A stretch of 64,000 nt of DNA from the NCBI GenBank assembly GCA_050291745.1, contig JBNKKI010000092.1, positions 13,103 through 77,102 of the forward strand. Reading direction: 5' to 3'. A model generated the notes under the pieces. The model saw only the letters and a program-made list of their open reading frames with translations. It did no database searches and was not told where the DNA came from. The stretch comes from Gammaproteobacteria bacterium (GTDB lineage Bacteria; Pseudomonadota; Gammaproteobacteria; GCA-001735895). A program made the translations under genes and the position numbers. Shown one piece after another: positions 1 through 64,000 of the stretch (position 1 is its first letter; each line of letters begins with the position of its first letter).

Positions 1-1
1 T

Positions 2-223
2 GCTACCAGATTATTGCGGCATTTCCGGGCTACAACAATGAGCTGTCAACAGCATTCGTTTTCGATTACCTGTTCCATAGGTATTGCTTGCGCATTACCT
101 CATTACGAAAGTAATCCCGATGCATTGTTAATGGCTGCTGATGAAGCTTTATATGAAGCCAAAGATAATGGAAGAAATCAGATGAGCGTAGCAAATATTG
201 CTCCTCAGAACAGGGTGATTTAA
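2..223 (+). CDS. C-terminal fragment of a GGDEF-domain diguanylate cyclase; the gene begins upstream of the window
   Basis: Open frame from the window edge; the tail ...SIGIA...[25 protein letters not shown] matches the conserved GGDEF C-terminus (ADxALYxAKxxGRN). Confidence 0.6.
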
Positions 224-538
224 CTTTTTTTGATCGCTGTTAGTTTAAACCGGAAAAATCAGTTGATAACGGTGTTTTTGATTTCTTGGCAATTGCGCCT
301 GCATTGCTCTAACGACAGTCATCCCTGGCTTGGAGCAGGCACATCAATCTGTTACGCATCTTTTTCATGCTGATCTGATTTTTCCCGGTTCAAAAACTTC
401 GCAGATACATTCAATTTTTTTATAACTTCTGTTCTTTTCAACTTCGTAAATATCAACCAAACGAGTAAGTATAGAAATGCAGTCTTTCGTCTATAAATCT
501 AAATAATTTCAAAACCAGTTTTCAATAACTTCCATGAT

Positions 539-773
539 CCTGGATTCCGCAGTTGACCGCTCGCAATAGAAGTTAACCTACTGTTTCATAAACCATTACA
601 GTTGATATGTATAATCACCCAATAGGTGAATCCCGCTACGAACTGAATTGCACGTTTGAGGCATCGTATCTCTTCGTTGTAACTCCTTGGAATAGCTGGC
701 TATTCCGCGTCGCTACGCCTTGATCTACACCACCTCAAACGCACAATCAGCTCGTCCAACTGCGGATTCTAGG
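539..773 (+). repeat. MITE-like repeat, copy A (long subtype, about 235 bp) with terminal inverted repeats and a central hairpin
   Basis: Left end CCTGGATTCCGCAGTTGACCG, right end CGTCCAACTGCGGATTCTAGG (inverted); internal hairpin GGAATAGCtggCTATTCC; near-identical to 51678..51913 and inverted relative to 9466..9677 and 36181..36381. Confidence 0.85.
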
Positions 774-874
774 ATGATGATACTTTTAAATAATGACTAA
801 AGTTACAATAGTAAATGATTTCAGTTAAAGTGAAACTGAACTTATATAAATCAAACTATGGCCCTGTTATATTT

Positions 875-1240
875 TCAGGATACTAGCTTAAGCGTTGCTG
901 ATACGGATAGACCAAATACTTGCATGGTCACCCATCCAAGAATCATGACTAATATTGAAATTAAAATACTGCCAACAAATTGAACTTCTAATGCAATACT
1001 ATATGCAAGTGCCTGAGCTAAAAAGACTATTATTGGTGCAATAATGGTTATAGGACCACCAACAGAGCCTAGAAAAATTAATGAAAGAACAGAAAAAAAG
1101 AAAGCGTAGATAATAGCTTTAAACGATTTTGAAAGTGGAACTTTTGTTTTAGTAACTATAGAAGCACTAGTTTGTACGATCAATGCCGAAATAATGAGAA
1201 ATGCCGCAATAATCAAAAGTGCTTTAAGTGGTAATGCCAA
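875..1240 (-). CDS. small hydrophobic membrane protein of unknown function (about 4 TM)
   Basis: 121 aa ORF, almost entirely hydrophobic segments; no recognisable motif. Confidence 0.45.
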   Translation of the reverse strand: MALPLKALLIIAAFLIISALIVQTSASIVTKTKVPLSKSFKAIIYAFFFSVLSLIFLGSVGGPITIIAPIIVFLAQALAYSIALEVQFVGSILISILVMILGWVTMQVFGLSVSATLKLVS

Positions 1241-1662
1241 AAACAGGATCAGTAAAGTTAATCCTCCGAGTAAATAATGCCTATGTGCTCCTTGTTTAAA
1301 TATAGATAAATATCAGTAAGTTAAATAGCTGAAACCTCTGTGTGAGCAATGTGATACTCAGAAAGTAACAGAGCCTTTAGATGTCCTTGATAATGTGAGT
1401 AACTAAATTGTTTGTTCACTGAAGGAATAAAGGTTTTTTGTAACCAGGTTTTGAAATACTCACATGGCTTTTTAGGTGAGTTTTATAATGATGTTGTAGT
1501 TCCTTCACATTTATATATCCCGCTTTTAAAATTCAATGTATTGCAGAAGCCCCGGTGAGAAAATCTTTTCAGGCTAATAAGACATCTTTTAATCTACCAC
1601 AATTTATGTGTGAAGTTAATACTCTATTCATCATCATTCAATTTAGCTATTGGAAAGGAACT

Positions 1663-2409
1663 TTATTTTTCAGATGAGCAAACTGGACAGCTAGGGTTTT
1701 TGGGTATTTGAACTTGTTGCCATTGCATGTTCAGTGCATCAAATAATAATAATTTCCCAGTTATTTCTTCACTATTATTTGTTAAAACCAGCAAAGCCTG
1801 CAGGGCCTGGAAGGTTCCCATAATTCCGACTACCGGACCAAGAACGCCTTCCATCTCACAGGTTTGAGCATTCTCATATTCTCCGTTATATACACACTGG
1901 TAACAGGGGGTGTTAGTGTCTGGTATATAGCTCATGATTTGACCTTCCATACGAATTGCAGCAGCTGAGATGAGTGGTGTTTTAGTTTTGACACATAAAC
2001 GATTAACAGCAAAACGGGTAGGGAAGTTATCACTGCAATCCAGCACTATATCCGATTGAGATATGTAATGCTCAAGCTCTTCCTGATCAAGTTCATGATC
2101 GATCATATCTACTTTACAATCAGGATTAATGGAAACAATAGTTTGCTTAGCTGAATGTGTCTTCAGGTCACCAATAGTTGCAGTTTGATGGATAATTTGT
2201 CTTTGTAAATTAGATTCTTCAACTACATCATAGTCACTAATAATTAAGTGACCGACCCCAGCTGCAGCCAGGTACATTGCAGCAGGAGATCCTAAACCGC
2301 CCATTCCAATCATTAATATATTGCTATGTAAGATTTTATTTTGACCATCTTCACCTATTTGAGGTAATTTTATCTGCCGATCAAAACGTAATTTCTGTGC
2401 TGGTGTCAT
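1663..2409 (-). CDS. MoeB/ThiF/HesA-family E1-like adenylyltransferase
   Basis: Gly-rich nucleotide loop MIGMGGLGSPAAMYLAAAGVG, C-terminal CxxC...CxxC (PCYQC, CPVC) zinc motif; last gene of the AOR operon. Confidence 0.85.
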   Translation of the reverse strand: MTPAQKLRFDRQIKLPQIGEDGQNKILHSNILMIGMGGLGSPAAMYLAAAGVGHLIISDYDVVEESNLQRQIIHQTATIGDLKTHSAKQTIVSINPDCKVDMIDHELDQEELEHYISQSDIVLDCSDNFPTRFAVNRLCVKTKTPLISAAAIRMEGQIMSYIPDTNTPCYQCVYNGEYENAQTCEMEGVLGPVVGIMGTFQALQALLVLTNNSEEITGKLLLFDALNMQWQQVQIPKNPSCPVCSSEK

Positions 2410-2429
2410 AAGATATTCTGGTTGGTCAT

Positions 2430-2744
2430 TTAACCACCACCTTTATGAAAGTATTTGAAAAATTTATCAAAAAAGAAATCAGACTGCTCTTTTGTTGCTG
2501 ACGTAACTGAAAAACTTACTAGTAATACTGGAAGTGAAATTGCTCCAAGGGTTCTTGGAGGCTGTAATTGAGCTTCAATCTGAACAATCATTGAAGAATT
2601 TTTATGGGAAATTGTCCAGCTATTTTGTTTTTCTGAGAGACATTCAAGTTCTGAATGTTCGCCAGTAAAATTACCGTGGATAACATTATTAAATTCAGTT
2701 CTGGTATAACCCATGTCATATTGATATTTAATTGCTTCACTCAT
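2430..2744 (-). CDS. hypothetical 104 aa protein ending in -GGG, in the AOR/E1 operon
   Basis: ORF ends ...FHKGGG*; lies between the MoaD-like gene and the E1-like gene with 14-20 nt gaps; no motif recognised. Confidence 0.5.
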   Translation of the reverse strand: MSEAIKYQYDMGYTRTEFNNVIHGNFTGEHSELECLSEKQNSWTISHKNSSMIVQIEAQLQPPRTLGAISLPVLLVSFSVTSATKEQSDFFFDKFFKYFHKGGG

Positions 2745-2758
2745 GCAAAAGCCATCAA

Positions 2759-3010
2759 TTAACCACCTGCTACTGGTGGCCAGATTGATATAGTATCACC
2801 GGTTAGCAAGGTTTTATTTTTACGATCATCTCCACATACAAATAGGCCATTAAGCAATACGATATGAGCCTGTTCGTCAGTTATTTTAAAAGATTCAATC
2901 AACTGTTGTACTGTGGTTGAATCATCGATATTAATTTCTCTTCGAAAACGTTGATTGCCTGGAGGTAGTAAATGCATAAGTGATGCATATAATTCGATAT
3001 ATATTTTCAT
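2759..3010 (-). CDS. MoaD/ThiS-family ubiquitin-like sulfur-carrier protein
   Basis: 83 aa, C-terminus ...WPPVAGG* (Gly-Gly end), adjacent to the E1-like enzyme. Confidence 0.8.
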   Translation of the reverse strand: MKIYIELYASLMHLLPPGNQRFRREINIDDSTTVQQLIESFKITDEQAHIVLLNGLFVCGDDRKNKTLLTGDTISIWPPVAGG

Positions 3011-3015
3011 TGAAT

Positions 3016-4263
3016 TTAATTGAATTCCTGAGTACAGGACATATAGGCTTCCATAAGTTGAGTAGGATCCTGCATTAATCTGTCTTTCCAGATTCCCAGC
3101 TTTAAACGTGTTTCAATGAGACCTCTCAAAATGCCAATATGCTGTGTTAATCCTGTACAACTAGCACCGATAAGAATATCGTCTTCAAATTGCAGGTTTA
3201 AATATCGATAATCCTGTTCATTAAAAATTTCTACTGAATCACCACCATCAATGCCCATCCAGCTTCCAAAGGAACAGGAAATAAGCCCCAGTGTATCGAG
3301 GACATTCATATTGAGTGATCCTTGGTGATTTACTTTTTTTCCACACATATTCAGAGCTGCGATTCTACCATGATCGGTTGCTGTAGGCTGGATAGCCTGT
3401 ACCTCATGATCTCCTGAAGAAAAATCAAGTGCCTGAGCGACATCACCGGCTGCATAAATATTGGGGTTACTGCTTTGCAGGTATTGATTCACCAGAATTC
3501 CTTTATCAATTTGTATTTCGGTATTTTCGAGGAAATCAGTATTTGACATAACACCTGTTGCTGTTATCACAAGATCGGCTGGTAATAATTGACCATCAGA
3601 TAATTTGACTGAATATGAACCATTGCTATCTTTGATTATAGAGTCGATTTTACTGGAAGTCTTGACATTGATACCTTTATCTATACACCAGGATTTTATC
3701 AGGCCACCCGCTTTGTCATTGAGCATCCGGGGAACCATGCGATTGCCTGCTTCAACAACGGTTAAATTAATGCCACGTTTTAGTAATGACTCAAGGATAA
3801 TACAACCGATAAAACCTGCACCAATTAAAACGACATTAGAGCCAGGTTGAGCTAGTTGAATAATGTCACGAGCATCCTGTAGTGTCCAGCAACTGTGGAC
3901 TATATCCAGTTCAATACCTGGTATAGGTGGTGTATAAGGTTTCGAACCAGTTGAAATTAATAATTTATCGTAATGTATGTTATTAGTACTTTGCAAAATA
4001 ACCAACTGTGCTGTTGTATCGATACTGGTTACAGTATCCTGGATAATATTGATGTTTAAAGCGGCAAAATGTGTAGATGGATCACGTATATAAGTGCCTG
4101 CCTGTTCGATTTTTCCCTCCAGGAAATAGGGAATTGCCATTCGAGAATAGGGAGGCTCAGGCTCACTGCCAATGATGGTGATTTCAGCATCCTGATTATT
4201 CTTTCTGAGTGTTTCAGCTGCGATTACACCGGCTGTACCGGCACCGATTATGAGGAAATGCAT
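3016..4263 (-). CDS. FAD-dependent pyridine-nucleotide-disulfide oxidoreductase family protein (AorC-like NAD(P)H-binding subunit)
   Basis: Two Rossmann motifs (IIGAGTAGV near the N-terminus; VLIGAGFIGC mid-protein); immediately downstream of AOR. Confidence 0.8.
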   Translation of the reverse strand: MHFLIIGAGTAGVIAAETLRKNNQDAEITIIGSEPEPPYSRMAIPYFLEGKIEQAGTYIRDPSTHFAALNINIIQDTVTSIDTTAQLVILQSTNNIHYDKLLISTGSKPYTPPIPGIELDIVHSCWTLQDARDIIQLAQPGSNVVLIGAGFIGCIILESLLKRGINLTVVEAGNRMVPRMLNDKAGGLIKSWCIDKGINVKTSSKIDSIIKDSNGSYSVKLSDGQLLPADLVITATGVMSNTDFLENTEIQIDKGILVNQYLQSSNPNIYAAGDVAQALDFSSGDHEVQAIQPTATDHGRIAALNMCGKKVNHQGSLNMNVLDTLGLISCSFGSWMGIDGGDSVEIFNEQDYRYLNLQFEDDILIGASCTGLTQHIGILRGLIETRLKLGIWKDRLMQDPTQLMEAYMSCTQEFN

Positions 4264-4338
4264 AGGATTTCTCTTTGGTTCGTTATTATTTTATTTAAAG
4301 CTCATCCGGGTAATATTCCCCGGATGAGCTTTAGTTTA

Positions 4339-6189
4339 TTAAAGAGACAGGCGCTGTTTGGTCTCCTGAGTTATCTCACCTTTATCCGTCCATCCTCTAA
4401 TTTCATAATAATGAGGTAGCATTTCACCTAAACGATTAACCTGTCCTTCAGTTGGTCCACTTTTAATGGCTTCTTCCAGAAGTCTCTTTGGTAACTTGTC
4501 ATCATCTGATGTAAAACCGGCTTTATTATTAAATTGCCGTTCCAGATTCCAAACTCGCTCACCAACCTCAAGACATTTTTCAACGCTCCAGTCACCAGCG
4601 CAAGCACCATCAATTTGTGGTGCAATATTATCCATTCCCCAGGCAAAAGTGGTGAAAAGGCAGATTCCAGCAGAATCAACAAGTGCAGTCGCATCCTGAA
4701 AAGCTTTTACCAGTTCAGGCTTACCATCGGTATCTGTCTGTTCGGTTTTTACAGGAATGCCAAGAATTTCTGAGGCAATGGTATAACCCCGAACATGGCA
4801 GGCTCCACGGTTGGAAGTGGCATAGTTTAGACCTATTCCCTGTATCCCTCGAGGGTCGTAAGCCGGAAATTCCTGTCCCTTCACATGCATTGCTAATTCC
4901 GGGTGACCATATTTTTCACAAAGTCTTTTTGAGCCTAGAGCCAGATCTTTACCAAAGCCTTTTCCACTTACCAGTGCTTCAACCGCTGCCACAAAAGCTT
5001 TTGCTGAACCAAATTTTAATTCTATTCCGCCAGTATTTTCTAAAGTTAGAATACCATCTTCAAACATTTCCATTGCTGCAGCAAGAGTACAGCCAAAAGT
5101 AATAGGGTCAAAGCCATCTTCATTACATAGAAAATTGGCATAAGTTAATGCATCCAGATCATCTACGCCCGTATCAGCACCGAGCGCCCAGGCTGCTTCA
5201 TACTCAAGACCACCAGATGCACCCCAGTATTCAGGTTTATTTTCAACTGAGAAATGTCCTTTATCAATAGTCGATATACGACCACAGGCAATAGTGCATC
5301 CAAAGCAACCGGCATTCGTGGTTAGATTGGCTTTACCATCACTAGCACGAAGTTCATGCATTGCTTCTCCGGAAATATTTCCCGCACCTTCGAATCCAAC
5401 ATCTTTCATGTTTCGTGCAGGTAGACCACCGACTCCATTAATAACATTCATCAATACCTGTGTGCCATAAGCAGGTAAACCTTCTCCAGTAACCGCATTT
5501 TCTGCGAGTACGGCTTTGCCGGCATTTACAGCTTCAATAAATTTTGGCATGTCATCAATGTTACCAACTCCCAAAGTGCCTCTTACTGCAACAGCTTTAA
5601 GATTTTTGGATGCCATCACTGTACCAACACCAGAGCGACCTGCAGCTCGATGTTTATCGTTGATTACGGCTGAATAAAGACAACCGGCTTCAGCTGTTCT
5701 ACCAACACAGGCTATACGAATTTGGGGGTCCTGATGAATTTTATGCAGGATATCATCCGTCTCCCAGGCTGATTTACCCCAGAGAGTTTTAGCAGAGCGA
5801 AGTTCTGCTTTATCATTTTCTATCCATAGATAGACAGGTTTTTCTGATTTACCTTCAAAAATAAGCATATCCCATCCGGCATTTTTAAATTCAGCTCCCA
5901 GAAAACCTCCAGAGTTTGAACAGGCGATAGCGCCAGTTAGTGGGCCTTTAGTGATAACTGAGTAACGACCGGCGGTTGAAGCCATGGTTCCAGTCAAAGG
6001 TCCCGTCGCCATGATTAATTTATTATCAGGGCCTAGTGGGTCGCAGGTTGGATCAACTTCTTCACTCAGATATTTAGAAGCAAGACCTCGCTGACCAAGG
6101 TATTCATCAGCCCATTGCATATTTAAGGGCTCAGCTGTACAGGTTCCTTCAGTGAGGTTTACGCGTAATATTTTTCTTGTCCAGGACAT
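4339..6189 (-). CDS. aor: tungsten/molybdenum-pterin aldehyde:ferredoxin oxidoreductase (AOR family)
   Basis: 616 aa; N-terminal MSWTRKILRVNLTEG... and cysteine-containing stretches as in AOR; flanked by a polyferredoxin and MoaD/MoeB-like genes. Confidence 0.85.
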   Translation of the reverse strand: MSWTRKILRVNLTEGTCTAEPLNMQWADEYLGQRGLASKYLSEEVDPTCDPLGPDNKLIMATGPLTGTMASTAGRYSVITKGPLTGAIACSNSGGFLGAEFKNAGWDMLIFEGKSEKPVYLWIENDKAELRSAKTLWGKSAWETDDILHKIHQDPQIRIACVGRTAEAGCLYSAVINDKHRAAGRSGVGTVMASKNLKAVAVRGTLGVGNIDDMPKFIEAVNAGKAVLAENAVTGEGLPAYGTQVLMNVINGVGGLPARNMKDVGFEGAGNISGEAMHELRASDGKANLTTNAGCFGCTIACGRISTIDKGHFSVENKPEYWGASGGLEYEAAWALGADTGVDDLDALTYANFLCNEDGFDPITFGCTLAAAMEMFEDGILTLENTGGIELKFGSAKAFVAAVEALVSGKGFGKDLALGSKRLCEKYGHPELAMHVKGQEFPAYDPRGIQGIGLNYATSNRGACHVRGYTIASEILGIPVKTEQTDTDGKPELVKAFQDATALVDSAGICLFTTFAWGMDNIAPQIDGACAGDWSVEKCLEVGERVWNLERQFNNKAGFTSDDDKLPKRLLEEAIKSGPTEGQVNRLGEMLPHYYEIRGWTDKGEITQETKQRLSL

Positions 6190-6205
6190 TTTTTATCTCC
6201 TCAAT

Positions 6206-6691
6206 TCAAGATGCAGCTGTTTCAGCGGCAGGTAAACTTTTAGAAGCTGAAGCTAGCATACGATTATATCCAGTCCAGTCTGAATCGATATAAGTGATGG
6301 CTGCAGTAGGGCAGGCTTTTGCACAGGCAGGGTCTCCACCACAGAGATCACATTTCACGACTTTACCCGTTGCCTGGGAATAATTGATTGTTCCAAAAGG
6401 ACAGGCGATGGTGCAGACTTTACATCCAACACATTTATCATCAGACACTACTTTGGCACCGGTTGATACGTCTAAACTAATGGCATTGACAGGACAGGCG
6501 CGTTGACACCAGGCTTCATCACATTGTGTACAGGTATAAGGGGCAAATCTGCCTTCATGATGGAAGGTAAAAACTTTAATAAATGATCGAGAGGGATTGA
6601 ATAAACCGGTATGTTCATAAGAACAGGCCAATTCACATTGAAGGCATCCGGTACATTTCACCGGATCAATATGTAAAGATTTTTGCATCAT
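6206..6691 (-). CDS. 4x[4Fe-4S] polyferredoxin, electron-transfer subunit (AorA-like)
   Basis: Four CxxCxxCxxxCP clusters in 161 aa; first gene of the operon. Confidence 0.85.
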   Translation of the reverse strand: MMQKSLHIDPVKCTGCLQCELACSYEHTGLFNPSRSFIKVFTFHHEGRFAPYTCTQCDEAWCQRACPVNAISLDVSTGAKVVSDDKCVGCKVCTIACPFGTINYSQATGKVVKCDLCGGDPACAKACPTAAITYIDSDWTGYNRMLASASKSLPAAETAAS

Positions 6692-7014
6692 CTTCTCCTG
6701 GCTTTGGATTATAATTGTATTGTTTTTTGATTTTACATAAATATCGCCTTATATGTTAATAAAAATATTCTATAAATGGTTTTTTATAGTTATAAAATAC
6801 TACTAAATAAGGGGTTTATACTTTGTCTGGCGTCTTAAAATGACTGCTGATAGAGGAAATATAACTGATATATTTTCAAACTGAATATTACTGCCAGTTT
6901 TAAACATGAGTTAGATAAAAATTTCGTTATCGATTGTTCTTCTATAAAATGCCTGATTTTTTTTACAAATGTGAATTCCTGATGTTACACAAAGTTCAAT
7001 TATATCAATAGACT

Positions 7015-7719
7015 ATGGATACTTTATATGAAGCTACACGAGATGCATTTATGCTACTATTCAGTGGGGATCCGGAAATATGGGGTATCATTGGCATATC
7101 ATTTCGTGTTTCAACTATAGCAATTCTGTGTGCTATTCCTCCGGGTATAATGACAGCTTTTATACTGGCTCATTTCAGGTTTCCAGGTAGAAATCTTTTA
7201 ATATCTATATTTAGTGCATTATTGTCTGTACCTGCCGTAGTTGTTGGGCTGACTTTATTCATACTTTTATCCCGGCAGGGACCTTTTGGTGATTTTAGAT
7301 TATTGTTTACCCAGTCTGCGATGGTGATGGGACAATTTCTGTTAAGTTATCCAATTCTGGTTTCTATGTCTCTGGCTGCCATCCAGTCTGTTGATAATCG
7401 TGCCTGGGAAACTGCCAGAACTTTAGGTGCTAATCCCATTCAAGCTTTGTTGACACTCATGTATGAAGTTCGTTTTGGATTACTGACAGCATTGCTAGCT
7501 GGCTATGGACGTATTATTGCCGAAGTTGGCGCTTCTATGATGCTTGGTGGTAATATTATGCATTACACGAGAAATATTCCGACGGCCATTGCTCTTGAAA
7601 CCAGTAAAGGGAATTTTGCTCAGGGTATGGCGCTTGGCATTGTACTTGTCATTTTATCTTTTTTATTAAATGCTTTTCTTCACTCAATGGATCATAAATC
7701 TTCTACGGCTAATTCTTGA
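7015..7719 (+). CDS. ABC-transporter permease, ModB/TupB/CysT-type (molybdate/tungstate/sulfate class); no partner genes nearby
   Basis: About 5-6 TM; EAA-loop ETARTLGANPIQALLTLMYEVRFGLLTALLAGYGRIIAEVGASMMLGG; no binding-protein or ATPase gene adjacent. Confidence 0.6.
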   Translation: MDTLYEATRDAFMLLFSGDPEIWGIIGISFRVSTIAILCAIPPGIMTAFILAHFRFPGRNLLISIFSALLSVPAVVVGLTLFILLSRQGPFGDFRLLFTQSAMVMGQFLLSYPILVSMSLAAIQSVDNRAWETARTLGANPIQALLTLMYEVRFGLLTALLAGYGRIIAEVGASMMLGGNIMHYTRNIPTAIALETSKGNFAQGMALGIVLVILSFLLNAFLHSMDHKSSTANS

Positions 7720-7951
7720 TTTAGAGTTAATTATTATTCAGTTGAATTTTTCCTATATGGATTCGATGGCATTTAGAGCAGTCAGTGTTACCAAAAATTA
7801 TTGTTAATTTATCAGTATAAAAAACTATAACGATTCAATCCAAATCCGATATCTGATAACTAGAAAAATAAATAAATAGTTTTAAAAACAGCTAATATTT
7901 ATTTAACAGACCATAAAATATTTAAAAAAAGAGTTAAACAGGGAGAAACCT

Positions 7952-9337
7952 ATGTCTGAAAACACATTTGAAATATATTATTATGACGGTATAAAAGCTG
8001 GTCTGGATAAACAGGAAGTCATTCAAAAACTAGCTGCATTACTAAAGCTTCCTGAAGATAAGTCTGAACGAATAATCTCATCCTTCAATCGCGTCATTAG
8101 AAGCGGACTTACTCGAGAACAGGCTGAAAAATATCTTTATGCGCTTGATAATATTGGTTTACAGGTAAGAATGCAGACTCTTCAGGGTCAGGGTCAGGGT
8201 CAGGGTGAGGATGAGGTACCTTCCTCAGCTGAAAAAGATCAGCAGAAAGTTAAATCAGAGCAACCGGCGCAAACTGGTAAAAAACAGGTGGATTCTTCTT
8301 TAAAGGGTAAATCTCAACTTAATCAGACAAAAGATTTTGATCATTCCAGTAAAAGTGTTGCTGTTAAATTTAATGGAACTGGAATGGAATATTTCAAAAT
8401 CTGGATTGTAAATATTTTTCTGACGATTATTACTTTGGGTATATATTCTGCCTGGGCCAAAGTGCGAAATAAGCAATATTTTTATGGTAATACCATTATT
8501 GATGGTAGCAGTTTTCAATACACTGCAACACCGATTACAATTTTAAAAGGCCGTGTTATTGCTGTAGCTATATTTATTCTATACAGCCTGATTGTTAATT
8601 TGCTACCTTTACTGGGGCTTTTGCTTATGCTTATTTTAATCGGCTTTATACCCTGGCTAATCGTAAGATCACTGGCGTTCAATGCTCGTAACAGTATGTA
8701 TAGAAATATTCGTTTCAATTTTACCGGAAAAGCGATTGATGCTTTTAAAGTTTTTATACTTTGGCCTATTTTAATTATCTTTACCTTTGGATTAATTACA
8801 CCTCTAATCTGGTATAAACAAACCAGTTTCATCGTCAGTAATAGTGCTTATGGCGCTACTTCATTTAACTTCAACACATTGGTCGGTAAATATTTCAATA
8901 TATTTTTCATCGCTCTGGGTGGTTTATTCGGGGCGGGTATTCTACTTTCCTTTTTAACAACCATAGCAGGACCAGCGCTTGTAGTGGTTATTTCTCCGTT
9001 GTTTACATTAACTTATATTGTCTTCTTTGCGTACCTGACAACAGCTTTATCTAATTTACAATTCAATTCTACACATCTTGTCCAACATGGGTTTACTTCT
9101 TCTCTCAAAGTAAGTCAGGTAAGCTGGATATATTTCACCAATATTTTACTTATAATTTTAAGCCTTGGTTTAATGATTCCCTGGGCTATGGTCAGAATGG
9201 CTAGATATCGAGCTGAATGTCTCAGTTTACAGGTACAGGGATCAGTTGATAATTTTATCGCTGTAGAACAACAAAAAGTATCTGCTCTGGGTGACGAATT
9301 AAGTGGCGTGTTTGATGTGGAAGTTTCCTTTATATGA
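7952..9337 (+). CDS. DUF898 (YjgN-like) polytopic inner-membrane protein with a cytoplasmic N-terminal extension
   Basis: Threefold repeated TLGIYSAWAKVR / GLITPLIWYK / GLMIPWAMVR modules with following aromatic/Gly stretch; N-terminal approx. 130 aa Lys/Ser/Gln-rich with a QGQGQGQG run. Confidence 0.6.
   Translation: MSENTFEIYYYDGIKAGLDKQEVIQKLAALLKLPEDKSERIISSFNRVIRSGLTREQAEKYLYALDNIGLQVRMQTLQGQGQGQGEDEVPSSAEKDQQKVKSEQPAQTGKKQVDSSLKGKSQLNQTKDFDHSSKSVAVKFNGTGMEYFKIWIVNIFLTIITLGIYSAWAKVRNKQYFYGNTIIDGSSFQYTATPITILKGRVIAVAIFILYSLIVNLLPLLGLLLMLILIGFIPWLIVRSLAFNARNSMYRNIRFNFTGKAIDAFKVFILWPILIIFTFGLITPLIWYKQTSFIVSNSAYGATSFNFNTLVGKYFNIFFIALGGLFGAGILLSFLTTIAGPALVVVISPLFTLTYIVFFAYLTTALSNLQFNSTHLVQHGFTSSLKVSQVSWIYFTNILLIILSLGLMIPWAMVRMARYRAECLSLQVQGSVDNFIAVEQQKVSALGDELSGVFDVEVSFI
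8183..8206 (+). repeat. in-frame hexanucleotide repeat (CAGGGT)x4 encoding QGQGQGQG inside the DUF898 gene
   Basis: Four perfect tandem CAGGGT units seen directly. Confidence 0.9.
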
Positions 9338-9465
9338 TATCGATTCAGGGACCGTTCTTTTCAAACAGGAGGTCTCGTCGTCAAGCTTCTATATTAGCTT
9401 TCAATCAGTATGATCAGGTCGAAGTTTTTAATGATCAATGAAAATCATGAGTGACATCAAGTCAA

Positions 9466-9677
9466 CCTGGAATTCGCAGTTGGACGAGTTGATTGTGCGT
9501 TTGAGGTAGTGTAGATCTAGGCGTTACAACGAAGAGATACGCCGCCTCACACTTGCAATTCAGTTCGTAGCAGTATGCACCGATTGGGCGATTTTTCCAG
9601 GATTATACACACCAACTGTCATGGTTTATGAAACAGTGGGTTAACCGCTATTGCGAGCGGTCAACTGCGGAATCCAG
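9466..9677 (-). repeat. MITE-like repeat, copy B (short subtype, about 212 bp; central hairpin deleted, about 11 nt insertion)
   Basis: CCTGGAATTCGCAGTTGGACGAG...CGAGCGGTCAACTGCGGAATCCAG; inverted orientation relative to copy A. Confidence 0.85.
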
Positions 9678-10208
9678 ATTCATGTAGAGTTTCTCCGCGC
9701 CTGAGTAATACAACTCGTTACATTTTATTCAACAATGACGATTATTTCGAAACTCTCAGACGTAAAATATTTACACAGCATTACGTGCATAGTATGAACC
9801 GTCTGCAAGTTGAAAAAAATCGGAATTTAGATACGACAGTAAAAACTGATATTGAGAAACAAACGCTTAAAAAATATTCATCTTATCTTTCTAGGTTGAA
9901 ACACCGAAGCGAATTAAACGGTTTCTGGAGCTTGATAAGTAATCTATTACAAATTTAAGATATGGAAAATTGTATTAATCTTTGCAATATACTGATATTA
10001 ATGTATTTTAACTTTGAGGAACCCTTGATTAATGCCGGATCCAGAGAGTAGTGTGATGAAATGTTTCTGGACGCGACTAAAAGTGCAGGTAAATGCCAGT
10101 TATTACAAAACTTTTCAAGGTGGAATTGAAATTTTTGACCACTATTCACCTGTTCGCGTATTAATGAGAGATTCCACTATTAACACTTAATTTAAGAGTA
10201 CAGTTTCT

Positions 10209-13200
10209 ATGGCGACTAAATCTTTATCACTTGGCGAAATTTTAACCAGTCAGGTTATAACTCTACCGCCCGATAGCCAGGTTAGTCATGCTCTTGATAA
10301 AATGCGTGAGAAAAAAATAAGTGCAATTGTCATAGTTCAGGACAGCAAGCCGATAGGTATTTTTACTGAGCGTGATGCCGTGATGATGGTTTTCAATAAT
10401 GAAAATATCAGTCATATTCTGTTAAAAGATGTGATGACTACCCATCTTATTTCCGCTGCTGCGACGATGGATTATCGCGAAGCCTATCGAATGATTAAAA
10501 GTCATAACTTCCGTCATCTGGTCGTGGTTGATGAACAGAAAAATCTGTTAGGGATTCTCTCTGAATCAAATTTCCTGGATCATCTGGGAAATGAATTTCT
10601 TGTTCGATATAAAGAGGTTGGGTCTTTAATGACTCAGACTGTTATCACTTTACCAGTTGATGCGAGCATAAAAGATGCTATTCAACTTATGGCTCATAAT
10701 CGAATATCCTGCATAGTTCTGGAATCTAAAGGTCTACCGAAGGGGATCTTCACTGAGCGAGATTTAATTAAACTGGATAACCATTCTCCAGGTCTGCTTG
10801 CTAAACCAATCAGAAATATTATGTCTTCACCTGTTAAGACAATACTAAAAGAGGAATCTTTACCCAACGCTATTGAAAAAATGGAACGTTCAGGAATACG
10901 TCGCCTTGTTGTTGTTGATGATCAAAATAATATAATCGGACTGATAACACGAAGTGATATCGTTAAACAACTGTATGATCGCCATATAGAGCATTTACAG
11001 AATATTATTAGAGACCGTGAAGAAGAGTTAAAGCTGACTCAGAAACAGCTGAGTATAATGAATGAGCTGATTCAAACTCAACAGCTATTAGAGGAAAAGC
11101 AAATTGAGCTTGAACTTGCATTAGATGCAGGAAAAATTTTCACCTGGAAGCTGTACGCCCGTGATAAATTAATATTCAGTGATTCAAGGATGGCTCAAGT
11201 ATTTGATCTTGATACTGCTCAGATAGAAAAAGGAATTCCCCTTGAACTGTTTATTGCAATAATTGATGAGCAGGATCATGAGCTTATCTATAAATCTATA
11301 GAACATAGTATAAAGACCGGTGAGAATTTTCGTGTTGATTTTCGTATCAGTAAAGGCGATGAAGTAAAATATTTTAAAGCGAGGGGTAAAGCGTCGAAAA
11401 ATAAAGCCAATGAAATCCTAAGCCTGATAGGGATTATTGCTGATGTTACTGGTGATACTAAACATTTACTTTCGTATAAGAAAAGCCAGCAACAATTACT
11501 TCAGGCCCAGCGTATTGCGCGAATGGGTAATTGGGAACTGGATGCGAAAACGCTTAAAGCATTCTGGTCTGATGATTTACATAAGCTTTTAGGTACCACG
11601 GCTGAAATGGATGTGGGTCTTGGTTTACTTGAGTCTTATGTTCATAAAGCCGATTGGTCTGCTTTGAAGAAATCTATTGAATCAGCGATATTTGATGATA
11701 AAAAACATGAGGTTGAATATAGAGTTCAAGCAGCTGATGGATCTACGCACTGGGTATACTGTAAAGCCAAAAATATTAAAGATCATTCTGGGAAAGTCAA
11801 AAAACTGAGTGGGATTTTACAGGATATTACCGAACGTAAATATAAAGATGAAAAAATACGTTTATCAACAGCGGTATTTGAAAATTCACTGGAAGGCATA
11901 CTAATTACCGATATTGATGGAAATATTGTTGATGTAAATCCTGCTTTTTCCGATATTACAGGATACTCTTACGAGGATGTGATTGGTCAAAATACCAGAA
12001 TATTTAAATCGGGCCATCATGATGAAAAATTCTATGCTCAAATATGGCAGTCACTTAATGATTTCGGACAATGGCGCGGTGAAATCTGGAATCGACGTAG
12101 AGATGGTTCAGTTTTTCCTGAGTGGGAAAATATAAGTAGTGTGTTTGATGATCAGGGTAACAGGACGCATTATGTTTCTGTTTTTTCAGATATTAGTCAG
12201 ATTAAAAATACGCAGATAAAACTTGACTATCTGGCTCATCATGATGCTTTAACTGATTTACCTAACCGGCTGTTACTCAACGAGCGCTTAAATCAGGCAA
12301 TTCGTCATGCTAAACGATTATCCTCTAAGATGGCGATATTTTTTCTGGATCTGGATAATTTTAAGCACATTAATGACAGTCTGGGGCATCCTACCGGTGA
12401 TAGTTTACTTAAAGCTGTAACGGCTAAATTGCTGGAAACTGTTCGCCAGGATGACACAGTAGCTCGCATCGGCGGCGATGAATTTGTGTTATTACTGGAA
12501 GATATTTCCAGGCCTGAAAATGCAATTCTGATGGCTGATAAACTACTCGCTATTTTTCAGCATTCTTTTGATCTTAAGGATCATCAAATCGGTATCACAG
12601 CCAGTATGGGAATTTGTCTATATCCAGAGGATGGGGAGGATACTGAAACGCTTATGCGAAATGCAGATTCTGCTATGTATCTTGCGAAAACTGAAGGACG
12701 CAATACCTATCAGTTTTACACTAAGGAATTGACTCGAAATGCTTTTGAAAGAGTATTGCTTGAAAATAATTTACGAAAAGCTATCGATAATAAGGAATTC
12801 CTGCTTCATTTTCAGCCGCAATATAATTTAACGGATTTAAAGATAATAGGATTCGAAGCCCTGATTCGTTGGAATCATCCTGATCTAGGAATCTTATCTC
12901 CGGTGAAATTTATTCCTATCGCAGAAGATTCCGGTCTTATCATACCTATTGGAAAATGGGTTTTAACTGAAGCCTGTCTTGTTGCAAAACAATGGCTGGA
13001 CAGTGGCTATGACTTTGGCAGAATTGCCGTTAATATTGCCGGACCTCAATTACAGCGAGGTAATCTTATCAATGATGTCAATGAAGCATTAAAATTGAGC
13101 GGTTTAGCTGCCAATTATCTGGAGTTGGAAATTACGGAAGGTTTTATCATGCAACAGGCTAAGGATGCTATACAACAATTAAATGAATTAAGGATAATGG

Positions 13201-13508
13201 GTATCACAATTTCGATAGATGATTTTGGTACTGGATATTCCTCTCTCAGTTATTTAAAGCAGCTACCGGTTCAAAAAATTAAAATTGATCAATCTTTTAT
13301 CAGGGATATTCCTGATGATACAAATGATATGGCTATAGCAGATGCCATTATAGCCATGGGTAAATCTCTCGGATTAATTGTTATCGCTGAGGGTGTTGAA
13401 ACCCAGCAACAAGCTGATTTTTTAAAGCAGTTTGGTTGTCAGGAAGCGCAGGGTTTCTTATATAATAAACCATTAAGCATTGAAGAAATTCATAAACAGT
13501 TTATTTAA
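10209..13508 (+). CDS. CBS-pair(x2)-PAS-GGDEF-EAL c-di-GMP signalling protein
   Basis: 1099 aa; two CBS pairs at the N-terminus, PAS region, GGDEF (RIGGDEF present), EAL (EALIRW, DDFGTGYSS, QGF). Confidence 0.9.
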   Translation: MATKSLSLGEILTSQVITLPPDSQVSHALDKMREKKISAIVIVQDSKPIGIFTERDAVMMVFNNENISHILLKDVMTTHLISAAATMDYREAYRMIKSHNFRHLVVVDEQKNLLGILSESNFLDHLGNEFLVRYKEVGSLMTQTVITLPVDASIKDAIQLMAHNRISCIVLESKGLPKGIFTERDLIKLDNHSPGLLAKPIRNIMSSPVKTILKEESLPNAIEKMERSGIRRLVVVDDQNNIIGLITRSDIVKQLYDRHIEHLQNIIRDREEELKLTQKQLSIMNELIQTQQLLEEKQIELELALDAGKIFTWKLYARDKLIFSDSRMAQVFDLDTAQIEKGIPLELFIAIIDEQDHELIYKSIEHSIKTGENFRVDFRISKGDEVKYFKARGKASKNKANEILSLIGIIADVTGDTKHLLSYKKSQQQLLQAQRIARMGNWELDAKTLKAFWSDDLHKLLGTTAEMDVGLGLLESYVHKADWSALKKSIESAIFDDKKHEVEYRVQAADGSTHWVYCKAKNIKDHSGKVKKLSGILQDITERKYKDEKIRLSTAVFENSLEGILITDIDGNIVDVNPAFSDITGYSYEDVIGQNTRIFKSGHHDEKFYAQIWQSLNDFGQWRGEIWNRRRDGSVFPEWENISSVFDDQGNRTHYVSVFSDISQIKNTQIKLDYLAHHDALTDLPNRLLLNERLNQAIRHAKRLSSKMAIFFLDLDNFKHINDSLGHPTGDSLLKAVTAKLLETVRQDDTVARIGGDEFVLLLEDISRPENAILMADKLLAIFQHSFDLKDHQIGITASMGICLYPEDGEDTETLMRNADSAMYLAKTEGRNTYQFYTKELTRNAFERVLLENNLRKAIDNKEFLLHFQPQYNLTDLKIIGFEALIRWNHPDLGILSPVKFIPIAEDSGLIIPIGKWVLTEACLVAKQWLDSGYDFGRIAVNIAGPQLQRGNLINDVNEALKLSGLAANYLELEITEGFIMQQAKDAIQQLNELRIMGITISIDDFGTGYSSLSYLKQLPVQKIKIDQSFIRDIPDDTNDMAIADAIIAMGKSLGLIVIAEGVETQQQADFLKQFGCQEAQGFLYNKPLSIEEIHKQFI

Positions 13509-13584
13509 CTTAAGTAAAGAAATCCCTGGTTAAGTCAAAGCTTTCTAAATTATAAAAACGAGATAAATTTATCCTGATGAAAGA

Positions 13585-14301
13585 TTAAAATGATAACTGT
13601 TTTTTGACTTCCTTATAATCGATATGACGAACATCTTTGCCATGTTTTAGAAATAAAACATATTCACAGATATTGATTGCATGGTCACCCACTCGTTCAA
13701 GTGCTCTGGCACACCAGGATACACGTAGAGCGTTTTTTATTGTTCTGGGGTCTTCCATCATTAAAGTGATTAACTGTCGCATCAGGGATTCAAACTCTTC
13801 GTTTACTTTTTGATTCTTTTTGAGAGTTTTAAGTGCAACTTCATCATCGAGTCTGGCAAAAGAATTTAAGGCATTATTTAACATACGACTGACAAGTTGT
13901 CCCAGGTGTTCGAGCTTGGCGTATTGCAAGGAAGTTGAGCCTTCATCCAGTAACTCCAGTTCAAATTTACCTAGTTTTTCAGCCTGATCTCCTATTCTTT
14001 CCAGATCAGTTATGGTTTTTATAATGGCCACCACCAGACGAAGATCACTGGCTGCAGGTTGTCTTCTAGCGAGGATTTCAACACACTGGCTATCAATTTC
14101 AACTTCCATTGCATTTATCTTGTAATCTTCTGTAGATACAAGTTGTGCAATTTCTGAATTTGATTCCATTAAAGCCTTTATGCCATTGTTTAACTGGGTT
14201 TCAACCATGCCACCCATGGTTAATACTTTATTTCTAATGTCTTCCAGTTCGTTATCAAATCGTTTCGATATGTGACCGCCTAACGGAGATTCTGTATTCA
14301 T
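13585..14301 (-). CDS. phoU: phosphate-specific transport regulator PhoU
   Basis: 238 aa, duplicated PhoU helices (DxxIEVxxxRI-type motifs), last gene of the pst operon. Confidence 0.9.
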   Translation of the reverse strand: MNTESPLGGHISKRFDNELEDIRNKVLTMGGMVETQLNNGIKALMESNSEIAQLVSTEDYKINAMEVEIDSQCVEILARRQPAASDLRLVVAIIKTITDLERIGDQAEKLGKFELELLDEGSTSLQYAKLEHLGQLVSRMLNNALNSFARLDDEVALKTLKKNQKVNEEFESLMRQLITLMMEDPRTIKNALRVSWCARALERVGDHAINICEYVLFLKHGKDVRHIDYKEVKKQLSF

Positions 14302-14321
14302 AGAGTGTAATATCCTGATGA

Positions 14322-15230
14322 TTATCCAAATTTTCCAGTGATGTAATTTTCAGTCAATTCGTGACGTGGATTGGTAAATATCTGAGAGGTTTCACCAACT
14401 TCAATTATTTTTCCTAAATGAAAATAGGCAGTTCGTTGAGAAACTCTGGCAGCTTGCTGCATAGAGTGGGTTACGATTGCTATTGTGAAATTCTCTCGTA
14501 GTTCATCAATCAATTCCTCAATAATTGCTGTTGCAATAGGGTCAAGTGCAGAAGCGGGTTCATCCATCAGAATAACTTCAGGGCTGACCGCTATTGTCCT
14601 GGCAATACATAACCTTTGCTGTTGTCCACCAGAAAGACCTGTTCCAGGTTCATTTAAGCGATCTTTGACTTCTTTATATAGACCGGCTTTTTCAAGACTG
14701 GTTATGACTATTTCATCAAGATCAGAATTAGTTCTTGCCAGGCCATGTAAACGGGGACCATAAGCTACATTGTCATAAATTGACTTGGGAAAAGGATTAG
14801 GTTTCTGAAATACCATACCAACTCTGGCCCGTAATAATACTGGGTCCATTTTCCTGCTATAAATATCTTCATTATCCAGTAAAAACTCACCACTAACTCG
14901 ACAGCTTGAAATAGTGTCGTTCATTCGATTAAGTGTTCTTAGATAGGTGGATTTACCACAACCTGAAGGTCCAATCAGTGCAATTACTTCATTGCGGCCT
15001 ATATCAAGTGAAGCATCAAAAATCGCCTGTTTTTCACCATAAAATACATTCACATTTCGTGTTTTAAACTTGGCATTTTGCAGAATATTTTCACCAATCG
15101 TGACATGCTGCTTTTGTTTACTACCTGTATCAGTAGCATTATCTGTAATATCTTCTTGCATAGTATCGGGATTCGCTCGAAAAGACTTTGAGAATGTCGT
15201 TGTTGTCTCAGTTAACATCATTCTTACCAC
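14322..15230 (-). CDS. pstB: phosphate ABC transporter ATP-binding protein PstB; the true start is probably downstream of the annotated one
   Basis: Walker [10 protein letters not shown], signature LSGGQQQRL, Walker B ILMDEP; [16 protein letters not shown] matches the PstB N-terminus; annotated start overlaps the pstA stop. Confidence 0.9.
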
Positions 15231-16501
15231 CGCCTTTCAAAATGTTTTCGTAAAAAGATAGCTAAGGTATTCATAATAGCCAGAAAGACTAATAAAACCA
15301 GAATAGTCGCAGCTGTTAAAGCTGTGAATGCTCGTTCCGGGCTATCAGACCATAAGTAAATTTGAACGGGTAAAACGGTTGCTGAATCTACTATACCACC
15401 AGGCACATCGACAATAAAAGCAACCATTCCAATCATCAGTAGTGGGGCTGTTTCACCTAGAGCCTGTGCCATACCAATGATAGTACCAGTCAATATACCC
15501 GGCATAGCAAGTGGTAGAACATGATGAAATACCGTTTGCATATGAGATGCTCCGATGCCCAGAGCCGCTTCCTTAATAGAAGGTGGTACGGATTTAATGG
15601 CTGCGCGGCTTGAAATGATAATAGTCGGTAGCGTCATTAATGATAAAACCAGGCCACCGACAAGAGGAACAGAGCGGGGCATACCAAAAAAATTGATAAA
15701 TACGGCCAGTCCCAACAGACCAAAAACGATAGAAGGTACGGCAGCCAGGTTATTGATATTTATTTCAATAAAGTCAGTCAGTTTATTTTGAGGAGCAAAC
15801 TCTTCCAGATAAACTGCGGCACCTATTCCTACCGGTAATGAAATTAACAGGGTTACCAGTAAGGTCCAGAATGAACCAAGCAGGGCACCTTTAATACCTG
15901 CCTGTTCAGGTTCTCTGGAATCACTGGCTAACAAAAAATTTGTATTAAAACTGGTACGAATATGCTCATTCTGAATTAAATGATCGATATATATTGCCTG
16001 CCTGTCGCTAACGCGACTAGTTTTAGTTTGCAGCTTATAGAAAGTATCGATGTCATCATCTGCTTTCAACCAGACAGGGAGTACTGGATTTTCATTTTTA
16101 GAAGAAATTAATTCAGGGTGTTTCAATATATATTCACGCAGAGAAAACTCAGCACCACTGGATATCAATTTATATAATTGTTTCTTATCCTTTCTTTTGT
16201 GAACTTCAGGGAACATCTGGCTGAGTGATTTCTTTATCAAACCATAATAATTAATGGCAGATAGTGTTTCTTCATTAATAATCGCATCTGGAGAGAGCTC
16301 CAGTGCTTCTCTATCAATTGCAATCTCTAACAGGATTTCTGTGCTTTGAAACGCGGGTATTGCTTTGATGAATATATCCGCCAAAAGTAATGCAAGGAAT
16401 ACGAAACCCGTTAAAACCGCCAGTTTTCCATACCATTGAAATCGTTTTTCCCTGGCATAGCGCTTGCTCAATCCCTTCTTAACTATATCTGTATTATTCA
16501 T
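15224..16501 (-). CDS. pstA: phosphate ABC transporter permease PstA (long form)
   Basis: 425 aa, permease EAA region ...[20 protein letters not shown]; operon position. Confidence 0.85.
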
Positions 16502-17864
16502 ATTGTTCCCGATATTTTCTTACGATATGCAGAGCAATTACATTGAGTAATAATGTCGTAACAAAGAGCATCAAACCCAGCGCGAAAGCTGCCAGTGTCT
16601 TTGGGCTGTCAAATTCCTGATCCCCGGTTAACAGGGTTACAATTTGAACAGTAACAGTTGTCACTGCATCCAGCGGGTTGGCTGTCATATTAGCGGCCAT
16701 ACCAGCGGCCATAACGACAATCATGGTTTCACCTATTGCTCTGGAAGCAGCTAATAACACTCCACCGACAATACCGGGTAAAGCGGCTGGAATTATGACC
16801 TGTTTAATTGTCTCTGACTTAGTTGCACCGAGGCCAAGCGAACCATCTCGCATGGCCTGGGGGACAGCAGTGATAACATCATCTGATAATGATGAGACAA
16901 AAGGTATTATCATCACACCCATCACAACACCGGCAGCCAGCGCTGATTCGGAAGCGACACTCAGGCCGATAGATTCACCTGCAGATCGTATAAATGGAGC
17001 AACACTTAGCGCAGCAAAAAAACCATAAACAACAGTGGGAATTCCCGCCAGTAATTCAAGTGCTGGTTTTGCCAGAGAGCGAAACCTTTCTGAAGCATAT
17101 TCAGATAAATAAATAGCCGAAAGTAAACCAATTGGGACAGCTATGAACATCGCTATTGCGGATATCAGCATAGTACCAACAAATAAAGGAATAGCACCAA
17201 AGGATCCTGATGAACCAACCTGATCGGAACGAATTGCTGTTTGGGGACTCCAGTTAGTACCTAACATAAAATCTGTAAAAGGAATAGAGTCAAAAAATCT
17301 TAGAGCTTCGAAAAGAACTGATAAAACGATTCCAATAGTTGTAAAAATTGCAACTGCAGAACACAAAGCTAAAAGGCCTTTAATTACTTTTTCAACGCCA
17401 ACACGGGCATGGCTATTAAGTAGTTTTTTTGTTAAGCCTAATATGATGCCGGACAGGCTGAGTAATATAACCAGAATAGTTAAAATGATGCGGCCTTTTT
17501 TCTCGGCTGCATAGTAGCTATCAATAGCTTTTTGTATAACAGGGTCATCACTTGTCTCTCCGTTAGCAATAGCCAGATCAATGCTATTGATATACAAATC
17601 AAGAGAATCTGAACTTTGAATTGACAGATTATCAGGCAGACTAAGAACAATTTGATGATGCAAATAAGCCGGTTGAAACATCATCCAGAATAAAATTAAT
17701 ACTAAAGCAGGAATACCACTTATCAAAGCGGTTAAGACACCATAATGTTTTGGCAAAGATTTGAGTTTTGAACTTGTCCCATGAATAAACGCACGTTGAC
17801 GTGCGCTTATAAACGCGATTAGGCTCAGACCTATAACCAGCAGAAGTAGGGCAGAACTATTCAT
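16494..17864 (-). CDS. pstC: phosphate ABC transporter permease PstC (long form)
   Basis: 456 aa, polytopic, EAA-like region ...LGATKSETIKQVIIPAALPGI; between pstS and pstA. Confidence 0.85.
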   Translation of the reverse strand: MNSSALLLLVIGLSLIAFISARQRAFIHGTSSKLKSLPKHYGVLTALISGIPALVLILFWMMFQPAYLHHQIVLSLPDNLSIQSSDSLDLYINSIDLAIANGETSDDPVIQKAIDSYYAAEKKGRIILTILVILLSLSGIILGLTKKLLNSHARVGVEKVIKGLLALCSAVAIFTTIGIVLSVLFEALRFFDSIPFTDFMLGTNWSPQTAIRSDQVGSSGSFGAIPLFVGTMLISAIAMFIAVPIGLLSAIYLSEYASERFRSLAKPALELLAGIPTVVYGFFAALSVAPFIRSAGESIGLSVASESALAAGVVMGVMIIPFVSSLSDDVITAVPQAMRDGSLGLGATKSETIKQVIIPAALPGIVGGVLLAASRAIGETMIVVMAAGMAANMTANPLDAVTTVTVQIVTLLTGDQEFDSPKTLAAFALGLMLFVTTLLLNVIALHIVRKYREQYE

Positions 17865-17923
17865 TTAGGAAAGATTCAGTAAAAAGTTGAATGAATGTTA
17901 AAGGTAAATACAATTTCAAACCA

Positions 17924-17956
17924 GAAGAAACTCCCGGAATAAACGGGAATTTCTTC
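17924..17956 (-). promoter_or_regulatory. intercistronic stem-loop between pstS and pstC
   Basis: GAAGAAAcTCCCG-gaataaa-CGGGAaTTTCTTC: 12-13 bp stem, 7 nt loop, inside the 114 bp pstS-pstC gap. Confidence 0.5.
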
Positions 17957-17978
17957 AGGCAGGATGTCATAAACTCTC

Positions 17979-19019
17979 TTACATTTTAAACTTTTTACCC
18001 ATCATAATGCTTTTACGTAAAGCTGTACGATCTGCTGAAGATAATGGGATTAATCCTTTATCCAGTAAGTAACCGTCATCACCCATAGCCGCTTCTGTTG
18101 TAAACTCTTTTAGATATTCTTTCATACCTGGTATAGCATCTATGTGAGCATTCTTTACATAGAAAAATAATGGGCGAGAGATAGGGTAAGATCCATCAGA
18201 GATTGTTTCAAATTCTGGTGATTCACCTTCAACCAGTGAGCCCTGAACCTTATCATCGTTCTGCTCCAGGAATGAAAATCCAAAAATACCAAGGGCATTT
18301 GAATTTTTTTCCAGCTTTTGAACAATCAGGTTATCATTTTCACCCGCTTCAATATAAGGACCATCTTCACGAATAGTATGACAAATTGCTTTATAAGCCT
18401 TTTTGTCTTTCTTTTTCATGGCTTTGATCCAGTCAAATTTCTTACAACCACCTTCCATAGCCAATTCTGCAAAAGCATCACGTGTACCAGAAGTAGGTGG
18501 TGGTCCTAATACTTCAATTGTGGAATTTGGTAATGAACTATTGACCTGATTCCATGTTTTATAAGGATTTTCTACCAGTGTTTTACTACCATCAGGATTC
18601 GGTACCTGTTTGGCCAGAGCCAGAAATAAATCCTTACGGGTTAATGAAAATTTCGGTGCTTCTTTTGAATTAGCAATAGCAATTCCATCATAACCAATTT
18701 GTACTTCAGTAATATCTGTAACACCATTTTTCTGACATTTATCATACTCAGATTTTTTAATGGCTCGTGAAGCATTCGTGATGTCAGGAGTATCTAGTCC
18801 GACTCCAGCGCAGAATAGTTTCATACCACCACCTGAACCGGTTGATTCTATTTTTGGAGTATTAAATTTTGTTTTTTTCCCAAATTTTTCAGCTACAACT
18901 GTAGCGAAAGGGTACACTGTTGAGGATCCAACAATGTTAATAGTATCTCTACCTGCAGCCACTGCTGATAAAGAAACCAAGCTTGTTGCTATGGCTGCTG
19001 CCAATACTAATTTTTTCAT
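17979..19019 (-). CDS. pstS: periplasmic phosphate-binding protein PstS
   Basis: 346 aa with signal peptide, SGSGGG and binding-protein fold motifs; first gene of the pst operon. Confidence 0.9.
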   Translation of the reverse strand: MKKLVLAAAIATSLVSLSAVAAGRDTINIVGSSTVYPFATVVAEKFGKKTKFNTPKIESTGSGGGMKLFCAGVGLDTPDITNASRAIKKSEYDKCQKNGVTDITEVQIGYDGIAIANSKEAPKFSLTRKDLFLALAKQVPNPDGSKTLVENPYKTWNQVNSSLPNSTIEVLGPPPTSGTRDAFAELAMEGGCKKFDWIKAMKKKDKKAYKAICHTIREDGPYIEAGENDNLIVQKLEKNSNALGIFGFSFLEQNDDKVQGSLVEGESPEFETISDGSYPISRPLFFYVKNAHIDAIPGMKEYLKEFTTEAAMGDDGYLLDKGLIPLSSADRTALRKSIMMGKKFKM

Positions 19020-19081
19020 AATTTCTCCTACAAGAGTTTAATGTGACATAAATCAACTGATGAGCATTATGAAGATTAAAT

Positions 19082-19099
19082 ATGACAGAAATGTTACAA
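19082..19099 (-). promoter_or_regulatory. Pho box (PhoB binding site) upstream of pstS
   Basis: - strand reads TTGTAAC ATTT CTGTCAT (7-4-7 direct repeat) about 63 bp upstream of the pstS start. Confidence 0.6.
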
Positions 19100-19210
19100 A
19101 ACCAAATGTATTTAACGGCTAAATAGTTTAGCCTTCAAACATAATAAAAAATTCATATATCTTCTATTTTAAAATCAAAAATTCCATACATTTCGGGGTT
19201 AATAAATATC

Positions 19211-20779
19211 ATGGATCTTAAAAATATAAATCAAATTGAACAGGCCATAGAACCAAGTCAGAGTGAATTGCTGCGAATTGGTGTGGCATTTATGTTTATT
19301 ATTGTGATTTTATTATTTGCCGGTAATTCTTTTGCAGGCGTTCCTGGTGGTTATATGTTAATCACGGCAGCCATGATTGGTGGATATATGGCAATGAATA
19401 TTGGTGCCAATGATGTAGCCAATAATGTAGGTCCGGCGGTTGGTTCCAAAGCTGTTACCTTGTTTGGAGCAATTCTTATTGCAGCAATATTTGAAGCTGC
19501 AGGAGCATTAATTGCGGGTGGAGATGTTGTAAGTACCATAAAAAAAGGGATTATTAACCCATCTTTAATTGAGGATTCACAAACCTTTATCTGGCTGATG
19601 ATGGCTGCTCTGTTAGCTGGCGCTGTCTGGCTCAATATAGCCACTTCCCTTGGTGCTCCAGTATCTACAACACACTCTATTGTGGGTGGCGTTCTCGGTT
19701 CGGGTATTGCAGCGGGGGGGATGTCTATAGCCAACTGGACTACAATGGGAAAAATTGTTGCCAGTTGGGTTATTTCGCCTGTTCTGGGTGGGATTATTGC
19801 GGCTTTATTTCTATTGTTAATAAAACGGAAAATCACTTATCGTAGGAATATGCAGGCAGCAGCTAAACGTGTAGTACCGGTTCTGGTTGCAATGATGGCC
19901 TGGGCTTTTTCTACCTATCTCATTTTAAAAGGGCTAAAAAAATTAATTAAAGTCGAATTTCTGACCGCTTTGGGTATGGGGTTACTGTTCTCTATTGTTA
20001 TCTATCTAATAGTTAGACCATTAATAGCAACCGCTGCTGATAGGTATGCCAATGATAAACCGAGTGTAAACAAATTATTTACGATACCATTAATATTTTC
20101 TGCTGCTCTACTCAGTTTTGCACATGGAGCAAATGATGTAGCAAACGCTGTCGGACCTTTAGCAGCTATTAATGATGCAATTTTACATGGCGGAATAGCC
20201 AGCAAAGCGTCTATTCCTTTTTGGGTTATGTTAGTTGGTGCCCTTGGAATTGCCCTTGGATTAGCCTTATATGGCCCTAAATTAATAAGAACAGTAGGGT
20301 CTGAAATTACTGAACTTGATCAAATGAGAGCATTTTCAGTTGCTATGGCTGCTTCCATTACAGTTATTATTGCCAGTCAGTTAGGTTTACCGGTTAGTTC
20401 AACGCACATAGCGGTCGGTGCAATTTTTGGTGTAGGTTTTTTGCGAGAGTATCTGAAAGCAAGCTATGCAAGTATGGAACAGGAAATTATCGATCATCAT
20501 AGTGGACAGGATCAGCAGATTGTAGAGGATTTTCTGGAAGAGTTTCGACGAGGTAATGTGGAAACCAAAGGAATTATGATTAAACGTCTGAAAGAGCATT
20601 CAGCTGATGCCGATCTGACAAAAAGAGAGCGGAAAACTTTGACCAGAGTATATAGGAAGGAATTAGTAAAACGTTCGGCATTAATGAAAATTGTAGCAGC
20701 CTGGGTTATAACGGTACCAGCTTCAGCCATTATGTCGGCAATTATTTTCTTTACTATTAGAGGAATGATGCTTCCTTAA
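19211..20779 (+). CDS. pit: PiT-family inorganic phosphate transporter
   Basis: 522 aa; duplicated GANDVANxVGP signatures (GANDVANNVGPAVGS and GANDVANAVGPLAA) with a cytoplasmic central loop. Confidence 0.9.
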   Translation: MDLKNINQIEQAIEPSQSELLRIGVAFMFIIVILLFAGNSFAGVPGGYMLITAAMIGGYMAMNIGANDVANNVGPAVGSKAVTLFGAILIAAIFEAAGALIAGGDVVSTIKKGIINPSLIEDSQTFIWLMMAALLAGAVWLNIATSLGAPVSTTHSIVGGVLGSGIAAGGMSIANWTTMGKIVASWVISPVLGGIIAALFLLLIKRKITYRRNMQAAAKRVVPVLVAMMAWAFSTYLILKGLKKLIKVEFLTALGMGLLFSIVIYLIVRPLIATAADRYANDKPSVNKLFTIPLIFSAALLSFAHGANDVANAVGPLAAINDAILHGGIASKASIPFWVMLVGALGIALGLALYGPKLIRTVGSEITELDQMRAFSVAMAASITVIIASQLGLPVSSTHIAVGAIFGVGFLREYLKASYASMEQEIIDHHSGQDQQIVEDFLEEFRRGNVETKGIMIKRLKEHSADADLTKRERKTLTRVYRKELVKRSALMKIVAAWVITVPASAIMSAIIFFTIRGMMLP

Positions 20780-20816
20780 AAAAATTTATGGTTCAAAAAG
20801 TTCCAATATGGATGAG

Positions 20817-22139
20817 CTATAAAGTGTATACATTACTGATTTTAGTCATATGTTCTATGGTCCGGTAATTGGGGAAGGTTATTGTAAATCTACTACCCTG
20901 ATTCACTTTGCTTTCTATTTCAAGTGTAGCGCCATGTTTTTGAGCTGCTCTTTTGACTATGGCTAAGCCTAATCCAGAACCAGTAATTTGTTTTCTTGTC
21001 GTGTCACTGCCACGAAAGTAGCGATCAGTGATATAGGGTAAATCCTGCTCAACGATACCGGTACCCTTATCACTCACGCTAAAAACATATTCATTCTGTT
21101 TATTGATACTCCAGGTTACTAATACTGGTGTTTCAGGAGGGGAGTGTTTAATCGCATTTTCAATTAAATTGATACAAATGCCTTCTATTTCGCTTTGTAT
21201 TCCGAGTAAATATAATCCATCCGGTGTAATGCATTGGACTTGCCCCTGAATGAAATTTTTGCCGATGACGTTTTTTACATTATTCATACAATCAGAAATA
21301 GAGACTCTTTCTCCTTCTTCAGGTTGTAGCTGATAACTTTCAACTCGTGATAATAAGAGTAAATCCTGGATCAATTGTTTCATACGTTGAGCTTGTTGTT
21401 GCAGAATAGAAATGGATTTTTTACCTGTATCCGACAATTCAGCTTCCATTTCAAGTATTTCCAGGTAGCCTATGATTGAAGTTAATGGTGTTTTTAACTC
21501 GTGAGAGGCATTAGCAACGAAATGTTTGAGGGCTTCCTGTAATTTTTTCTGATCACTAATATTGCGGACTATTAAGAGGCGTTGGTTTTTGCCAAAGCTC
21601 ACTGCTTTCATTTGCAGGATAATATCCTTATCCAGTGGTGATTGAATTTCCAGGTTGACCTTGTTATCGGGTTCCAGCAGGTAATTCTGTATATCGGGAT
21701 GTCGAAGGAGGTTGTCAATTCGTTGACCGGTGTCATATCTGTTTATTCCAAGCAGGTATGAGGCTGGAGCATTTGACCATTCTATTTCTAAATTCTGATT
21801 GAGTAAAACCGTTGCATCGGGCAAAGCTGAGATATTGGTATTTAATCGGCGAAGAATATCTTTAGTTCGTTTTTTTCTTTTAATATGGACTTTCTTTTGT
21901 AAGTACAGGTGACGAATAATGAGCCCAATAAATCCATTATCATTAAATACTTCCCTTGTTTTAGTACCGCGTGAAAGCCATTTTTCCAGTTTGTACAAAC
22001 GGTAATATATCCAGGCTATATATGCTGAAAGTGGAATTAATATTGCTATAGGCCAGTTCTCAAAGACCAGTCCTAATAGAAAGATCAAGCTAACGGTAAA
22101 AAAAATCCAGCTTTTTTCCGTCTGCCATATTTTATTCAT
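20817..22139 (-). CDS. phoR: phosphate regulon sensor histidine kinase PhoR
   Basis: N-terminal TM pair, PAS, H-box ASHELKTPLTSI, N/G boxes (DKGTGI, GSGLGLAIVK); adjacent to phoB. Confidence 0.9.
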   Translation of the reverse strand: MNKIWQTEKSWIFFTVSLIFLLGLVFENWPIAILIPLSAYIAWIYYRLYKLEKWLSRGTKTREVFNDNGFIGLIIRHLYLQKKVHIKRKKRTKDILRRLNTNISALPDATVLLNQNLEIEWSNAPASYLLGINRYDTGQRIDNLLRHPDIQNYLLEPDNKVNLEIQSPLDKDIILQMKAVSFGKNQRLLIVRNISDQKKLQEALKHFVANASHELKTPLTSIIGYLEILEMEAELSDTGKKSISILQQQAQRMKQLIQDLLLLSRVESYQLQPEEGERVSISDCMNNVKNVIGKNFIQGQVQCITPDGLYLLGIQSEIEGICINLIENAIKHSPPETPVLVTWSINKQNEYVFSVSDKGTGIVEQDLPYITDRYFRGSDTTRKQITGSGLGLAIVKRAAQKHGATLEIESKVNQGSRFTITFPNYRTIEHMTKISNVYTL

Positions 22140-22151
22140 AATGAGATAAAG

Positions 22152-22850
22152 TTAAAAATTTTTTGAACTGAATCTGTAACCAGAGCCACGAATGGTTTTT
22201 ATCATTTTATCCAGTTTAAACTGTTTTAATACTTTTCGTAAGCGAAGAATATGAACATCAACTGTTCTGTCTCCCAGATAGGCATTTACTCCCCAAACCG
22301 CATTTAAAATCTGATCTCGAGAAAAAACCTTGTTTTCATTTGTAATAAAGAATTTTAGTAACTGGTATTCAGTTTTTGTCAGGTCAACCTGGTCATTATT
22401 AATGAAAACTTCATGTACTTCTGTGTTTATTACAATCGATCCAGATTGCAAAACATGGGCAGTATCCGTGTAATTGAAAGGGCGTCTTAATAATGCTTTA
22501 ACCCGGGATTGCAATTCGCGTAAGGATAGAGGTTTTGTCATGTAATCATCAGCGCCAGAGTCCAGTCCAATGATTTTATCCGATTCTTCCGATCTGGCTG
22601 TGAGCATAAGAGCTGGAATTTGTTTAAATTTTTCCTGGCGTCGTAACCAGCGGATCAATTCAATACCTGAACTGTCAGGTAGCATCCAGTCAACAATGAG
22701 GCAATCTGGTTTATTTTCGGCTATGGATTTTTTAGCGCATTTCACATCGATACAGCCGGATGTGTAGTAGTTGGCCTGTGATAAGGATAGACAAATCATG
22801 TCACGAATGGCCTGATCGTCCTCAATAACCAGTATGTTCATATTATTCAC
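22152..22850 (-). CDS. phoB: phosphate regulon response regulator PhoB (OmpR family); likely true start is the ATG at 22841
   Basis: Receiver domain (DD...D...K) plus winged-helix; annotated start is GTG, ATG three codons in gives MNILVIEDD. Confidence 0.9.
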   Translation of the reverse strand: MNNMNILVIEDDQAIRDMICLSLSQANYYTSGCIDVKCAKKSIAENKPDCLIVDWMLPDSSGIELIRWLRRQEKFKQIPALMLTARSEESDKIIGLDSGADDYMTKPLSLRELQSRVKALLRRPFNYTDTAHVLQSGSIVINTEVHEVFINNDQVDLTKTEYQLLKFFITNENKVFSRDQILNAVWGVNAYLGDRTVDVHILRLRKVLKQFKLDKMIKTIRGSGYRFSSKNF

Positions 22851-22881
22851 GTATCCAAAATCTGTATGACATCATAATAAT

Positions 22882-22899
22882 ATGACAGTAATGTGACAA
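22882..22899 (-). promoter_or_regulatory. Pho box upstream of phoB (autoregulation)
   Basis: - strand reads TTGTCAC ATTA CTGTCAT, near-consensus 7-4-7 Pho box about 40 bp upstream of the ATG. Confidence 0.7.
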
Positions 22900-22985
22900 T
22901 ATTTCTTTCTACTGATTTTATAAGCCCGGACAGCTTAGTCTGTTAGCTTTAGTGTATTTCAATGAGTTGAAAAATCCAGATAGCC

Positions 22986-23210
22986 TTATTTTTCTTTAGG
23001 TTTTATTTTCTTAGGAAGCAGCGACTGGTCATCAGGAAATAATTCCAGTAATTCTTCATGTCCCATGAAACGATTGAGTTTTTCATGTAATGCCCAGATT
23101 TTATCCCACTTATCATCGGTTAAATCGAATCCTATAGGTAATATGCACACCGCATCATTATTAAAGTCAGTTAATAATTTTGGTTCTTTAAGTATCTTGG
23201 CCATCAGCAT
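22986..23210 (-). CDS. hypothetical 74 aa protein, start overlaps the upstream gene's stop by 23 nt
   Basis: ORF only; 23 nt overlap suggests translational coupling with the acyltransferase/hydrolase gene. Confidence 0.4.
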   Translation of the reverse strand: MLMAKILKEPKLLTDFNNDAVCILPIGFDLTDDKWDKIWALHEKLNRFMGHEELLELFPDDQSLLPKKIKPKEK

Positions 23211-25530
23211 CCTGTGTTAGTTCAAGTTCATTTATCTGAACGATTGAATCAATGATTTTCTGCTGTGTATTATCAATATCTTCATACAAAATGCCATGCC
23301 TTTGTGAATTAATAATTTCGATTTGTTTATCTTTTGCTGAAATATGACGGCATAATAACTTAACACTTTCTGGCTCTACCACAGGATCTTCATTGGATTG
23401 AAATAATCTGACTGGACAGTTAATCGGCGCTGCTTGTTTAAAGAACTGGTCTATGAATTTTTGTAATTCATATAAAGCTCGTATTGGGATATGGGCATAA
23501 TTTACTTCGGGGTGTTCAGCTACATTAGGTCTAAATGGAATAATTCCTTCTGCGTTAACCCATCGGACAAGTTTATTTGCCTGGTGTAATAGTGGGACAA
23601 ACTTCAATTGCTTGCTCCTAAATTCAACTGGTGCAGAAACGGAAATAACTGATGCCAGCTTATCGTCAGGATGCTGAATCGCCTGTTGTAAAGCCAGTAA
23701 GCCACCGGTAGAAAAACCAATAACATGGATATTATTAGAGTAGGCACTGAGTATATCAAAACCGCGCTTAACAGATGCCACCCACTCGCTCCAGTCACGA
23801 TCCCGTAAATCCCATGGGGAAGTGCCATGTCCTTTTAAACGCACACCAATAACATGCCAGTCAAGTTGATAAAAACGTTCTCCAAGAGATATCATTTCAG
23901 CTGGTGAGGCAAGAAATCCATGTATTAACAAAATGCCGGGAACATTATCTTTTTTTGATAAAAAACGAAACCAGTTGGCATCTTTAACATAAGTTTGTGA
24001 CTTGTTTATTTCCTCATAACGGGGTTTGTCATATGCTTTTTTATCCCATTGATAGGCAATTAACTGGTCATCATAACGGTAATTTGCAATTTGTTTTTGA
24101 TCAACATTGTGAACGCTTTTAATCTTTTTATTAAGTAAATGGATAATAGATTTAAGCGGGGCTAATTCATTAGCGTATACACCAATCAAATTCTCTGTCC
24201 GAATAACATCAAAATCAAATTCATTAATTAATTTATCATGAAACAGGTAATGATCTTCTTCATCTTTAGTTTGTACCAGTTCGATCAAATTCATTTTCTC
24301 GGTGGTTTCCAGAAATTGATGTAAGCGACTACTGCCTCCTTCAATGACAGCTCCATATTCCTGCGGGTTTTTTAAGCTCCTATGCAGGTGCACTTTGCTT
24401 TTCTGAACAGCTTTAATGCATAGATACAGGGTTTTATGAAATTCATCAGCATTGATTGATTTAATACCTGACTTATAAAGCTTAAGGATTAAATAAGAGG
24501 CTATATGGCTTAAATTTATGGTTACACTACTGTACATTGCTTTCATATAATCGTCTCTTACGAGGTGAGATTTTTTCTTCATACCAATTGAATGTATGCT
24601 TCCTCCCCAGTGACCGGTTGCTGGCGTTAGATTAAATAGTTCCTCTATTGAATCAAAGCGATGAACTACATTTGGTAGCAATAATTTTTCCCACCATTTC
24701 CAGTATTTTCCCATAATTAATGGTCTGGAAAAATGTATGTCCATATCCGTATGTTTAAATAACAGGTTTCCTTCAATAATCAACTCTTCAGCAAAACGCT
24801 TATTAATACCTTTGTTGAATAGTTTTACAGCCTGATGAAGAATATTATCATTAACTCTGATGGGGTAAAAAGTGATATGACTGGGTACGATAATGGTTGG
24901 TTTGAGAGCCTTTATCAGCAGACTTTCATAGTCATCAAACTCCAGTTGTTTTGCCCAACGCTCTACCTGTTGATAATTTCCTTTTGAGTAGTCTCTCAGC
25001 AATGCAGTTTTAAATGCATCTACAGCCAGGGCGATGACTGCTGCACCTCGATGCTGTTTACGAATTTCCATGGCAGTACGAGAATAGATTCCATATTTTC
25101 CCTTATCATCAACTACCCGTTTGTTTTTAACCATGCCTCCTTCAGGAAAAATGACCAGTTTTCTACCATGCAGGATTTCTTTTGCTATAAATGGAAAAAG
25201 ACCTGGCATAGTGTTGGGAACAACACCAATAGATCTTAGAAACTTTGCAAAACGCTCATCATCGAAGAATTCTGGAGCAGCGATGGATCGGCAATAATCA
25301 CCGGTTTCAGCATGAATAAGATATTGAGGAATAAAGGTTTCAAAACGAGCAAAATGATTAAATAAAAAAATATCACCCTGTTTAATTGTCTGATGACAGG
25401 GTTGGGGAGATTCATCATGCAGTTTGATATTTAATTTGAGTAATTTTCGAGTAGTACGAAAAGCTCTGACACAGATATCATAATTATTCGTTATTTCATA
25501 ATTAGGTGATTTTGCACTGTTTTCAGACAT
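23188..25530 (-). CDS. fusion protein: N-terminal lysophospholipid/glycerol-phosphate acyltransferase-like domain plus C-terminal alpha/beta-hydrolase (lipase/esterase) domain
   Basis: N-terminal NHFARFE (HxxxxD/E-like) and VIFPEGG (FPEGxx acyltransferase motif III); C-terminal LLIHGF...GHGTSP...GFSTGG (GxSxG nucleophile elbow). Confidence 0.65.
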   Translation of the reverse strand: MSENSAKSPNYEITNNYDICVRAFRTTRKLLKLNIKLHDESPQPCHQTIKQGDIFLFNHFARFETFIPQYLIHAETGDYCRSIAAPEFFDDERFAKFLRSIGVVPNTMPGLFPFIAKEILHGRKLVIFPEGGMVKNKRVVDDKGKYGIYSRTAMEIRKQHRGAAVIALAVDAFKTALLRDYSKGNYQQVERWAKQLEFDDYESLLIKALKPTIIVPSHITFYPIRVNDNILHQAVKLFNKGINKRFAEELIIEGNLLFKHTDMDIHFSRPLIMGKYWKWWEKLLLPNVVHRFDSIEELFNLTPATGHWGGSIHSIGMKKKSHLVRDDYMKAMYSSVTINLSHIASYLILKLYKSGIKSINADEFHKTLYLCIKAVQKSKVHLHRSLKNPQEYGAVIEGGSSRLHQFLETTEKMNLIELVQTKDEEDHYLFHDKLINEFDFDVIRTENLIGVYANELAPLKSIIHLLNKKIKSVHNVDQKQIANYRYDDQLIAYQWDKKAYDKPRYEEINKSQTYVKDANWFRFLSKKDNVPGILLIHGFLASPAEMISLGERFYQLDWHVIGVRLKGHGTSPWDLRDRDWSEWVASVKRGFDILSAYSNNIHVIGFSTGGLLALQQAIQHPDDKLASVISVSAPVEFRSKQLKFVPLLHQANKLVRWVNAEGIIPFRPNVAEHPEVNYAHIPIRALYELQKFIDQFFKQAAPINCPVRLFQSNEDPVVEPESVKLLCRHISAKDKQIEIINSQRHGILYEDIDNTQQKIIDSIVQINELELTQDADGQDT

Positions 25531-25673
25531 TCACATTTTCCAGATTAAGCTTCTATACTCAGTATATGACAAGGTTGTGTTCAATTGTTAAAAACTGGAA
25601 AAGTTTACAATAGTATTCAATAAACAGGCTTTGATGCCGAATACAACTTAAAAGTACAAGGAATAATATACAA

Positions 25674-27509
25674 ATGTTACGTCTCATTACATGTTCAAAT
25701 AAGATACTTATCAAGCTTTATATTGGCCTTTTAAGTATGCTATTTGCACTACCTTTGCAGGCTGCTCAACAAGAGGATATTCGTGTTGTTATTGATGTTT
25801 CGGGCAGTATGCAGAAAACTGATCCGGAAAATCTTCGTATTCCTGCGCTTCATTTAATCAATGGTTTAATCCCTACCGGTTCAAAAGCAGGAGTCTGGAC
25901 TTTTGGACGTTATGTGAATATGGAAGTTAAATGGGGCACTGTTAATGCAAACTGGCGCAAACTAGCTGACCTTGGTGCGGATAAAATTCATTCCAGGGGG
26001 CAATATACCAATATTGAAAGTGCTCTTAAACGTGCCACTAAAGGATGGGAGAAAGCTGATCCTGATACAAATCGAAACCTTATTCTATTAACTGATGGTA
26101 AGGTGGATATTTCTAAAAATGCAGAAAAAAATGCTATATCACGATCAAATGTATTGAATAAATCTATTCCAGAGCTCAATAAGAGGGGCATAAAGGTTCA
26201 TACCATCGCTTTATCTGATCAGACTGATGAGACCTTATTGAAAAGACTGGCATTAAAAACTTCCGGCTCTTTTGAAGTTGCGAAATCAGCAGACGATTTA
26301 CAACGAATTTTTCTACACATGTTTGAGAGAGCAACAAAACCGGATACAGTCCCTATTAAAGATAATACTTTTATGATTGATAAAAGTATTAGCGAAATGA
26401 CATTACTTGTTTTCAGGAAAGATAATAAGCTAACTCAGTTAATTGGCCCTGATAATACTAAACAGTCGCAGTCTAAACATGCTAAAAATCTTAACTGGCG
26501 TGATGAGCTTGGATATGACCTGATAACTGTTAATAAACCAGAACCGGGAAAATGGTCGCTGGATGCAGATGTTGATGATGATAACCGAGTTATGATAGTG
26601 ACAAACTTGTCACTTGTTGTGGATGAATTACCTGCCTATATGAGTCCTGATGAAGCCTTAAATATTCATGTTGAACTGCATACTCAGAGTAAACGCATAA
26701 CTAAAAATAGTTTTTTAAAATTTGTCGATTTTCATTTAAGCCATAAAGTTGCGGATAAAACAGAAAACTTACCGTTAATATTAAAAAACTCACGGGATAT
26801 TAAAGATAAAGGTATCTATTTACAGAGTATTTCATCCCCTTTAGAGGAAGGCAGGCATGAAATTGAAGTTGTTGCTGACACACGTACTTTTACACGTAGT
26901 AAAAGGTTTAGTGTTGAGGTGCAATGGCCTGTCACAGTGGAAATTAATAAATCAGCTAATCCGGGTATTTATGAACTTACGATCAAAGCAAGAGATGAAT
27001 ATATTAAAGCGGATTCCCTACAGCTTGATGTGACGTTGATAAGACCCGATAAAACTGAAAAGAAAATCGAGATAAAAACAACTGGAAATCAAGATAAGCT
27101 GGAAATTCGAGCTAATGAACAGGATGGGTTGCATCAGTTACAGATTAAAATGAAGGCGGAATCCCTGGAAGGCAAAATGGTTGAACACAAACTGGATTCT
27201 TATCCTGTTTTTGGGGTATTACTAGAAGAAAAAATGCCTGTTGAAGCAGAACTGAAGCAAGAATCTAAAAAGGAAGAAATTAAAGATGAGAATAAGCCAG
27301 TTGAAATAATTGAAGAAGTTGAAGAAAGCAATGATTCTGACTGGGAAAATACCTTGATATTCATTGTATCCACCAATGTAATTATCATTTTAGTTGTTGT
27401 TGCTGTCGTTGTTTTTATACGTAAGCGTCTGAAAAATGATGATATTGATCTAATTGCTGAAGAATCAGATGATAAAGCCTCTTCGGACGAGGATGTATTT
27501 AATGTTTGA
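25674..27509 (+). CDS. secreted von Willebrand factor A (VWA) domain protein with a C-terminal transmembrane anchor and acidic cytoplasmic tail
   Basis: Signal peptide (...ALPLQAAQ), MIDAS motif VVIDVSGSM, C-terminal TM LIFIVSTNVIIILVVVAVVVFI followed by RKRLK and a D/E-rich tail. Confidence 0.8.
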   Translation: MLRLITCSNKILIKLYIGLLSMLFALPLQAAQQEDIRVVIDVSGSMQKTDPENLRIPALHLINGLIPTGSKAGVWTFGRYVNMEVKWGTVNANWRKLADLGADKIHSRGQYTNIESALKRATKGWEKADPDTNRNLILLTDGKVDISKNAEKNAISRSNVLNKSIPELNKRGIKVHTIALSDQTDETLLKRLALKTSGSFEVAKSADDLQRIFLHMFERATKPDTVPIKDNTFMIDKSISEMTLLVFRKDNKLTQLIGPDNTKQSQSKHAKNLNWRDELGYDLITVNKPEPGKWSLDADVDDDNRVMIVTNLSLVVDELPAYMSPDEALNIHVELHTQSKRITKNSFLKFVDFHLSHKVADKTENLPLILKNSRDIKDKGIYLQSISSPLEEGRHEIEVVADTRTFTRSKRFSVEVQWPVTVEINKSANPGIYELTIKARDEYIKADSLQLDVTLIRPDKTEKKIEIKTTGNQDKLEIRANEQDGLHQLQIKMKAESLEGKMVEHKLDSYPVFGVLLEEKMPVEAELKQESKKEEIKDENKPVEIIEEVEESNDSDWENTLIFIVSTNVIIILVVVAVVVFIRKRLKNDDIDLIAEESDDKASSDEDVFNV

Positions 27510-28368
27510 AGTTTCGTCAATTATATTCAGTTTACTGATCGAAGGATTTATTCTGTTACTGGTATTATTGTCTGTTTTACTTTATTTCCAGTATAAACGA
27601 AAAAGTAAGGATAAAGTGGCCAGCCAGAAACTGGTTAAAAAAATTAAGGATCAGGCAAAAGCAAGAAAGGAGTTAACTAGCACATTCCTGCGGGAAAAAT
27701 TTGGTTTAGAAGGCAAGGAGCTGGAAAAAGTAATGAATACTATCAATAAATCTGAATTAAAATTTATGCAAACTGTTATTAATATGTACCTGCATAGAGA
27801 CGATCAGACCTTAATGGTGATGGATGAAAATGTTGCCGAATTGATTGAAACATATAAGGACTTATCCCCTAAAATCTCAGAAGTTGGAAATCCTGCTGAT
27901 TTACCTGCCGGAGAGCCTGATCCAGCATTAATTGAAGAATTGAATGAATTACGCGAAAACAATGAAAGATTATCAGATGAGTTGAGTATTACCAAAAAGA
28001 CGATGGGTAATATGATTGCGGAATTTGGAAATATGTTTGGAGGTGGTAAAGAGTCTACTCTGGATGCTGATGAAGTTTTAAATAAAGTAAGTGATATTCA
28101 TTTTGAAGCAGATGGTAGAGAAGATGTTTTTGATGCTGCTTCCGTTCTGGATGAGTCGATGGCTACTGATGATATGAATATTGATGATGTTTTGATGGAA
28201 AATGTGACAGAACCACCTGAAGATGATCAGTTACAGGCGGATTTAATTACACAGGAAATAATGGAACAAGAGCAGGTGAAGAAGAAAGAAAACAAGCCCG
28301 TTGAAATATTTGATGAAGGAATCGATGATTTAATGGATGGGATAGATCTGTCAGATGATACTCTGTAA
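27493..28368 (+). CDS. membrane-anchored, highly acidic coiled-coil protein of unknown function (partner of the VWA protein)
   Basis: N-terminal TM IIFSLLIEGFILLLVLLSVLLYF then KRKSK; D/E-rich C-terminus; shares KKENKPVEI[IF] motif with the VWA protein; start chosen at ATG 27493/27502 after GAGGA (the annotated start 27454 overlaps VWA by 56 nt). Confidence 0.55.
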   Translation: MYLMFEVSSIIFSLLIEGFILLLVLLSVLLYFQYKRKSKDKVASQKLVKKIKDQAKARKELTSTFLREKFGLEGKELEKVMNTINKSELKFMQTVINMYLHRDDQTLMVMDENVAELIETYKDLSPKISEVGNPADLPAGEPDPALIEELNELRENNERLSDELSITKKTMGNMIAEFGNMFGGGKESTLDADEVLNKVSDIHFEADGREDVFDAASVLDESMATDDMNIDDVLMENVTEPPEDDQLQADLITQEIMEQEQVKKKENKPVEIFDEGIDDLMDGIDLSDDTL

Positions 28369-28470
28369 ATAATTCTAATAAGTTTTTACGACCTTGTATA
28401 ACAACCTGAATCTCTTTAAAAAGGTAGCTACCTGATCTGTAGCCACCTGTTGAATTAATAGTAATAGTAA

Positions 28471-29046
28471 TTAAAAATATTCTGGCTCATTGCCAGCTTT
28501 CCATTTGATATTACAACCCAAACTGGGAATTTGTTCGGTAGGTATAGCTTCATTATTTAATAGAGCTTCAGTAGCTGCTATTAAATCTTTCCCTGTAATT
28601 GGTATATCATTACCGGGTCTTGATCCATCAAACTGTCCTCGATAAACCAGCTTATGTTCCTTATCAAATAGAAATAAATCTGGTGTACAGGCAGCTTTAT
28701 AAGCTTTAGCCGTTTCCTGAGATTCATCATAAAGATAGGGAAATTGAAGATTATAATCGATTAATAGCTGAACCATTTTTTCGGGGCTATCTGCTTCGTA
28801 ATTATTGACATCATTGGCATTAATCATAATTATCGATAAGCCTTTCTGCTGATATTTTTGTGCATATTGTGAAAATTCATTGAGAATATGTAAAACATAG
28901 GGACAATGATTACAACTAAATACCACCAGTACAGGTTTATGAGAATAATCAGTCAGACTGATTTCTTTTCCAGTTGCAGGTTCGGGTAAACTAAAGTCCG
29001 GGGCAGTTGTACCCAGCTCTAGCATGGTTGAAGGTGTTTTAGACAT
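28471..29046 (-). CDS. thioredoxin-fold (redoxin/TlpA-like) thiol-disulfide oxidoreductase family protein
   Basis: 191 aa, VVFSCNHCPYV CxxC active-site motif. Confidence 0.65.
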   Translation of the reverse strand: MSKTPSTMLELGTTAPDFSLPEPATGKEISLTDYSHKPVLVVFSCNHCPYVLHILNEFSQYAQKYQQKGLSIIMINANDVNNYEADSPEKMVQLLIDYNLQFPYLYDESQETAKAYKAACTPDLFLFDKEHKLVYRGQFDGSRPGNDIPITGKDLIAATEALLNNEAIPTEQIPSLGCNIKWKAGNEPEYF

Positions 29047-29730
29047 TTAATAATTACTCCAGGAATCACGTTTTTTCCAGCGTATTCGAGTAACTATTAT
29101 ACCTAATAAAAAAGCAATTAGTGATACAGATGCTCCTCGAATAAACCAGTCCATAGCCGTACTATCTTTATATTGAGCATTTTCGGCAGATAGTTTTTGT
29201 TTATCGGCTTCCAGCTCATTAATTCTGGATTTTAGTGAATCATTTTGCTGTAAAACCAGAATAGTGTCATGAGTTGCAGTTTTCAAATCTTTCAATTCTT
29301 TCTCAGTTTTTGAGAGAGATGTTTCAAGAGTTGAGATACTTCTGGAGTCATCTGCTTTTTGAGTTTTATACTCACTCAGCTCTTTTCTGAGTAGTTCAAT
29401 CGTCTCTTTATGTTTATCTGTTATAAGCTGTAACTTAGCCAGACGATCTCGACCAGAAGGCAGAACTTCTAAAAAGCGAGTCAGCACATAACCTTTTTTT
29501 CCTCTCTCTGTTTCAACAAGTGAATACTTTGTTTCTGCATCCTGTTCGATAATTTCAACCTTATCTCCACTTTTTAACATTGAGAGGATATTGTTCGAGG
29601 TACTGGGGCCACTGCGTAAAGTTATTTCAAACTCATCAGTCACATAACGTGTTTCAGCCCATACCTGGGCAGTTATAAAAAGAGAAAATATGAGAAATAT
29701 TGTTCTGAAGGAAGATTTAATTTTAGTCAT
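29047..29730 (-). CDS. YgiM-like SH3-domain protein with a C-terminal membrane anchor
   Basis: Signal peptide, AETRYVTDEF...SGPS SH3b region, central coiled coil, C-terminal TM and RWKKRD tail, as in E. coli YgiM. Confidence 0.75.
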   Translation of the reverse strand: MTKIKSSFRTIFLIFSLFITAQVWAETRYVTDEFEITLRSGPSTSNNILSMLKSGDKVEIIEQDAETKYSLVETERGKKGYVLTRFLEVLPSGRDRLAKLQLITDKHKETIELLRKELSEYKTQKADDSRSISTLETSLSKTEKELKDLKTATHDTILVLQQNDSLKSRINELEADKQKLSAENAQYKDSTAMDWFIRGASVSLIAFLLGIIVTRIRWKKRDSWSNY

Positions 29731-29735
29731 GAATT

Positions 29736-30608
29736 TTAAAATTTATAAAAATAGTCCAAAGAAATTACATTACCAGTTAACTCAACGTTATTAGTCAAAA
29801 GATATTTGTTGTAATCATAAGAGAGGTCGATAGATTGATTCGATGTGAAAAAGTAATTAGTACCAACCCGTATAATAATATTTTTTGAACTGGTATCAAA
29901 ATCTTTACTGGAACTCGGTAATACAGGGGTGGGCATAGGCGATTCACCCGGAGTATGGTGAGTAGCAAAATCATTACGATTAGATATGGGTTGTTGTATG
30001 GCGATTGACGTAGAATTAGTACCAATAGTCTCATCTTCATATTTCAGATTAATGTAAACAATTAATTCTGGATCAATCTGTATATCGGTATTAATAAATA
30101 CTCCGGTACTTAATATATCCTCGATATCTGAATTTTTGGAAGAAAATTGAATTCCTGTTAACAGAGTAAGCTGATCATCAAGGCGTAAAGTATCAGCCAG
30201 GATTAGTGAAGTTATCGATCTGTTGAGATCGGAATTATCTAAAATCTCTATTTCATGTCTTAGAGCAATAGAATAAACCGGTTTAGTGTAACCACTGTCA
30301 GGAATATAACTATAAATTAATTCGCCTAATATCCCATCTCTATTTTTCCAGTCTGCATCATTATAATGTCGAGTAAACAGATCTGCATTAATGTTAACTA
30401 CAGAACGTCTGCTCAAGCCCTTGTAATAGTGAGCAGATCCAGTTAATTGATTATAGTTTTGCCTTTCTCCATCAAAAACTTCTGAAGCCAGTCCCAGTTG
30501 AATATTAAAGGCAGGCGCTGCAGCCTTTGCATTTAAAGCAAATAGCATTGCGGTAGTAATAAAAGTAATTTTTATTATATACCTGCCTGGCATCATGAAG
30601 TTTCTCAA
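29736..30608 (-). CDS. putative outer-membrane beta-barrel protein
   Basis: Signal peptide (...ALNAKAAAP), alternating amphipathic strands, C-terminal ...LDYFYKF aromatic end. Confidence 0.5.
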   Translation of the reverse strand: MRNFMMPGRYIIKITFITTAMLFALNAKAAAPAFNIQLGLASEVFDGERQNYNQLTGSAHYYKGLSRRSVVNINADLFTRHYNDADWKNRDGILGELIYSYIPDSGYTKPVYSIALRHEIEILDNSDLNRSITSLILADTLRLDDQLTLLTGIQFSSKNSDIEDILSTGVFINTDIQIDPELIVYINLKYEDETIGTNSTSIAIQQPISNRNDFATHHTPGESPMPTPVLPSSSKDFDTSSKNIIIRVGTNYFFTSNQSIDLSYDYNKYLLTNNVELTGNVISLDYFYKF

Positions 30609-30955
30609 AATAAGGAATATATTTACTATCCAGAAGACATCGTAGTGTGCCTGTTTACGTTATAAACAACAAGGCTCACTGATTAACTAAAAATTGTAAT
30701 TATTTTATATTATCTGAAAAATCACTAGTCCACTATAATTTACAGGTATATTAAATATGGCTGCTATCAACTTCTCAAATAAACAATTCATAAAGATATG
30801 CAAAAGTGGTAAGTGTAAGATAAATTAACTTAATTTTAGCAGGGAAAAGCAGGGCGTTCTCCATTGCCAGTAAACAACTGATTTTTCCAGGTTAAACAGG
30901 TCAAAATATTTAATGAGTTCAGCTTTTAAATAGAATAGGTTATGCTCACTTCATA

Positions 30956-31702
30956 ATGACTATAGAAGGTATCAGCATGAGCGAGAATATCGAAGATCCC
31001 CGAAGAGATTTTCTAATCAATGCACTAAGTCTGGGATTATTTACCACAGGTACTATGTCAGGTCTCATTCAACCAGCTTTTGCCATGGGGGATATTCCTG
31101 CCAAAATGCCACCCGGACAGTCTATCTATAAACTCAAAGGAGATGTGACAGTCAATGGCGAAAAAGCTACGATCAAAACTCAGATTACGGCTAACTCATT
31201 GATTAAAACCGGGCGTTCCAGTCAAATTATTTTTGTTGTAGGTGGTGATGCTTTTATTCTTCGTAGTCATAGTGTGTTACAACTCGAAGGCGATAGCTTG
31301 CTAATTAAGGGAATTCGAATGCTGTCTGGAAAACTACTATCGGTTTTCGGTAAACGCGTTGAACCACATAGAATTAGAACCCTGACCGCGACAATTGGTA
31401 TTAGAGGTACTGGTATTTATGTAGAATCAGATGAGGAAAAATCCTATATTTGCACCTGTTACGGGCATACCCTGATTGCTTCAGCAGAGAACCCGGATAC
31501 CCGGCAGGAAGTCATATCAAAGCATCATGACCAGCCCTTATATGTTTATTCAGCAAATTCCGGCAAAAAAATTATTGAACCAGCTCCATTTATCGACCAT
31601 ACGGATGTGGAACTGGCATTAATCGAAGAACTAGTGGGAAGAACAACACCTTTTGTAATTACTAATGGTGTGTATGATGCACCAAGAAAAAGATCTTATT
31701 GA
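30956..31702 (+). CDS. Tat-exported FecR-domain protein
   Basis: Twin-arginine motif PRRDFLINALSLGLFT...AFA; FecR-like core ...TIGIRGTGIYVE. Confidence 0.5.
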   Translation: MTIEGISMSENIEDPRRDFLINALSLGLFTTGTMSGLIQPAFAMGDIPAKMPPGQSIYKLKGDVTVNGEKATIKTQITANSLIKTGRSSQIIFVVGGDAFILRSHSVLQLEGDSLLIKGIRMLSGKLLSVFGKRVEPHRIRTLTATIGIRGTGIYVESDEEKSYICTCYGHTLIASAENPDTRQEVISKHHDQPLYVYSANSGKKIIEPAPFIDHTDVELALIEELVGRTTPFVITNGVYDAPRKRSY

Positions 31703-32634
31703 GCGCTATCTGGAGTTTGAGCCGGGATAATATCTTCCTCATTATCAGGAAGAGTCGCAGGTAATAGCACTGAGTCATCTACAGTTTCAACCTCAGACTT
31801 TTCATAGGGCGTGATCAATATCAGCATCCCAAATTGTGGATTATCCAGATAATGAAGCTTTCTACTACGCATACGACGCTTTTCATTTAAACCATAATTT
31901 AAAAGTTTTTTGCCAATAAAACTATCATTTTCGATTTCAGTATTTAAATTATCGGTTCTTTCTACCATATTTTGCATAGTAGCAGGCTTACGCAAAACCA
32001 GGTCAGCCTGAGTATGTAAGTATCGTGATAGAGTTATAATTATTCTTCCTTCAAGCTCATAAAAACCTTCTTTCTTTTGCAGCGGTGTGACTAAGGTATT
32101 ATCATTTTCAGTTTCTGTATCTATCTCCGGGGTGACAGCTAAAGCAGGGTTTAAGATTTCTGTTTGTTCAACTGAAACTGGTTCCTGCTGGTCAATTGAT
32201 GAATACCCCTTATCATATATTTTACCACCTGTTATCCAGACCGGAATAGACTCAGAGCTACTTAATCCGGGCTGTCGCCAGCCAATATGTGTCAGTAAGT
32301 CATAGCGACTGGATACGACTATTTGATGTACCAGATCTGATAATCTGAGATTTTCCTGTTGTAATGTGCTAAAGCCAAACTGCAGGGCCTTTTGCAGACT
32401 GTTCGGATCAGATAAATCAACTGTAAGTGCAGTTTTTGAAGGAGACGGGGTGGGTAGATTAAGTTCATCTCCTTTAGGGACAGATTTGTTTTTAAATACG
32501 ACTATTTCAATATCATAATATTTTTTATCGCTAGCTTCTGAAGATGTAGGTAAATCTTGTGCAGTACTGCCAGCTGAATACAACAGGACAATTGATAAAG
32601 TGAAGAGAGAGGTAATAAATCTGTTTATATGCAT
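31696..32634 (-). CDS. secreted hypothetical protein immediately downstream of mfd (possibly CsiV-like)
   Basis: Signal peptide MHINRFITSLFTLSIVLLYSAGSTAQ; stop/start overlap with mfd at 32634. Confidence 0.4.
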   Translation of the reverse strand: MHINRFITSLFTLSIVLLYSAGSTAQDLPTSSEASDKKYYDIEIVVFKNKSVPKGDELNLPTPSPSKTALTVDLSDPNSLQKALQFGFSTLQQENLRLSDLVHQIVVSSRYDLLTHIGWRQPGLSSSESIPVWITGGKIYDKGYSSIDQQEPVSVEQTEILNPALAVTPEIDTETENDNTLVTPLQKKEGFYELEGRIIITLSRYLHTQADLVLRKPATMQNMVERTDNLNTEIENDSFIGKKLLNYGLNEKRRMRSRKLHYLDNPQFGMLILITPYEKSEVETVDDSVLLPATLPDNEEDIIPAQTPDSAQ

Positions 32635-35600
32635 TAACTGGTCAACTCGTTTAGAAAATTCTGCAGTTGCATAAATCTTTTATCCAAATCTTCATGTAAC
32701 TCGCTAATGGTTAAAGTTTGTTTACCATCAAATTGATAGTGTAATGGTTTTTTCTGGATTAATTGAATAATTTTCATTGGATCAATGTTTGGCTTTTCAG
32801 AAAATATAATTTTGCCAGTTTCTACTCCAAAATCAATTTTCTGAATACCCATTTCTCTGGTGATGGACTTTAATTCGGTAATTCTAAATAGATTTTGTAA
32901 AGGTTCTGGTAATAATCCGAATCGATCAATCATTTCCATTTTTAGATTTTTAATATCTTCAGCCGTATTTGAAGAGGATATTCTTTTATATTCAATCAAA
33001 CGGTTGTGTACATCGGGTATATAATCCTCCGGGATTAAAGCCGGTATATGAAAGTCAATTTCAGATGCCCGCATCAGTGGTTGATCAAAATCCAGATCTT
33101 TATTAGATTTCAGAGAGTGTACTGCTCGCTCCAGTAATTCGGAATAGAGTGTAAAGCCTATTTCAGTTATCTGTCCACTTTGGTCATCACCCAGTAATTC
33201 TCCAGCGCCGCGTATTTCCAGGTCATGAGTGGCCAGTGTAAAGCCAACCCCTAAATCTTCCAGTGATTCTATAGCCTGTAATCGTTTTTTTGCGTCAGCT
33301 GTGATGGATTTTGGATGTGGTGTAATCAGGTAGGCAAAGGCTCTATGATGCGATCGTCCAACTCGGCCACGTATTTGATGTAATTGCGCAAGTCCCAGTT
33401 TATCTGCTCGATTGATGAAAATCGTGTTTGCTGATGGTACGTCAATACCACTTTCTATAATCGTTGTGCAGACAAGCATATTGCATCGATGGTGATAAAA
33501 ATCGAGCATGACATGTTCCAGCTCTTTTTCATTCATCTGACCATGAGCTATTCCTATTCGAGCCTCAGGAATTAGTTCCTGCAATTCAGAAGCTGTTTTT
33601 TCAATACTCTTAACTTCATTATGTAAAAAATAAATTTGCCCTCCACGTTTTAATTCACGTTGGCAACCTTCAATGATGGAATCATTATTCCATTGTGATA
33701 CAAAGGTCTTAATTGCATGACGCTGCATTGGAGGGGTTGCTATGATCGATAAGTCTCGCATGCCTGCCAGTGACATATTTAAAGTTCTGGGAATCGGGGT
33801 AGCGGTTAATGTCAGTAAGTCAACCTGGGCTCTCAACGCTTTCAGCTTTTCTTTGTGACGAACACCGAAACGATGCTCTTCATCGATAATAACTAATCCT
33901 AAATCCTTGTATTTGATATCATCAGATAACAGTTTATGTGTACCAATAACGATATCGATTCTGCCGGTTTTTATCTGAGATAGACTTTCAGTTAATTCCT
34001 TTTTAGATGTGAAACGGGAAAGAAGTGTAAGTTTGAATGGCCACTCGGCAAAACGATCCTGGAAATTTTGATGATGCTGTTGTGCAAGCAGGGTAGTAGG
34101 CACCAGTACCACAACCTGCTTTCCGGCATTAGCGGCAATAAAGGCTGCACGCATGCTGACTTCTGTCTTTCCAAATCCTACATCTCCACAGACGACTCGA
34201 TCCATCGGCTTTTCAGAGATCATATCATTCAGTACTGATTCGATAGCTAACTTTTGATCAGGTGTTTCTTCAAAAGGGAAATCACTGGAAAATTTCTGAT
34301 ACTCATCATGATTGAGTAAGAATGCATGGCCCTTCAATGCTTCTCTACGAGCGTGAATTTCCAGTAATTCTGTGGCGATATCATGAATTTTCTGCTGTGC
34401 TTTTTTACGTACTTTTTGCCAGTAATCATTGCCCAGCTTGTGCAGTGGGGCTTTATCTTCGGATGCGCCGGTATATCGTGAAATTAAATGTAATGATGAT
34501 ACAGGAACATATAATTTATCGTGATTGGCATACTCTATACATAAGAATTCAGTTTCTATTTCCGCTACTGTTAAGGTTTTCAGACCCAGGTATCGGCCTA
34601 TGCCGTGATCTTCATGAACAACCGGTGCGCCTTCATTTAAATCGGCGAGATTATTGATTATGGCTTCTGAATCACGCGTTTTTCGATATTTTCTGCGCTG
34701 TGTTTGCTTGGCTCTATCACCGAATAGCTGTGTTTCTGTGATAAAAGTGACTAACTCATCATCAAGTTGCAATCCACTTTCCAGAGGTGAAGTGGTGATA
34801 AATAATTTATCGAGTGTATTTGATTTGAAGTCGCTGTAACTGTTGACAACATGAACCCTGATATCATGATGTCTTAATAACTCGATTAAAAATTCTCGTC
34901 GACCACTAGATTCTGAGCAGAATAAAACTTTGTGACTCTGTATGCTTTGCAGGTATTCCTTCAGTGCTGATAAAGGTTCCTCATTATGTTGTTTGATAGT
35001 AAGAAGAGGAGGAGCAGACAATGCCATATTGATGGTAGACTGATCTTCTTTTTCATACTTAAAAGCTGAAAATATACTGACAGGATAATCTTTTAATGAC
35101 TGTTGGAATAGCTGTTCAGATAAATACAACAATTCGGGTTTTATCAAAGGGTGTTGCAGATTATAACGTCGTGATTCATATCTTTGCTCAACCTGTCCGA
35201 GAAAATGCTGAACTCCATCAAATGCTGTCTGTTCCATTAGGAATTGAGTTTTTAATGGCAGGTAATTAAATAGGGTACTAAGTTTTTCGAAAAACAGAGG
35301 AAGATAGTATTCAATACCCGGTGATGAGATTCCCTGACTGATATCTTCATAAACGGGACAGCTTTTAGGATCAACTTCAAAGGTTTGACGGAAGCTCTGG
35401 CGAAATTGCTTAATACCATCTTCATCCAGCGGAAATTCACGTGCCGGTAATAATTCAATCGAATTCAGTTTTTCAATAGATCTTTGACTATCCGCATCAA
35501 AACTACGTATAGATTCAATTTCATTATCAAAAAATTCCAGTCTGAATGGAGTGGGTGACCCCATCGGAAATATATCCATGATGGAGCCCCTTGCGGCAAA

Positions 35601-36080
35601 TTCTCCATGTTGTTCAACTTGAGAAACACTTTGATAGGCCTGTTCTGTCAGGCGCTTTTTGAATTGTGATAAATCCAGAGTTTCTCCGGTTTTGATAGAA
35701 AAAGACCGACTGGAAATATAATCGACTGGTGATATTTTCTGTAAAAGAGTGCCTATTGAAAGAAACAGGACTGCCCGTGATTTAAGTTGTGGTAATTTTG
35801 CCAGGCAACGTAATCTATCAGAAATAATATCCTGGTGAGGAGAAAAATTATCATAAGGAAGCGTTTCCAGATCAGGGAAATTTAGTATGCTTAATTGACC
35901 GTCTCGAAAAAAACGAATTTCTTTTTCGAGTTGTTCGGCTTCTGCCATATCATTTGTAACCACTACCGATAATCCTTTGAACTGGCGGATTTGTTGAGCG
36001 ACAAACAGACTTTTACCGGCTCCATAGAGTTGTCCGGTTTTCAGGATAGTTTGTTTGTCTGGTACTGGCCTTTGTAGCAT
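32634..36080 (-). CDS. mfd: transcription-repair coupling factor Mfd
   Basis: 1148 aa; UvrB-homology N-terminus, RNAP-interaction domain, SF2 helicase motifs (GDVGFGKTEV, DEEHRFG, TATPIPRT), TRG motif. Confidence 0.95.
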   Translation of the reverse strand: MLQRPVPDKQTILKTGQLYGAGKSLFVAQQIRQFKGLSVVVTNDMAEAEQLEKEIRFFRDGQLSILNFPDLETLPYDNFSPHQDIISDRLRCLAKLPQLKSRAVLFLSIGTLLQKISPVDYISSRSFSIKTGETLDLSQFKKRLTEQAYQSVSQVEQHGEFAARGSIMDIFPMGSPTPFRLEFFDNEIESIRSFDADSQRSIEKLNSIELLPAREFPLDEDGIKQFRQSFRQTFEVDPKSCPVYEDISQGISSPGIEYYLPLFFEKLSTLFNYLPLKTQFLMEQTAFDGVQHFLGQVEQRYESRRYNLQHPLIKPELLYLSEQLFQQSLKDYPVSIFSAFKYEKEDQSTINMALSAPPLLTIKQHNEEPLSALKEYLQSIQSHKVLFCSESSGRREFLIELLRHHDIRVHVVNSYSDFKSNTLDKLFITTSPLESGLQLDDELVTFITETQLFGDRAKQTQRRKYRKTRDSEAIINNLADLNEGAPVVHEDHGIGRYLGLKTLTVAEIETEFLCIEYANHDKLYVPVSSLHLISRYTGASEDKAPLHKLGNDYWQKVRKKAQQKIHDIATELLEIHARREALKGHAFLLNHDEYQKFSSDFPFEETPDQKLAIESVLNDMISEKPMDRVVCGDVGFGKTEVSMRAAFIAANAGKQVVVLVPTTLLAQQHHQNFQDRFAEWPFKLTLLSRFTSKKELTESLSQIKTGRIDIVIGTHKLLSDDIKYKDLGLVIIDEEHRFGVRHKEKLKALRAQVDLLTLTATPIPRTLNMSLAGMRDLSIIATPPMQRHAIKTFVSQWNNDSIIEGCQRELKRGGQIYFLHNEVKSIEKTASELQELIPEARIGIAHGQMNEKELEHVMLDFYHHRCNMLVCTTIIESGIDVPSANTIFINRADKLGLAQLHQIRGRVGRSHHRAFAYLITPHPKSITADAKKRLQAIESLEDLGVGFTLATHDLEIRGAGELLGDDQSGQITEIGFTLYSELLERAVHSLKSNKDLDFDQPLMRASEIDFHIPALIPEDYIPDVHNRLIEYKRISSSNTAEDIKNLKMEMIDRFGLLPEPLQNLFRITELKSITREMGIQKIDFGVETGKIIFSEKPNIDPMKIIQLIQKKPLHYQFDGKQTLTISELHEDLDKRFMQLQNFLNELTS

Positions 36081-36180
36081 TTATTTCAGCAGCGATTAAA
36101 AAGTTTGCGATTGTACACCTTCAACGGCTGTAATGCAGTATTGCCTGCCTGGATTATCTGCATCGATATAAAGAAGTCAT

Positions 36181-36381
36181 CCTGGAATGCGCAGTTGGAC
36201 GAGTTGATTGTGCGTTTGAGGTAGGTAGATCAAGGCGTTACAACGAAGAGATATGCCGCTTCAAACCTGCAATTCAATTCGTAGCAGGATGCACCGATTG
36301 GGTGATTATAAATATCAACTGTCATGGTCTATGAAACAGTGGCTTAACCTCTATTGCGAGCGGTCAACTACGGAATCCTGG
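36181..36381 (-). repeat. MITE-like repeat, copy C (short subtype, about 201 bp)
   Basis: CCTGGAATGCGCAGTTGGACGAG...CGAGCGGTCAACTACGGAATCCTGG; lacks the central hairpin seen in copies A and D. Confidence 0.85.
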
Positions 36382-36413
36382 GGCATGCAAAATGAGATGA
36401 AATTTATGCAGGT

Positions 36414-36446
36414 AAAAAAAACGACGGTCAAGACCGTCGTTTTTTA
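36414..36446. terminator. bidirectional Rho-independent terminator (after the rhodanese gene on - ; abuts MITE copy C)
   Basis: AAAAAAA-ACGACGGTcaagACCGTCGT-TTTTT: 8 bp GC-rich stem flanked by A and T runs. Confidence 0.8.
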
Positions 36447-36492
36447 AAATAACCTGAAAATAAGTTTTCAAATCATAAAAGGTGAAGGAAAG

Positions 36493-37149
36493 TTAGTCAA
36501 CGGCTTTAGCTGTTGTTAAACCTAAAATTTCCCAGTCCTGCATACCACCACGGTACCATTTAATTTTATGGGCAGGATAACCAAATTTAAGCAGGTTTTT
36601 AATGTTATTAGGTGATTGACCACACCACATACCATTACAGAACATTACCAGCGTTTTTGCTTTTGAAAAATCCCACAGACCTTCAAGGTTTTCGGCATTA
36701 AAGGAACCTTCCATAATTTCACCAATAGAAATCGGGTCAGCACCTTTAGCTGGATTTAACTTTGTCCAGGGAATATTGACAGCACCAGGTATTGTTCCTT
36801 TGGCTGCCCAGTCAGGTGTTCTGGAATCAACGACCAGAACTGAATCATCTCCGCTATTCACCATTTTTAGATAATGAAGCACTTCATTTTCAGCAATAGT
36901 TTCAACACCTGGTGCTAAAGTAGCAGGCTGTATACAAAAAGGAGGGCATTTGCGAGAAGTTTTTGCAAAAGCTGGATTTACAGTGTTTTTCTGGTTTTGA
37001 TTACGCATGATCGTTACAGTTTTACCACCATGCTTTACGTCTATACTCTCCAGGTCAGGTGTAATATTAACAGCGGCAGAAAAAACAGGGCTACTAATAA
37101 CAATACTTAAAGCTATAGCGCTCGCTGAAAGAATTTTTCTGAATTTCAT
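36493..37149 (-). CDS. periplasmic rhodanese-domain sulfurtransferase
   Basis: Signal peptide; rhodanese-fold region with candidate active-site Cys in FCNGMWCGQS. Confidence 0.6.
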   Translation of the reverse strand: MKFRKILSASAIALSIVISSPVFSAAVNITPDLESIDVKHGGKTVTIMRNQNQKNTVNPAFAKTSRKCPPFCIQPATLAPGVETIAENEVLHYLKMVNSGDDSVLVVDSRTPDWAAKGTIPGAVNIPWTKLNPAKGADPISIGEIMEGSFNAENLEGLWDFSKAKTLVMFCNGMWCGQSPNNIKNLLKFGYPAHKIKWYRGGMQDWEILGLTTAKAVD

Positions 37150-37307
37150 ATTTTACTCTCCAATTTAGTTTTATATAGTTTATAAGGTTTATATTTATTC
37201 TACTTGCCCTACTAACTTATTATCATTCAATAACTTAACTTATGTAAATGAATGAGAATAAATTATAGATTTGTTGGAAATGCCAGTGAGGTTTTTATTG
37301 TATGTGA

Positions 37308-37505
37308 TTAATCACATTCTGGTTCTTCATCCTCTTCATCCTGCTTCTTTTTCTTTTTTTCATCAGTCTGTGTTTCATCAGCACAATATAGAGGTGAACT
37401 GATAGAATCGAGTGATTTTTTTGATAATATTGTGGTAGAAGCAAAAGCCTGACCAAAGACTAGAAATGTAAAAGACATAAATAGTACAGCTAAAATATGC
37501 TTCAT
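37308..37505 (-). CDS. small secreted peptide (65 aa) with a lysine-run and acidic, Cys-containing tail
   Basis: Signal peptide MKHILAVLFMSFTFLVFGQAFA then ...CADETQTDEKKKKKQDEEDEEPECD. Confidence 0.4.
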   Translation of the reverse strand: MKHILAVLFMSFTFLVFGQAFASTTILSKKSLDSISSPLYCADETQTDEKKKKKQDEEDEEPECD

Positions 37506-37684
37506 ATGATACTCCTCAGATAAATTGCTTGTATATGGTTATTTATTATAATGCTATCGGATTGTAATGAATTGGCATATTTATGCAATTAAAAAAGAAA
37601 GCTAAAAATCACTATAACTTTTTCAGAAGAATGAAGCATTGTTTCCATGTGGATTTGAAATCAAGATTCTTACATTTTTCTGAT

Positions 37685-38002
37685 TTATTGCGGCATGATC
37701 AATGTGGTGAGATTTAACGAATGTAATACTGTCTGATATTCAAAAAATACTCTAAATTCTCCATAGTCCCATTCAGTAATTGGTGGTTCACCTATAGCAC
37801 CAATACGTCTATCTGGTTCCCCAAATTCTTCCAGAACTCGATCCATACTGTATCCACGTTGAGGCATTTTTATTGTTGATCCAGATTCAAAATGTCCGGG
37901 AATAGAGAGATTATCAGCCATTAATGGGGTAGATAATAATGCAATCAAGATGAAAGTAAGATTTGTTTTAAAAGGCATTTCCGGTGTCTCCTTAAAGCCC
38001 AT
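37685..38002 (-). CDS. small secreted hypothetical protein (about 95-105 aa)
   Basis: Signal peptide MPFKTNLTFILIALLSTPLMA; no motif recognised. Confidence 0.4.
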   Translation of the reverse strand: MGFKETPEMPFKTNLTFILIALLSTPLMADNLSIPGHFESGSTIKMPQRGYSMDRVLEEFGEPDRRIGAIGEPPITEWDYGEFRVFFEYQTVLHSLNLTTLIMPQ

Positions 38003-38301
38003 GGTATTTTGAAGAAGCTAATAGTCTAACTATAGCATGCCTCAAATGTTCGGCAACTGAACAGTTATATTTTTTTAACATTCTTTAGAATCAATATCTT
38101 AAGATGATAACCTATAGTGAAGCAGCAAGTACATTGACTGTATAGAAATATCTCTTTTTTTTCAATTTTATTGTTTAAGTCTGAATTTTAAAATGAACAA
38201 TAATGAGCGAAATATACACAAGACACATCTATTAATCAGTCATTTAAATATGTAAATAGTTTTAAAGATACATATTGGAGCTTAAGGCTAAACGTGTTTA
38301 A

Positions 38302-39558
38302 ATGCCGCGCATGAATTTACCTGTCGAATTGTTTATCGGATTGCGCTATACACGCGCCAAACGTCGGAATCATTTTATATCTTTTATATCGATGATTTCG
38401 ATGTTTGGTATTGCCTTGGGTGTTACGGCTTTAATTGTCGTTTTATCAGTCATGAATGGCTTTGAACAGGAGTTAAAAGGGCGAATTCTCGGCATGGTTT
38501 CCCATGTGACAGTCTCTACTTATGATAACAAACTGGCTGACTGGCAGGAATTGAGAGACCGGGTATCAGTCAATAAAGAAGTCATTGGCTCTTCTCCTTA
38601 TGTTGATGCCGAAGCTATGCTATCAAATATGGCATCTGTAAGTGGCGCTATTATCCGGGGAGTTTTACCTGAAACAGAGCCTCAGGTTTCTGAAATCCAT
38701 GAACACATGACATTTGGCAGTTTGAACGATCTGGTTGCTGGAGAATACGGCATAATTCTTGGGTCTGGATTAGCTTCTAATCTTGATGTTGTACCAGGTG
38801 ATAGAGTCACCATGATTACCCCTCAATCAACTATGTCGCCACTTGGATTTTTACCGCGTTTAAGACGTTTTAAAGTTGTCGGCGTTTTTGAGATAGGTGT
38901 TTATGAATATGATCGTAGTTCCGCCATAATTCATGCTGAAGATGCTTCAAAACTGTTTCGACTGAATGGTGCAATGAGTGGATTGCGCCTTAAGGTATCG
39001 AATATGGATGAAGCTCCAATGGTACGTCATGAACTTCGACAACAACTCGGGGTGGATTACTGGGTTTCTGACTGGACTCTTCGGCATAATAATTATTTCA
39101 AAGCTGTACGAACGGAAAAAACTGTCATGTTTGTTATTCTTTCGCTGATTGTTGCAGTGGCAGCTTTTAATATTGTTTCTACCCTCGTTATGGTGGTTAC
39201 CGATAAGCAGGCTGATATTGCAATTTTGAGGACGCTGGGATTATCACCCGGTTCTGTGACATTAGTATTTATGGTACAGGGTACTATGATAGGTTTTGTC
39301 GGTACTTTTTTCGGTTTGATAGCGGGAGTGGGGGTAGCTGCGAATATTGATGTCATTATTCCTGCTCTGGAGCATTTCTTTCATACACAATTTTTACCAT
39401 CAGGTGTTTATCCCATCACTGAACTGCCTGCTGAATTAAAGCTTTCTGATGTGATCAGGATAGGTGTTCTTTCATTTACCCTGTCTATTATTGCGACTAT
39501 CTATCCGGCTTTAAAAGCTTCTAAAACCCGACCTGCTGAGGCTTTAAGTTATGAGTGA
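38302..39558 (+). CDS. lolC: lipoprotein-release ABC transporter permease (LolC/LolE family; single copy)
   Basis: 418 aa, 4 TM with large periplasmic loop, FtsX-like C-terminal half; followed by lolD with 8 nt overlap. Confidence 0.85.
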   Translation: MPRMNLPVELFIGLRYTRAKRRNHFISFISMISMFGIALGVTALIVVLSVMNGFEQELKGRILGMVSHVTVSTYDNKLADWQELRDRVSVNKEVIGSSPYVDAEAMLSNMASVSGAIIRGVLPETEPQVSEIHEHMTFGSLNDLVAGEYGIILGSGLASNLDVVPGDRVTMITPQSTMSPLGFLPRLRRFKVVGVFEIGVYEYDRSSAIIHAEDASKLFRLNGAMSGLRLKVSNMDEAPMVRHELRQQLGVDYWVSDWTLRHNNYFKAVRTEKTVMFVILSLIVAVAAFNIVSTLVMVVTDKQADIAILRTLGLSPGSVTLVFMVQGTMIGFVGTFFGLIAGVGVAANIDVIIPALEHFFHTQFLPSGVYPITELPAELKLSDVIRIGVLSFTLSIIATIYPALKASKTRPAEALSYE

Positions 39559-40237
39559 TCTTGTGCTGGATGTTAAGGGTTTATGCAAATCTTATGAGCA
39601 GGGTAAGATTTCAGTTGATGTTTTAAATAATCTTGACCTGCAGGTTCAAAAAGGACAACGACACGCAATTATTGGAGCTTCCGGGGCCGGTAAGAGTACT
39701 TTGTTGCATTTACTGGGTGGTCTCGATCGACCAACTGCTGGCAGTATCATGGTTATGGGTAAAGCAATGGATAAACTCTCAGAGAAAAAACTGGGGTTAC
39801 TGAGAAATAAACATTTGGGTTTTATTTATCAATTCCATCATTTGCTTGCTGAATTTACAGCACTTGAAAATATCATGATGCCGCTGTTGATAAGACGAGA
39901 GTCGAAACTGGATGCAACTGAGCAGGCGATGATATTACTCCAACAGGTTGAGCTGGAAAAAAGAGCAGACCACAAACCGGGAGAATTATCTGGCGGAGAG
40001 CGTCAGCGTATTGCTTTGGCAAGAGCTCTGGTGACTCATCCTGATTGTGTTCTAGCCGATGAACCGACCGGAAATCTGGATGAAAAAACAGCATCAGCTA
40101 TGATGGATTTAATGTTGAATTTGAATGAATTACATCATACTTCACTAGTCATTGTAACACATGATATGTCTATCTCCCGCAGCATGGAATATCAATGGGA
40201 AATGCATGATGGCAAGCTTATTGGATCTGACCAATAG
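39551..40237 (+). CDS. lolD: lipoprotein-release ABC transporter ATPase LolD
   Basis: Walker A GASGAGKST, signature LSGGERQRIA, Walker B VLADEPTGNLD. Confidence 0.9.
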   Translation: MSDLVLDVKGLCKSYEQGKISVDVLNNLDLQVQKGQRHAIIGASGAGKSTLLHLLGGLDRPTAGSIMVMGKAMDKLSEKKLGLLRNKHLGFIYQFHHLLAEFTALENIMMPLLIRRESKLDATEQAMILLQQVELEKRADHKPGELSGGERQRIALARALVTHPDCVLADEPTGNLDEKTASAMMDLMLNLNELHHTSLVIVTHDMSISRSMEYQWEMHDGKLIGSDQ

Positions 40238-40337
40238 GCCGCAAATTTGCTGAGTAATGTTACCAGCGTGATAAATATAGATTTAAGCTATCCCTGAATA
40301 ATTTTTATTGTTATTTTCCGGGTAAGATAAGATACAT

Positions 40338-40859
40338 TCAGGGACAGTTACATCTTTGTTTACGCTTTTGCATTTGTCTCCAGATCATGTAACGCCAGAA
40401 TAGTCTAACAAATATATAGCCCAGTAATGCAGAGGTTGAAGCCACGACCAGGCAGCCAAGCAGAAAAGGTTGCCAGATTAATTGCAGTTCATTAGCCAGC
40501 CATGTAAATGACAGTTCAAAATTAAAATCCCGGGTGGCAGTATCAAGTATTGATACACCGACGATATAACAAAAATAAAATAGGGGTGGTATGGTTATCG
40601 GGTTACTAACCCAGACCATGGGAACAGAAATAAGTATATTAACCCGAAAAAGGATGGCAGCTACAGCAGCCAGTAACATCTGGAATGGTACGGGTATGAA
40701 AGCGCAAAATAAACCAACAGCAACAGCACCAGAAACTGATCGGCGATTAACATGCCAGATGCCTGGATCCTGAAGTTTTGGTCCCAGTTTCCTGATATAG
40801 CGGTTTTCAGTTATGCTCGAAGGGTGTGGCATAAACTTCCTGATAATTTTTCTGGGCAT
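40338..40859 (-). CDS. DUF2062-family membrane protein
   Basis: 173 aa, N-terminal basic region then 3 TM; conserved position between lolCD and comEC in other Gammaproteobacteria. Confidence 0.55.
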   Translation of the reverse strand: MPRKIIRKFMPHPSSITENRYIRKLGPKLQDPGIWHVNRRSVSGAVAVGLFCAFIPVPFQMLLAAVAAILFRVNILISVPMVWVSNPITIPPLFYFCYIVGVSILDTATRDFNFELSFTWLANELQLIWQPFLLGCLVVASTSALLGYIFVRLFWRYMIWRQMQKRKQRCNCP

Positions 40860-40910
40860 ATCTCGATTGTAATTTATAGTAATTTCTATTAAGTTACTTT
40901 CTCCTGAATA

Positions 40911-43205
40911 ATGGGAAAGGGACTTATGCTTAAAACTGGGATCGTTGTCTTAATTGCTACAGTGGTAGCCTGTTATTCTCCATATCTCATCGATCGTTTC
41001 TGGGTATCGTTTCTTCCAGTAAGTCTATTTATTTCTTTAGTAAATCCGCGAATAAGATTGACTGGTTTGTTCATGAGTTGTTTTCTATGGACTACTGCAG
41101 TTATTTACTGGCAGCTAGATCATCGTCTTAATTCGGACATGAATAATAAAAGAGTTGTTGCTGTTGGGGAAGTTATAAATATCCCTAAAACCTCACCTAC
41201 ATCAACTAATTTTCTGTTTAAGCCTGTTTCTATTGAAGGATATAATAGTCACTATCCACAAAAAATCAGGCTTAACTGGAGAAATGCACCTGAAACTTTA
41301 AAGCCTGGTCAGTTTTGGCAATTACAGATAAAACTAAAACAACCACATGGGTTTCAAAATCCTGGTGGTTTCGATTATGAACGATGGATGTTTGTCCGTG
41401 GAATCCAGGCAAGGGGCTATGTGCTGGATTCAGAGTTGAATGAATTACAGAAAACGACTTGGTTTTCACTCAATTCTCTACGTAATCATTTAAAAAAGCA
41501 TATTGAAAAGTCCTGTCTGGGCTGTAATCACATAGGCTTGATAGAAGCGTTAGCGATTGGTTTCAGGGGCGATATTTCTATGCAAACCAGAAATTTATTG
41601 AGTCAGACTGGAACTGCTCATTTAATAGCTGTATCAGGTTTACATATAGGTATTGTATCAACCGCTTTCTACTATATGGGATTATTGCTCTGGTCTAAAT
41701 TATTATATGCAGGAAGATTAAAGAGAAAGGAAATCGCATTACTGCTGGCCTGGTTTGGTGGTTTAAGTTATAGCCTGCTATCAGGCTTTGATTTACCAGC
41801 TCAGCGCGCCATGATTATGTTGACTGTTGTTCTATTCAGTCTTTATGTCAGATCTCCATTTAACCTGTTAAATAGCATTGCAAGTGCGCTTGTGATCGTT
41901 CTTCTTATTTTTCCTCTTGCGGTTTTATCGGAATCATTCTGGCTGACATTCAGCGCATTGATGATTATTTCTTTTGGTAGTTTTTTACTGCAATTGCAAA
42001 CTTCCCGTTTAAAACAACTGGTGATTATCCAGATTTTATTTTCAGTGCTTTTTATTCCTTTAAGCGTTTATATATTTGGTCAGATTCATGTTGCCAGTAT
42101 GGCCGCTAATTTAATAGCTGTTCCATTTATTAGTTTTATCATAGTGCCATTTAATTTTGTTTTGCTGTTATTTTTCTGGTTACCTGATCAATTGTTACAG
42201 CTTATGTATCGTTTTTTGGACAATATGTTAAATGTATTGATCCAATATCTTGAATGGTTACAGGATAATGGTTTAGCTGCCATCCAAGTTGCTGATATTG
42301 AGGGCTGGAAGCTTATCCTGTTATTAATATTGACTGTATTACTGCTAATGCCCAGAGGATTTGTTTCCAGGGCAGTGATTTTATTTTTGTTACCACCAGT
42401 GTTTTTGTGGAATCTGCATCCATTATCAGCTGCACAGTTTAAAATGACCGTTCTGGATGTGGGCATGGGAACTTCAGTGGTTATTCAAACACATAACCAT
42501 AGTTTGATCTACGATTTCGGACCAGGTAATAGACAGGGTTTTAGTCTAGGCAAATGGGTAGTATTACCCTATATGTTTTCGGAAGGTATTGATGCACCAG
42601 ACCGAATCGTGCTTAGTCATGCTGACCAGGATCATTCCGGTGGCTTTTATGCGGTGCAGGAAAGCTATCAGAATATTCCAGTTTTTTCGGGCACCCCTTT
42701 TGAGGTAAAGCGAAGTTTCCCTAATTTGAAATATATTCGAAATTGTCATGACACAATGAGCTGGATGTGGGATGGTGTTAAATTTGAATTTATCGGTAAT
42801 CAACCAGTACAGTCATCTAAAAATAATCGCTCATGTGTATTAAAAATTTCAATCAATAACAAAAGTGTTTTACTGGCGGGAGATATTGAACACGAAAGGG
42901 AAAGTCAGCTGGTTAAGGAAACTAAGAATAATCTCAGATCTACGTTTCTCGTGGTACCTCACCATGGTAGCGATAGATCATCCTCGAAAGAATTTATTGC
43001 TTCAGTCAGTGCTCATTACATATTGTTTACGACAGGATATTTAAATATGTGGCATTTTCCACGACAGGAAATTGTACAGAGATATAAAAAAACAGGTGCA
43101 AACACTCTGCAAACAGATAAAACTGGAGCTATTCAGATCATTTGTTCTTCAGATAAATGTGAAATAGAAAAATTTCGTAGCAAGCATCCGCGAGTATGGT
43201 ACTGA
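40911..43205 (+). CDS. comEC: DNA internalization-related competence protein ComEC/Rec2 (with C-terminal metallo-beta-lactamase domain)
   Basis: 764 aa, N-terminal DUF4131-like TMs, competence core (AHLIAVSGLHIG), C-terminal MBL HxHxDH (LSHADQDHSGG). Confidence 0.9.
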   Translation: MGKGLMLKTGIVVLIATVVACYSPYLIDRFWVSFLPVSLFISLVNPRIRLTGLFMSCFLWTTAVIYWQLDHRLNSDMNNKRVVAVGEVINIPKTSPTSTNFLFKPVSIEGYNSHYPQKIRLNWRNAPETLKPGQFWQLQIKLKQPHGFQNPGGFDYERWMFVRGIQARGYVLDSELNELQKTTWFSLNSLRNHLKKHIEKSCLGCNHIGLIEALAIGFRGDISMQTRNLLSQTGTAHLIAVSGLHIGIVSTAFYYMGLLLWSKLLYAGRLKRKEIALLLAWFGGLSYSLLSGFDLPAQRAMIMLTVVLFSLYVRSPFNLLNSIASALVIVLLIFPLAVLSESFWLTFSALMIISFGSFLLQLQTSRLKQLVIIQILFSVLFIPLSVYIFGQIHVASMAANLIAVPFISFIIVPFNFVLLLFFWLPDQLLQLMYRFLDNMLNVLIQYLEWLQDNGLAAIQVADIEGWKLILLLILTVLLLMPRGFVSRAVILFLLPPVFLWNLHPLSAAQFKMTVLDVGMGTSVVIQTHNHSLIYDFGPGNRQGFSLGKWVVLPYMFSEGIDAPDRIVLSHADQDHSGGFYAVQESYQNIPVFSGTPFEVKRSFPNLKYIRNCHDTMSWMWDGVKFEFIGNQPVQSSKNNRSCVLKISINNKSVLLAGDIEHERESQLVKETKNNLRSTFLVVPHHGSDRSSSKEFIASVSAHYILFTTGYLNMWHFPRQEIVQRYKKTGANTLQTDKTGAIQIICSSDKCEIEKFRSKHPRVWY

Positions 43206-43295
43206 CAAACACACTCTTTATCAGTATTATGCCGTTTCACTTTTTAGGGGCGAGTAAATGGCTTGCCACTTTTGAATTTTTTCCAGGAGATAAAT

Positions 43296-43928
43296 GTGCT
43301 AGAACTGTTTCAGGCAGGTGGATTCTTAATGTATCCGATTCTGCTATGTTCAATCTTTGCTGCAGGCATTATTGCAGAACGTTTGTGGACATTGCAGACT
43401 AAAAAAGTTATACCTCAGCAACTTATGACGGGTATCTGGAATTTATTAGAGAAAAATCAACTAACTGATAAAAATATTCTCGAAATTGAACGTGGCTCTC
43501 CTTTGGGGAAAGTTTTAGCAGCCGGATTAATTAATCGCCATCTTACCAGAGAGCTGGTACGTGAAAGTATTGAAGAAACAGGTCGTTTTGTAACCCATGA
43601 TCTGGAAAAATTTCTAAATACACTAGGTACAATTTCTACCATAACACCTCTTCTGGGATTACTGGGTACTGTCATAGGAATGATTAAGGTATTTACCGCT
43701 ATCACCACTGTTGGAGTAGGTGATCCTACAGTATTGGCCGGTGGTATTTCTGAAGCATTAATTACCACAGCAGCCGGATTGAGTGTCGCTATTCCAAGTC
43801 TTATTTTTTACCGTTTCCTGAAACGTAAGATTGATGAGCTTATAGTCGGCATGGAACAGGAAGCTATGAAACTGGTTGAAGTATTACATGGCGAACGTAA
43901 AGTAAACTCCAGTAAGAAGGCTTCATAA
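43296..43928 (+). CDS. exbB: MotA/TolQ/ExbB-family proton-channel protein (start reassigned to GTG after AGGAGA)
   Basis: 3 TM, conserved C-terminal ...GLLGTVIGMI...ALITTAAGL; the annotated start is TTG at 43263. Confidence 0.8.
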   Translation: MLELFQAGGFLMYPILLCSIFAAGIIAERLWTLQTKKVIPQQLMTGIWNLLEKNQLTDKNILEIERGSPLGKVLAAGLINRHLTRELVRESIEETGRFVTHDLEKFLNTLGTISTITPLLGLLGTVIGMIKVFTAITTVGVGDPTVLAGGISEALITTAAGLSVAIPSLIFYRFLKRKIDELIVGMEQEAMKLVEVLHGERKVNSSKKAS

Positions 43929-43929
43929 G

Positions 43930-44346
43930 ATGCAATTTCGAACACAGGCTCAGGAAGATGAAACCAGTGTAAACCTGACACCTTTGATTGATGTCGTTTT
44001 TTTACTACTTATCTTTTTTATGGTTTCAACAACCTTCGATAAAAATTCAGAATTAAAAATCAATTTACCTGAAGCTTCCGCTAATGAGAATGTGGAGCAG
44101 AATAAAATGATTATTATGATTGATACAGAGGGTAATTTTTATATCAATAGTAAAAGACTTAAAAATCAGTCTGCAGAGTTATTACTGGTCGAATTACATC
44201 GCTTAATCGGCAGTAAAAAAGAAACACCGGTCATTATACAGTCCGATGCAAAGTCCCCTGTACAATCTCTGGTAACTGCAATGGATATTGTCGGTCAGAT
44301 GGGCTTAACACACCTCTCTATTGCTACTACAAAATCGACCCAATAA
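43930..44346 (+). CDS. exbD: ExbD/TolR-family biopolymer transport protein
   Basis: 138 aa, single N-terminal TM (INLTPLIDVVFLLLIFFMV), periplasmic domain. Confidence 0.85.
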   Translation: MQFRTQAQEDETSVNLTPLIDVVFLLLIFFMVSTTFDKNSELKINLPEASANENVEQNKMIIMIDTEGNFYINSKRLKNQSAELLLVELHRLIGSKKETPVIIQSDAKSPVQSLVTAMDIVGQMGLTHLSIATTKSTQ

Positions 44347-44364
44347 GTCTTTCAGGGGATTAAT

Positions 44365-46140
44365 TTGCAACCATTAGATCAAAAACTCTCCGGGAAAAAA
44401 GCCTATAAAGCTTTGGTTATCATGGCTTTAGAGTTTAGATCCTATTTTTTTCTAGCGATTATCGGGATGATTGTTTTTGCTCTTTCCGAGGCATCTTTTG
44501 CGTATTTAATGAAACCAATGCTGGATGAGGGATTTATCAATCGAGATGAATTTATTCTTAAAATCATACCTTTTGCTATCGTATTGATATTTATTGTTCG
44601 CATGGTGGCTTCTTTCGTACGAACTTATTGTATGGCATTTATAGGGCGTCAGGTTATCAATAAGCTGCGTAATCAAATGTTTGACAAGCTGTTGACCATG
44701 TCTACGACTGAATATGATAAAGCTTCCAGCGGTTCCATCATAACCAGATTTTCATTTGATATTGAACAGATAGCAGCCTCGGTATCAACAGCTTTAACGA
44801 CTTTTATTCAGGATTCGTTGCGGATTGTTGTATTGATGAGTTATATGCTCTGGTTAAGCTGGCAATTATCCGCAATTTTTCTAACTGTTGGCCCGTTAGT
44901 ATTTTTTATTGTGGTAAAAGTATCCGGACGGTTTAGAAAAATCAGTAAGAATATACAAAAATCCATGGGAGAAGTCTCACATATTTCTCAGGAAGTGATT
45001 GATTCTAACAGGGTAGTGAAAATATTTGGTGGTGAACAATTCGAATCGAAAAAATTTGCAGTAATAAATCAGAAAAATCTCAGGCTAAATCTGAAATTGA
45101 CCACTGCCCAGGCAATCAGTATGCCACTAATCCAGCTGATTGTTGCGGTTGCCTTTGCTGTTATTATCGCTTTTGCTACTTCAGACTCGATGCAAAATCA
45201 TATTACCTCCGGCGATTTTATTTCTTTCATATTCGCATTAACCAGTCTATTACAGCCTATGCGTAGTCTGTCAACTGTGAATGAAAAAATTCAAAAGGGA
45301 ATAGCGGCTGGTGAATCTGTATTTGAATTTCTGGCTAAACCTGAAGAACAAGACAATGGTTCTAAACATATCGAAAAAGCCAGCGGTATGCTTGAGTTTA
45401 AACAAATAACATTTAGTTATCCGGAGCATGAAAATAAGGTACTGGATAATGTCAATTTTAAAGTTTATCCAGGCCAAACTATTGCTATAGTCGGACGCTC
45501 AGGCAGTGGTAAATCAACTCTGGCTAATTTATTACCACGTCTGTATGAATTGACTGATGGTCAAATTATTATGGATGATTTCGATATACGCGACTATACA
45601 CTGGCCGATCTTCGCAGACAGATTGCCTATGTTGGACAGGATGTGCGCTTATTCAACGATACTATAAGAAATAATATTGCCTATGGCGTGTTAAATGGCG
45701 CTGATGAATCATTAATTATTGATGCTGCCAAACAGTCATATGCCTGGGAATTTATTCAAAGAATGCCTCAGGGTCTGGATACAGTGGTTGGTGAGAAAGG
45801 GGTTTTACTGTCTGGTGGACAACGACAGCGACTGGCTATTGCAAGGGCTTTATTAAAAGATTCCCCTATTCTTATTCTGGATGAAGCTACATCTGCGCTG
45901 GATACTGAATCTGAGCGTCATATACAATATGCGATTCAAAACTTGATTACAAATCGTACAACACTGGTTATAGCGCATCGTTTATCTACTATAGAGCATG
46001 CTGATTTAATTCTGGTTTTGCAGGATGGTGTTATAGTAGAGCAGGGCAATCATCGTGAATTAATTGAAATTGATGGTATTTATGGTCGATTACATGCTAT
46101 GCAATTTGCCGATGAAAAACCTACTGTTATTGAAAACTGA
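44365..46140 (+). CDS. msbA: lipid A export ABC transporter MsbA
   Basis: 6 TM plus NBD (Walker A GRSGSGKST, LSGGQRQRLAIARAL, ILDEATSALD); followed by lpxK and kdsB as in E. coli. Confidence 0.9.
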   Translation: MQPLDQKLSGKKAYKALVIMALEFRSYFFLAIIGMIVFALSEASFAYLMKPMLDEGFINRDEFILKIIPFAIVLIFIVRMVASFVRTYCMAFIGRQVINKLRNQMFDKLLTMSTTEYDKASSGSIITRFSFDIEQIAASVSTALTTFIQDSLRIVVLMSYMLWLSWQLSAIFLTVGPLVFFIVVKVSGRFRKISKNIQKSMGEVSHISQEVIDSNRVVKIFGGEQFESKKFAVINQKNLRLNLKLTTAQAISMPLIQLIVAVAFAVIIAFATSDSMQNHITSGDFISFIFALTSLLQPMRSLSTVNEKIQKGIAAGESVFEFLAKPEEQDNGSKHIEKASGMLEFKQITFSYPEHENKVLDNVNFKVYPGQTIAIVGRSGSGKSTLANLLPRLYELTDGQIIMDDFDIRDYTLADLRRQIAYVGQDVRLFNDTIRNNIAYGVLNGADESLIIDAAKQSYAWEFIQRMPQGLDTVVGEKGVLLSGGQRQRLAIARALLKDSPILILDEATSALDTESERHIQYAIQNLITNRTTLVIAHRLSTIEHADLILVLQDGVIVEQGNHRELIEIDGIYGRLHAMQFADEKPTVIEN

Positions 46141-46157
46141 TTTAATACATTTAAATA

Positions 46158-47138
46158 ATGTCGCTGTCTACTAGACAAACAGGCTGGTGGTTATGGAGTT
46201 ATAACCCTGTTTCCCTGATTTTATGGCCATTTTCATTACTCTTTTGCCTATTGGTAAAAATTCGCTTTCAACTTTATCGTTGGCAATTGCTGAAAAGTGA
46301 AAAACTACCCATTCCTGTCATAGTCGTGGGTAATATATCTTTAGGAGGTAATGGTAAAACTCCCTTCGTAGTCAGTCTGGTTAAATTTTTACAACGACAT
46401 AATTATAACCCCGCCATTCTAACTCGAGGTTATAAAAGTGATCATGAACAGGAAACAACGATTCTCAGTCAGGGGCTGATATCGAATCGAGCAGGTGATG
46501 AAGCAAATATGTTATCTGAACTCTGTGCCTGTCCTGTGGGAGTAGGTGCTAACAGGGTTAGTTCAGCAACCGCTTTAATCGAACAATTTCCACAGATCAA
46601 TATCCTGGTTACCGATGATGGACTGCAACATTACGCTTTACAACGGGATTTAGAAATTATTGTACAACGTAAAGCAGCTTATGGTAATGGTTTCTGTTTA
46701 CCGGCGGGACCACTAAGAGAAGCGCGAAGTCGATTACAGAATTCTGATCTGGTGGTTGATCGTGATGGACATGATTTGAGCGAAACATTGACTAGCTGCT
46801 GGAATTTGAATCATCCCGAACAGGTTTGTGAATTAACTGATTTTAAACAGCAGAAAGTCAATGCTCTGGCAGGCATAGGTTTTCCGGAACTTTTTTTCGA
46901 ACTCTTGCGCAAATATGGGTTGCAGGTGAATGGTAGATCTTTTCGTGATCATGAAACTTTTACCCGACAGGATTTACTTGAGTTTAAAGATGCACCATTA
47001 TTGGTTACTCATAAAGATGCTGTAAAATTACGACCTTTCGCCACCGATAATATTTGGGTGGTTCCACTCGAATTAATCCTGTCAGATGATTTACAATGTC
47101 GTCTGTTAACACTTATAGAGTTAAAACTAAATGGATAA
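46158..47138 (+). CDS. lpxK: tetraacyldisaccharide 4'-kinase LpxK
   Basis: [15 protein letters not shown]-loop, about 326 aa; synteny msbA-lpxK. Confidence 0.9.
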
Positions 47139-47316
47139 ACATTTATTAGATATTTTAGTTGATCCGGTCACTAAGGGGCCGTTGACTTACGATAAAAAAA
47201 ATCAGGAATTACTATCCCGTAGTTCCCGTCTGGCTTATCCCATTCGTGATGGCATACCGGTTATGCTGCCGGAAGAAGCCCGTGAAATGACTGCTGAAGA
47301 AGTCGAAAAGTTTTGA
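47131..47316 (+). CDS. ycaR: Trm112/YcaR-family small protein (DUF343)
   Basis: 61 aa, [14 protein letters not shown]...IRDGIPVML; conserved position between lpxK and kdsB. Confidence 0.8.
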
Positions 47317-48056
47317 TCAATAATAAATTTAAAGTTGTTATACCTGCACGTTATGCCTCCACCCGGTTGCCAGGTAAACCTTTAATCAATATTCTGGGTA
47401 AACCTATGATCGAGTGGGTTTATCAGGCTGCAATTGCCAGTGAAGCTCAACAGGTGATAGTAGCAACTGACGATGAACGTATTAAATCAGCCGTTGAATC
47501 ATTCGGTGGACAATGCTGTAAAACTTCAAATGATCACCAGACAGGAACTGATCGTATAGTTGAAGTGACCGAGTTGATGGAATGGTCGGATGAAGAGATC
47601 ATAGTTAATCTACAGGGTGACGAACCATTAATGCCGGCAGAAAATTTGACTCAGGTTGCTAATAATCTGGTTAAATCTGGATATGAAATGGCTACCTTGC
47701 ATAAACAAGTTACCTCATTAGCCGCAGATGACCCGAATCTGGTTAAGCTGGTCAGTGATAAAAATGGCAGGGCTTTATATTTTAGTCGCAGTAAGATTCC
47801 ATTTGAGAGAGAATTTCCACAGGTTAGTTACACTGGTCATATAGGCCTTTATGCTTATCGAGTTGGTTTTTTAAGAAAATATGCCTGCTTAAAGCCCTGT
47901 ATGTTAGAGCAAAGTGAAAAGCTGGAACAACTTCGAGCTCTTTATTATGGCTTTAATATTCATACTGAGCAGGCAATAAAATTACCGGGAATCGGTGTTG
48001 ATACTGAACAGGACCTGATACAGGTGACAAAACAATTAGAAAAAATGAATCAATGA
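47313..48056 (+). CDS. kdsB: 3-deoxy-manno-octulosonate cytidylyltransferase KdsB
   Basis: N-terminal [16 protein letters not shown], 247 aa. Confidence 0.9.
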
Positions 48057-48649
48057 AATATCAATGGAAAGTTATCAATCACGAAATCATCTTCCAGGGT
48101 TATTTTCGGATGGAAAAATATGAACTTCAGCATGAGAAATATGCTGGAGGATGGACTGACACTTTTCAACGTGAAATATTTGAAAGGGGTTCAGCTGTCG
48201 CTGTTTTACCTTATGACCCGATTCTTGACAGAGTTGTATTAATTGAACAATTCAGAGTTGGCGGTATTGGTACGATAGATCCACCCTGGATGAAAGAAAT
48301 TGTCGCAGGCATTATCGAACCAGGCGAAACTCACCAGGATGTGGCCGAACGAGAGACTCTGGAAGAGGCTGGCTGCCATATAAAACAACTGGAAAAAATC
48401 ACCCAATTTTATGTTAGCCCGGGCGGTACCACTGAGCAATGTATTTTATTTTGTGGTCGGGTAGATAGTAAAGATGTTGGCGGTATTTATGGGCTTGATC
48501 ATGAATTTGAAGATATTCAGGTAGAAAGCGTCGATTTAAAGCAGGCTGAAGCCTGGTTACAGGATGGTACAATCAGTTCAGCCCCCAGTATTATTGCATT
48601 GCAATGGTTACTTTTGAACAGAGATCGATTACGCAAGGAATGGATATGA
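48053..48649 (+). CDS. nudF: ADP-ribose pyrophosphatase (Nudix hydrolase NudF-like)
   Basis: Nudix box GIIEPGETHQDVAERETLEEAG. Confidence 0.8.
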   Translation: MKYQWKVINHEIIFQGYFRMEKYELQHEKYAGGWTDTFQREIFERGSAVAVLPYDPILDRVVLIEQFRVGGIGTIDPPWMKEIVAGIIEPGETHQDVAERETLEEAGCHIKQLEKITQFYVSPGGTTEQCILFCGRVDSKDVGGIYGLDHEFEDIQVESVDLKQAEAWLQDGTISSAPSIIALQWLLLNRDRLRKEWI

Positions 48650-48689
48650 CAGTATCACTGAATAGCTTAAACTTACTCAGGAAAATATT

Positions 48690-49463
48690 TTGGAATTAGG
48701 CGGTTTTTCTATAGAAATCCTGCTTTTTTTAATCAGCATTTCAATTATTGCCGGACTCCTTGATACGCTGGCGGGTGGTGGTGGCTTACTGTCATTACCG
48801 GCACTCATTGTCAGTGGTATTCCGCCACTGGCCGCTTTGGGAACCAATAAATTACAGGGTAGTATGGGTACGGCGACAGCAACATTGATGATGTTTAGGA
48901 AGAGGAAAGTTCATTTTCAGGATGTGAAGTTGTTAATGCTTTCTGCCTTTATAGGGTCTGCGGCGGGGTCGATTGCAGTTCAATTTATGGATACTGAATT
49001 ACTGAATTTTATTGTGCCTGGAATTCTTATCCTGATTGCTATTTATTTTCTGTTATCTCCCAGAGCCAATGAGATTGAGACTAAGCAAAAAATATCACAA
49101 AAAAAATATCAAACACTGATTGTACCTGCTATAGGCTGGTATGACGGTATGTTTGGACCAGGGACAGGGTCTTTTTTTGCGCTTGCTGGTGTCTCACTTC
49201 AGGGTTATGGTTTAATAAATTCAACAGCTATTGCTAAATCACTTAATTTTTCAACCAATTTTGCATCCTTAGTGATTTTCCTGATGGCTGGCAAAGTAGT
49301 CTGGATTGTTGGATTACTCATGATGTTAGGGCAATTTATAGGTGCCTGGATCGGCTCTCATTTATTATTTAAAATTAACCCTCAAATTCTCAAATTTATC
49401 ATTGTTATCATGTGCCTTGGAATGCTGTTCAGGTATTTTCTTGAAAAAGGATGGATCAGCTAA
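48690..49463 (+). CDS. TauE/SafE-family (DUF81) membrane permease
   Basis: 257 aa, 7-8 TM with duplicated halves and the ...LGTNKLQG... region. Confidence 0.65.
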   Translation: MELGGFSIEILLFLISISIIAGLLDTLAGGGGLLSLPALIVSGIPPLAALGTNKLQGSMGTATATLMMFRKRKVHFQDVKLLMLSAFIGSAAGSIAVQFMDTELLNFIVPGILILIAIYFLLSPRANEIETKQKISQKKYQTLIVPAIGWYDGMFGPGTGSFFALAGVSLQGYGLINSTAIAKSLNFSTNFASLVIFLMAGKVVWIVGLLMMLGQFIGAWIGSHLLFKINPQILKFIIVIMCLGMLFRYFLEKGWIS

Positions 49464-49467
49464 GTTC

Positions 49468-50415
49468 TCAACGCAAAAACTCTTCCACAACCGCTGGCCA
49501 GGCAAGTGTAATATTGTCCATATTATATCCACCTCCACCAAGTCCTAAAACTCTTCCATCACAAATTTCATCAGCTATTTTGCACAGACTTTGAGCTGCA
49601 TGGCGGTAAGATTTTTCGGTATATTCAAGATGTGTAATAGGATCGCCTTTTAAACTATCTGCGCCACATTGCAGGATGATGAATTGTGGTTCCATTGATC
49701 GAATAAAGTCTTCTGCTATTGCCCACTCTCTGAAAAAATCCTCATCTTTGGCATGTTTTGGCATAGGTATATTCATTTTATAACCTTTTGCAGGACCTGT
49801 ACCAGTTTCATCGGCATCGCCTGTCCCTGGATATAAATATCGGCCATCTTCATGAAAGTCTACAATAATGACACCGGTATCTGATTCATAGTTGTAATAG
49901 ACTCCGTCACCATGATGCGCATCAATATCGACATATAACACTCTCTCAAGATTATATTTGTCACGCAAATGTTCTATGACGATTGAGCAATCATTAAATA
50001 TACAGAAACCACTACAGTGATCCTTATAGCCATGATGTAATCCGGCAATAGGAACGAAGCCCCGACGAATTTCTTTATTCATAATTCTGTCGGAAATATC
50101 TATCACAGAGCCAACCACAAAAGAAGCTGCTTCATAGATACCATCACGAGCTGGTGTATCACCATGATCAAGAAAACCTTTACCCTGTGCCGAACCCTGA
50201 ATTATCTTTTCGATATAATCTTCAGTATGAAAGCGCATTAAATCATGTAAATGGCAACGAACCGGGTTTAAATACTCAACCTGAGTAAATAAACCCGTGT
50301 TCAACATACCATTTATAAATGCCTGATGTCTTAAAGGGCCGAATGGGTGTTTATCTCCAAAATGATAATCGGCAAGTTCATCTCCAATAGAGATAGCTAC
50401 AGAAGTTTTTTTCAT
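49468..50415 (-). CDS. histone-deacetylase-superfamily protein (AcuC/acetylpolyamine amidohydrolase-like)
   Basis: DIDAHHGDG zinc-site motif, 315 aa. Confidence 0.8.
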   Translation of the reverse strand: MKKTSVAISIGDELADYHFGDKHPFGPLRHQAFINGMLNTGLFTQVEYLNPVRCHLHDLMRFHTEDYIEKIIQGSAQGKGFLDHGDTPARDGIYEAASFVVGSVIDISDRIMNKEIRRGFVPIAGLHHGYKDHCSGFCIFNDCSIVIEHLRDKYNLERVLYVDIDAHHGDGVYYNYESDTGVIIVDFHEDGRYLYPGTGDADETGTGPAKGYKMNIPMPKHAKDEDFFREWAIAEDFIRSMEPQFIILQCGADSLKGDPITHLEYTEKSYRHAAQSLCKIADEICDGRVLGLGGGGYNMDNITLAWPAVVEEFLR

Positions 50416-50573
50416 TTTTTCAGGATCTATTATTTGTTAATATATATTAATTCTTAATTTTTCTATTTTAATTATAAGTTTTTAGGAATAGGCTACACTA
50501 AATGAGCAAAAGTTACTTGAAATATATAAGATACCCTGTATATTAGCATAATCTAATATAGATATAAAATTAA

Positions 50574-51206
50574 ATGAATACAAATTTTCTTACAGAACTG
50601 GAATTCGAATTTTCCTTAAAACCATCTGACACTGAAGAATTTAGTGAATTGCTGGTTGATTTTAAAGGACAGGCTGTCATCTGGGATGATGATGCAGAAG
50701 AAAAAGTGATTGCCCAACTAAAAGGTCATCGACTGGATCTTGCCATTGCCCGAAGAAATTATGATGATATTCAGGAATTATTTGACTCTATTTCCCCTGA
50801 AATTTCTGATCTGGGTTCACATATTGTTTCAAATAATAATTGTTTTGTAGAATGTTGTAGTAAACAACAGGATGAGAAAACACCATGTGAGAGCCTGGTG
50901 TATATCGATGAGCTGGTTGTTGAAAAGGAATTTCGCAATCGTAAAATAGGTACCGAAATGCTCAAGCGAATGAGTCAGATTGTCGATATGAATAAGACAC
51001 TGGTTGCACTAAAGGCTTATCCAATAATTGATAAGGAAACTGAAGAGCGTACTCCTGAATTAAAAAAGCAGCTTAAACATTTTTATAGCAAACTTGGATT
51101 TCATCATTCGGGGGAACACTATATGGTTAAAGATGCCAGAGATTGTCATGCACAAAGAGTCAGAGCTTTGGCAGAAGAGGGTGTTGAATTAAGAATGACT
51201 TCCTGA
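50574..51206 (+). CDS. hypothetical protein with a GNAT-like acetyl-CoA-binding motif
   Basis: LVYIDELVVEKEFRNRKIGTEMLKRM resembles GNAT motif A (Q/RxxGxG/A). Confidence 0.4.
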   Translation: MNTNFLTELEFEFSLKPSDTEEFSELLVDFKGQAVIWDDDAEEKVIAQLKGHRLDLAIARRNYDDIQELFDSISPEISDLGSHIVSNNNCFVECCSKQQDEKTPCESLVYIDELVVEKEFRNRKIGTEMLKRMSQIVDMNKTLVALKAYPIIDKETEERTPELKKQLKHFYSKLGFHHSGEHYMVKDARDCHAQRVRALAEEGVELRMTS

Positions 51207-51244
51207 TGCCTGACCGCAAAGCCGTATTGTTCCAGATCTAAAGT

Positions 51245-51619
51245 TCAGCTTGAAAGAATGAAAGCAGCAAATACATTTCGATCTTCCGCAACCAGAATAT
51301 TATAAGTTCTACAAAGAGCCCCGGTATTCATCACATCTAAAGCAAAACCATTTTTAGCAAAGTAATGGTAAATTTCCTGAGCAGGAAAAATTTGCTTTTC
51401 GCCTGTACCTAATAAAATAACATCAGGTTTTAATTCAAAAATGCAATCGAAGTGTTCTGGTTTTAGCTCAGTTACAGCTTTAACAGACCAGGGCTGAATA
51501 ATTTTATTGGCTGAGAGTACCAGACTTTCCGAATAAATTCTTTCATTTACCGTAATTTGACCCTGTTCATAAGCCTGGATACTGTACCGGTTGGAGATAA
51601 TGTTTTCTGCTAATGCCAT
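51245..51619 (-). CDS. Mth938-like/DUF498 family protein
   Basis: 124 aa, ...PDVILLGTGEKQ... core typical of DUF498. Confidence 0.55.
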   Translation of the reverse strand: MALAENIISNRYSIQAYEQGQITVNERIYSESLVLSANKIIQPWSVKAVTELKPEHFDCIFELKPDVILLGTGEKQIFPAQEIYHYFAKNGFALDVMNTGALCRTYNILVAEDRNVFAAFILSS

Positions 51620-51677
51620 TTATGCAGAGTATAATATTTAAAGCGCTATATCCAGTAAATCCATTATAATTGAAGAT

Positions 51678-51913
51678 CCTGGATTCTGCAGTTGACCGCT
51701 CGCAATAGAGGTTAACCCACTGTTTCATAAACCATGACAGTTGATGTGTATAATTACCCAATCGGTGAATCCCGCTACGAACTGAATTGCAGGTTTGAGG
51801 CGGTGTATCTCTTCGTTGTAACGCCCAGGAATAGCAATCTATTCCGCGTCGTTGCGCCTTGATCTCCACCACCTCAAACGCTCACTTCAATTCGTCCAAC
51901 TGCGGATTCTAGG
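51678..51913 (+). repeat. MITE-like repeat, copy D (long subtype, about 236 bp, about 90% identical to copy A)
   Basis: CCTGGATTCTGCAGTTGACCG...CGTCCAACTGCGGATTCTAGG; central hairpin GGAATAGcaatCTATTCC. Confidence 0.85.
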
Positions 51914-52126
51914 ATGATGCCTGATACAGTAGCCTGATTATTTTGATATAGCCAATGTGTTAATAAATAATTCAGCTGTCGAATTAAAAACCCGGCCTTT
52001 AAATTCTCCAGTTTCCAGAAATAATCAATCGTATTTTTTGCACCAAAATTAAATAAACATTCTTCCAGTGATCCTGACCCTATGTTATGGTTGCCGGTCC
52101 ATTAACTTAACATTAGAGTAACTTCC

Positions 52127-53317
52127 TTGAACGACGATTTTCAACGTATTAAACGCCTTCCTCCGTATGTTTTTAATATTGTAAATGAATTAAAGGCAGC
52201 CGCACGAGCGAGAGGTGAAGATATTATTGATTTTGGTATGGGCAATCCAGATCAACCTACACCCAGTCATATCGTCGATAAATTATGTGAAGCCGCTCAG
52301 CGTAGTGATACACACCGTTATTCGTTATCACGTGGTATTCCGCGTTTACGACAGGCAGTTTGTAGCTGGTATAAACGTAAATATGATGTAGACCTTGATC
52401 CGGAATCTGAGGCTATTGTGACTATCGGGTCAAAAGAAGGTTTAGCTCACCTGGCAATGGCTACAGTTGGTCCTGGTGATGCGGTCCTGGTTCCAAATCC
52501 GTCATACCCTATACATCCTTATGGTTTTGTCATTGCAGGTGCAGATATTCGTCATGTACCTTTAACTCCCGGTATAGATTTTTTTGGTGAACTTGAAAAT
52601 GCGATCAAAAATAGCTGGCCAAAACCAAAGATGCTGATTATCAGTTTTCCCGGTAATCCGACTACACAATGCGTAGAACTTGAATTCTTTGAAAAAGTGG
52701 TAGCAATAGCAAAAGAACATAAGATATGGGTAGTTCATGATATAGCATATGCCGAAATCACTTTTGATGGCTACAAAGCACCGTCAATCCTTGAAGTAGA
52801 AGGTGCTAAAGATATTGCTGTTGAGTTTTATTCACTTTCAAAAACTTATAATATGCCAGGTTGGCGTGTTGGATTTATGTGTGGTAATAAAACACTGGTA
52901 GCCGCTTTACAACGAATCAAATCCTATATGGATTACGGTATGTTTACTCCTATCCAGGTGGCTGCTGTAAGTGCACTTGAAGGAGATCAAAGTGTCGTTG
53001 AGGATATTCGTGAAATGTATAAGAAACGACGCGATACTCTATGTAATGGTTTGAGTTCAATTGGCTGGGTAGTTGAAGTGCCAAAGGCAACTATGTTTGT
53101 CTGGGCTAAAATCCCACCACAGTTTAGTCATCTGACATCATTAGAATTTAGTAAGCTTCTTTTACAGGAAGCGAAAGTTGCTGTATCTCCTGGTATTGGA
53201 TTTGGTGAATATGGTGATGACCATGTGCGTTTTAGTTTAATTGAAAATGAGCACCGAACACGTCAGGCTATTCGCGGTATACGTGAACTTTTCAAAAATA
53301 CAATCGCTGAAAAATAA
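52127..53317 (+). CDS. class I/II pyridoxal-phosphate aminotransferase (alanine/aspartate transaminase-like)
   Basis: 396 aa; [14 protein letters not shown] Lys-PLP region; adjacent to hom, a common arrangement in Gammaproteobacteria. Confidence 0.8.
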
Positions 53318-53380
53318 AGGATTGTTTAACCAGACTAAAAATCAGTCGCTTTAACAACGTAAAATAACAGAGGTAAGACA

Positions 53381-54697
53381 TTGAAACCAGTTAACATTGG
53401 GTTATTAGGATTAGGCACAGTAGGTGGTGGAACTGCCAGTGTATTAGCTGAAAATGCAGCTGAAATTGCACGACGTGCAGGAAGAGAAATTCAGGTTATT
53501 CATGCTGCAGCTCGTGGTTTAGGGGATAGCAAACCTGAAGGTACGGAACATGTAGAAATTACCGAAGATGCTTTTGCCGTCGTTAATAACCCTGATGTTG
53601 ATATTATTGTTGAATTGATCGGGGGGGATTCTCCGGCACGCGAACTTGTTATGCAAGCGATTCAAAATGGTAAACATGTTGTAACAGCTAACAAGGCGTT
53701 AATTGCAAAATATGGTAATGAAATTTTTGCAGCTGCACAGGAAAAAGGTGTGGTTGTGGCTTTTGAAGCTGCAGTTGCAGGTGGTATTCCCATAATTAAA
53801 GCCATTCGTGAAGGTTTAAGTGCCAACAGGATTCAGTGGATAGCCGGTATAATCAATGGAACCGGCAATTTTATTCTGACTGAAATGCGTGACAAGGGGA
53901 GGGATTTTGATGATGTTCTAGCCGAAGCCCAGGCCCTCGGTTATGCTGAAGCAGATCCAACTTTTGATGTCGAAGGCATTGATGCAGCACATAAACTATG
54001 TATTCTGTCCTCTATTGCTTTTGGTGTGCCTTTACAGTTTGATAAAGTTTATACAGAAGGTATTAGTAAGATTTCACAGGATGATGTAACGTTTGCTTCT
54101 GAGCTGGGATATCGTATCAAGCATCTTGGTATGACCAGAGTAACTGAAAAAGGGATAGAAATGCGTGTTCATCCTACACTAATCCCTGAGAAACGACTTA
54201 TTGCCAATGTTGATGGCGTTATGAATGCCGTTTTAATCATGGCAGATCGATTGGGACCATCTCTTTATTATGGTGCTGGAGCAGGGGCTGCACCAACTGC
54301 CTCAGCTGTAGTTGCAGATATTGTCGATGTTACACGCTCACTAACAACTGACCCTGATAATCGCGTACCTCACCTGGCTTTTCAGCCAGATCAAATAAAT
54401 GATACCGAAATACTCGCTATGGAAGATATTGAAACTGCCTATTATCTTCGCTTAAATGCGCTGGATAAACCGGGTGTTATGGCGGATATAACTCGTATTC
54501 TCGGAGAAAAAGAAATTTCGATTGAAGCGATTCTGCAGAAAGAACCAGTTGATGGAGAGTTAAGTGCGACAATTATTATGTTGACACAGCGAATAAAAGA
54601 ATCGCAGATGGATCAGGCTATTGAAGCGATACAGCATCTTGATAAGGTGAGTGGTCTTGTTACAAGAATTCGAGTTGAAAATTTATCTTCTGATTAA
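53381..54697 (+). CDS. hom: homoserine dehydrogenase with C-terminal ACT domain (TTG start)
   Basis: N-terminal MKPVNIGLLGLGTVGGG Rossmann motif, catalytic region, ACT domain at the C-terminus. Confidence 0.9.
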   Translation: MKPVNIGLLGLGTVGGGTASVLAENAAEIARRAGREIQVIHAAARGLGDSKPEGTEHVEITEDAFAVVNNPDVDIIVELIGGDSPARELVMQAIQNGKHVVTANKALIAKYGNEIFAAAQEKGVVVAFEAAVAGGIPIIKAIREGLSANRIQWIAGIINGTGNFILTEMRDKGRDFDDVLAEAQALGYAEADPTFDVEGIDAAHKLCILSSIAFGVPLQFDKVYTEGISKISQDDVTFASELGYRIKHLGMTRVTEKGIEMRVHPTLIPEKRLIANVDGVMNAVLIMADRLGPSLYYGAGAGAAPTASAVVADIVDVTRSLTTDPDNRVPHLAFQPDQINDTEILAMEDIETAYYLRLNALDKPGVMADITRILGEKEISIEAILQKEPVDGELSATIIMLTQRIKESQMDQAIEAIQHLDKVSGLVTRIRVENLSSD

Positions 54698-54718
54698 CTG
54701 ATCTCGTGAATATTATTT

Positions 54719-54744
54719 AAAAAAGGGGCAATGCCCCTTTTTTT
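54719..54744. terminator. bidirectional Rho-independent terminator between hom (+) and thrC (-)
   Basis: AAAAAA-GGGGCaatGCCCC-TTTTTTT. Confidence 0.85.
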
Positions 54745-54767
54745 GATTTCAGCGGATGAATACATAC

Positions 54768-56243
54768 CTATTGATCAAGGAATGACATTATTTCATCTTC
54801 GATATCTTCTTTATCTATAACACTATCCTGGGCAATATCCTTTTCAAATAAATCACTTATAACGGCAGGTATTTTAATATTAGCAATTGCTGCTATAGAG
54901 TTTAATGCATCAATATCGCGGGTATCAAGGTGTCCAGTCAGCGCATTATCTATAACGGGTGAAAATTTGGTCCACTCGGCAGTGGAATAGATTATTGATT
55001 TTAAGGGCTTTTCTCGACAGTTAAGATGAGCCTGAAAACAGGTGGCTGTATGTGGATCCATTAAATAACCATTTTCAAAAGTCTTTTTAATATGCTTTTT
55101 GCCCTGCTCATCATCACAAAAATCGGCAATAAAATGTTGTTGTAACAGCTTTAGTTCATCCTCGGATAGCTGGTAACTTTTCTGCGTTTTTAATGATTGC
55201 ATTAATTCATGAGTACGCTCAGCACCAAATAAATCAAAGATAATTCTTTCTACATTTGAAGATATTAAAATATCCATAGCTGGCGAAGTAGTGGCTATCA
55301 AATTTCGTTCGGATATATCGTAATACCCGCTGGAGATGAATTCAGTCAGCACATTGTTCCGGTTAGAGGCAACGATTAATTTTTCAACCGGTAAGCCCAT
55401 TTTCCTTGCATAGTAACCACCCAGCACATTTCCGAAGTTTCCGCATGGTACATTGAGATAAATTTTCTCTCCCAGAGTAATGGCCTGTTGGCGAACCAGT
55501 TCAAGATAAGAGTGAATATGATAGATAATCTGAAAAATAATTCGGCCAAAATTAACTGAATTGGCTGCTGATAGAGAAATGTTTTTTTCTTCAAGCCTGG
55601 CATTAAATGATTTTGAACTGAGTAAACGCTTTAAAGCATTTTGAGCATCATCAAAAGAACCCTTAATACCAATTACCTTTAGATTATTAGCATCTTCAGT
55701 CACCATTTGCAGGCGTTGAACATCTGATGTACCTCCATCAGGGTATAAACAGACAACTCGAACGTTAGCACGATTTTTAAATGTCTCTAGCGCTGCAGGA
55801 CCGGTATCACCACTGGTAGCGGCAAGAATTAAATATTGTTCATCGAGTTTCTGAGCTAATGAAGATAAAACAACACCAAAAGGCTGTAATGCCATATCTT
55901 TAAAGGCTCTGGTAGGCCCGTGATATAGTTCACTGACATACAGGTCTTCTTCAACTTCGATGACTGGTACAGGATTAGCTGTATCATCAAACTTACCATA
56001 CAAACTTAATGCTTCATTGATAACTGCATCATCAATGTCTACTTCAAAAGCATTCAAAATAGCTTTTGATAATTGCTGATAATTTGAATTTAGCTGAGAT
56101 TTTAAAAATTCACTGGTGATCTTAGGTAAAGATTGAGGGCTGTAAAGTCCACCAAATGAAGCCATCGGATTGAGGATGGCACTGGAAAATGGGACAGTCG
56201 TTTCATGATGGCCATCATTGCCACGTGTTTCAATAAATTGCAT
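54768..56243 (-). CDS. thrC: threonine synthase (long form)
   Basis: 491 aa; PLP-lysine motif region ...GPTRAFKD; with hom. Confidence 0.85.
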   Translation of the reverse strand: MQFIETRGNDGHHETTVPFSSAILNPMASFGGLYSPQSLPKITSEFLKSQLNSNYQQLSKAILNAFEVDIDDAVINEALSLYGKFDDTANPVPVIEVEEDLYVSELYHGPTRAFKDMALQPFGVVLSSLAQKLDEQYLILAATSGDTGPAALETFKNRANVRVVCLYPDGGTSDVQRLQMVTEDANNLKVIGIKGSFDDAQNALKRLLSSKSFNARLEEKNISLSAANSVNFGRIIFQIIYHIHSYLELVRQQAITLGEKIYLNVPCGNFGNVLGGYYARKMGLPVEKLIVASNRNNVLTEFISSGYYDISERNLIATTSPAMDILISSNVERIIFDLFGAERTHELMQSLKTQKSYQLSEDELKLLQQHFIADFCDDEQGKKHIKKTFENGYLMDPHTATCFQAHLNCREKPLKSIIYSTAEWTKFSPVIDNALTGHLDTRDIDALNSIAAIANIKIPAVISDLFEKDIAQDSVIDKEDIEDEIMSFLDQ

Positions 56244-56492
56244 GGAATCCTGTTTGGAGGAATTAAAAATGAAGCATATTATAACGGTTAAAAAGACCAG
56301 CGAAAGTGTTGATTAGATCTGTTTAGCGGGATGATTGTGAATAACTGCTGTTAAATTCAAAAAAAGTGACAATTTTTTTAACAAATTAAGCTTGATAACT
56401 TCTGTTAATGGTCAAACACGCGTAAAATCAGCCGGTTATTAGATAACCCTTCAAATGGACTCAACGGGTTTAGTTAAAAATTTGAGATATCC

Positions 56493-57611
56493 ATGTTAAC
56501 TGAAGCAAAAGTCAATTTATTAGATCTGGATCGTTCTTCAATGGAACAGTTTTTTCTGTCCATAGGAGAGAAGCCTTTTCGTGCCCGTCAGGTAATGCAG
56601 TGGATTCATCAGCGTGGTGTGACCGATTTCGATTTAATGACGGATCTTGCCAAATCTTTACGAGCCAGGTTGTATGAGAAGGCAGAGGTAAAACTACCAC
56701 AGGTAACTGTTGATCAAAAATCAAAAGATGGTACACGAAAATGGTTATTACATATGGATGGTATTGAAAATGCTGTTGAATGTGTATTAATCCCTGAAGA
56801 AAAGCGGATGACTTTATGCATTTCATCTCAGGTTGGCTGTACTTTGAATTGCTCTTTTTGCTCTACTGGAAAACAGGGCTTTAATCGTAATCTAACGACG
56901 GCTGAAATTATCAGCCAACTGTATCTTGCTCATCATGCCCTGTTAAAAGATGGTTATGAAAATGGGGTTACTAATGTAGTGATGATGGGAATGGGAGAGC
57001 CCCTGTTAAATTTCGATCCTGTCATGTCAGCATTAAATATTATGTGTGATGACTTTGCTTATAGTTTGAGTAAGCGTCGTGTTACTATAAGCACTGCTGG
57101 AGTTGTTCCTGCAATGATGAAACTTAGTGAATACACCGATGTCTGTCTTGCAGTTTCATTACATGCTCCAAATGATGAATTACGTGATCAATTAGTACCG
57201 CTGAATAGCAAATATCCAATTAAACAGTTACTGGACGCCTGTAAAGCTTATTTAGGTGGGCATAGCCGGCGTAGAATTACATTTGAATATGTTATGCTTA
57301 AGGATATTAATGATAGCCTGGATCATGCAAGAGAACTGGTTAAAATTCTTAAAGATATTCCAAGTAAATTGAATCTTATTCCTTTTAACCCTTATCCACA
57401 TGCAGTTTATGAATGTTCCAGTGGTAATGCAATTCATCGCTTTCGTGAATATGTGGTGAATCATGGAATAGTAACTGTTACGCGTAAAACGCGTGGTGAG
57501 GATATTGATGCCGCCTGTGGTCAATTAGTTGGTCGGGTCAATGATAAAAGTAGAAGACACCAGAAATATCAGGTGAGCTTGAAAAATATTACAGGACAAG
57601 TGAATGCTTAG
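56493..57611 (+). CDS. rlmN: 23S rRNA/tRNA m2A methyltransferase RlmN (radical SAM)
   Basis: [11 protein letters not shown] radical-SAM cluster motif, conserved C-terminal Cys (DAACGQL); synteny rlmN-pilF-rodZ. Confidence 0.9.
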
Positions 57612-58365
57612 GATTAAAATTCCAACTATATTAATTCTGTTGATGGTTTTATTGTTATCGTCCTGTGTGACGGTAACAGATGGAGGCGCTGATTATGAAA
57701 AAGCCAGTAAAATAAATGTGCAATTGGGAATAGGTTATTACAATCGGGGAAATCTCGAATTGGCCAATCAGAAATTGCTTAAAGCCATGAAACAGGATCC
57801 TAAGTCATCTCAGGCTCACCATGCTTATGCTGTTTTACAGAATCGATTCCTGGATAAGGCAAAAGCCGAAGAATATTTTAAAAAGGCAATATCATTAGAT
57901 CCTGAAAATTCAGAAGCACTTAATAATTATGGTGTGTTTTTGTGTGCTGATAATCGTATCCTTGAAGCAGAGAAGATGTTTATGCAAGCAGTTGATAATG
58001 ATTCTTATCGTTCTCCTGAAGTTGCTTACACCAGTGCAGCAATATGTTTACTCAAAGAAGGCGAGTCTAAACAACCTCAGGCAAAAGAGTATCTAAAAAG
58101 AGCTTTGGCCATAGGTAATAATTATCGGCCAGCATTATTCAATATGGCTAAAATTACTCTAGCAGAACAAAATTATGAATTGACAGGAGTTTATCTTAAT
58201 AGGTTTCATTTAACTGGAGAAGAAACCTCGCAAAGCTTATGGCTTAATATTCAAAATGAACTGGCTCAGGGGCATATTGCTAAAGTAAATGAACTGGTGG
58301 AAAATTTAAAAACTAAATTTCCTGATTCTGAAGAATACAAACAGTGGTTGGAATCAAATAAATGA
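57604..58365 (+). CDS. pilF: type IV pilus biogenesis/stability TPR lipoprotein PilF (PilW)
   Basis: Lipobox LLSSC, about 6 TPR repeats, conserved position after rlmN. Confidence 0.75.
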
Positions 58366-59345
58366 ATCAACAAGCGACTCAAGCTACTGAGCAATCTCTA
58401 CCAACACAGGGCCCTGGTGACAAATTACAGGCTGCCAGAATATCAAAAGGACTGTCTCTGGATGAAGTCGCCAGTAAAATGCACTTATCCAAAGCAATTT
58501 TAAGCAGTCTGGAAGACAATAGTTTTGAAGAAATTACAGCCCCAATATTTGTAAAAGGCTATCTGAGAGCCTATTCCCGACTGGTAAATATTGATGAAGA
58601 TGAAATTATTCAGCAATATACAACACATTATATGGAGGGTGATCCACCTATAACATCAACCAGTAATACCGCGCCGGAATTAAATGCGGATAATAGTAAA
58701 GTTAAATGGATTACCTATCTGGTGATAATTGGGTTGATTGCACTACTATCCAGCTGGTGGTGGAATCGCTATCAGCAGGAACCGGAAACAGTAAGTCTTG
58801 ATAGTAGCCAACCTTCTTTAACAGAGGATATTAAAATATCCGAAGCAAATGAAGCTACTGATAATCTTGAAGCTAATCCGGAAAAAGAGGCTTTACAGCT
58901 TGAAATAAAAACAGTTGCAGATTCAATTCAACTGCAATCTCCAGACAGCGAAAAAGTTGCTGAAAGCCATAATGTTCCAATAAATTCTCAGACAGAGCAA
59001 TTATCGGTCTCAGAAGCTAATACAGATGAAGCTGATACAGAGGAAGTTTCAGCAGAAATTGATCAACCGGCTTCAGCCCCGCAAATTGATTCAGTTAAGA
59101 ATAATAAAGACTTACAAATAACAGTTAACGCTGATACCTGGGCGACTATCAAAGACGCTGATGGTAAGAGACTGGTCTATGACCTGTTGAAATCAGGTGA
59201 ACAGATTTCAGTACAGGGAAAAGCACCTTATAAAGCGTTTCTGGGTAATGGTTATGGTGTGACAATGATATACAAGGGAGAAAAAATCGACCTGAGTAAA
59301 GTTATCAGGTCTGATAATACAGCCAGGATTAAAATAGGGCAGTAA
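58362..59345 (+). CDS. rodZ: RodZ-like cytoskeleton protein (XRE HTH, TM, C-terminal DUF4115)
   Basis: HTH LQAARISKGLSLDEVASKMHLS, single TM WITYLVIIGLIALLSSWWW, C-terminal DUF4115-like beta domain. Confidence 0.75.
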   Translation: MNQQATQATEQSLPTQGPGDKLQAARISKGLSLDEVASKMHLSKAILSSLEDNSFEEITAPIFVKGYLRAYSRLVNIDEDEIIQQYTTHYMEGDPPITSTSNTAPELNADNSKVKWITYLVIIGLIALLSSWWWNRYQQEPETVSLDSSQPSLTEDIKISEANEATDNLEANPEKEALQLEIKTVADSIQLQSPDSEKVAESHNVPINSQTEQLSVSEANTDEADTEEVSAEIDQPASAPQIDSVKNNKDLQITVNADTWATIKDADGKRLVYDLLKSGEQISVQGKAPYKAFLGNGYGVTMIYKGEKIDLSKVIRSDNTARIKIGQ

Positions 59346-59346
59346 T

Positions 59347-60627
59347 ATGGCTGAACAAATTAAAGTTATTCGTGGTATGCATGACATACTGCCAGTCGAT
59401 ATGGATGCCTGGTATCAGGTTGAAGATAACTGGAGGCAATTAGCAGAAGCTTATGGATATCGACAGATCCGTACGCCTATTATGGAAAAAACTGCATTAT
59501 TCAAGCGATCAATCGGTGAAGTAACCGATATTGTTGAAAAAGAAATGTATAGTTTTGACGATCGTGGTGGAGATAATCTCAGTTTACGGCCAGAGGGGAC
59601 AGCAAGTATCGTACGCGCAGGTATCGAAAATGGTTTGCTGGTTAATCAGCAGCAACGTCTCTGGTATAGCGGTCCCATGTTCCGAAGAGAGCGACCACAG
59701 AAAGGACGTTACAGACAGTTTTTTCAATTAGGTGCAGAAACTTTTGGAATGCCGGGTGCAGATATTGAAGCTGAACTCATATTCATGGCTTCACGTTTCT
59801 GGAAGCTATTGGGTCTGGAAAATATCGAGCTTCAATTAAATACCCTGGGTACTGCTGACTGTAGAATACAATATAAGGATTTACTGGTTTCCTATTTACG
59901 TGACCATGTTGATGAACTGGATGGCGATAGTCTGCGCCGTCTGGAATCTAATCCCTTACGAATTCTTGATAGTAAAAATCCTGAGATGCAGGGATTGATT
60001 GAAGCTGCGCCTAAATTAAAAGATCATCTTGATCAGCAATCTGCTGAACATTTTTCTGAATTACTTGAAATTCTGGATTTCAATGACTTATCGTACAGGA
60101 TTAATCCCCGTCTTGTCAGAGGATTAGATTATTACAGTCATACTGTTTTTGAATTTGTGACGACTTCTCTTGGCTCACAGGGAACAGTTTGTGCCGGAGG
60201 ACGGTATGATAGTTTGATTGATCATTTAGGTGGAAAATCTACTCACGCAGCGGGATTCGCAATGGGTATTGAACGACTTGTTCTGATGTTACAGGATCAG
60301 CAAAAAGTAACCAAAAAGACAGAAACAGAAATTTATTTTGCAATGTCGGGAGTTAATTCGACCAGGCATGGTCAAAAGCTTGCAGAAATGCTACGAAATG
60401 CAATACCCGGAATCAAGTTGATCGCTCACTCAGGTGGTGGAAGCTTTAAGAGTCAGTTGAAAAAAGCTGATAAATCGGGCGCTCTGTTAGCATTAATACT
60501 GGGTGAATCTGAAATTCAGAATTCAACCATTAATATTAAATTTTTACGTCAGGATCAACCGCAGATTGAAATTAGTCAATCACAGCTGGTTGATCAAATT
60601 AAAACATTATTGAAAACAAAAGTATAA
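59347..60627 (+). CDS. hisS: histidyl-tRNA synthetase
   Basis: Class II aaRS motifs (RYRQFFQLGAE, GGRYD) and anticodon-binding domain. Confidence 0.95.
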   Translation: MAEQIKVIRGMHDILPVDMDAWYQVEDNWRQLAEAYGYRQIRTPIMEKTALFKRSIGEVTDIVEKEMYSFDDRGGDNLSLRPEGTASIVRAGIENGLLVNQQQRLWYSGPMFRRERPQKGRYRQFFQLGAETFGMPGADIEAELIFMASRFWKLLGLENIELQLNTLGTADCRIQYKDLLVSYLRDHVDELDGDSLRRLESNPLRILDSKNPEMQGLIEAAPKLKDHLDQQSAEHFSELLEILDFNDLSYRINPRLVRGLDYYSHTVFEFVTTSLGSQGTVCAGGRYDSLIDHLGGKSTHAAGFAMGIERLVLMLQDQQKVTKKTETEIYFAMSGVNSTRHGQKLAEMLRNAIPGIKLIAHSGGGSFKSQLKKADKSGALLALILGESEIQNSTINIKFLRQDQPQIEISQSQLVDQIKTLLKTKV

Positions 60628-60648
60628 ATTAAAAAACTGGAAAAAAGC

Positions 60649-61290
60649 ATGAATGATTTTGTAACAGATGATGAACAGGTGGAACGCATCAAAAAATGGT
60701 GGGCAGACAATGGTACTTCTGTCATTGCCGGCCTGGTCATAGGTATTGGTGGTCTCTATGGCTGGAAATACTGGGTTGATTATAAAGCTAATGTCGCTGC
60801 TGAAGCATCTTCACATTTTGCCAAAATGGTTAGTTTTACTGAAACTAATAAAAATGAACAGGCTATTGAAGAAGGCACTACCATTCTGGATAATTACTCA
60901 TCTACCGCTTATAGTGAATTAGCGCGTTTTTCTCTGGCTAAAGTTTATGTCGAGACAAAAAAATATGATCTGGCTGAACAACAATTACAGTCTATTGTAG
61001 ATTCCTCTAAAGATAGACCATTACAAATGTTAGCTCGTAAAAGATTATCTGCAGTAATGTTACAACAGGGCAAATATGATCAATCTTTAAAGTTGCTTGA
61101 AGTAGAATACCCCGCGCAATTTGCTGCGGCCTTTGAAGAACTGAAGGGTGATATTCTGCTTGCAAAAGGTAATAAAGATGAAGCAAGAATGGCTTATCAA
61201 CGAGCCAGTCTGGCGCAACCTGCCGCAGCTAATCCACAATTTTTAAAACAAAAAATGGATAATTTAGGTTCATCTGAGGCCAGCAGTTAA
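60649..61290 (+). CDS. yfgM: YfgM-family membrane-anchored TPR-like protein
   Basis: 213 aa, N-terminal TM, conserved position between hisS and bamB. Confidence 0.75.
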   Translation: MNDFVTDDEQVERIKKWWADNGTSVIAGLVIGIGGLYGWKYWVDYKANVAAEASSHFAKMVSFTETNKNEQAIEEGTTILDNYSSTAYSELARFSLAKVYVETKKYDLAEQQLQSIVDSSKDRPLQMLARKRLSAVMLQQGKYDQSLKLLEVEYPAQFAAAFEELKGDILLAKGNKDEARMAYQRASLAQPAAANPQFLKQKMDNLGSSEASS

Positions 61291-61293
61291 TTC

Positions 61294-62511
61294 ATGTTTT
61301 TCAATAGATCCCTATTAATTCGAACAATATTGATTCGACTGCTTTTTCTTGTTCCGTTACTGTCTTTGACAGCCTGCTCTACGCCCAGCAATGATGAACC
61401 GCCTGCAGAATTAACTGAAATCAGTCATGCGGAATATATCAAACTTCTGTGGAGCAGGGATACAGGAAAGGGAGTCGTTAACAAATATGTGAGCATGGAG
61501 CCTTTTATTCAGGGAAATAAAATTTATACCATTGATGTGACAGGTTTAATATCCCAGATGGATTCTGATTCCGGTAAGCTTGACTGGTTTTATGAAAGTG
61601 GACTTAAAACTAACACTGGACTCGCCGGAGATGCCGCCAGTCTGGTTGCTACTTCGCCGAATGGAGAAGTGGTTTTGTTCGACTATGATGAAAATTCTAT
61701 TAAGCAACGCTGGAAACAACAGTTAAAAAGTGAAATTAGAACAAAAGCTGTGTTATCCGGTACACAGGTTTTTATACGAACTGTTGATGGTAAACTATCT
61801 TCTCTGGACTCTTCAAATGGAGAGATACAATGGACTGTATCGCATCGAGTACCAGCTTTATCTCTGACAGGTAATAGTTTTCCCTTAGTGACAGATAACC
61901 TGGTTCTTAGCGGTTTTGATGATGGAAAGTTAATTGCTTTCGATCGAAAGAATGGCTCTACAGTCTGGGAACATACAGTCAGTGCGCCAAGAGGTCGATC
62001 TGAAATAGAACGTCTGGTTGATCTTGATGGACAGTTTGTTTTACTTAATAACATTATTTATATCAGCTCTTTTCAGGGCAATCTGAGCGCTGTTACAGTG
62101 GATAGTGGTCAGGTACTGTGGTCACGTGAATTTTCCAGCTTTAAGGCAATGGATGCTGACCAGCAGGCACTATATCTTACAGATAGTAAAAGTCATGTCT
62201 GGTCTATCGATCGGCGAACTGGTAGTGCCTTCTGGAAACAGGATGTGATGAATGCACGTAAGTTAACGGCTCCCCGTTTAATTGGTGATAAAATTGTGGT
62301 TGCAGATTTAGAGGGGTTTGTTCATATTCTGGATAAATCTGATGGTCGTGTTCTGGCTCGCATTCAACCTTCGGATGTACGTTATATTGCTCAACCTGAA
62401 ATAATCGACAATAAAATAATATTACTTGATACCAGTGGACTATTATCCGTAGTCACTCAGGATGAATCGTTAGAATCACCCCATTTTTCAAATATCAAAT
62501 TTGCCCAGTAA
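61294..62511 (+). CDS. bamB: outer-membrane assembly lipoprotein BamB (PQQ beta-propeller)
   Basis: Lipobox LTAC, repeated PQQ-like blades (...VW/LW... motifs). Confidence 0.85.
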   Translation: MFFNRSLLIRTILIRLLFLVPLLSLTACSTPSNDEPPAELTEISHAEYIKLLWSRDTGKGVVNKYVSMEPFIQGNKIYTIDVTGLISQMDSDSGKLDWFYESGLKTNTGLAGDAASLVATSPNGEVVLFDYDENSIKQRWKQQLKSEIRTKAVLSGTQVFIRTVDGKLSSLDSSNGEIQWTVSHRVPALSLTGNSFPLVTDNLVLSGFDDGKLIAFDRKNGSTVWEHTVSAPRGRSEIERLVDLDGQFVLLNNIIYISSFQGNLSAVTVDSGQVLWSREFSSFKAMDADQQALYLTDSKSHVWSIDRRTGSAFWKQDVMNARKLTAPRLIGDKIVVADLEGFVHILDKSDGRVLARIQPSDVRYIAQPEIIDNKIILLDTSGLLSVVTQDESLESPHFSNIKFAQ

Positions 62512-62523
62512 AAGCGATTTATT

Positions 62524-63912
62524 ATGATTCCTGTTATTGCACTTATTGGCCGACCTAATGTCGGAAAATCAACCCTGTTTAATGCACTCACGCGTACACG
62601 TGATGCAATTGTGGCTGATGTACCCGGCTTAACAAGAGATCGTCAGTATGGCATCGGCAAAGTAGGAGATAAAAAATTTATTATTGTCGATACTGGTGGT
62701 CTGAGTGGACAACAACAGGATCTGGATGATTTGATGGCCAGGCAAACGCTATTGGCATTACAGGAAGCTGACATTATTTTATTTATGGTTGATGCAAGAG
62801 CCGGCATAAATAGTGGCGATGAAGTCATTGCTTCTATGGTTCGTAAGGCCGGTAAGCAAACTACAGTTGTTTTAAATAAAATCGATGGAGTCAATCCAGA
62901 TCACGCAGAAGCCGATTTTTATGCCCTTGGATTTCCTGACATGGCATTAACAGCTGCTTCTCAACGCAAAGGTATTAATCCTCTTATTGAACAGGTTTTA
63001 CGGGATTATCCAGATGATACTGAAGCCGAAGAAGAACCGGAAGGCCCTTCAATTGCAATTATAGGTCGTCCTAATGTTGGAAAATCTACACTTATAAACA
63101 GACTGGTTGGTGAAGATCGCGTGGTCGCTTTTGATGAACCCGGTACTACGCGTGATTCGATCCCCGTCCCTTTTGTACGCCATGGAAAAAATTATACGCT
63201 TATTGATACTGCCGGTGTCAGACGGCGTGGAAAAGTCCATGAAACAGTTGAAAAATTTAGTGTAATAAAAACGCTTGATGCGATTGAAAAAGCCAATGTT
63301 GTCGTGCTGGTAGTCGATGCCCGTGATGGATTGACCGACCAGGATTTAACACTATTGGGTTATGTTTTGAACAGTGGTCGTTCGTTGGCGATTGCAATTA
63401 ATAAATGGGATGGTCTGGAGCCTGAGCAGCGCGAATATAACAAAACGGAATTACAGCGTCGTTTATCATTTGTGGATTTTGCCAATCAACATTTTATTTC
63501 TGCCCTGCATGGAACGGGGGTAGGGGATTTAATGAAATCAATTGATCAGGCTTATGCATCAGCTTTCAGACAGTTTAATACCCGTGAATTAACTGATCTT
63601 CTGGAAGAAGCTGTTTTTAAACATAATGCACCCATGCAGAATAGTCGTAGAGCCAAATTACGCTATGCTCATCAGGGTGGTAAAAATCCTCCTATTATCA
63701 TTATTCATGGTAGTAAAACGGATTCACTACCTGAATCCTATAAGCGCTATTTAATGAGTTTTTACATTAAAAAACTTAAGTTGATGGGGACGCCAATTCG
63801 AATTGAATTTAAAGTGGGTGACAATCCATTTGCCGGAAAACGCAACAAACTGACTAAACGCCAGCAGACAAAGAAACAGCGTTTAATGAAGTTTGTGAAA
63901 AAGAAGAAATAA
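62524..63912 (+). CDS. der: ribosome-assembly GTPase Der (EngA), tandem GTPase domains plus KH-like domain
   Basis: Two G1 motifs GRPNVGKST and G4 NKID/NKWD, Lys-rich C-terminal tail. Confidence 0.95.
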   Translation: MIPVIALIGRPNVGKSTLFNALTRTRDAIVADVPGLTRDRQYGIGKVGDKKFIIVDTGGLSGQQQDLDDLMARQTLLALQEADIILFMVDARAGINSGDEVIASMVRKAGKQTTVVLNKIDGVNPDHAEADFYALGFPDMALTAASQRKGINPLIEQVLRDYPDDTEAEEEPEGPSIAIIGRPNVGKSTLINRLVGEDRVVAFDEPGTTRDSIPVPFVRHGKNYTLIDTAGVRRRGKVHETVEKFSVIKTLDAIEKANVVVLVVDARDGLTDQDLTLLGYVLNSGRSLAIAINKWDGLEPEQREYNKTELQRRLSFVDFANQHFISALHGTGVGDLMKSIDQAYASAFRQFNTRELTDLLEEAVFKHNAPMQNSRRAKLRYAHQGGKNPPIIIIHGSKTDSLPESYKRYLMSFYIKKLKLMGTPIRIEFKVGDNPFAGKRNKLTKRQQTKKQRLMKFVKKKK

Positions 63913-64000
63913 TTAAACAAACCCCTGATTAACTAGAATACATCGGGGGGCTCATTGCTTTAACCTGGAATCTGCATATTCCGGCGAATCCGATCACCCA

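Follow-up and report, generated by a model that had tools for sequence, protein, structure and literature searches.

A conserved gene pair in Gammaproteobacteria predicted to encode a periplasmic VWA protein and a membrane-anchored acidic partner

TIGR03503 is a protein family, an NCBIfam hypothetical equivalog, represented by a 418-aa Aeromonas caviae protein that is encoded downstream of dnaQ. This protein has a signal peptide, a beta-sandwich stalk, a single C-terminal transmembrane (TM) helix and a short cytoplasmic tail, and a literature search for TIGR03503 returned no papers. A layout of VWA domain, Ig-like domain, TM helix and tail is found in ANTXR2/CMG2, TEM8 and the I-domain integrins. 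The Bat (BatA-E)/MoxR-VWA systems, with DUF58 and DUF4381, comprise inner-membrane VWA proteins encoded beside small single-pass proteins. On the cytoplasmic side, the C-terminus of CheZ, the EIDAL(L) sequences of FliM/FliY and FliN_N (PF16973) are short, acidic, amphipathic peptides that end a disordered tether. Peptides of the EIDAL type bind CheY-P and FlhG (PMC9126983, PMC6946799, bioRxiv 10.1101/2022.04.21.489128). Here, a two-gene locus is described that is compared with each of these.

The locus lies in a 64-kb stretch of DNA, hereafter the window. Both of its open reading frames were confirmed, and its features are as follows:

25674..27509, + strand: gene 1, predicted type-I inner-membrane VWA protein, 611 aa
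27502..28368, + strand: gene 2, predicted bitopic (N-out, C-in) membrane protein, 288 aa, of a family that has neither a Pfam nor an NCBIfam model
27502..27509, + strand: 8-nt overlap ATGTTTGA of the gene 2 start and the gene 1 stop, translational coupling
25530..25559, + strand: candidate for a sigma-70-like promoter, TTCACA-18-TATACT, located 5' of gene 1 in the 143 bp that separate it from the divergent gene

The start of gene 2 is most likely the ATG at 27502 rather than the TTG at 27454, because GAGGA lies 8 nt upstream, the resulting 8-nt overlap joins it to the gene 1 stop and the predicted N-terminus matches that of the family, M-[IF]-E-[VI]-S. The same overlap of -8 is present in about 45 of 74 metagenome loci and in 9 of 20 genome loci. 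The promoter site matches 10 of the 12 consensus positions and is a candidate only, because such sites are no commoner in this region than in shuffled sequence. The operon is flanked by one divergent gene and one convergent gene, and an Rfam search of the locus returned no match. PADLOC defence-system models did not match gene 1 and gave a single marginal match to gene 2 (E=1e-3). The window also encodes the envelope proteins TIGR04211, an SH3-and-anchor protein, and CsiV, a peptidoglycan-binding protein.

Gene 1 has more than 1900 homologues, which carry the source names "VWA domain-containing protein" or "TIGR03503 family". The parts of the protein, in order, are:

25674..25763, + strand: predicted Sec signal peptide, approximately residues 1-30, ...ALPLQA/AQQ, with a basic n-region, a hydrophobic core and an A-x-A-like site read from the sequence
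25770..26336, + strand: VWA domain with an intact MIDAS (D41-x-S43-x-S45, T112, D141), from Pfam
26343..27215, + strand: stalk of three beta-sandwich domains, residues 224-514, TIGR03503-like (AF2, NCBIfam and Pfam)
27249..27338, + strand: acidic, disordered juxtamembrane linker, predicted periplasmic, residues 526-555 (pLDDT <50, pI 4.26), containing a copy of ENKPVEI
27339..27419, + strand: TM helix, approximately residues 556-582, with the conserved Asn568 (nt 27375-27377) and a small residue, G/A, at 577
27420..27506, + strand: predicted cytoplasmic tail, RKRLKNDDIDLIAEESDD...DVFNV, with a family motif of basic residues followed by [DE]-phi-x-L-phi-[DE][DE]

AF2 places a helix at residues 3-24, in the region of the signal peptide. 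The VWA domain spans residues 35-211 (Pfam E=7e-13), which places it in the PF00092 superfamily. The MIDAS residues DxSxS...T...D are all present, and metal binding is predicted. Among 104 homologues no substitution is seen at D41, S43, S45 or D141, and T112 is almost always kept (at least 90%). The stalk was modelled by AF2 over residues 224-514 with a pLDDT of 89 (values above 90 are also quoted) and a pTM of 0.80, and the first of its domains resembles the GBD-like domain of hemicentin (Pfam GBD_Hemicentin E=1e-8). The tail that follows the TM helix is 29 aa long and acidic, with a pI of 4.2. The initial annotation had read gene 1 as a signal peptide, a VWA domain with MIDAS DxSxS, a beta-rich spacer, one TM helix and an acidic tail, and each of these parts was found by Pfam, by AF2 or in the sequence.

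Gene 2 belongs to a family of 942 clusters at 50% identity, as counted by an exhaustive profile search. Its protein is divided into four regions:

27517..27594, + strand: TM helix with the invariant Glu14 (nt 27541-27543), followed by KRKSK
27595..28056, + strand: conserved helical core, predicted cytoplasmic, aa 32-185, ending ITKxTMGNMIAEFGNMFGGG
28057..28308, + strand: variable, acidic, disordered linker, aa 186-269, with unconserved alignment columns and pLDDT <60, containing the second copy of ENKPVEI
28309..28365, + strand: conserved C-terminal peptide, FDEGIDDLMDGIDLSDDTL, a short linear motif like EIDAL and the CheZ C-terminus, conserved across the long-form clade

The overall pI is 4.3, the membrane-proximal part of the core is basic with a pI of 9.6, and residues 186-288 hold 34 D/E against 6 K/R. 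The model exceeds a pLDDT of 90 over residues 1-120 and, within the cytoplasmic part, confident helix is limited to residues 32-185. Thus, the N-terminal TM helix and the very acidic character that had been ascribed to gene 2 were borne out, while the acidic part (residues 186-288), which had been called a coiled coil, is predicted to be disordered. No PDB structure matched the model with an E below 0.8, and the sole PDB match to the full-length profile was a spurious one to the TM segment of CD4.

The two genes occur together far beyond the window. In the genome loci found through gene 2, it follows gene 1 in 22 of 22. Both genes could be scored in 19 of these, and in every one gene 2 lies immediately 3' of gene 1 in the same orientation; the remaining 3 were left out as truncated or frameshifted. 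When gene 1 alone served to select metagenome loci (34-69% identity), gene 2 followed in 72 of 74, with a start between -14 and +27 nt from the gene 1 stop, most often at -8. All of the distant loci (5 of 5), which include Ca. Thiodiazotropha and Sedimenticola-like bacteria, likewise have gene 2 directly after gene 1. One lineage (L068 and L078) retains gene 1 with its TM Asn and has no gene 2 downstream. The two-gene membrane module of the initial annotation is therefore genuine, and the check proposed for it, whether the orthologues ever occur together, came out in its favour. The surroundings fall into three groups: a divergent gene for a 780-aa hydrolase fusion in the clade of the window, a co-directional Lip_A_acyltrans gene with a rhodanese gene, and a gene for a Cys/Met PLP enzyme. 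A linkage to the acyltransferase was considered and rejected, as the N-terminus of the 780-aa upstream protein is unlike the Lip_A_acyltrans encoded in the distant loci and the third group contains neither of these genes.

Each TM helix carries a conserved polar residue. The equivalent of Asn568 is present in 103 of 104 gene-1 homologues and in 74 of 74 metagenome loci. Glu14 is invariant in two alignments of gene 2 (A1 and A6), nearly invariant in another (A2) and present in 74 of 74 metagenome loci. Both helices are predicted to run from out to in, and the median distance to the first cytoplasmic R/K is 15 residues for the Asn and 18 residues for the Glu. The occurrence of a conserved Asn in one helix and an invariant Glu in the other, at a similar depth, suggests a TM-TM complex of the two proteins. 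Either residue could instead serve homo-oligomerisation. Asn and Glu are both invariant, which leaves no room for covariation between them. In addition, the tail lengths of gene 1 and gene 2 correlate, with values uncorrected for phylogeny of rho=0.54 (p=0.008, n=23) and rho=0.52 (p=0.0014, n=35).

The C-terminus of gene 2 is the other conserved element. In the long-form clade the terminal peptide is conserved, while the adjoining linker varies and is disordered. Here, an acidic-phi-D-x-L-L peptide sits at the protein terminus on a flexible tether, the arrangement that is characteristic of the EIDAL type. The only PDB match to the profile of the peptide was to residues 199-211 of CheZ, its CheY-binding C-terminal peptide, at a non-significant E=2.5. 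One relative (P0189) contains an exact EIDALLN, and a single-sequence search with the tail bearing it returned no match. Distant relatives end in DDLADIWADALAEQ, for which the only PDB match was the N-terminus of FliN (residues 15-32, E=4e-5), with Pfam FliN_N below threshold. In one further relative, NPDDILADLGLD is present in three tandem copies. By analogy, the peptide might recruit a soluble cytoplasmic partner such as a CheY-like receiver domain or an FlhG/MinD-like ATPase, which is speculative. Flagella and chemotaxis genes are absent from the 64-kb window. Of the 48 gene-2 proteins that are complete in the metagenome loci, about 39 are short forms of approximately 200 aa that lack any such terminal peptide, and for this reason partner recruitment is not the core function of the family.

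Taken together, the coupling of the genes and the conserved polar residues are best read as one inner-membrane receptor and adaptor complex that is formed by both gene products, to which we assign a probability of roughly 0.5. The pair differs from the VWA membrane systems known so far, and the mechanism given here for it is inferred. In the proposed mechanism, the MIDAS VWA domain would act as a metal-dependent, ligand-binding head in the periplasm, held atop the stalk of three beta-sandwich domains. The stalk would lead through the flexible acidic linker to the single TM helix and the short acidic tail in the cytoplasm. Gene 2, made from the same mRNA by translational coupling, would insert with its N-terminus out, so that its TM helix could pack, through Glu14, against Asn568 in the helix of gene 1. 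The basic, membrane-proximal helical part of gene 2 could hold the acidic tail of gene 1. In long forms, the disordered acidic tether would present the EIDAL/CheZ-C-type peptide to a soluble partner of the CheY-like or FlhG/MinD-like kind. Occupancy of the periplasmic VWA domain would thereby be coupled to a cytoplasmic protein or, alternatively, that protein would be coupled to a fixed site in the envelope. Any naming of the periplasmic ligand or of the cytoplasmic partner is speculative. The most specific version is an integrin-like link, in which ligand binding by the MIDAS VWA domain acts through the Asn-Glu TM pair on the adaptor, whose peptide captures or releases a CheY-like regulator or an FlhG/MinD-type ATPase. 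In this way, contact at the envelope would govern motility or the organisation of the poles with no histidine kinase involved. We consider this version distinctly unlikely as it stands.

The alternative that survives best is a purely structural module. Here, the VWA head would tether the inner membrane to peptidoglycan or to an outer-membrane component, and gene 2 would stabilise or assemble the complex with a tail that has no specific partner, so that no signal is passed. Several observations are consistent with such a role: most members of the gene-2 family are short and lack the C-terminal peptide, the stalk and linker of gene 1 are, by estimate, long enough to reach the wall, the TIGR04211 and CsiV genes lie near the pair in the window, and genes of the lipid acyltransferase type adjoin the pair in two clades. 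These neighbours, however, change between clades, and a conserved cytoplasmic domain of 150 aa together with conserved terminal peptides, tripled in one relative, is hard to explain without a cytoplasmic partner. A structural module is therefore possible but, on balance, rather unlikely.

A reduced Bat/MoxR-type VWA system, with gene 2 as a divergent DUF4381-like protein and the pair dependent on a MoxR ATPase encoded elsewhere, is very unlikely. It was raised by weak matches among 27 gene-2 relatives, 18 of which matched DUF4381 (PF14316; best E=8e-4) and five BatA_N, and by an AAA_5 and DUF2201 pair located 5-8 kb away in three distant loci. The best DUF4381 matches reach about 17-18 bits against a gathering threshold of 27.2 bits, and they cover positions 13-61 of the 145 in the profile and residues 5-51 of the protein. 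Homology of gene 2 to DUF4381 or BatA was rejected on these grounds, as the matches are all below threshold and are confined to the TM helix and its basic flank. In the distant loci, the AAA_5/DUF2201 genes lie on the opposite strand as a pair of their own, and the other two context groups lack them. A structural match to BatB is likewise uninformative, being shown by any VWA domain. The statement in the initial annotation that the pair fits no known VWA system has held: genes for MoxR, DUF58, BatA-E and DUF2201 are absent from the 64-kb window, and those for MoxR, DUF58 and DUF2201 are absent from 22 related loci as well, so that a MoxR/DUF2201 linkage was also rejected.

The pair first drew attention through a motif that is present in both proteins and had been taken to mark a binding partner shared by the two or a module derived by duplication. 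The motif itself is real. An exact 7-mer, ENKPVEI, is found at aa 539-545 of gene 1 (nt 27288-27308) and at aa 263-269 of gene 2 (nt 28288-28308), and a shared 7-mer arises in 0.1% of whole-protein shuffles (p ~1e-3) and in 0.025% of those restricted to the acidic segments (2.5e-4). A value of this size is modestly unusual for adjacent pairs and unremarkable against the ~1000 protein pairs of a 64-kb window, among which one such 7-mer is expected by chance. The similarity that had been seen at the nucleotide level reduces to the common amino acids: synonymous sites differ at 3 of the 7 codons and match elsewhere as codon bias predicts, and DNA-level conversion between the copies was rejected for that reason. 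A related motif, P[AV]EI[IV]EE, is retained in 13 of 102 gene-1 homologues, all of them close relatives, but in only 1 of 271 gene-2 family proteins, which is the gene 2 of the window. It is thus missing from 89 and 270 proteins, respectively, and the check for its loss in homologues, which the initial annotation had called for, went against the motif. Among all the gene-1/gene-2 pairs examined, ENKPVEI is shared in that of this one genome only. Further evidence against a shared function came from the tail regions of 20 other loci, where the longest word common to both proteins is at most a 4-mer, and from the two proteins themselves, which have no other similarity. The KPVEI residues of gene 2 belong to the variable linker, shortly before the truly conserved peptide FDEGIDDLxDGIDLSDD. 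Finally, the predicted topology puts the copies on opposite sides of the membrane, periplasmic in gene 1 and cytoplasmic in gene 2, so that one partner could not reach both. Conservation and predicted topology therefore led us to reject ENKPVEI as the functional link of the pair, and a shared partner or a duplicated module marked by it is highly improbable. Adjacency as inherited synteny, with no functional tie, could account by inertia alone for the clade of the window, because the whole five-gene neighbourhood is conserved there, but it is scarcely credible for a pair that is retained at identities as low as 34%, in three unrelated neighbourhoods, and keeps its 8-nt start/stop overlap. As a membrane pair the two genes are real, closely coupled and conserved over a wide range, and ENKPVEI is not the feature that links them.

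The pair matters in several respects. Gene 2 represents a sizeable family with no domain model, structural relative or literature, and it is almost always joined by the 8-nt overlap to a VWA/TIGR03503-like receptor. The pair is a testable handle on the uncharacterised TIGR03503-type proteins, and it bears on how, in the absence of a MoxR ATPase, the periplasmic VWA domains of Gammaproteobacteria might be connected to the cytoplasm. Binding of CheY-like or FlhG-like proteins by the terminal peptides, if it occurs, would provide a new route from contacts at the envelope to motility or polarity. Otherwise, the pair would still be a widespread envelope complex of uncultured marine and sediment Gammaproteobacteria, including sulfur-oxidising symbionts.

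How, then, does the pair compare with the systems described at the outset? Residues 225-585 of gene 1 align to the whole TIGR03503 model with E=9e-44, and the signal peptide, stalk, single C-terminal TM helix and short tail are held in common. The score of gene 1 is 149.9 bits and those of three distant relatives are 125-168, below the cutoff of 305.6 bits, which the Aeromonas protein exceeds with 371. This control was taken from a plasmid collection that otherwise gave generic VWA matches only. TIGR03503 has no other domains, whereas gene 1 bears an additional N-terminal VWA domain of about 190 aa; the Aeromonas protein lacks this domain, the TM Asn and a gene 2 downstream, and gene 1 has all three.

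With the Bat/MoxR systems the pair shares an inner-membrane VWA protein encoded beside a small single-pass protein. The membrane anchor of gene 1 is C-terminal and a signal peptide precedes its VWA domain, whereas BatA has N-terminal TM helices. The Bat layout is otherwise not seen in gene 1, which lacks TPR and scores 15.7 bits with NF047506 (BatB) against a cutoff of 350.

The terminal peptide of gene 2, with its clade consensus DEIDxLLDGIDLS and the variant EGIDDLM in the window, compares with QVDDLLDSLGF of CheZ and EIDALLN of FliM, and all of these end a disordered tether. Outside the peptide, gene 2 is unrelated to CheZ, FliM or FliN, and the short-form members are without the peptide. 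A Pfam search of gene 2 and its relatives gave no match to CheZ (PF04344), and CheX appeared in one relative only, at E=0.21. A CheZ/CheX-like catalytic motif was considered and rejected, as E174-x2-N177 of the close clade becomes E-Y-S-S in distant members. By catalytic helix motif, which is DxxxQ in CheZ and [DS]xxxExxN in CheC/X, and by family fold, gene 2 thus does not qualify as a phosphatase of the CheZ or CheC-CheX-FliY kind.

Finally, ANTXR2 and integrin-type receptors are among the top structural matches of gene 1, and the layout of VWA domain, Ig-like domain, TM helix and tail in ANTXR2/CMG2, TEM8 and the integrin I-domain proteins matches that of gene 1. Sequence identity is 12-18% and confined to the VWA fold, so that the likeness is an analogy of layout and not a demonstrated homology of whole proteins. 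Unlike in the ANTXR2-type receptors, the bacterial partner, gene 2, is itself anchored in the membrane.

Gene 1 and gene 2 are co-directional and lie between one divergent and one convergent gene, as read from the open reading frames:

23188-25530, minus strand: divergent gene flanking the pair (780-aa product)
25674-27509, plus strand: gene 1, 611 aa, predicted Sec-type signal peptide at its start
27502-28368, plus strand: gene 2, 288 aa
28471-29046, minus strand: convergent gene flanking the pair

The gene 1 product contains a VWA domain (Pfam E=7e-13). Among 104 homologues its MIDAS residues D41, S43, S45 and D141 do not vary, and T112 is almost invariant. Residues 224-514 form three beta-sandwich domains (AlphaFold model, pLDDT 89, pTM 0.80). 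These are followed by an acidic linker modelled as disordered (526-554), a TM helix (about 556-582) and an acidic tail of 29 residues, whose family motif is a run of basic residues and then [DE]-phi-x-L-phi-[DE][DE]. NCBIfam TIGR03503 aligns over its whole length with the stalk and TM region, but scores 150 bits where the cutoff is 305.6.

The start of gene 2 is best placed at ATG 27502, because GAGGA lies 8 nt upstream, the start overlaps the gene 1 stop by 8 nt (ATGTTTGA) and the resulting N-terminus agrees with that of its family. In this overlap (A ATG NTT GAA; 27502-27509 and related loci), gene 1 ends N-[DV]-stop and gene 2 starts M-[IF]-E. As both reading frames are thereby constrained, the ends of gene-1 homologues are conserved as ...VND, ...IDD or ...FNV. 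The gene 2 product has a TM helix at residues 6-31 directly followed by KRKSK, so the positive-inside rule predicts an N-out, C-in orientation. Its cytoplasmic core is confidently helical up to about residue 185 in the predicted model; the first 94 core residues are basic, with a pI of 9.6, and the core ends in ITKxTMGNMIAEFGNMFGGG. The tail of about 100 residues is disordered in prediction, contains 34 D/E and closes with the conserved peptide FDEGIDDLMDGIDLSDDTL.

The gene 2 product fits no Pfam, NCBIfam or PADLOC family, and its model has no significant structural match in the PDB. A word-indexed search returned 64 homologues, all lacking Pfam domains, and an exhaustive profile search returned 942 clusters at 50% identity (650 at E<=1e-10), the distant members coming from Ca. 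Thiodiazotropha, Sedimenticola and Chromatiales bins. Very long forms of 650-870 aa occur at a group of related loci (L085 5951-8566, L079 and L086-L090). Their sequences combine long (E/A/V)-rich repeats with two copies of KM(T/S)(D/N)(Y/F)IKGEWNN(N)VPDIYGK, an internal DDVDALLASLDDE and the common ending (N/E)(Q/D)(N/E)EL(Q/K)(S/A)ILS(N/S)IPSF, and their gene-1 partners end in NPGEQL.

The two genes form a module, as the initial annotation had proposed, and this is held with high confidence. A genome scan from gene 2 found 22 loci, all in uncultured Gammaproteobacteria, with a gene-1 homologue immediately upstream in every scorable case. In the clade of the window the five-gene neighbourhood is conserved as a whole, and adjacency was therefore examined in more distant loci. 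Here, a roughly 600-aa VWA protein lies directly upstream of gene 2, overlapping or abutting it, in 5/5 cases. The flanks differ, with Lip_A_acyltrans and rhodanese genes upstream; downstream are SoxYZ, TusA, restriction or polysaccharide genes. For the reverse test, 80 metagenome loci were picked through gene 1 alone (34-69% identity), and the 74 that extend 300 nt or more beyond gene 1 were scored. A same-strand gene-2 family ORF follows in 72, starting -14 to +27 nt from the gene-1 stop, most commonly at exactly -8. The remaining two loci (L068 and L078) represent a single lineage; there gene 1 keeps its TM Asn and the convergent thioredoxin-fold gene directly follows it, with no gene 2 downstream. 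In a third group of loci a Cys/Met PLP enzyme gene lies upstream, and the 780-aa neighbour and the acyltransferase are both missing. As the pair is kept across unlike flanks, adjacency and translational coupling belong to the pair and not to its surroundings.

At four of the related loci (L024, L025, L027, L028) and one JGI locus, a Lip_A_acyltrans (PF03279) gene precedes the pair on the same strand and a divergent rhodanese gene lies further upstream, an arrangement absent from the third group. In this Thiodiazotropha/Sedimenticola-like clade the cluster may thus comprise three genes including Lip_A_acyltrans.

Within the membrane, each protein carries one conserved polar residue. Asn N568 of gene 1 is present in 103/104 aligned homologues and 74/74 metagenome loci, and Glu E14 of gene 2 shows no variation in the alignments of close and of distant members or across the 74 loci. 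Both TM helices are predicted to run from periplasm to cytoplasm, and the polar residues precede the first cytoplasmic basic residue by a median of 15 (gene 1) and 18 (gene 2). Conserved, strongly polar residues at matching depth in co-translated single-pass proteins would most simply indicate an intramembrane contact. In addition, the length of the gene 1 cytoplasmic tail tracks that of the gene 2 tail (rho 0.54, n=23; rho 0.52, n=35; phylogeny-uncorrected), and the gene 1 tail motif could lie against the basic stretch of gene 2 next to the membrane.

We infer the following mechanism. The pair would form a single inner-membrane complex, in which a periplasmic VWA receptor (gene 1) and a membrane-anchored cytoplasmic adaptor (gene 2) are joined via their TM helices; this TM-TM complex is proposed with moderate confidence. 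In long forms of gene 2, those with an acidic tail ending in a conserved peptide, that peptide might recruit a CheY-like or FlhG-like partner, a step proposed with low confidence.

The long-form clade, window included, ends in xDE(I/V)D(D/E)L(L/M)(D/N)G(I/L)DLS(D/E)D. A profile of this peptide has one match in 177,635 PDB sequences, CheZ residues 199-211 (VASQDQVDDLLDS), which at E=2.5 is not significant alone. These residues are the tethered C-terminal peptide through which CheZ binds CheY. The distant members have the alternative ending DDLADIWADALAEQ, whose profile matches solely the FliN N-terminus (LDDLWADALNEQ; E=4e-5, PDB), and Pfam FliN_N is below threshold on four of them. One relative reads QDEIDALLNS, which includes the exact EIDALL of FliM, an 871-aa relative has an internal SVDDVDALLASLDDE and another has NPDDILADLGLD three times; the EIDALLN-bearing tail, searched as a single sequence, gave no match. 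The window gene 2 has the variant EGIDDLM instead of the FliM EIDAL. The EIDAL(L) peptide of FliM/FliY binds CheY-P (PMC9126983, PMC6946799), and, as summarised in a preprint, is both necessary and sufficient to bind FlhG in Shewanella (bioRxiv 10.1101/2022.04.21.489128). Given these conserved FliM/FliN/CheZ-like endings, long-form gene 2 carries tethered peptides of a partner-holding type. A 427-aa relative (L027 6983-8266) has PPAPNPDDILADLGLDPEPE three times in tandem within its acidic tail, which suggests multivalent short linear motifs; it ends in ERQRIIDADS, as do three other relatives (P0295, P0302, P0318).

The main rival to a receptor-adaptor complex is a tether with a purely structural role in the envelope, where gene 2 would do no more than stabilise gene 1. 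Short forms of about 200 aa, without any such peptide, account for about 39/48 complete gene-2 proteins in the metagenome set.

The initial annotation had stressed a motif common to both proteins, taken as a sign of a common binding partner or a duplication. The match itself is real: ENKPVEI is exact at residues 539-545 of gene 1 and 263-269 of gene 2, and a 7-mer match arises in 0.1% of whole-protein shuffles and 0.025% of shuffles limited to the acidic segments. A functional link through it is unlikely. A P[AV]EI[IV]EE-like motif occurs in 13/102 gene-1 homologues, all in the closest sub-clade, and in 1/271 gene-2 family proteins, the window's own; at 20 other loci the longest match common to the two tail regions is a 4-mer. 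In the gene-2 alignment KPVEI occupies variable linker columns, and only the subsequent FDEGIDDL...DLSDD is conserved. Lying ahead of the TM helix, the gene 1 copy is predicted to be periplasmic, and the gene 2 copy cytoplasmic, on the opposite side of the membrane. The claimed nucleotide similarity reduces to identical residues and AT-biased codon use, since 3/7 synonymous positions differ. The copies (27288-27308 and 28288-28308) are spaced exactly 1000 nt apart, which is taken as coincidence since their surroundings have no repeat structure. About one such 7-mer is expected by chance in the 64-kb window (~1000 protein pairs), and the sharing is treated as a coincidence between two K/E-rich linkers, incidental to the module.

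A Bat-like reading is unlikely: weak DUF4381 and BatA_N matches recur on gene 2 but are below threshold and confined to the TM helix and basic flank, and a Bat/MoxR system is rejected as MoxR, DUF58 and DUF2201 genes are absent from the window and 22 related loci, which bears out the earlier remark that no such set is nearby.

The window otherwise holds housekeeping and signalling genes only (Pst/Pho, Mfd, LolCE, ComEC, MsbA, Der and a PAS-GGDEF-EAL protein). The last (10209-13508, plus strand, 1099 aa; DibA-like, 743 bits, below the cutoff of 980) matches a segment of IMP dehydrogenase near its N-terminus, and its presence means that the organism uses c-di-GMP signalling. The 780-aa neighbour is a fusion with a C-terminal alpha/beta hydrolase domain (Hydrolase_4, residues 533-750). 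Its N-terminal 500 aa have no Pfam match, and NHFARFE...FPEGG within them is a candidate for PlsC-type acyltransferase motifs; the protein showed no sequence similarity to the Lip_A_acyltrans of the Thiodiazotropha/Sedimenticola-like loci. At 51-76% identity (22 genome loci) and 58-84% (metagenome loci having it), it is better conserved than the VWA pair. Local G+C reaches 0.43 at 4001-6000, against about 0.37 elsewhere. The ORF 4339-6189 (minus strand, 616 aa) matches aldehyde:ferredoxin oxidoreductase, the best-scoring stretch covering its first 211 residues; the gene may be divergent or a recent acquisition. The ORFs 30956-31702 (plus strand) and 29736-30608 (minus strand) match no family in Pfam or NCBIfam. 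One product, of 248 aa, starts with a predicted twin-arginine-like signal (RRDFLINALSLG), and the other, of 290 aa, with a predicted signal peptide, beta-rich sequence and final F, looks like an outer-membrane protein.

The module is robust, widespread and wholly uncharacterised, and the hypothesis is testable. Membrane proteins with a VWA domain are of a known kind, as is the TIGR03503 stalk. Undescribed are the obligate family of partners, its coupling, the pair of conserved polar TM residues and the switch-like peptides. A literature search gave no paper mentioning TIGR03503, and gene 2 has no family model. As a single control, a bona fide TIGR03503 protein of Aeromonas caviae (371 bits) differs from gene 1 in having no VWA head, TM Asn or gene-2-like neighbour. 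Flagellar switch proteins and CheZ hold soluble partners by peptides like those on the flexible tether of long-form gene 2. In structure searches all matches to the gene-1 model are VWA proteins, with ANTXR2 and integrin-type receptors among the top. Gene 1 resembles these receptors in its MIDAS head, Ig-like stalk, single TM helix and short tail, a likeness that is an analogy of design.

Follow-up and report, generated by a model that had tools for sequence, protein, structure and literature searches.

The spacer between the rhodanese gene and mfd spans 412 nt in the window, i.e., in the whole 64-kb stretch of DNA that was analysed, and harbours a 201 bp copy of a repeat on the plus strand (copy C, positions 36181-36381). 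Copy C shows the ends CCTGG...CCTGG and can be divided into a left arm (36181-36235), a middle segment (36237-36303) and a right arm (36304-36381), all given for the plus strand. It is flanked by the pentamers GTCAT (left, 36176-36180) and GGCAT (right, 36382-36386), which agree in 4/5 positions and represent a decayed 5-bp target duplication. Relatives with an 85-87% identical rhodanese keep the gene order lolC-rhodanese-mfd, and their rhodanese-mfd spacers measure 118-271 nt in contrast to the 412 nt of the window. For three relatives with the same gene order, the repeat is absent from this spacer, with the spacers being too diverged to define an exact empty site.

The same spacer shows further features. 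A strong hairpin past the rhodanese gene is flanked by an A-run and a T-run and resembles a bidirectional terminator, and a GTGTACAAT motif upstream of mfd resembles an extended -10 (36414-36445 and about 36105-36125). Both are conserved in the repeat-free relatives, and copy C is located between them such that neither is disturbed. In one relative (L040, ~3225-3390; the same in L041), the rhodanese-mfd spacer contains a different element of ~170 bp, which is bounded by inverted ends of its own (TTCACCGCGAAGGCACGAAGAGCACGAAG ... CTTCGTGGTCTTAGTGTCTTCGTGGTGAA). This spacer seems to take up small mobile elements repeatedly.

Altogether, four copies of the repeat were found in the window, ranging from 201 to 236 bp. 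Beside copy C, these are copy A (539-773, minus strand, 235 bp), copy B (9466-9678, plus strand, 213 bp) and copy D (51678-51913, minus strand, 236 bp), with A and D being of a long and B and C of a short form. This confirms the initial annotation, which had described a four-copy repeat with A and D oriented opposite to B and C. An 18-mer and a 20-mer taken from the repeat each match these four sites only (shuffles expect 0.00-0.02), and a profile search revealed no fifth copy in the window. The GC content of the repeat is 0.46-0.48 compared to 0.38 for the window. Independent of the repeat, the Rfam scan at gathering thresholds reported zero RNA families across the 64 kb, tRNA included.

The copies differ in the state of their flanks. 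Copy A is enclosed by ATCAT on both sides, i.e., by a perfect 5-bp duplication, and thus looks like a recent insertion. For copy D, the flanks read ATCAT and ATCTT, and the target duplication of copy B is decayed (3/5 match) like that of copy C. Copies B and C have substitutions in common that are without counterpart in A or D (GGTAG, GCAG..ATGCACC, and TGTCATGG), and both may be old descendants of one short progenitor.

Termini, target sites and the candidate mobiliser

The repeat is bounded by terminal inverted repeats of ~20 bp (CCTAGAATCCGCAGTTGGACG... / ...CGGTCAACTGCGGAATCTAGG) and starts with CCTAG and terminates with CTAGG, while some ends read CCTGG or CCAGG. The end motifs were located at all copies. 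Within alignment A2, 96% of the cells of the 16 terminal pairs are paired across 17 full copies.

We also compared the pentamers that flank the individual copies. They match perfectly for 7/19 full copies and show an average match of 3.9/5 (permutation p = 0.00035), while the next 5 nt outward match at just 1.1/5. The pentamers follow a strong AT-rich consensus W-T-M-A-W, which raises the background match to 3.2/5. Pentamers that deviate from the consensus nevertheless agree within a copy, i.e., ATCAT/ATCAT (copy A), TTCAT/TTCAT and TTTAA/TTTAA. It may also be that a single ancient insertion was followed by conversion among the copies.

Simple copies measure 201-285 bp, copies with module arrays reach up to 572 bp, and one interrupted copy extends over 1007 bp. 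A coding role is ruled out by stop codons in every reading frame (at least three per frame in the consensus); the only long frame that arises from the repeat lies downstream of the hairpin discussed below and is uninformative on the hairpin state. None of the 19 full copies lies within a gene, all being intergenic, and of the 36 neighbouring gene ends 26 are 3' ends.

With regard to distribution, the repeat occurs on at least 17 contigs of the gammaproteobacterial MAG H1.bin.24 among the matches listed, where one genome per species was scanned, and also, among the same matches, in a second MAG, C1.bin.13. Many MAG contigs terminate within the repeat. Metagenome contigs provided 13 loci, 8 of which are genuine and carry more diverged copies. 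The metagenome loci L023, L025, L028, L031 and L032 were discarded as chance matches inside unrelated genes. No copy was found on viral contigs. Given its termini, target duplications and lack of coding capacity, the repeat is a MITE, i.e., a small non-coding mobile element of an uncultured gammaproteobacterium, and as such reflects ordinary mobile-element biology.

The repeat shows hallmarks of the IS1380 type, namely CC-initial ends (CCTAG...CTAGG) and 5-bp duplications. Members of the IS1380 family generate target duplications of 4-5 bp (PMC12116815), and for ISEcp1 5-bp duplications, AT-rich targets and the left repeat ACGTAGAATCTAGG are reported (PMC12116815; PMC2887853). A search for IS1380 in plasmids returned almost exclusively ISEcp1. 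In plasmid pC15-1a (NC_005327), the ends of ISEcp1 read CCTAGATTCTACGT...ACGTGGAATTTAGG and are preceded by TCATA. The ends of the repeat (CCTAGATTCC / CCTAGAATCC) are identical to those of ISEcp1, the sole IS1380 member compared, in their first 9-10 bases.

An IS1380-type mobiliser is thus supported by the first 9-10 terminal bases as well as by the 5-bp AT-rich duplications, which both agree with ISEcp1. The similarity of the termini can be read directly from the two sequences, and from it we infer the transposase family; nine terminal bases in common with one IS are suggestive, not proof. Most likely, a transposase of the IS1380-family type would recognise the ~20-bp terminal inverted repeats and duplicate a 5-bp AT-rich target (W-T-M-A-W). 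The repeat and ISEcp1 have in common the CC-initial ends, the first 9-10 bases (CCTAGATTC-) and the 5-bp duplications in AT-rich targets. On the other hand, ISEcp1 is 1.66 kb long, encodes a transposase of 420 aa and has 14-bp inverted repeats, while the repeat is non-coding, only 0.2 kb long and has inverted repeats of ~20 bp.

We searched the window and the loci L001-L033 for end motifs 150-4000 bp apart, which revealed neither an autonomous element nor a transposase bounded by matching ends; matching pairs at a distance of 1-4 kb are absent from both. Two extra 'ends', at position 5369 of L006 and at position 41409 of the window, lie within ordinary sequence and were rejected as chance matches. 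Just past the der gene, at the border of the window (63959-64000), TTTAA is followed by CCTGGAATCTGCATATTCCGGCGAATCCGATCACCCA, i.e., a terminus-like sequence starts at 63964 and runs off the window. Its first 13 bases match the repeat terminus and a target-like pentamer precedes it, while the remainder differs. Possibly, the autonomous partner ends here, or the sequence belongs to a second family that is served by the same transposase. Our literature search provided no title or abstract that describes a MITE of the IS1380 family, and the repeat plausibly represents a MITE whose ends are of the IS1380/ISEcp1 type.

The hairpin module and the origin of short copies

Long and short forms are distinguished by one discrete central module, which is present in A and D and missing in B and C, as had been proposed. 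Its size was given as roughly 30 bp and is corrected here to 33 bp. On the minus strand, the module covers 685-717 in copy A and 51824-51856 in copy D (33 nt each) and includes a hairpin at 689-706 and 51828-51845, respectively. On the element strand, the hairpins read GGAATAG-CCAG-CTATTCC (A) and GGAATAG-ATTG-CTATTCC (D), which corresponds to GGAATAG-CTGG-CTATTCC and GGAATAG-CAAT-CTATTCC on the plus strand of the window. That is, the hairpin noted before exists and has a 7-bp stem and a 4-nt loop, while its former notation 'GGAATAGC-tggc-CTATTCC' counts one base twice. The pattern GGAATAG-NNNN-CTATTCC occurs 2 times in the window with 0.01 expected, and across the ~390 kb examined, i.e., the window and 41 loci, no hairpin of this kind lies outside the repeat. 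In MAG copies, the CTAG of both termini (CCTAG/CTAGG) is also present precisely in the middle of the hairpin, and the hairpin then forms a perfect 18-bp palindrome GGAATAGCTAGCTATTCC (e.g., L003 6381-6398).

Copies B and C lack exactly the 33 nt, and their sequence reads GATC(T/A)AGGCGTTACAACGAAGAG. In copy C, the junction GATCAAGGCGTTACAACG at 36228-36245 (plus strand) marks the site of the missing module, and the break falls inside the GGCG that is common to both direct repeats of the long copies. The respective junction of copy B is GATCTAGGCGTTACAACG (9514-9531, plus strand). Copy B alone carries in addition the insertion of about 11 nt that had been described for it, which is the 11 nt GATTTTTCCAG at 9590-9600 (plus strand); in related copies, this is the site of a ~97-nt module (M100).

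The position of the module becomes clear from the fold of the element. Copy A reaches -101 kcal/mol (z = -7.0), and its fold is formed by a stem of ~30 bp (left arm with middle segment), followed by a GTAAC/GTTAC helix and the GGAATAG/CTATTCC hairpin at the tip. RNAalifold on nine hairpin-bearing copies provided the same architecture unguided, in agreement with the single-copy folds. When the structure of copy A is imposed on 23 copies, 91.9% of the cells pair, compared to 35-38% when the partner columns are slid. In copy C, the long internal stem is formed by 36199-36231 (5' arm) pairing with 36250-36282 (3' arm), both on the plus strand. Thus, the ~30-bp internal stem can be extended at its apex by the 33-nt module, which is optional.

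In long copies, the module is enclosed by a left (CAAGGCGTAACGACG) and a right direct repeat (CAAGGAGTTACAACG), which are identical in 12/15 positions with the first 5 (CAAGG) matching perfectly (consensus CAAGG(C/A)GT(A/T)AC(G/A)ACG). Short copies retain one hybrid direct repeat. Its sequence depends on the lineage, i.e., the junctions read AAGGAGTT in the MAG and AAGGCGTT in L029 as well as in copies B and C of the window, while one MAG copy shows AAGGGGTT. The junctions agree with the local long form, and that of the window is the one expected from a D-like long copy.

To relate short and long copies, the apical region was excluded and the nearest copy was determined for each plain short copy of MAG H1.bin.24 (three in total). 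The nearest long copies show 2 (L020-L003), 4 (L013-L015) and 5 differences (L007-L010), while the short copies of this MAG differ from each other at 5-11 positions. Since each plain short MAG copy is nearest to a long copy, the loss of the module is recurrent. Hairpin-less copies are present in every lineage, and the hairpin is carried by all of the most diverged copies (L030 group, L008, L024). The indel positions are non-random, i.e., across the lineages examined it is always one and the same block of 33 nt that is either there or missing.

Could the two forms represent two separate subfamilies, each spread from its own master copy, such that the module difference traces back to one old inherited event? 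The substitutions common to copies B and C would fit, as both could descend from one short progenitor. Within MAG H1.bin.24, however, short and long copies have haplotypes in common and all four combinations of hairpin state and informative sites are present, the junction sequences vary between lineages, and the 47-nt module introduced below is scattered in the same way. We therefore regard two subfamilies as very unlikely. Sequence comparison instead points to two states of one modular element and not two lineages. The simplest reading is an ancestral long form from which the module was lost precisely several times, where we infer the direction of change from the distribution of the forms. 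If copies exchanged sequence by gene conversion, the scattered pattern would look the same as after recurrent deletion.

Alternatively, the module itself might be a very small mobile element, which inserted into the loop of a short progenitor and thereby duplicated CAAGG. The perfect 5-bp CAAGG on both sides of the module has the length of the element's own target duplication, as expected for this scenario. But the similarity of the flanks covers 12/15 bases and thus exceeds a 5-bp duplication, the module ends are unlike the termini of the element, the hairpin is absent outside the repeat in the window and the 41 loci, and the deepest-branching copies already carry the module. Furthermore, repeated identical insertions are less likely than repeated deletions, which leaves a nested insertion as the least probable of the explanations considered.

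Returning to recurrent loss, the short form would arise repeatedly from an ancestral long form by precise removal of the module between its imperfect direct repeats. The most likely route would be replication slippage between these repeats, with the hairpin bringing them together. Both forms keep the termini and would stay mobilisable. Taken together, we assign a probability of roughly 0.7 to the reading of the repeat as a non-autonomous DNA transposon (MITE) that is likely moved by an IS1380-family-type mobiliser and whose short form results from repeated module loss.

The hairpin module is not the only optional part. Related copies carry optional blocks at fixed internal sites, which results in sizes between 201 and 572 bp from simple copies to arrays. 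A 47-nt unit (GGCTTCCGCGTCCTGCTCACGCCCCTTACCTATGTCCCTATAGGCAA) is found between GTTACAA and CGAAGAG with 0, 1, 3 or 6 head-to-tail copies (L007 5799-6068; L008 6444-6587; L012 3037-3083; L014 5500-5546; L015 4502-4548), and its excision gives back the standard repeat sequence exactly. A second unit of ~97 nt (M100; TTTTCAGCATGGATGCTG...GCATAGGAGCG) is present in 0-2 tandem copies (L008 6191-6384; L015 6453-6546; L007 6131-6164; L014 53-87), and the 11-nt insertion of copy B at the same site may be a remnant of it. Neither of the two units occurs outside the repeat in the ~390 kb examined. Three metagenome copies show in addition a block of ~24 nt that is located 5' of the hairpin. In related genomes, the optional modules at the two other fixed sites behave like the hairpin module.

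The 1007-bp copy is broken by a piece of an IS256-type transposase gene (L007 ~6165-6705; Pfam Transposase_mut, E = 8e-9). The junction motif TGGACCCACTCC of this insertion recurs in a truncated copy on an unrelated metagenome contig (L024 ~205-215), and another IS may target or abut these repeats.

Conservation of the hairpin and possible selection

Slippage alone does not account for one property of the module, namely that its hairpin stem varies as little as the termini do. In a set of 15 hairpin-bearing copies (~7 lineages), 0/14 stem columns vary, compared to 4/4 loop columns and 51/119 (43%) of the others, which corroborates the observation of a conserved stem with a variable loop made on the window copies. 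The loop shows eight variants and a nucleotide diversity of 0.46 against 0.10. Given the background rate, 14 invariant columns are expected with a probability of roughly p = 4e-4. For comparison, 4/18 columns vary in the left terminal repeat, i.e., the hairpin stem is at least as conserved.

The initial annotation had interpreted this pattern as selection for structure and named a covariation test of the hairpin as a check. The test returned nothing, with 8/8 pairs never varying: an invariant stem yields no covariation, so that structure is inseparable from sequence constraint or shared ancestry. That is, no selection for structure is demonstrable in the hairpin itself, while covariation is observed in the helices beneath it. 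These two helices show five covarying pairs and 16 one-sided changes (e.g., G-C to G-U), where the compensatory changes include A-U/C-G/U-A at columns 40-142 and A-U/G-C at columns 85-119.

The wobble pairs of the fold are distributed asymmetrically. In the consensus of the terminal and long stems, 7/7 wobble pairs are G.U on one strand with no A.C (two-sided p ~0.016; alignment A2, columns 18-53 with 129-163 and 256). The G.U-bearing strand folds ~17 kcal/mol better in 16/17 copies. Both the G.U bias and the better fold hint at selection on one single strand. This strand-biased folding coexists with an unbiased orientation relative to the neighbouring genes (13 same, 13 opposite).

Given these observations, the hairpin could be a selected structural or recognition module, acting as RNA, as single-stranded DNA or as a palindromic protein site, such that the long and short forms differ in function. 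As a protein site, it might serve the transposase or a host factor internally, with effects on, e.g., mobility, transcript stability or regulation. The invariant stem with its varying loop across 15 copies, the compensatory changes in the helices underneath, the strand-specific G.U pairs and the energy difference between the strands all fit this idea, as does the motif GCGGAAT, which the hairpin has in common with the right terminus. On the other hand, the 7-mer is not significant (p about 0.08), and the structure of the hairpin is not demonstrated with its 8/8 pairs never varying. The module is furthermore dispensable and was lost repeatedly, and the short copies L013 and L007 show perfect target duplications. 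Beside the balanced gene orientation, the consensus scans revealed no promoter-like or terminator-like site within the element, and Rfam provided no family at gathering thresholds for the whole window and none even at E <= 1 around copy A. On balance, we consider a selected module unlikely, although it carries more weight than the other alternatives to the main reading.

Two related ideas were set aside. A terminator or promoter function of the element is unsupported by the consensus scans, and the interpretation of the hairpin as a pair of pseudo-termini, which is based on the 7-mer with p about 0.08, serves as a lead only.

A more specific variant combines these elements, i.e., one strand would be selected to fold as RNA or ssDNA into the long G.U stem, GGAATAG-N4-CTATTCC would provide an optional recognition module, and the two forms would interconvert. 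We rate it as improbable, and more so than a selected module in general. If it were true, long and short forms would be functionally distinct states that interconvert via a built-in deletion switch. The recognition module would then be, e.g., an internal site of the transposase or of a host protein that is related to the terminal GCGGAAT motif.

Relation to known repeat families

The classification of the repeat as a MITE explains a conspicuous repeat of an uncultured, low-GC gammaproteobacterial lineage, the same repeat that breaks related MAG assemblies. It provides a defined family for annotation, with its termini, its preferred target and three optional modules, which occupy fixed sites. 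The short copies represent a clean natural case of the repeated precise loss of a hairpin between direct repeats. The current understanding of bacterial repeats is left unchanged.

The modular insertions and deletions had been likened to the subtypes of Correia elements (CREE) from Neisseria. As an analogy this is fair, since both show long and short forms; a membership is not given, since ends and duplication differ. Correia elements are characterised by ends of 26 bp (TATAGCGGATTAACAAAAATCAGGAC), by a TA duplication and by an IHF site. In contrast, the repeat has CCTAG ends (CCTAGAATCCGCAG), a 5-bp duplication and no sequence similarity to them. In common are a short intergenic MITE character, long and short classes, and long stem-loops when transcribed. 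The size classes of Correia elements extend from ~104 to 157 bp (PMC3184786), and their transcripts are cleaved by RNase III (PMC10969869).

The ERIC or IRU sequences of Enterobacteriaceae are likewise intergenic imperfect palindromes with MITE features. Larger ERIC variants, reportedly described by Wilson and Sharp in 2006, are said to result from insertions at specific internal sites. When located at gene 3' ends, ERIC can alter transcript stability (PMC10969869). ERIC differs from the repeat by a TA motif at both termini, by the other host clade and by the absence of sequence similarity.

The closest functional analogue is the BOX element of Streptococcus pneumoniae (boxA-boxB(n)-boxC). It is also a modular MITE-like repeat with terminal inverted repeats and target duplications, and its optional modules can be absent, single or in tandem, are largely self-folding and keep the overall stem-loop. 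Slipped-strand mispairing or unequal recombination is considered the cause of the size variation of BOX, and boxB folds independently of the stem formed by boxA and boxC (PMC3049150). The repeat parallels this with its hairpin module and with its two further units, of which the 47-nt one is present in 0-6 and the 97-nt one in 0-2 copies. Unlike the BOX modules, the hairpin module never exceeds one copy and is located at the apex of the long stem. Furthermore, BOX has a streptococcal host and ISSpn2-like termini and no sequence similarity to the repeat, which is gammaproteobacterial and has IS1380/ISEcp1-like termini. Among these systems, the repeat is best placed as a MITE family that is new and has ends similar to those of IS1380/ISEcp1, i.e., as a known kind of element.
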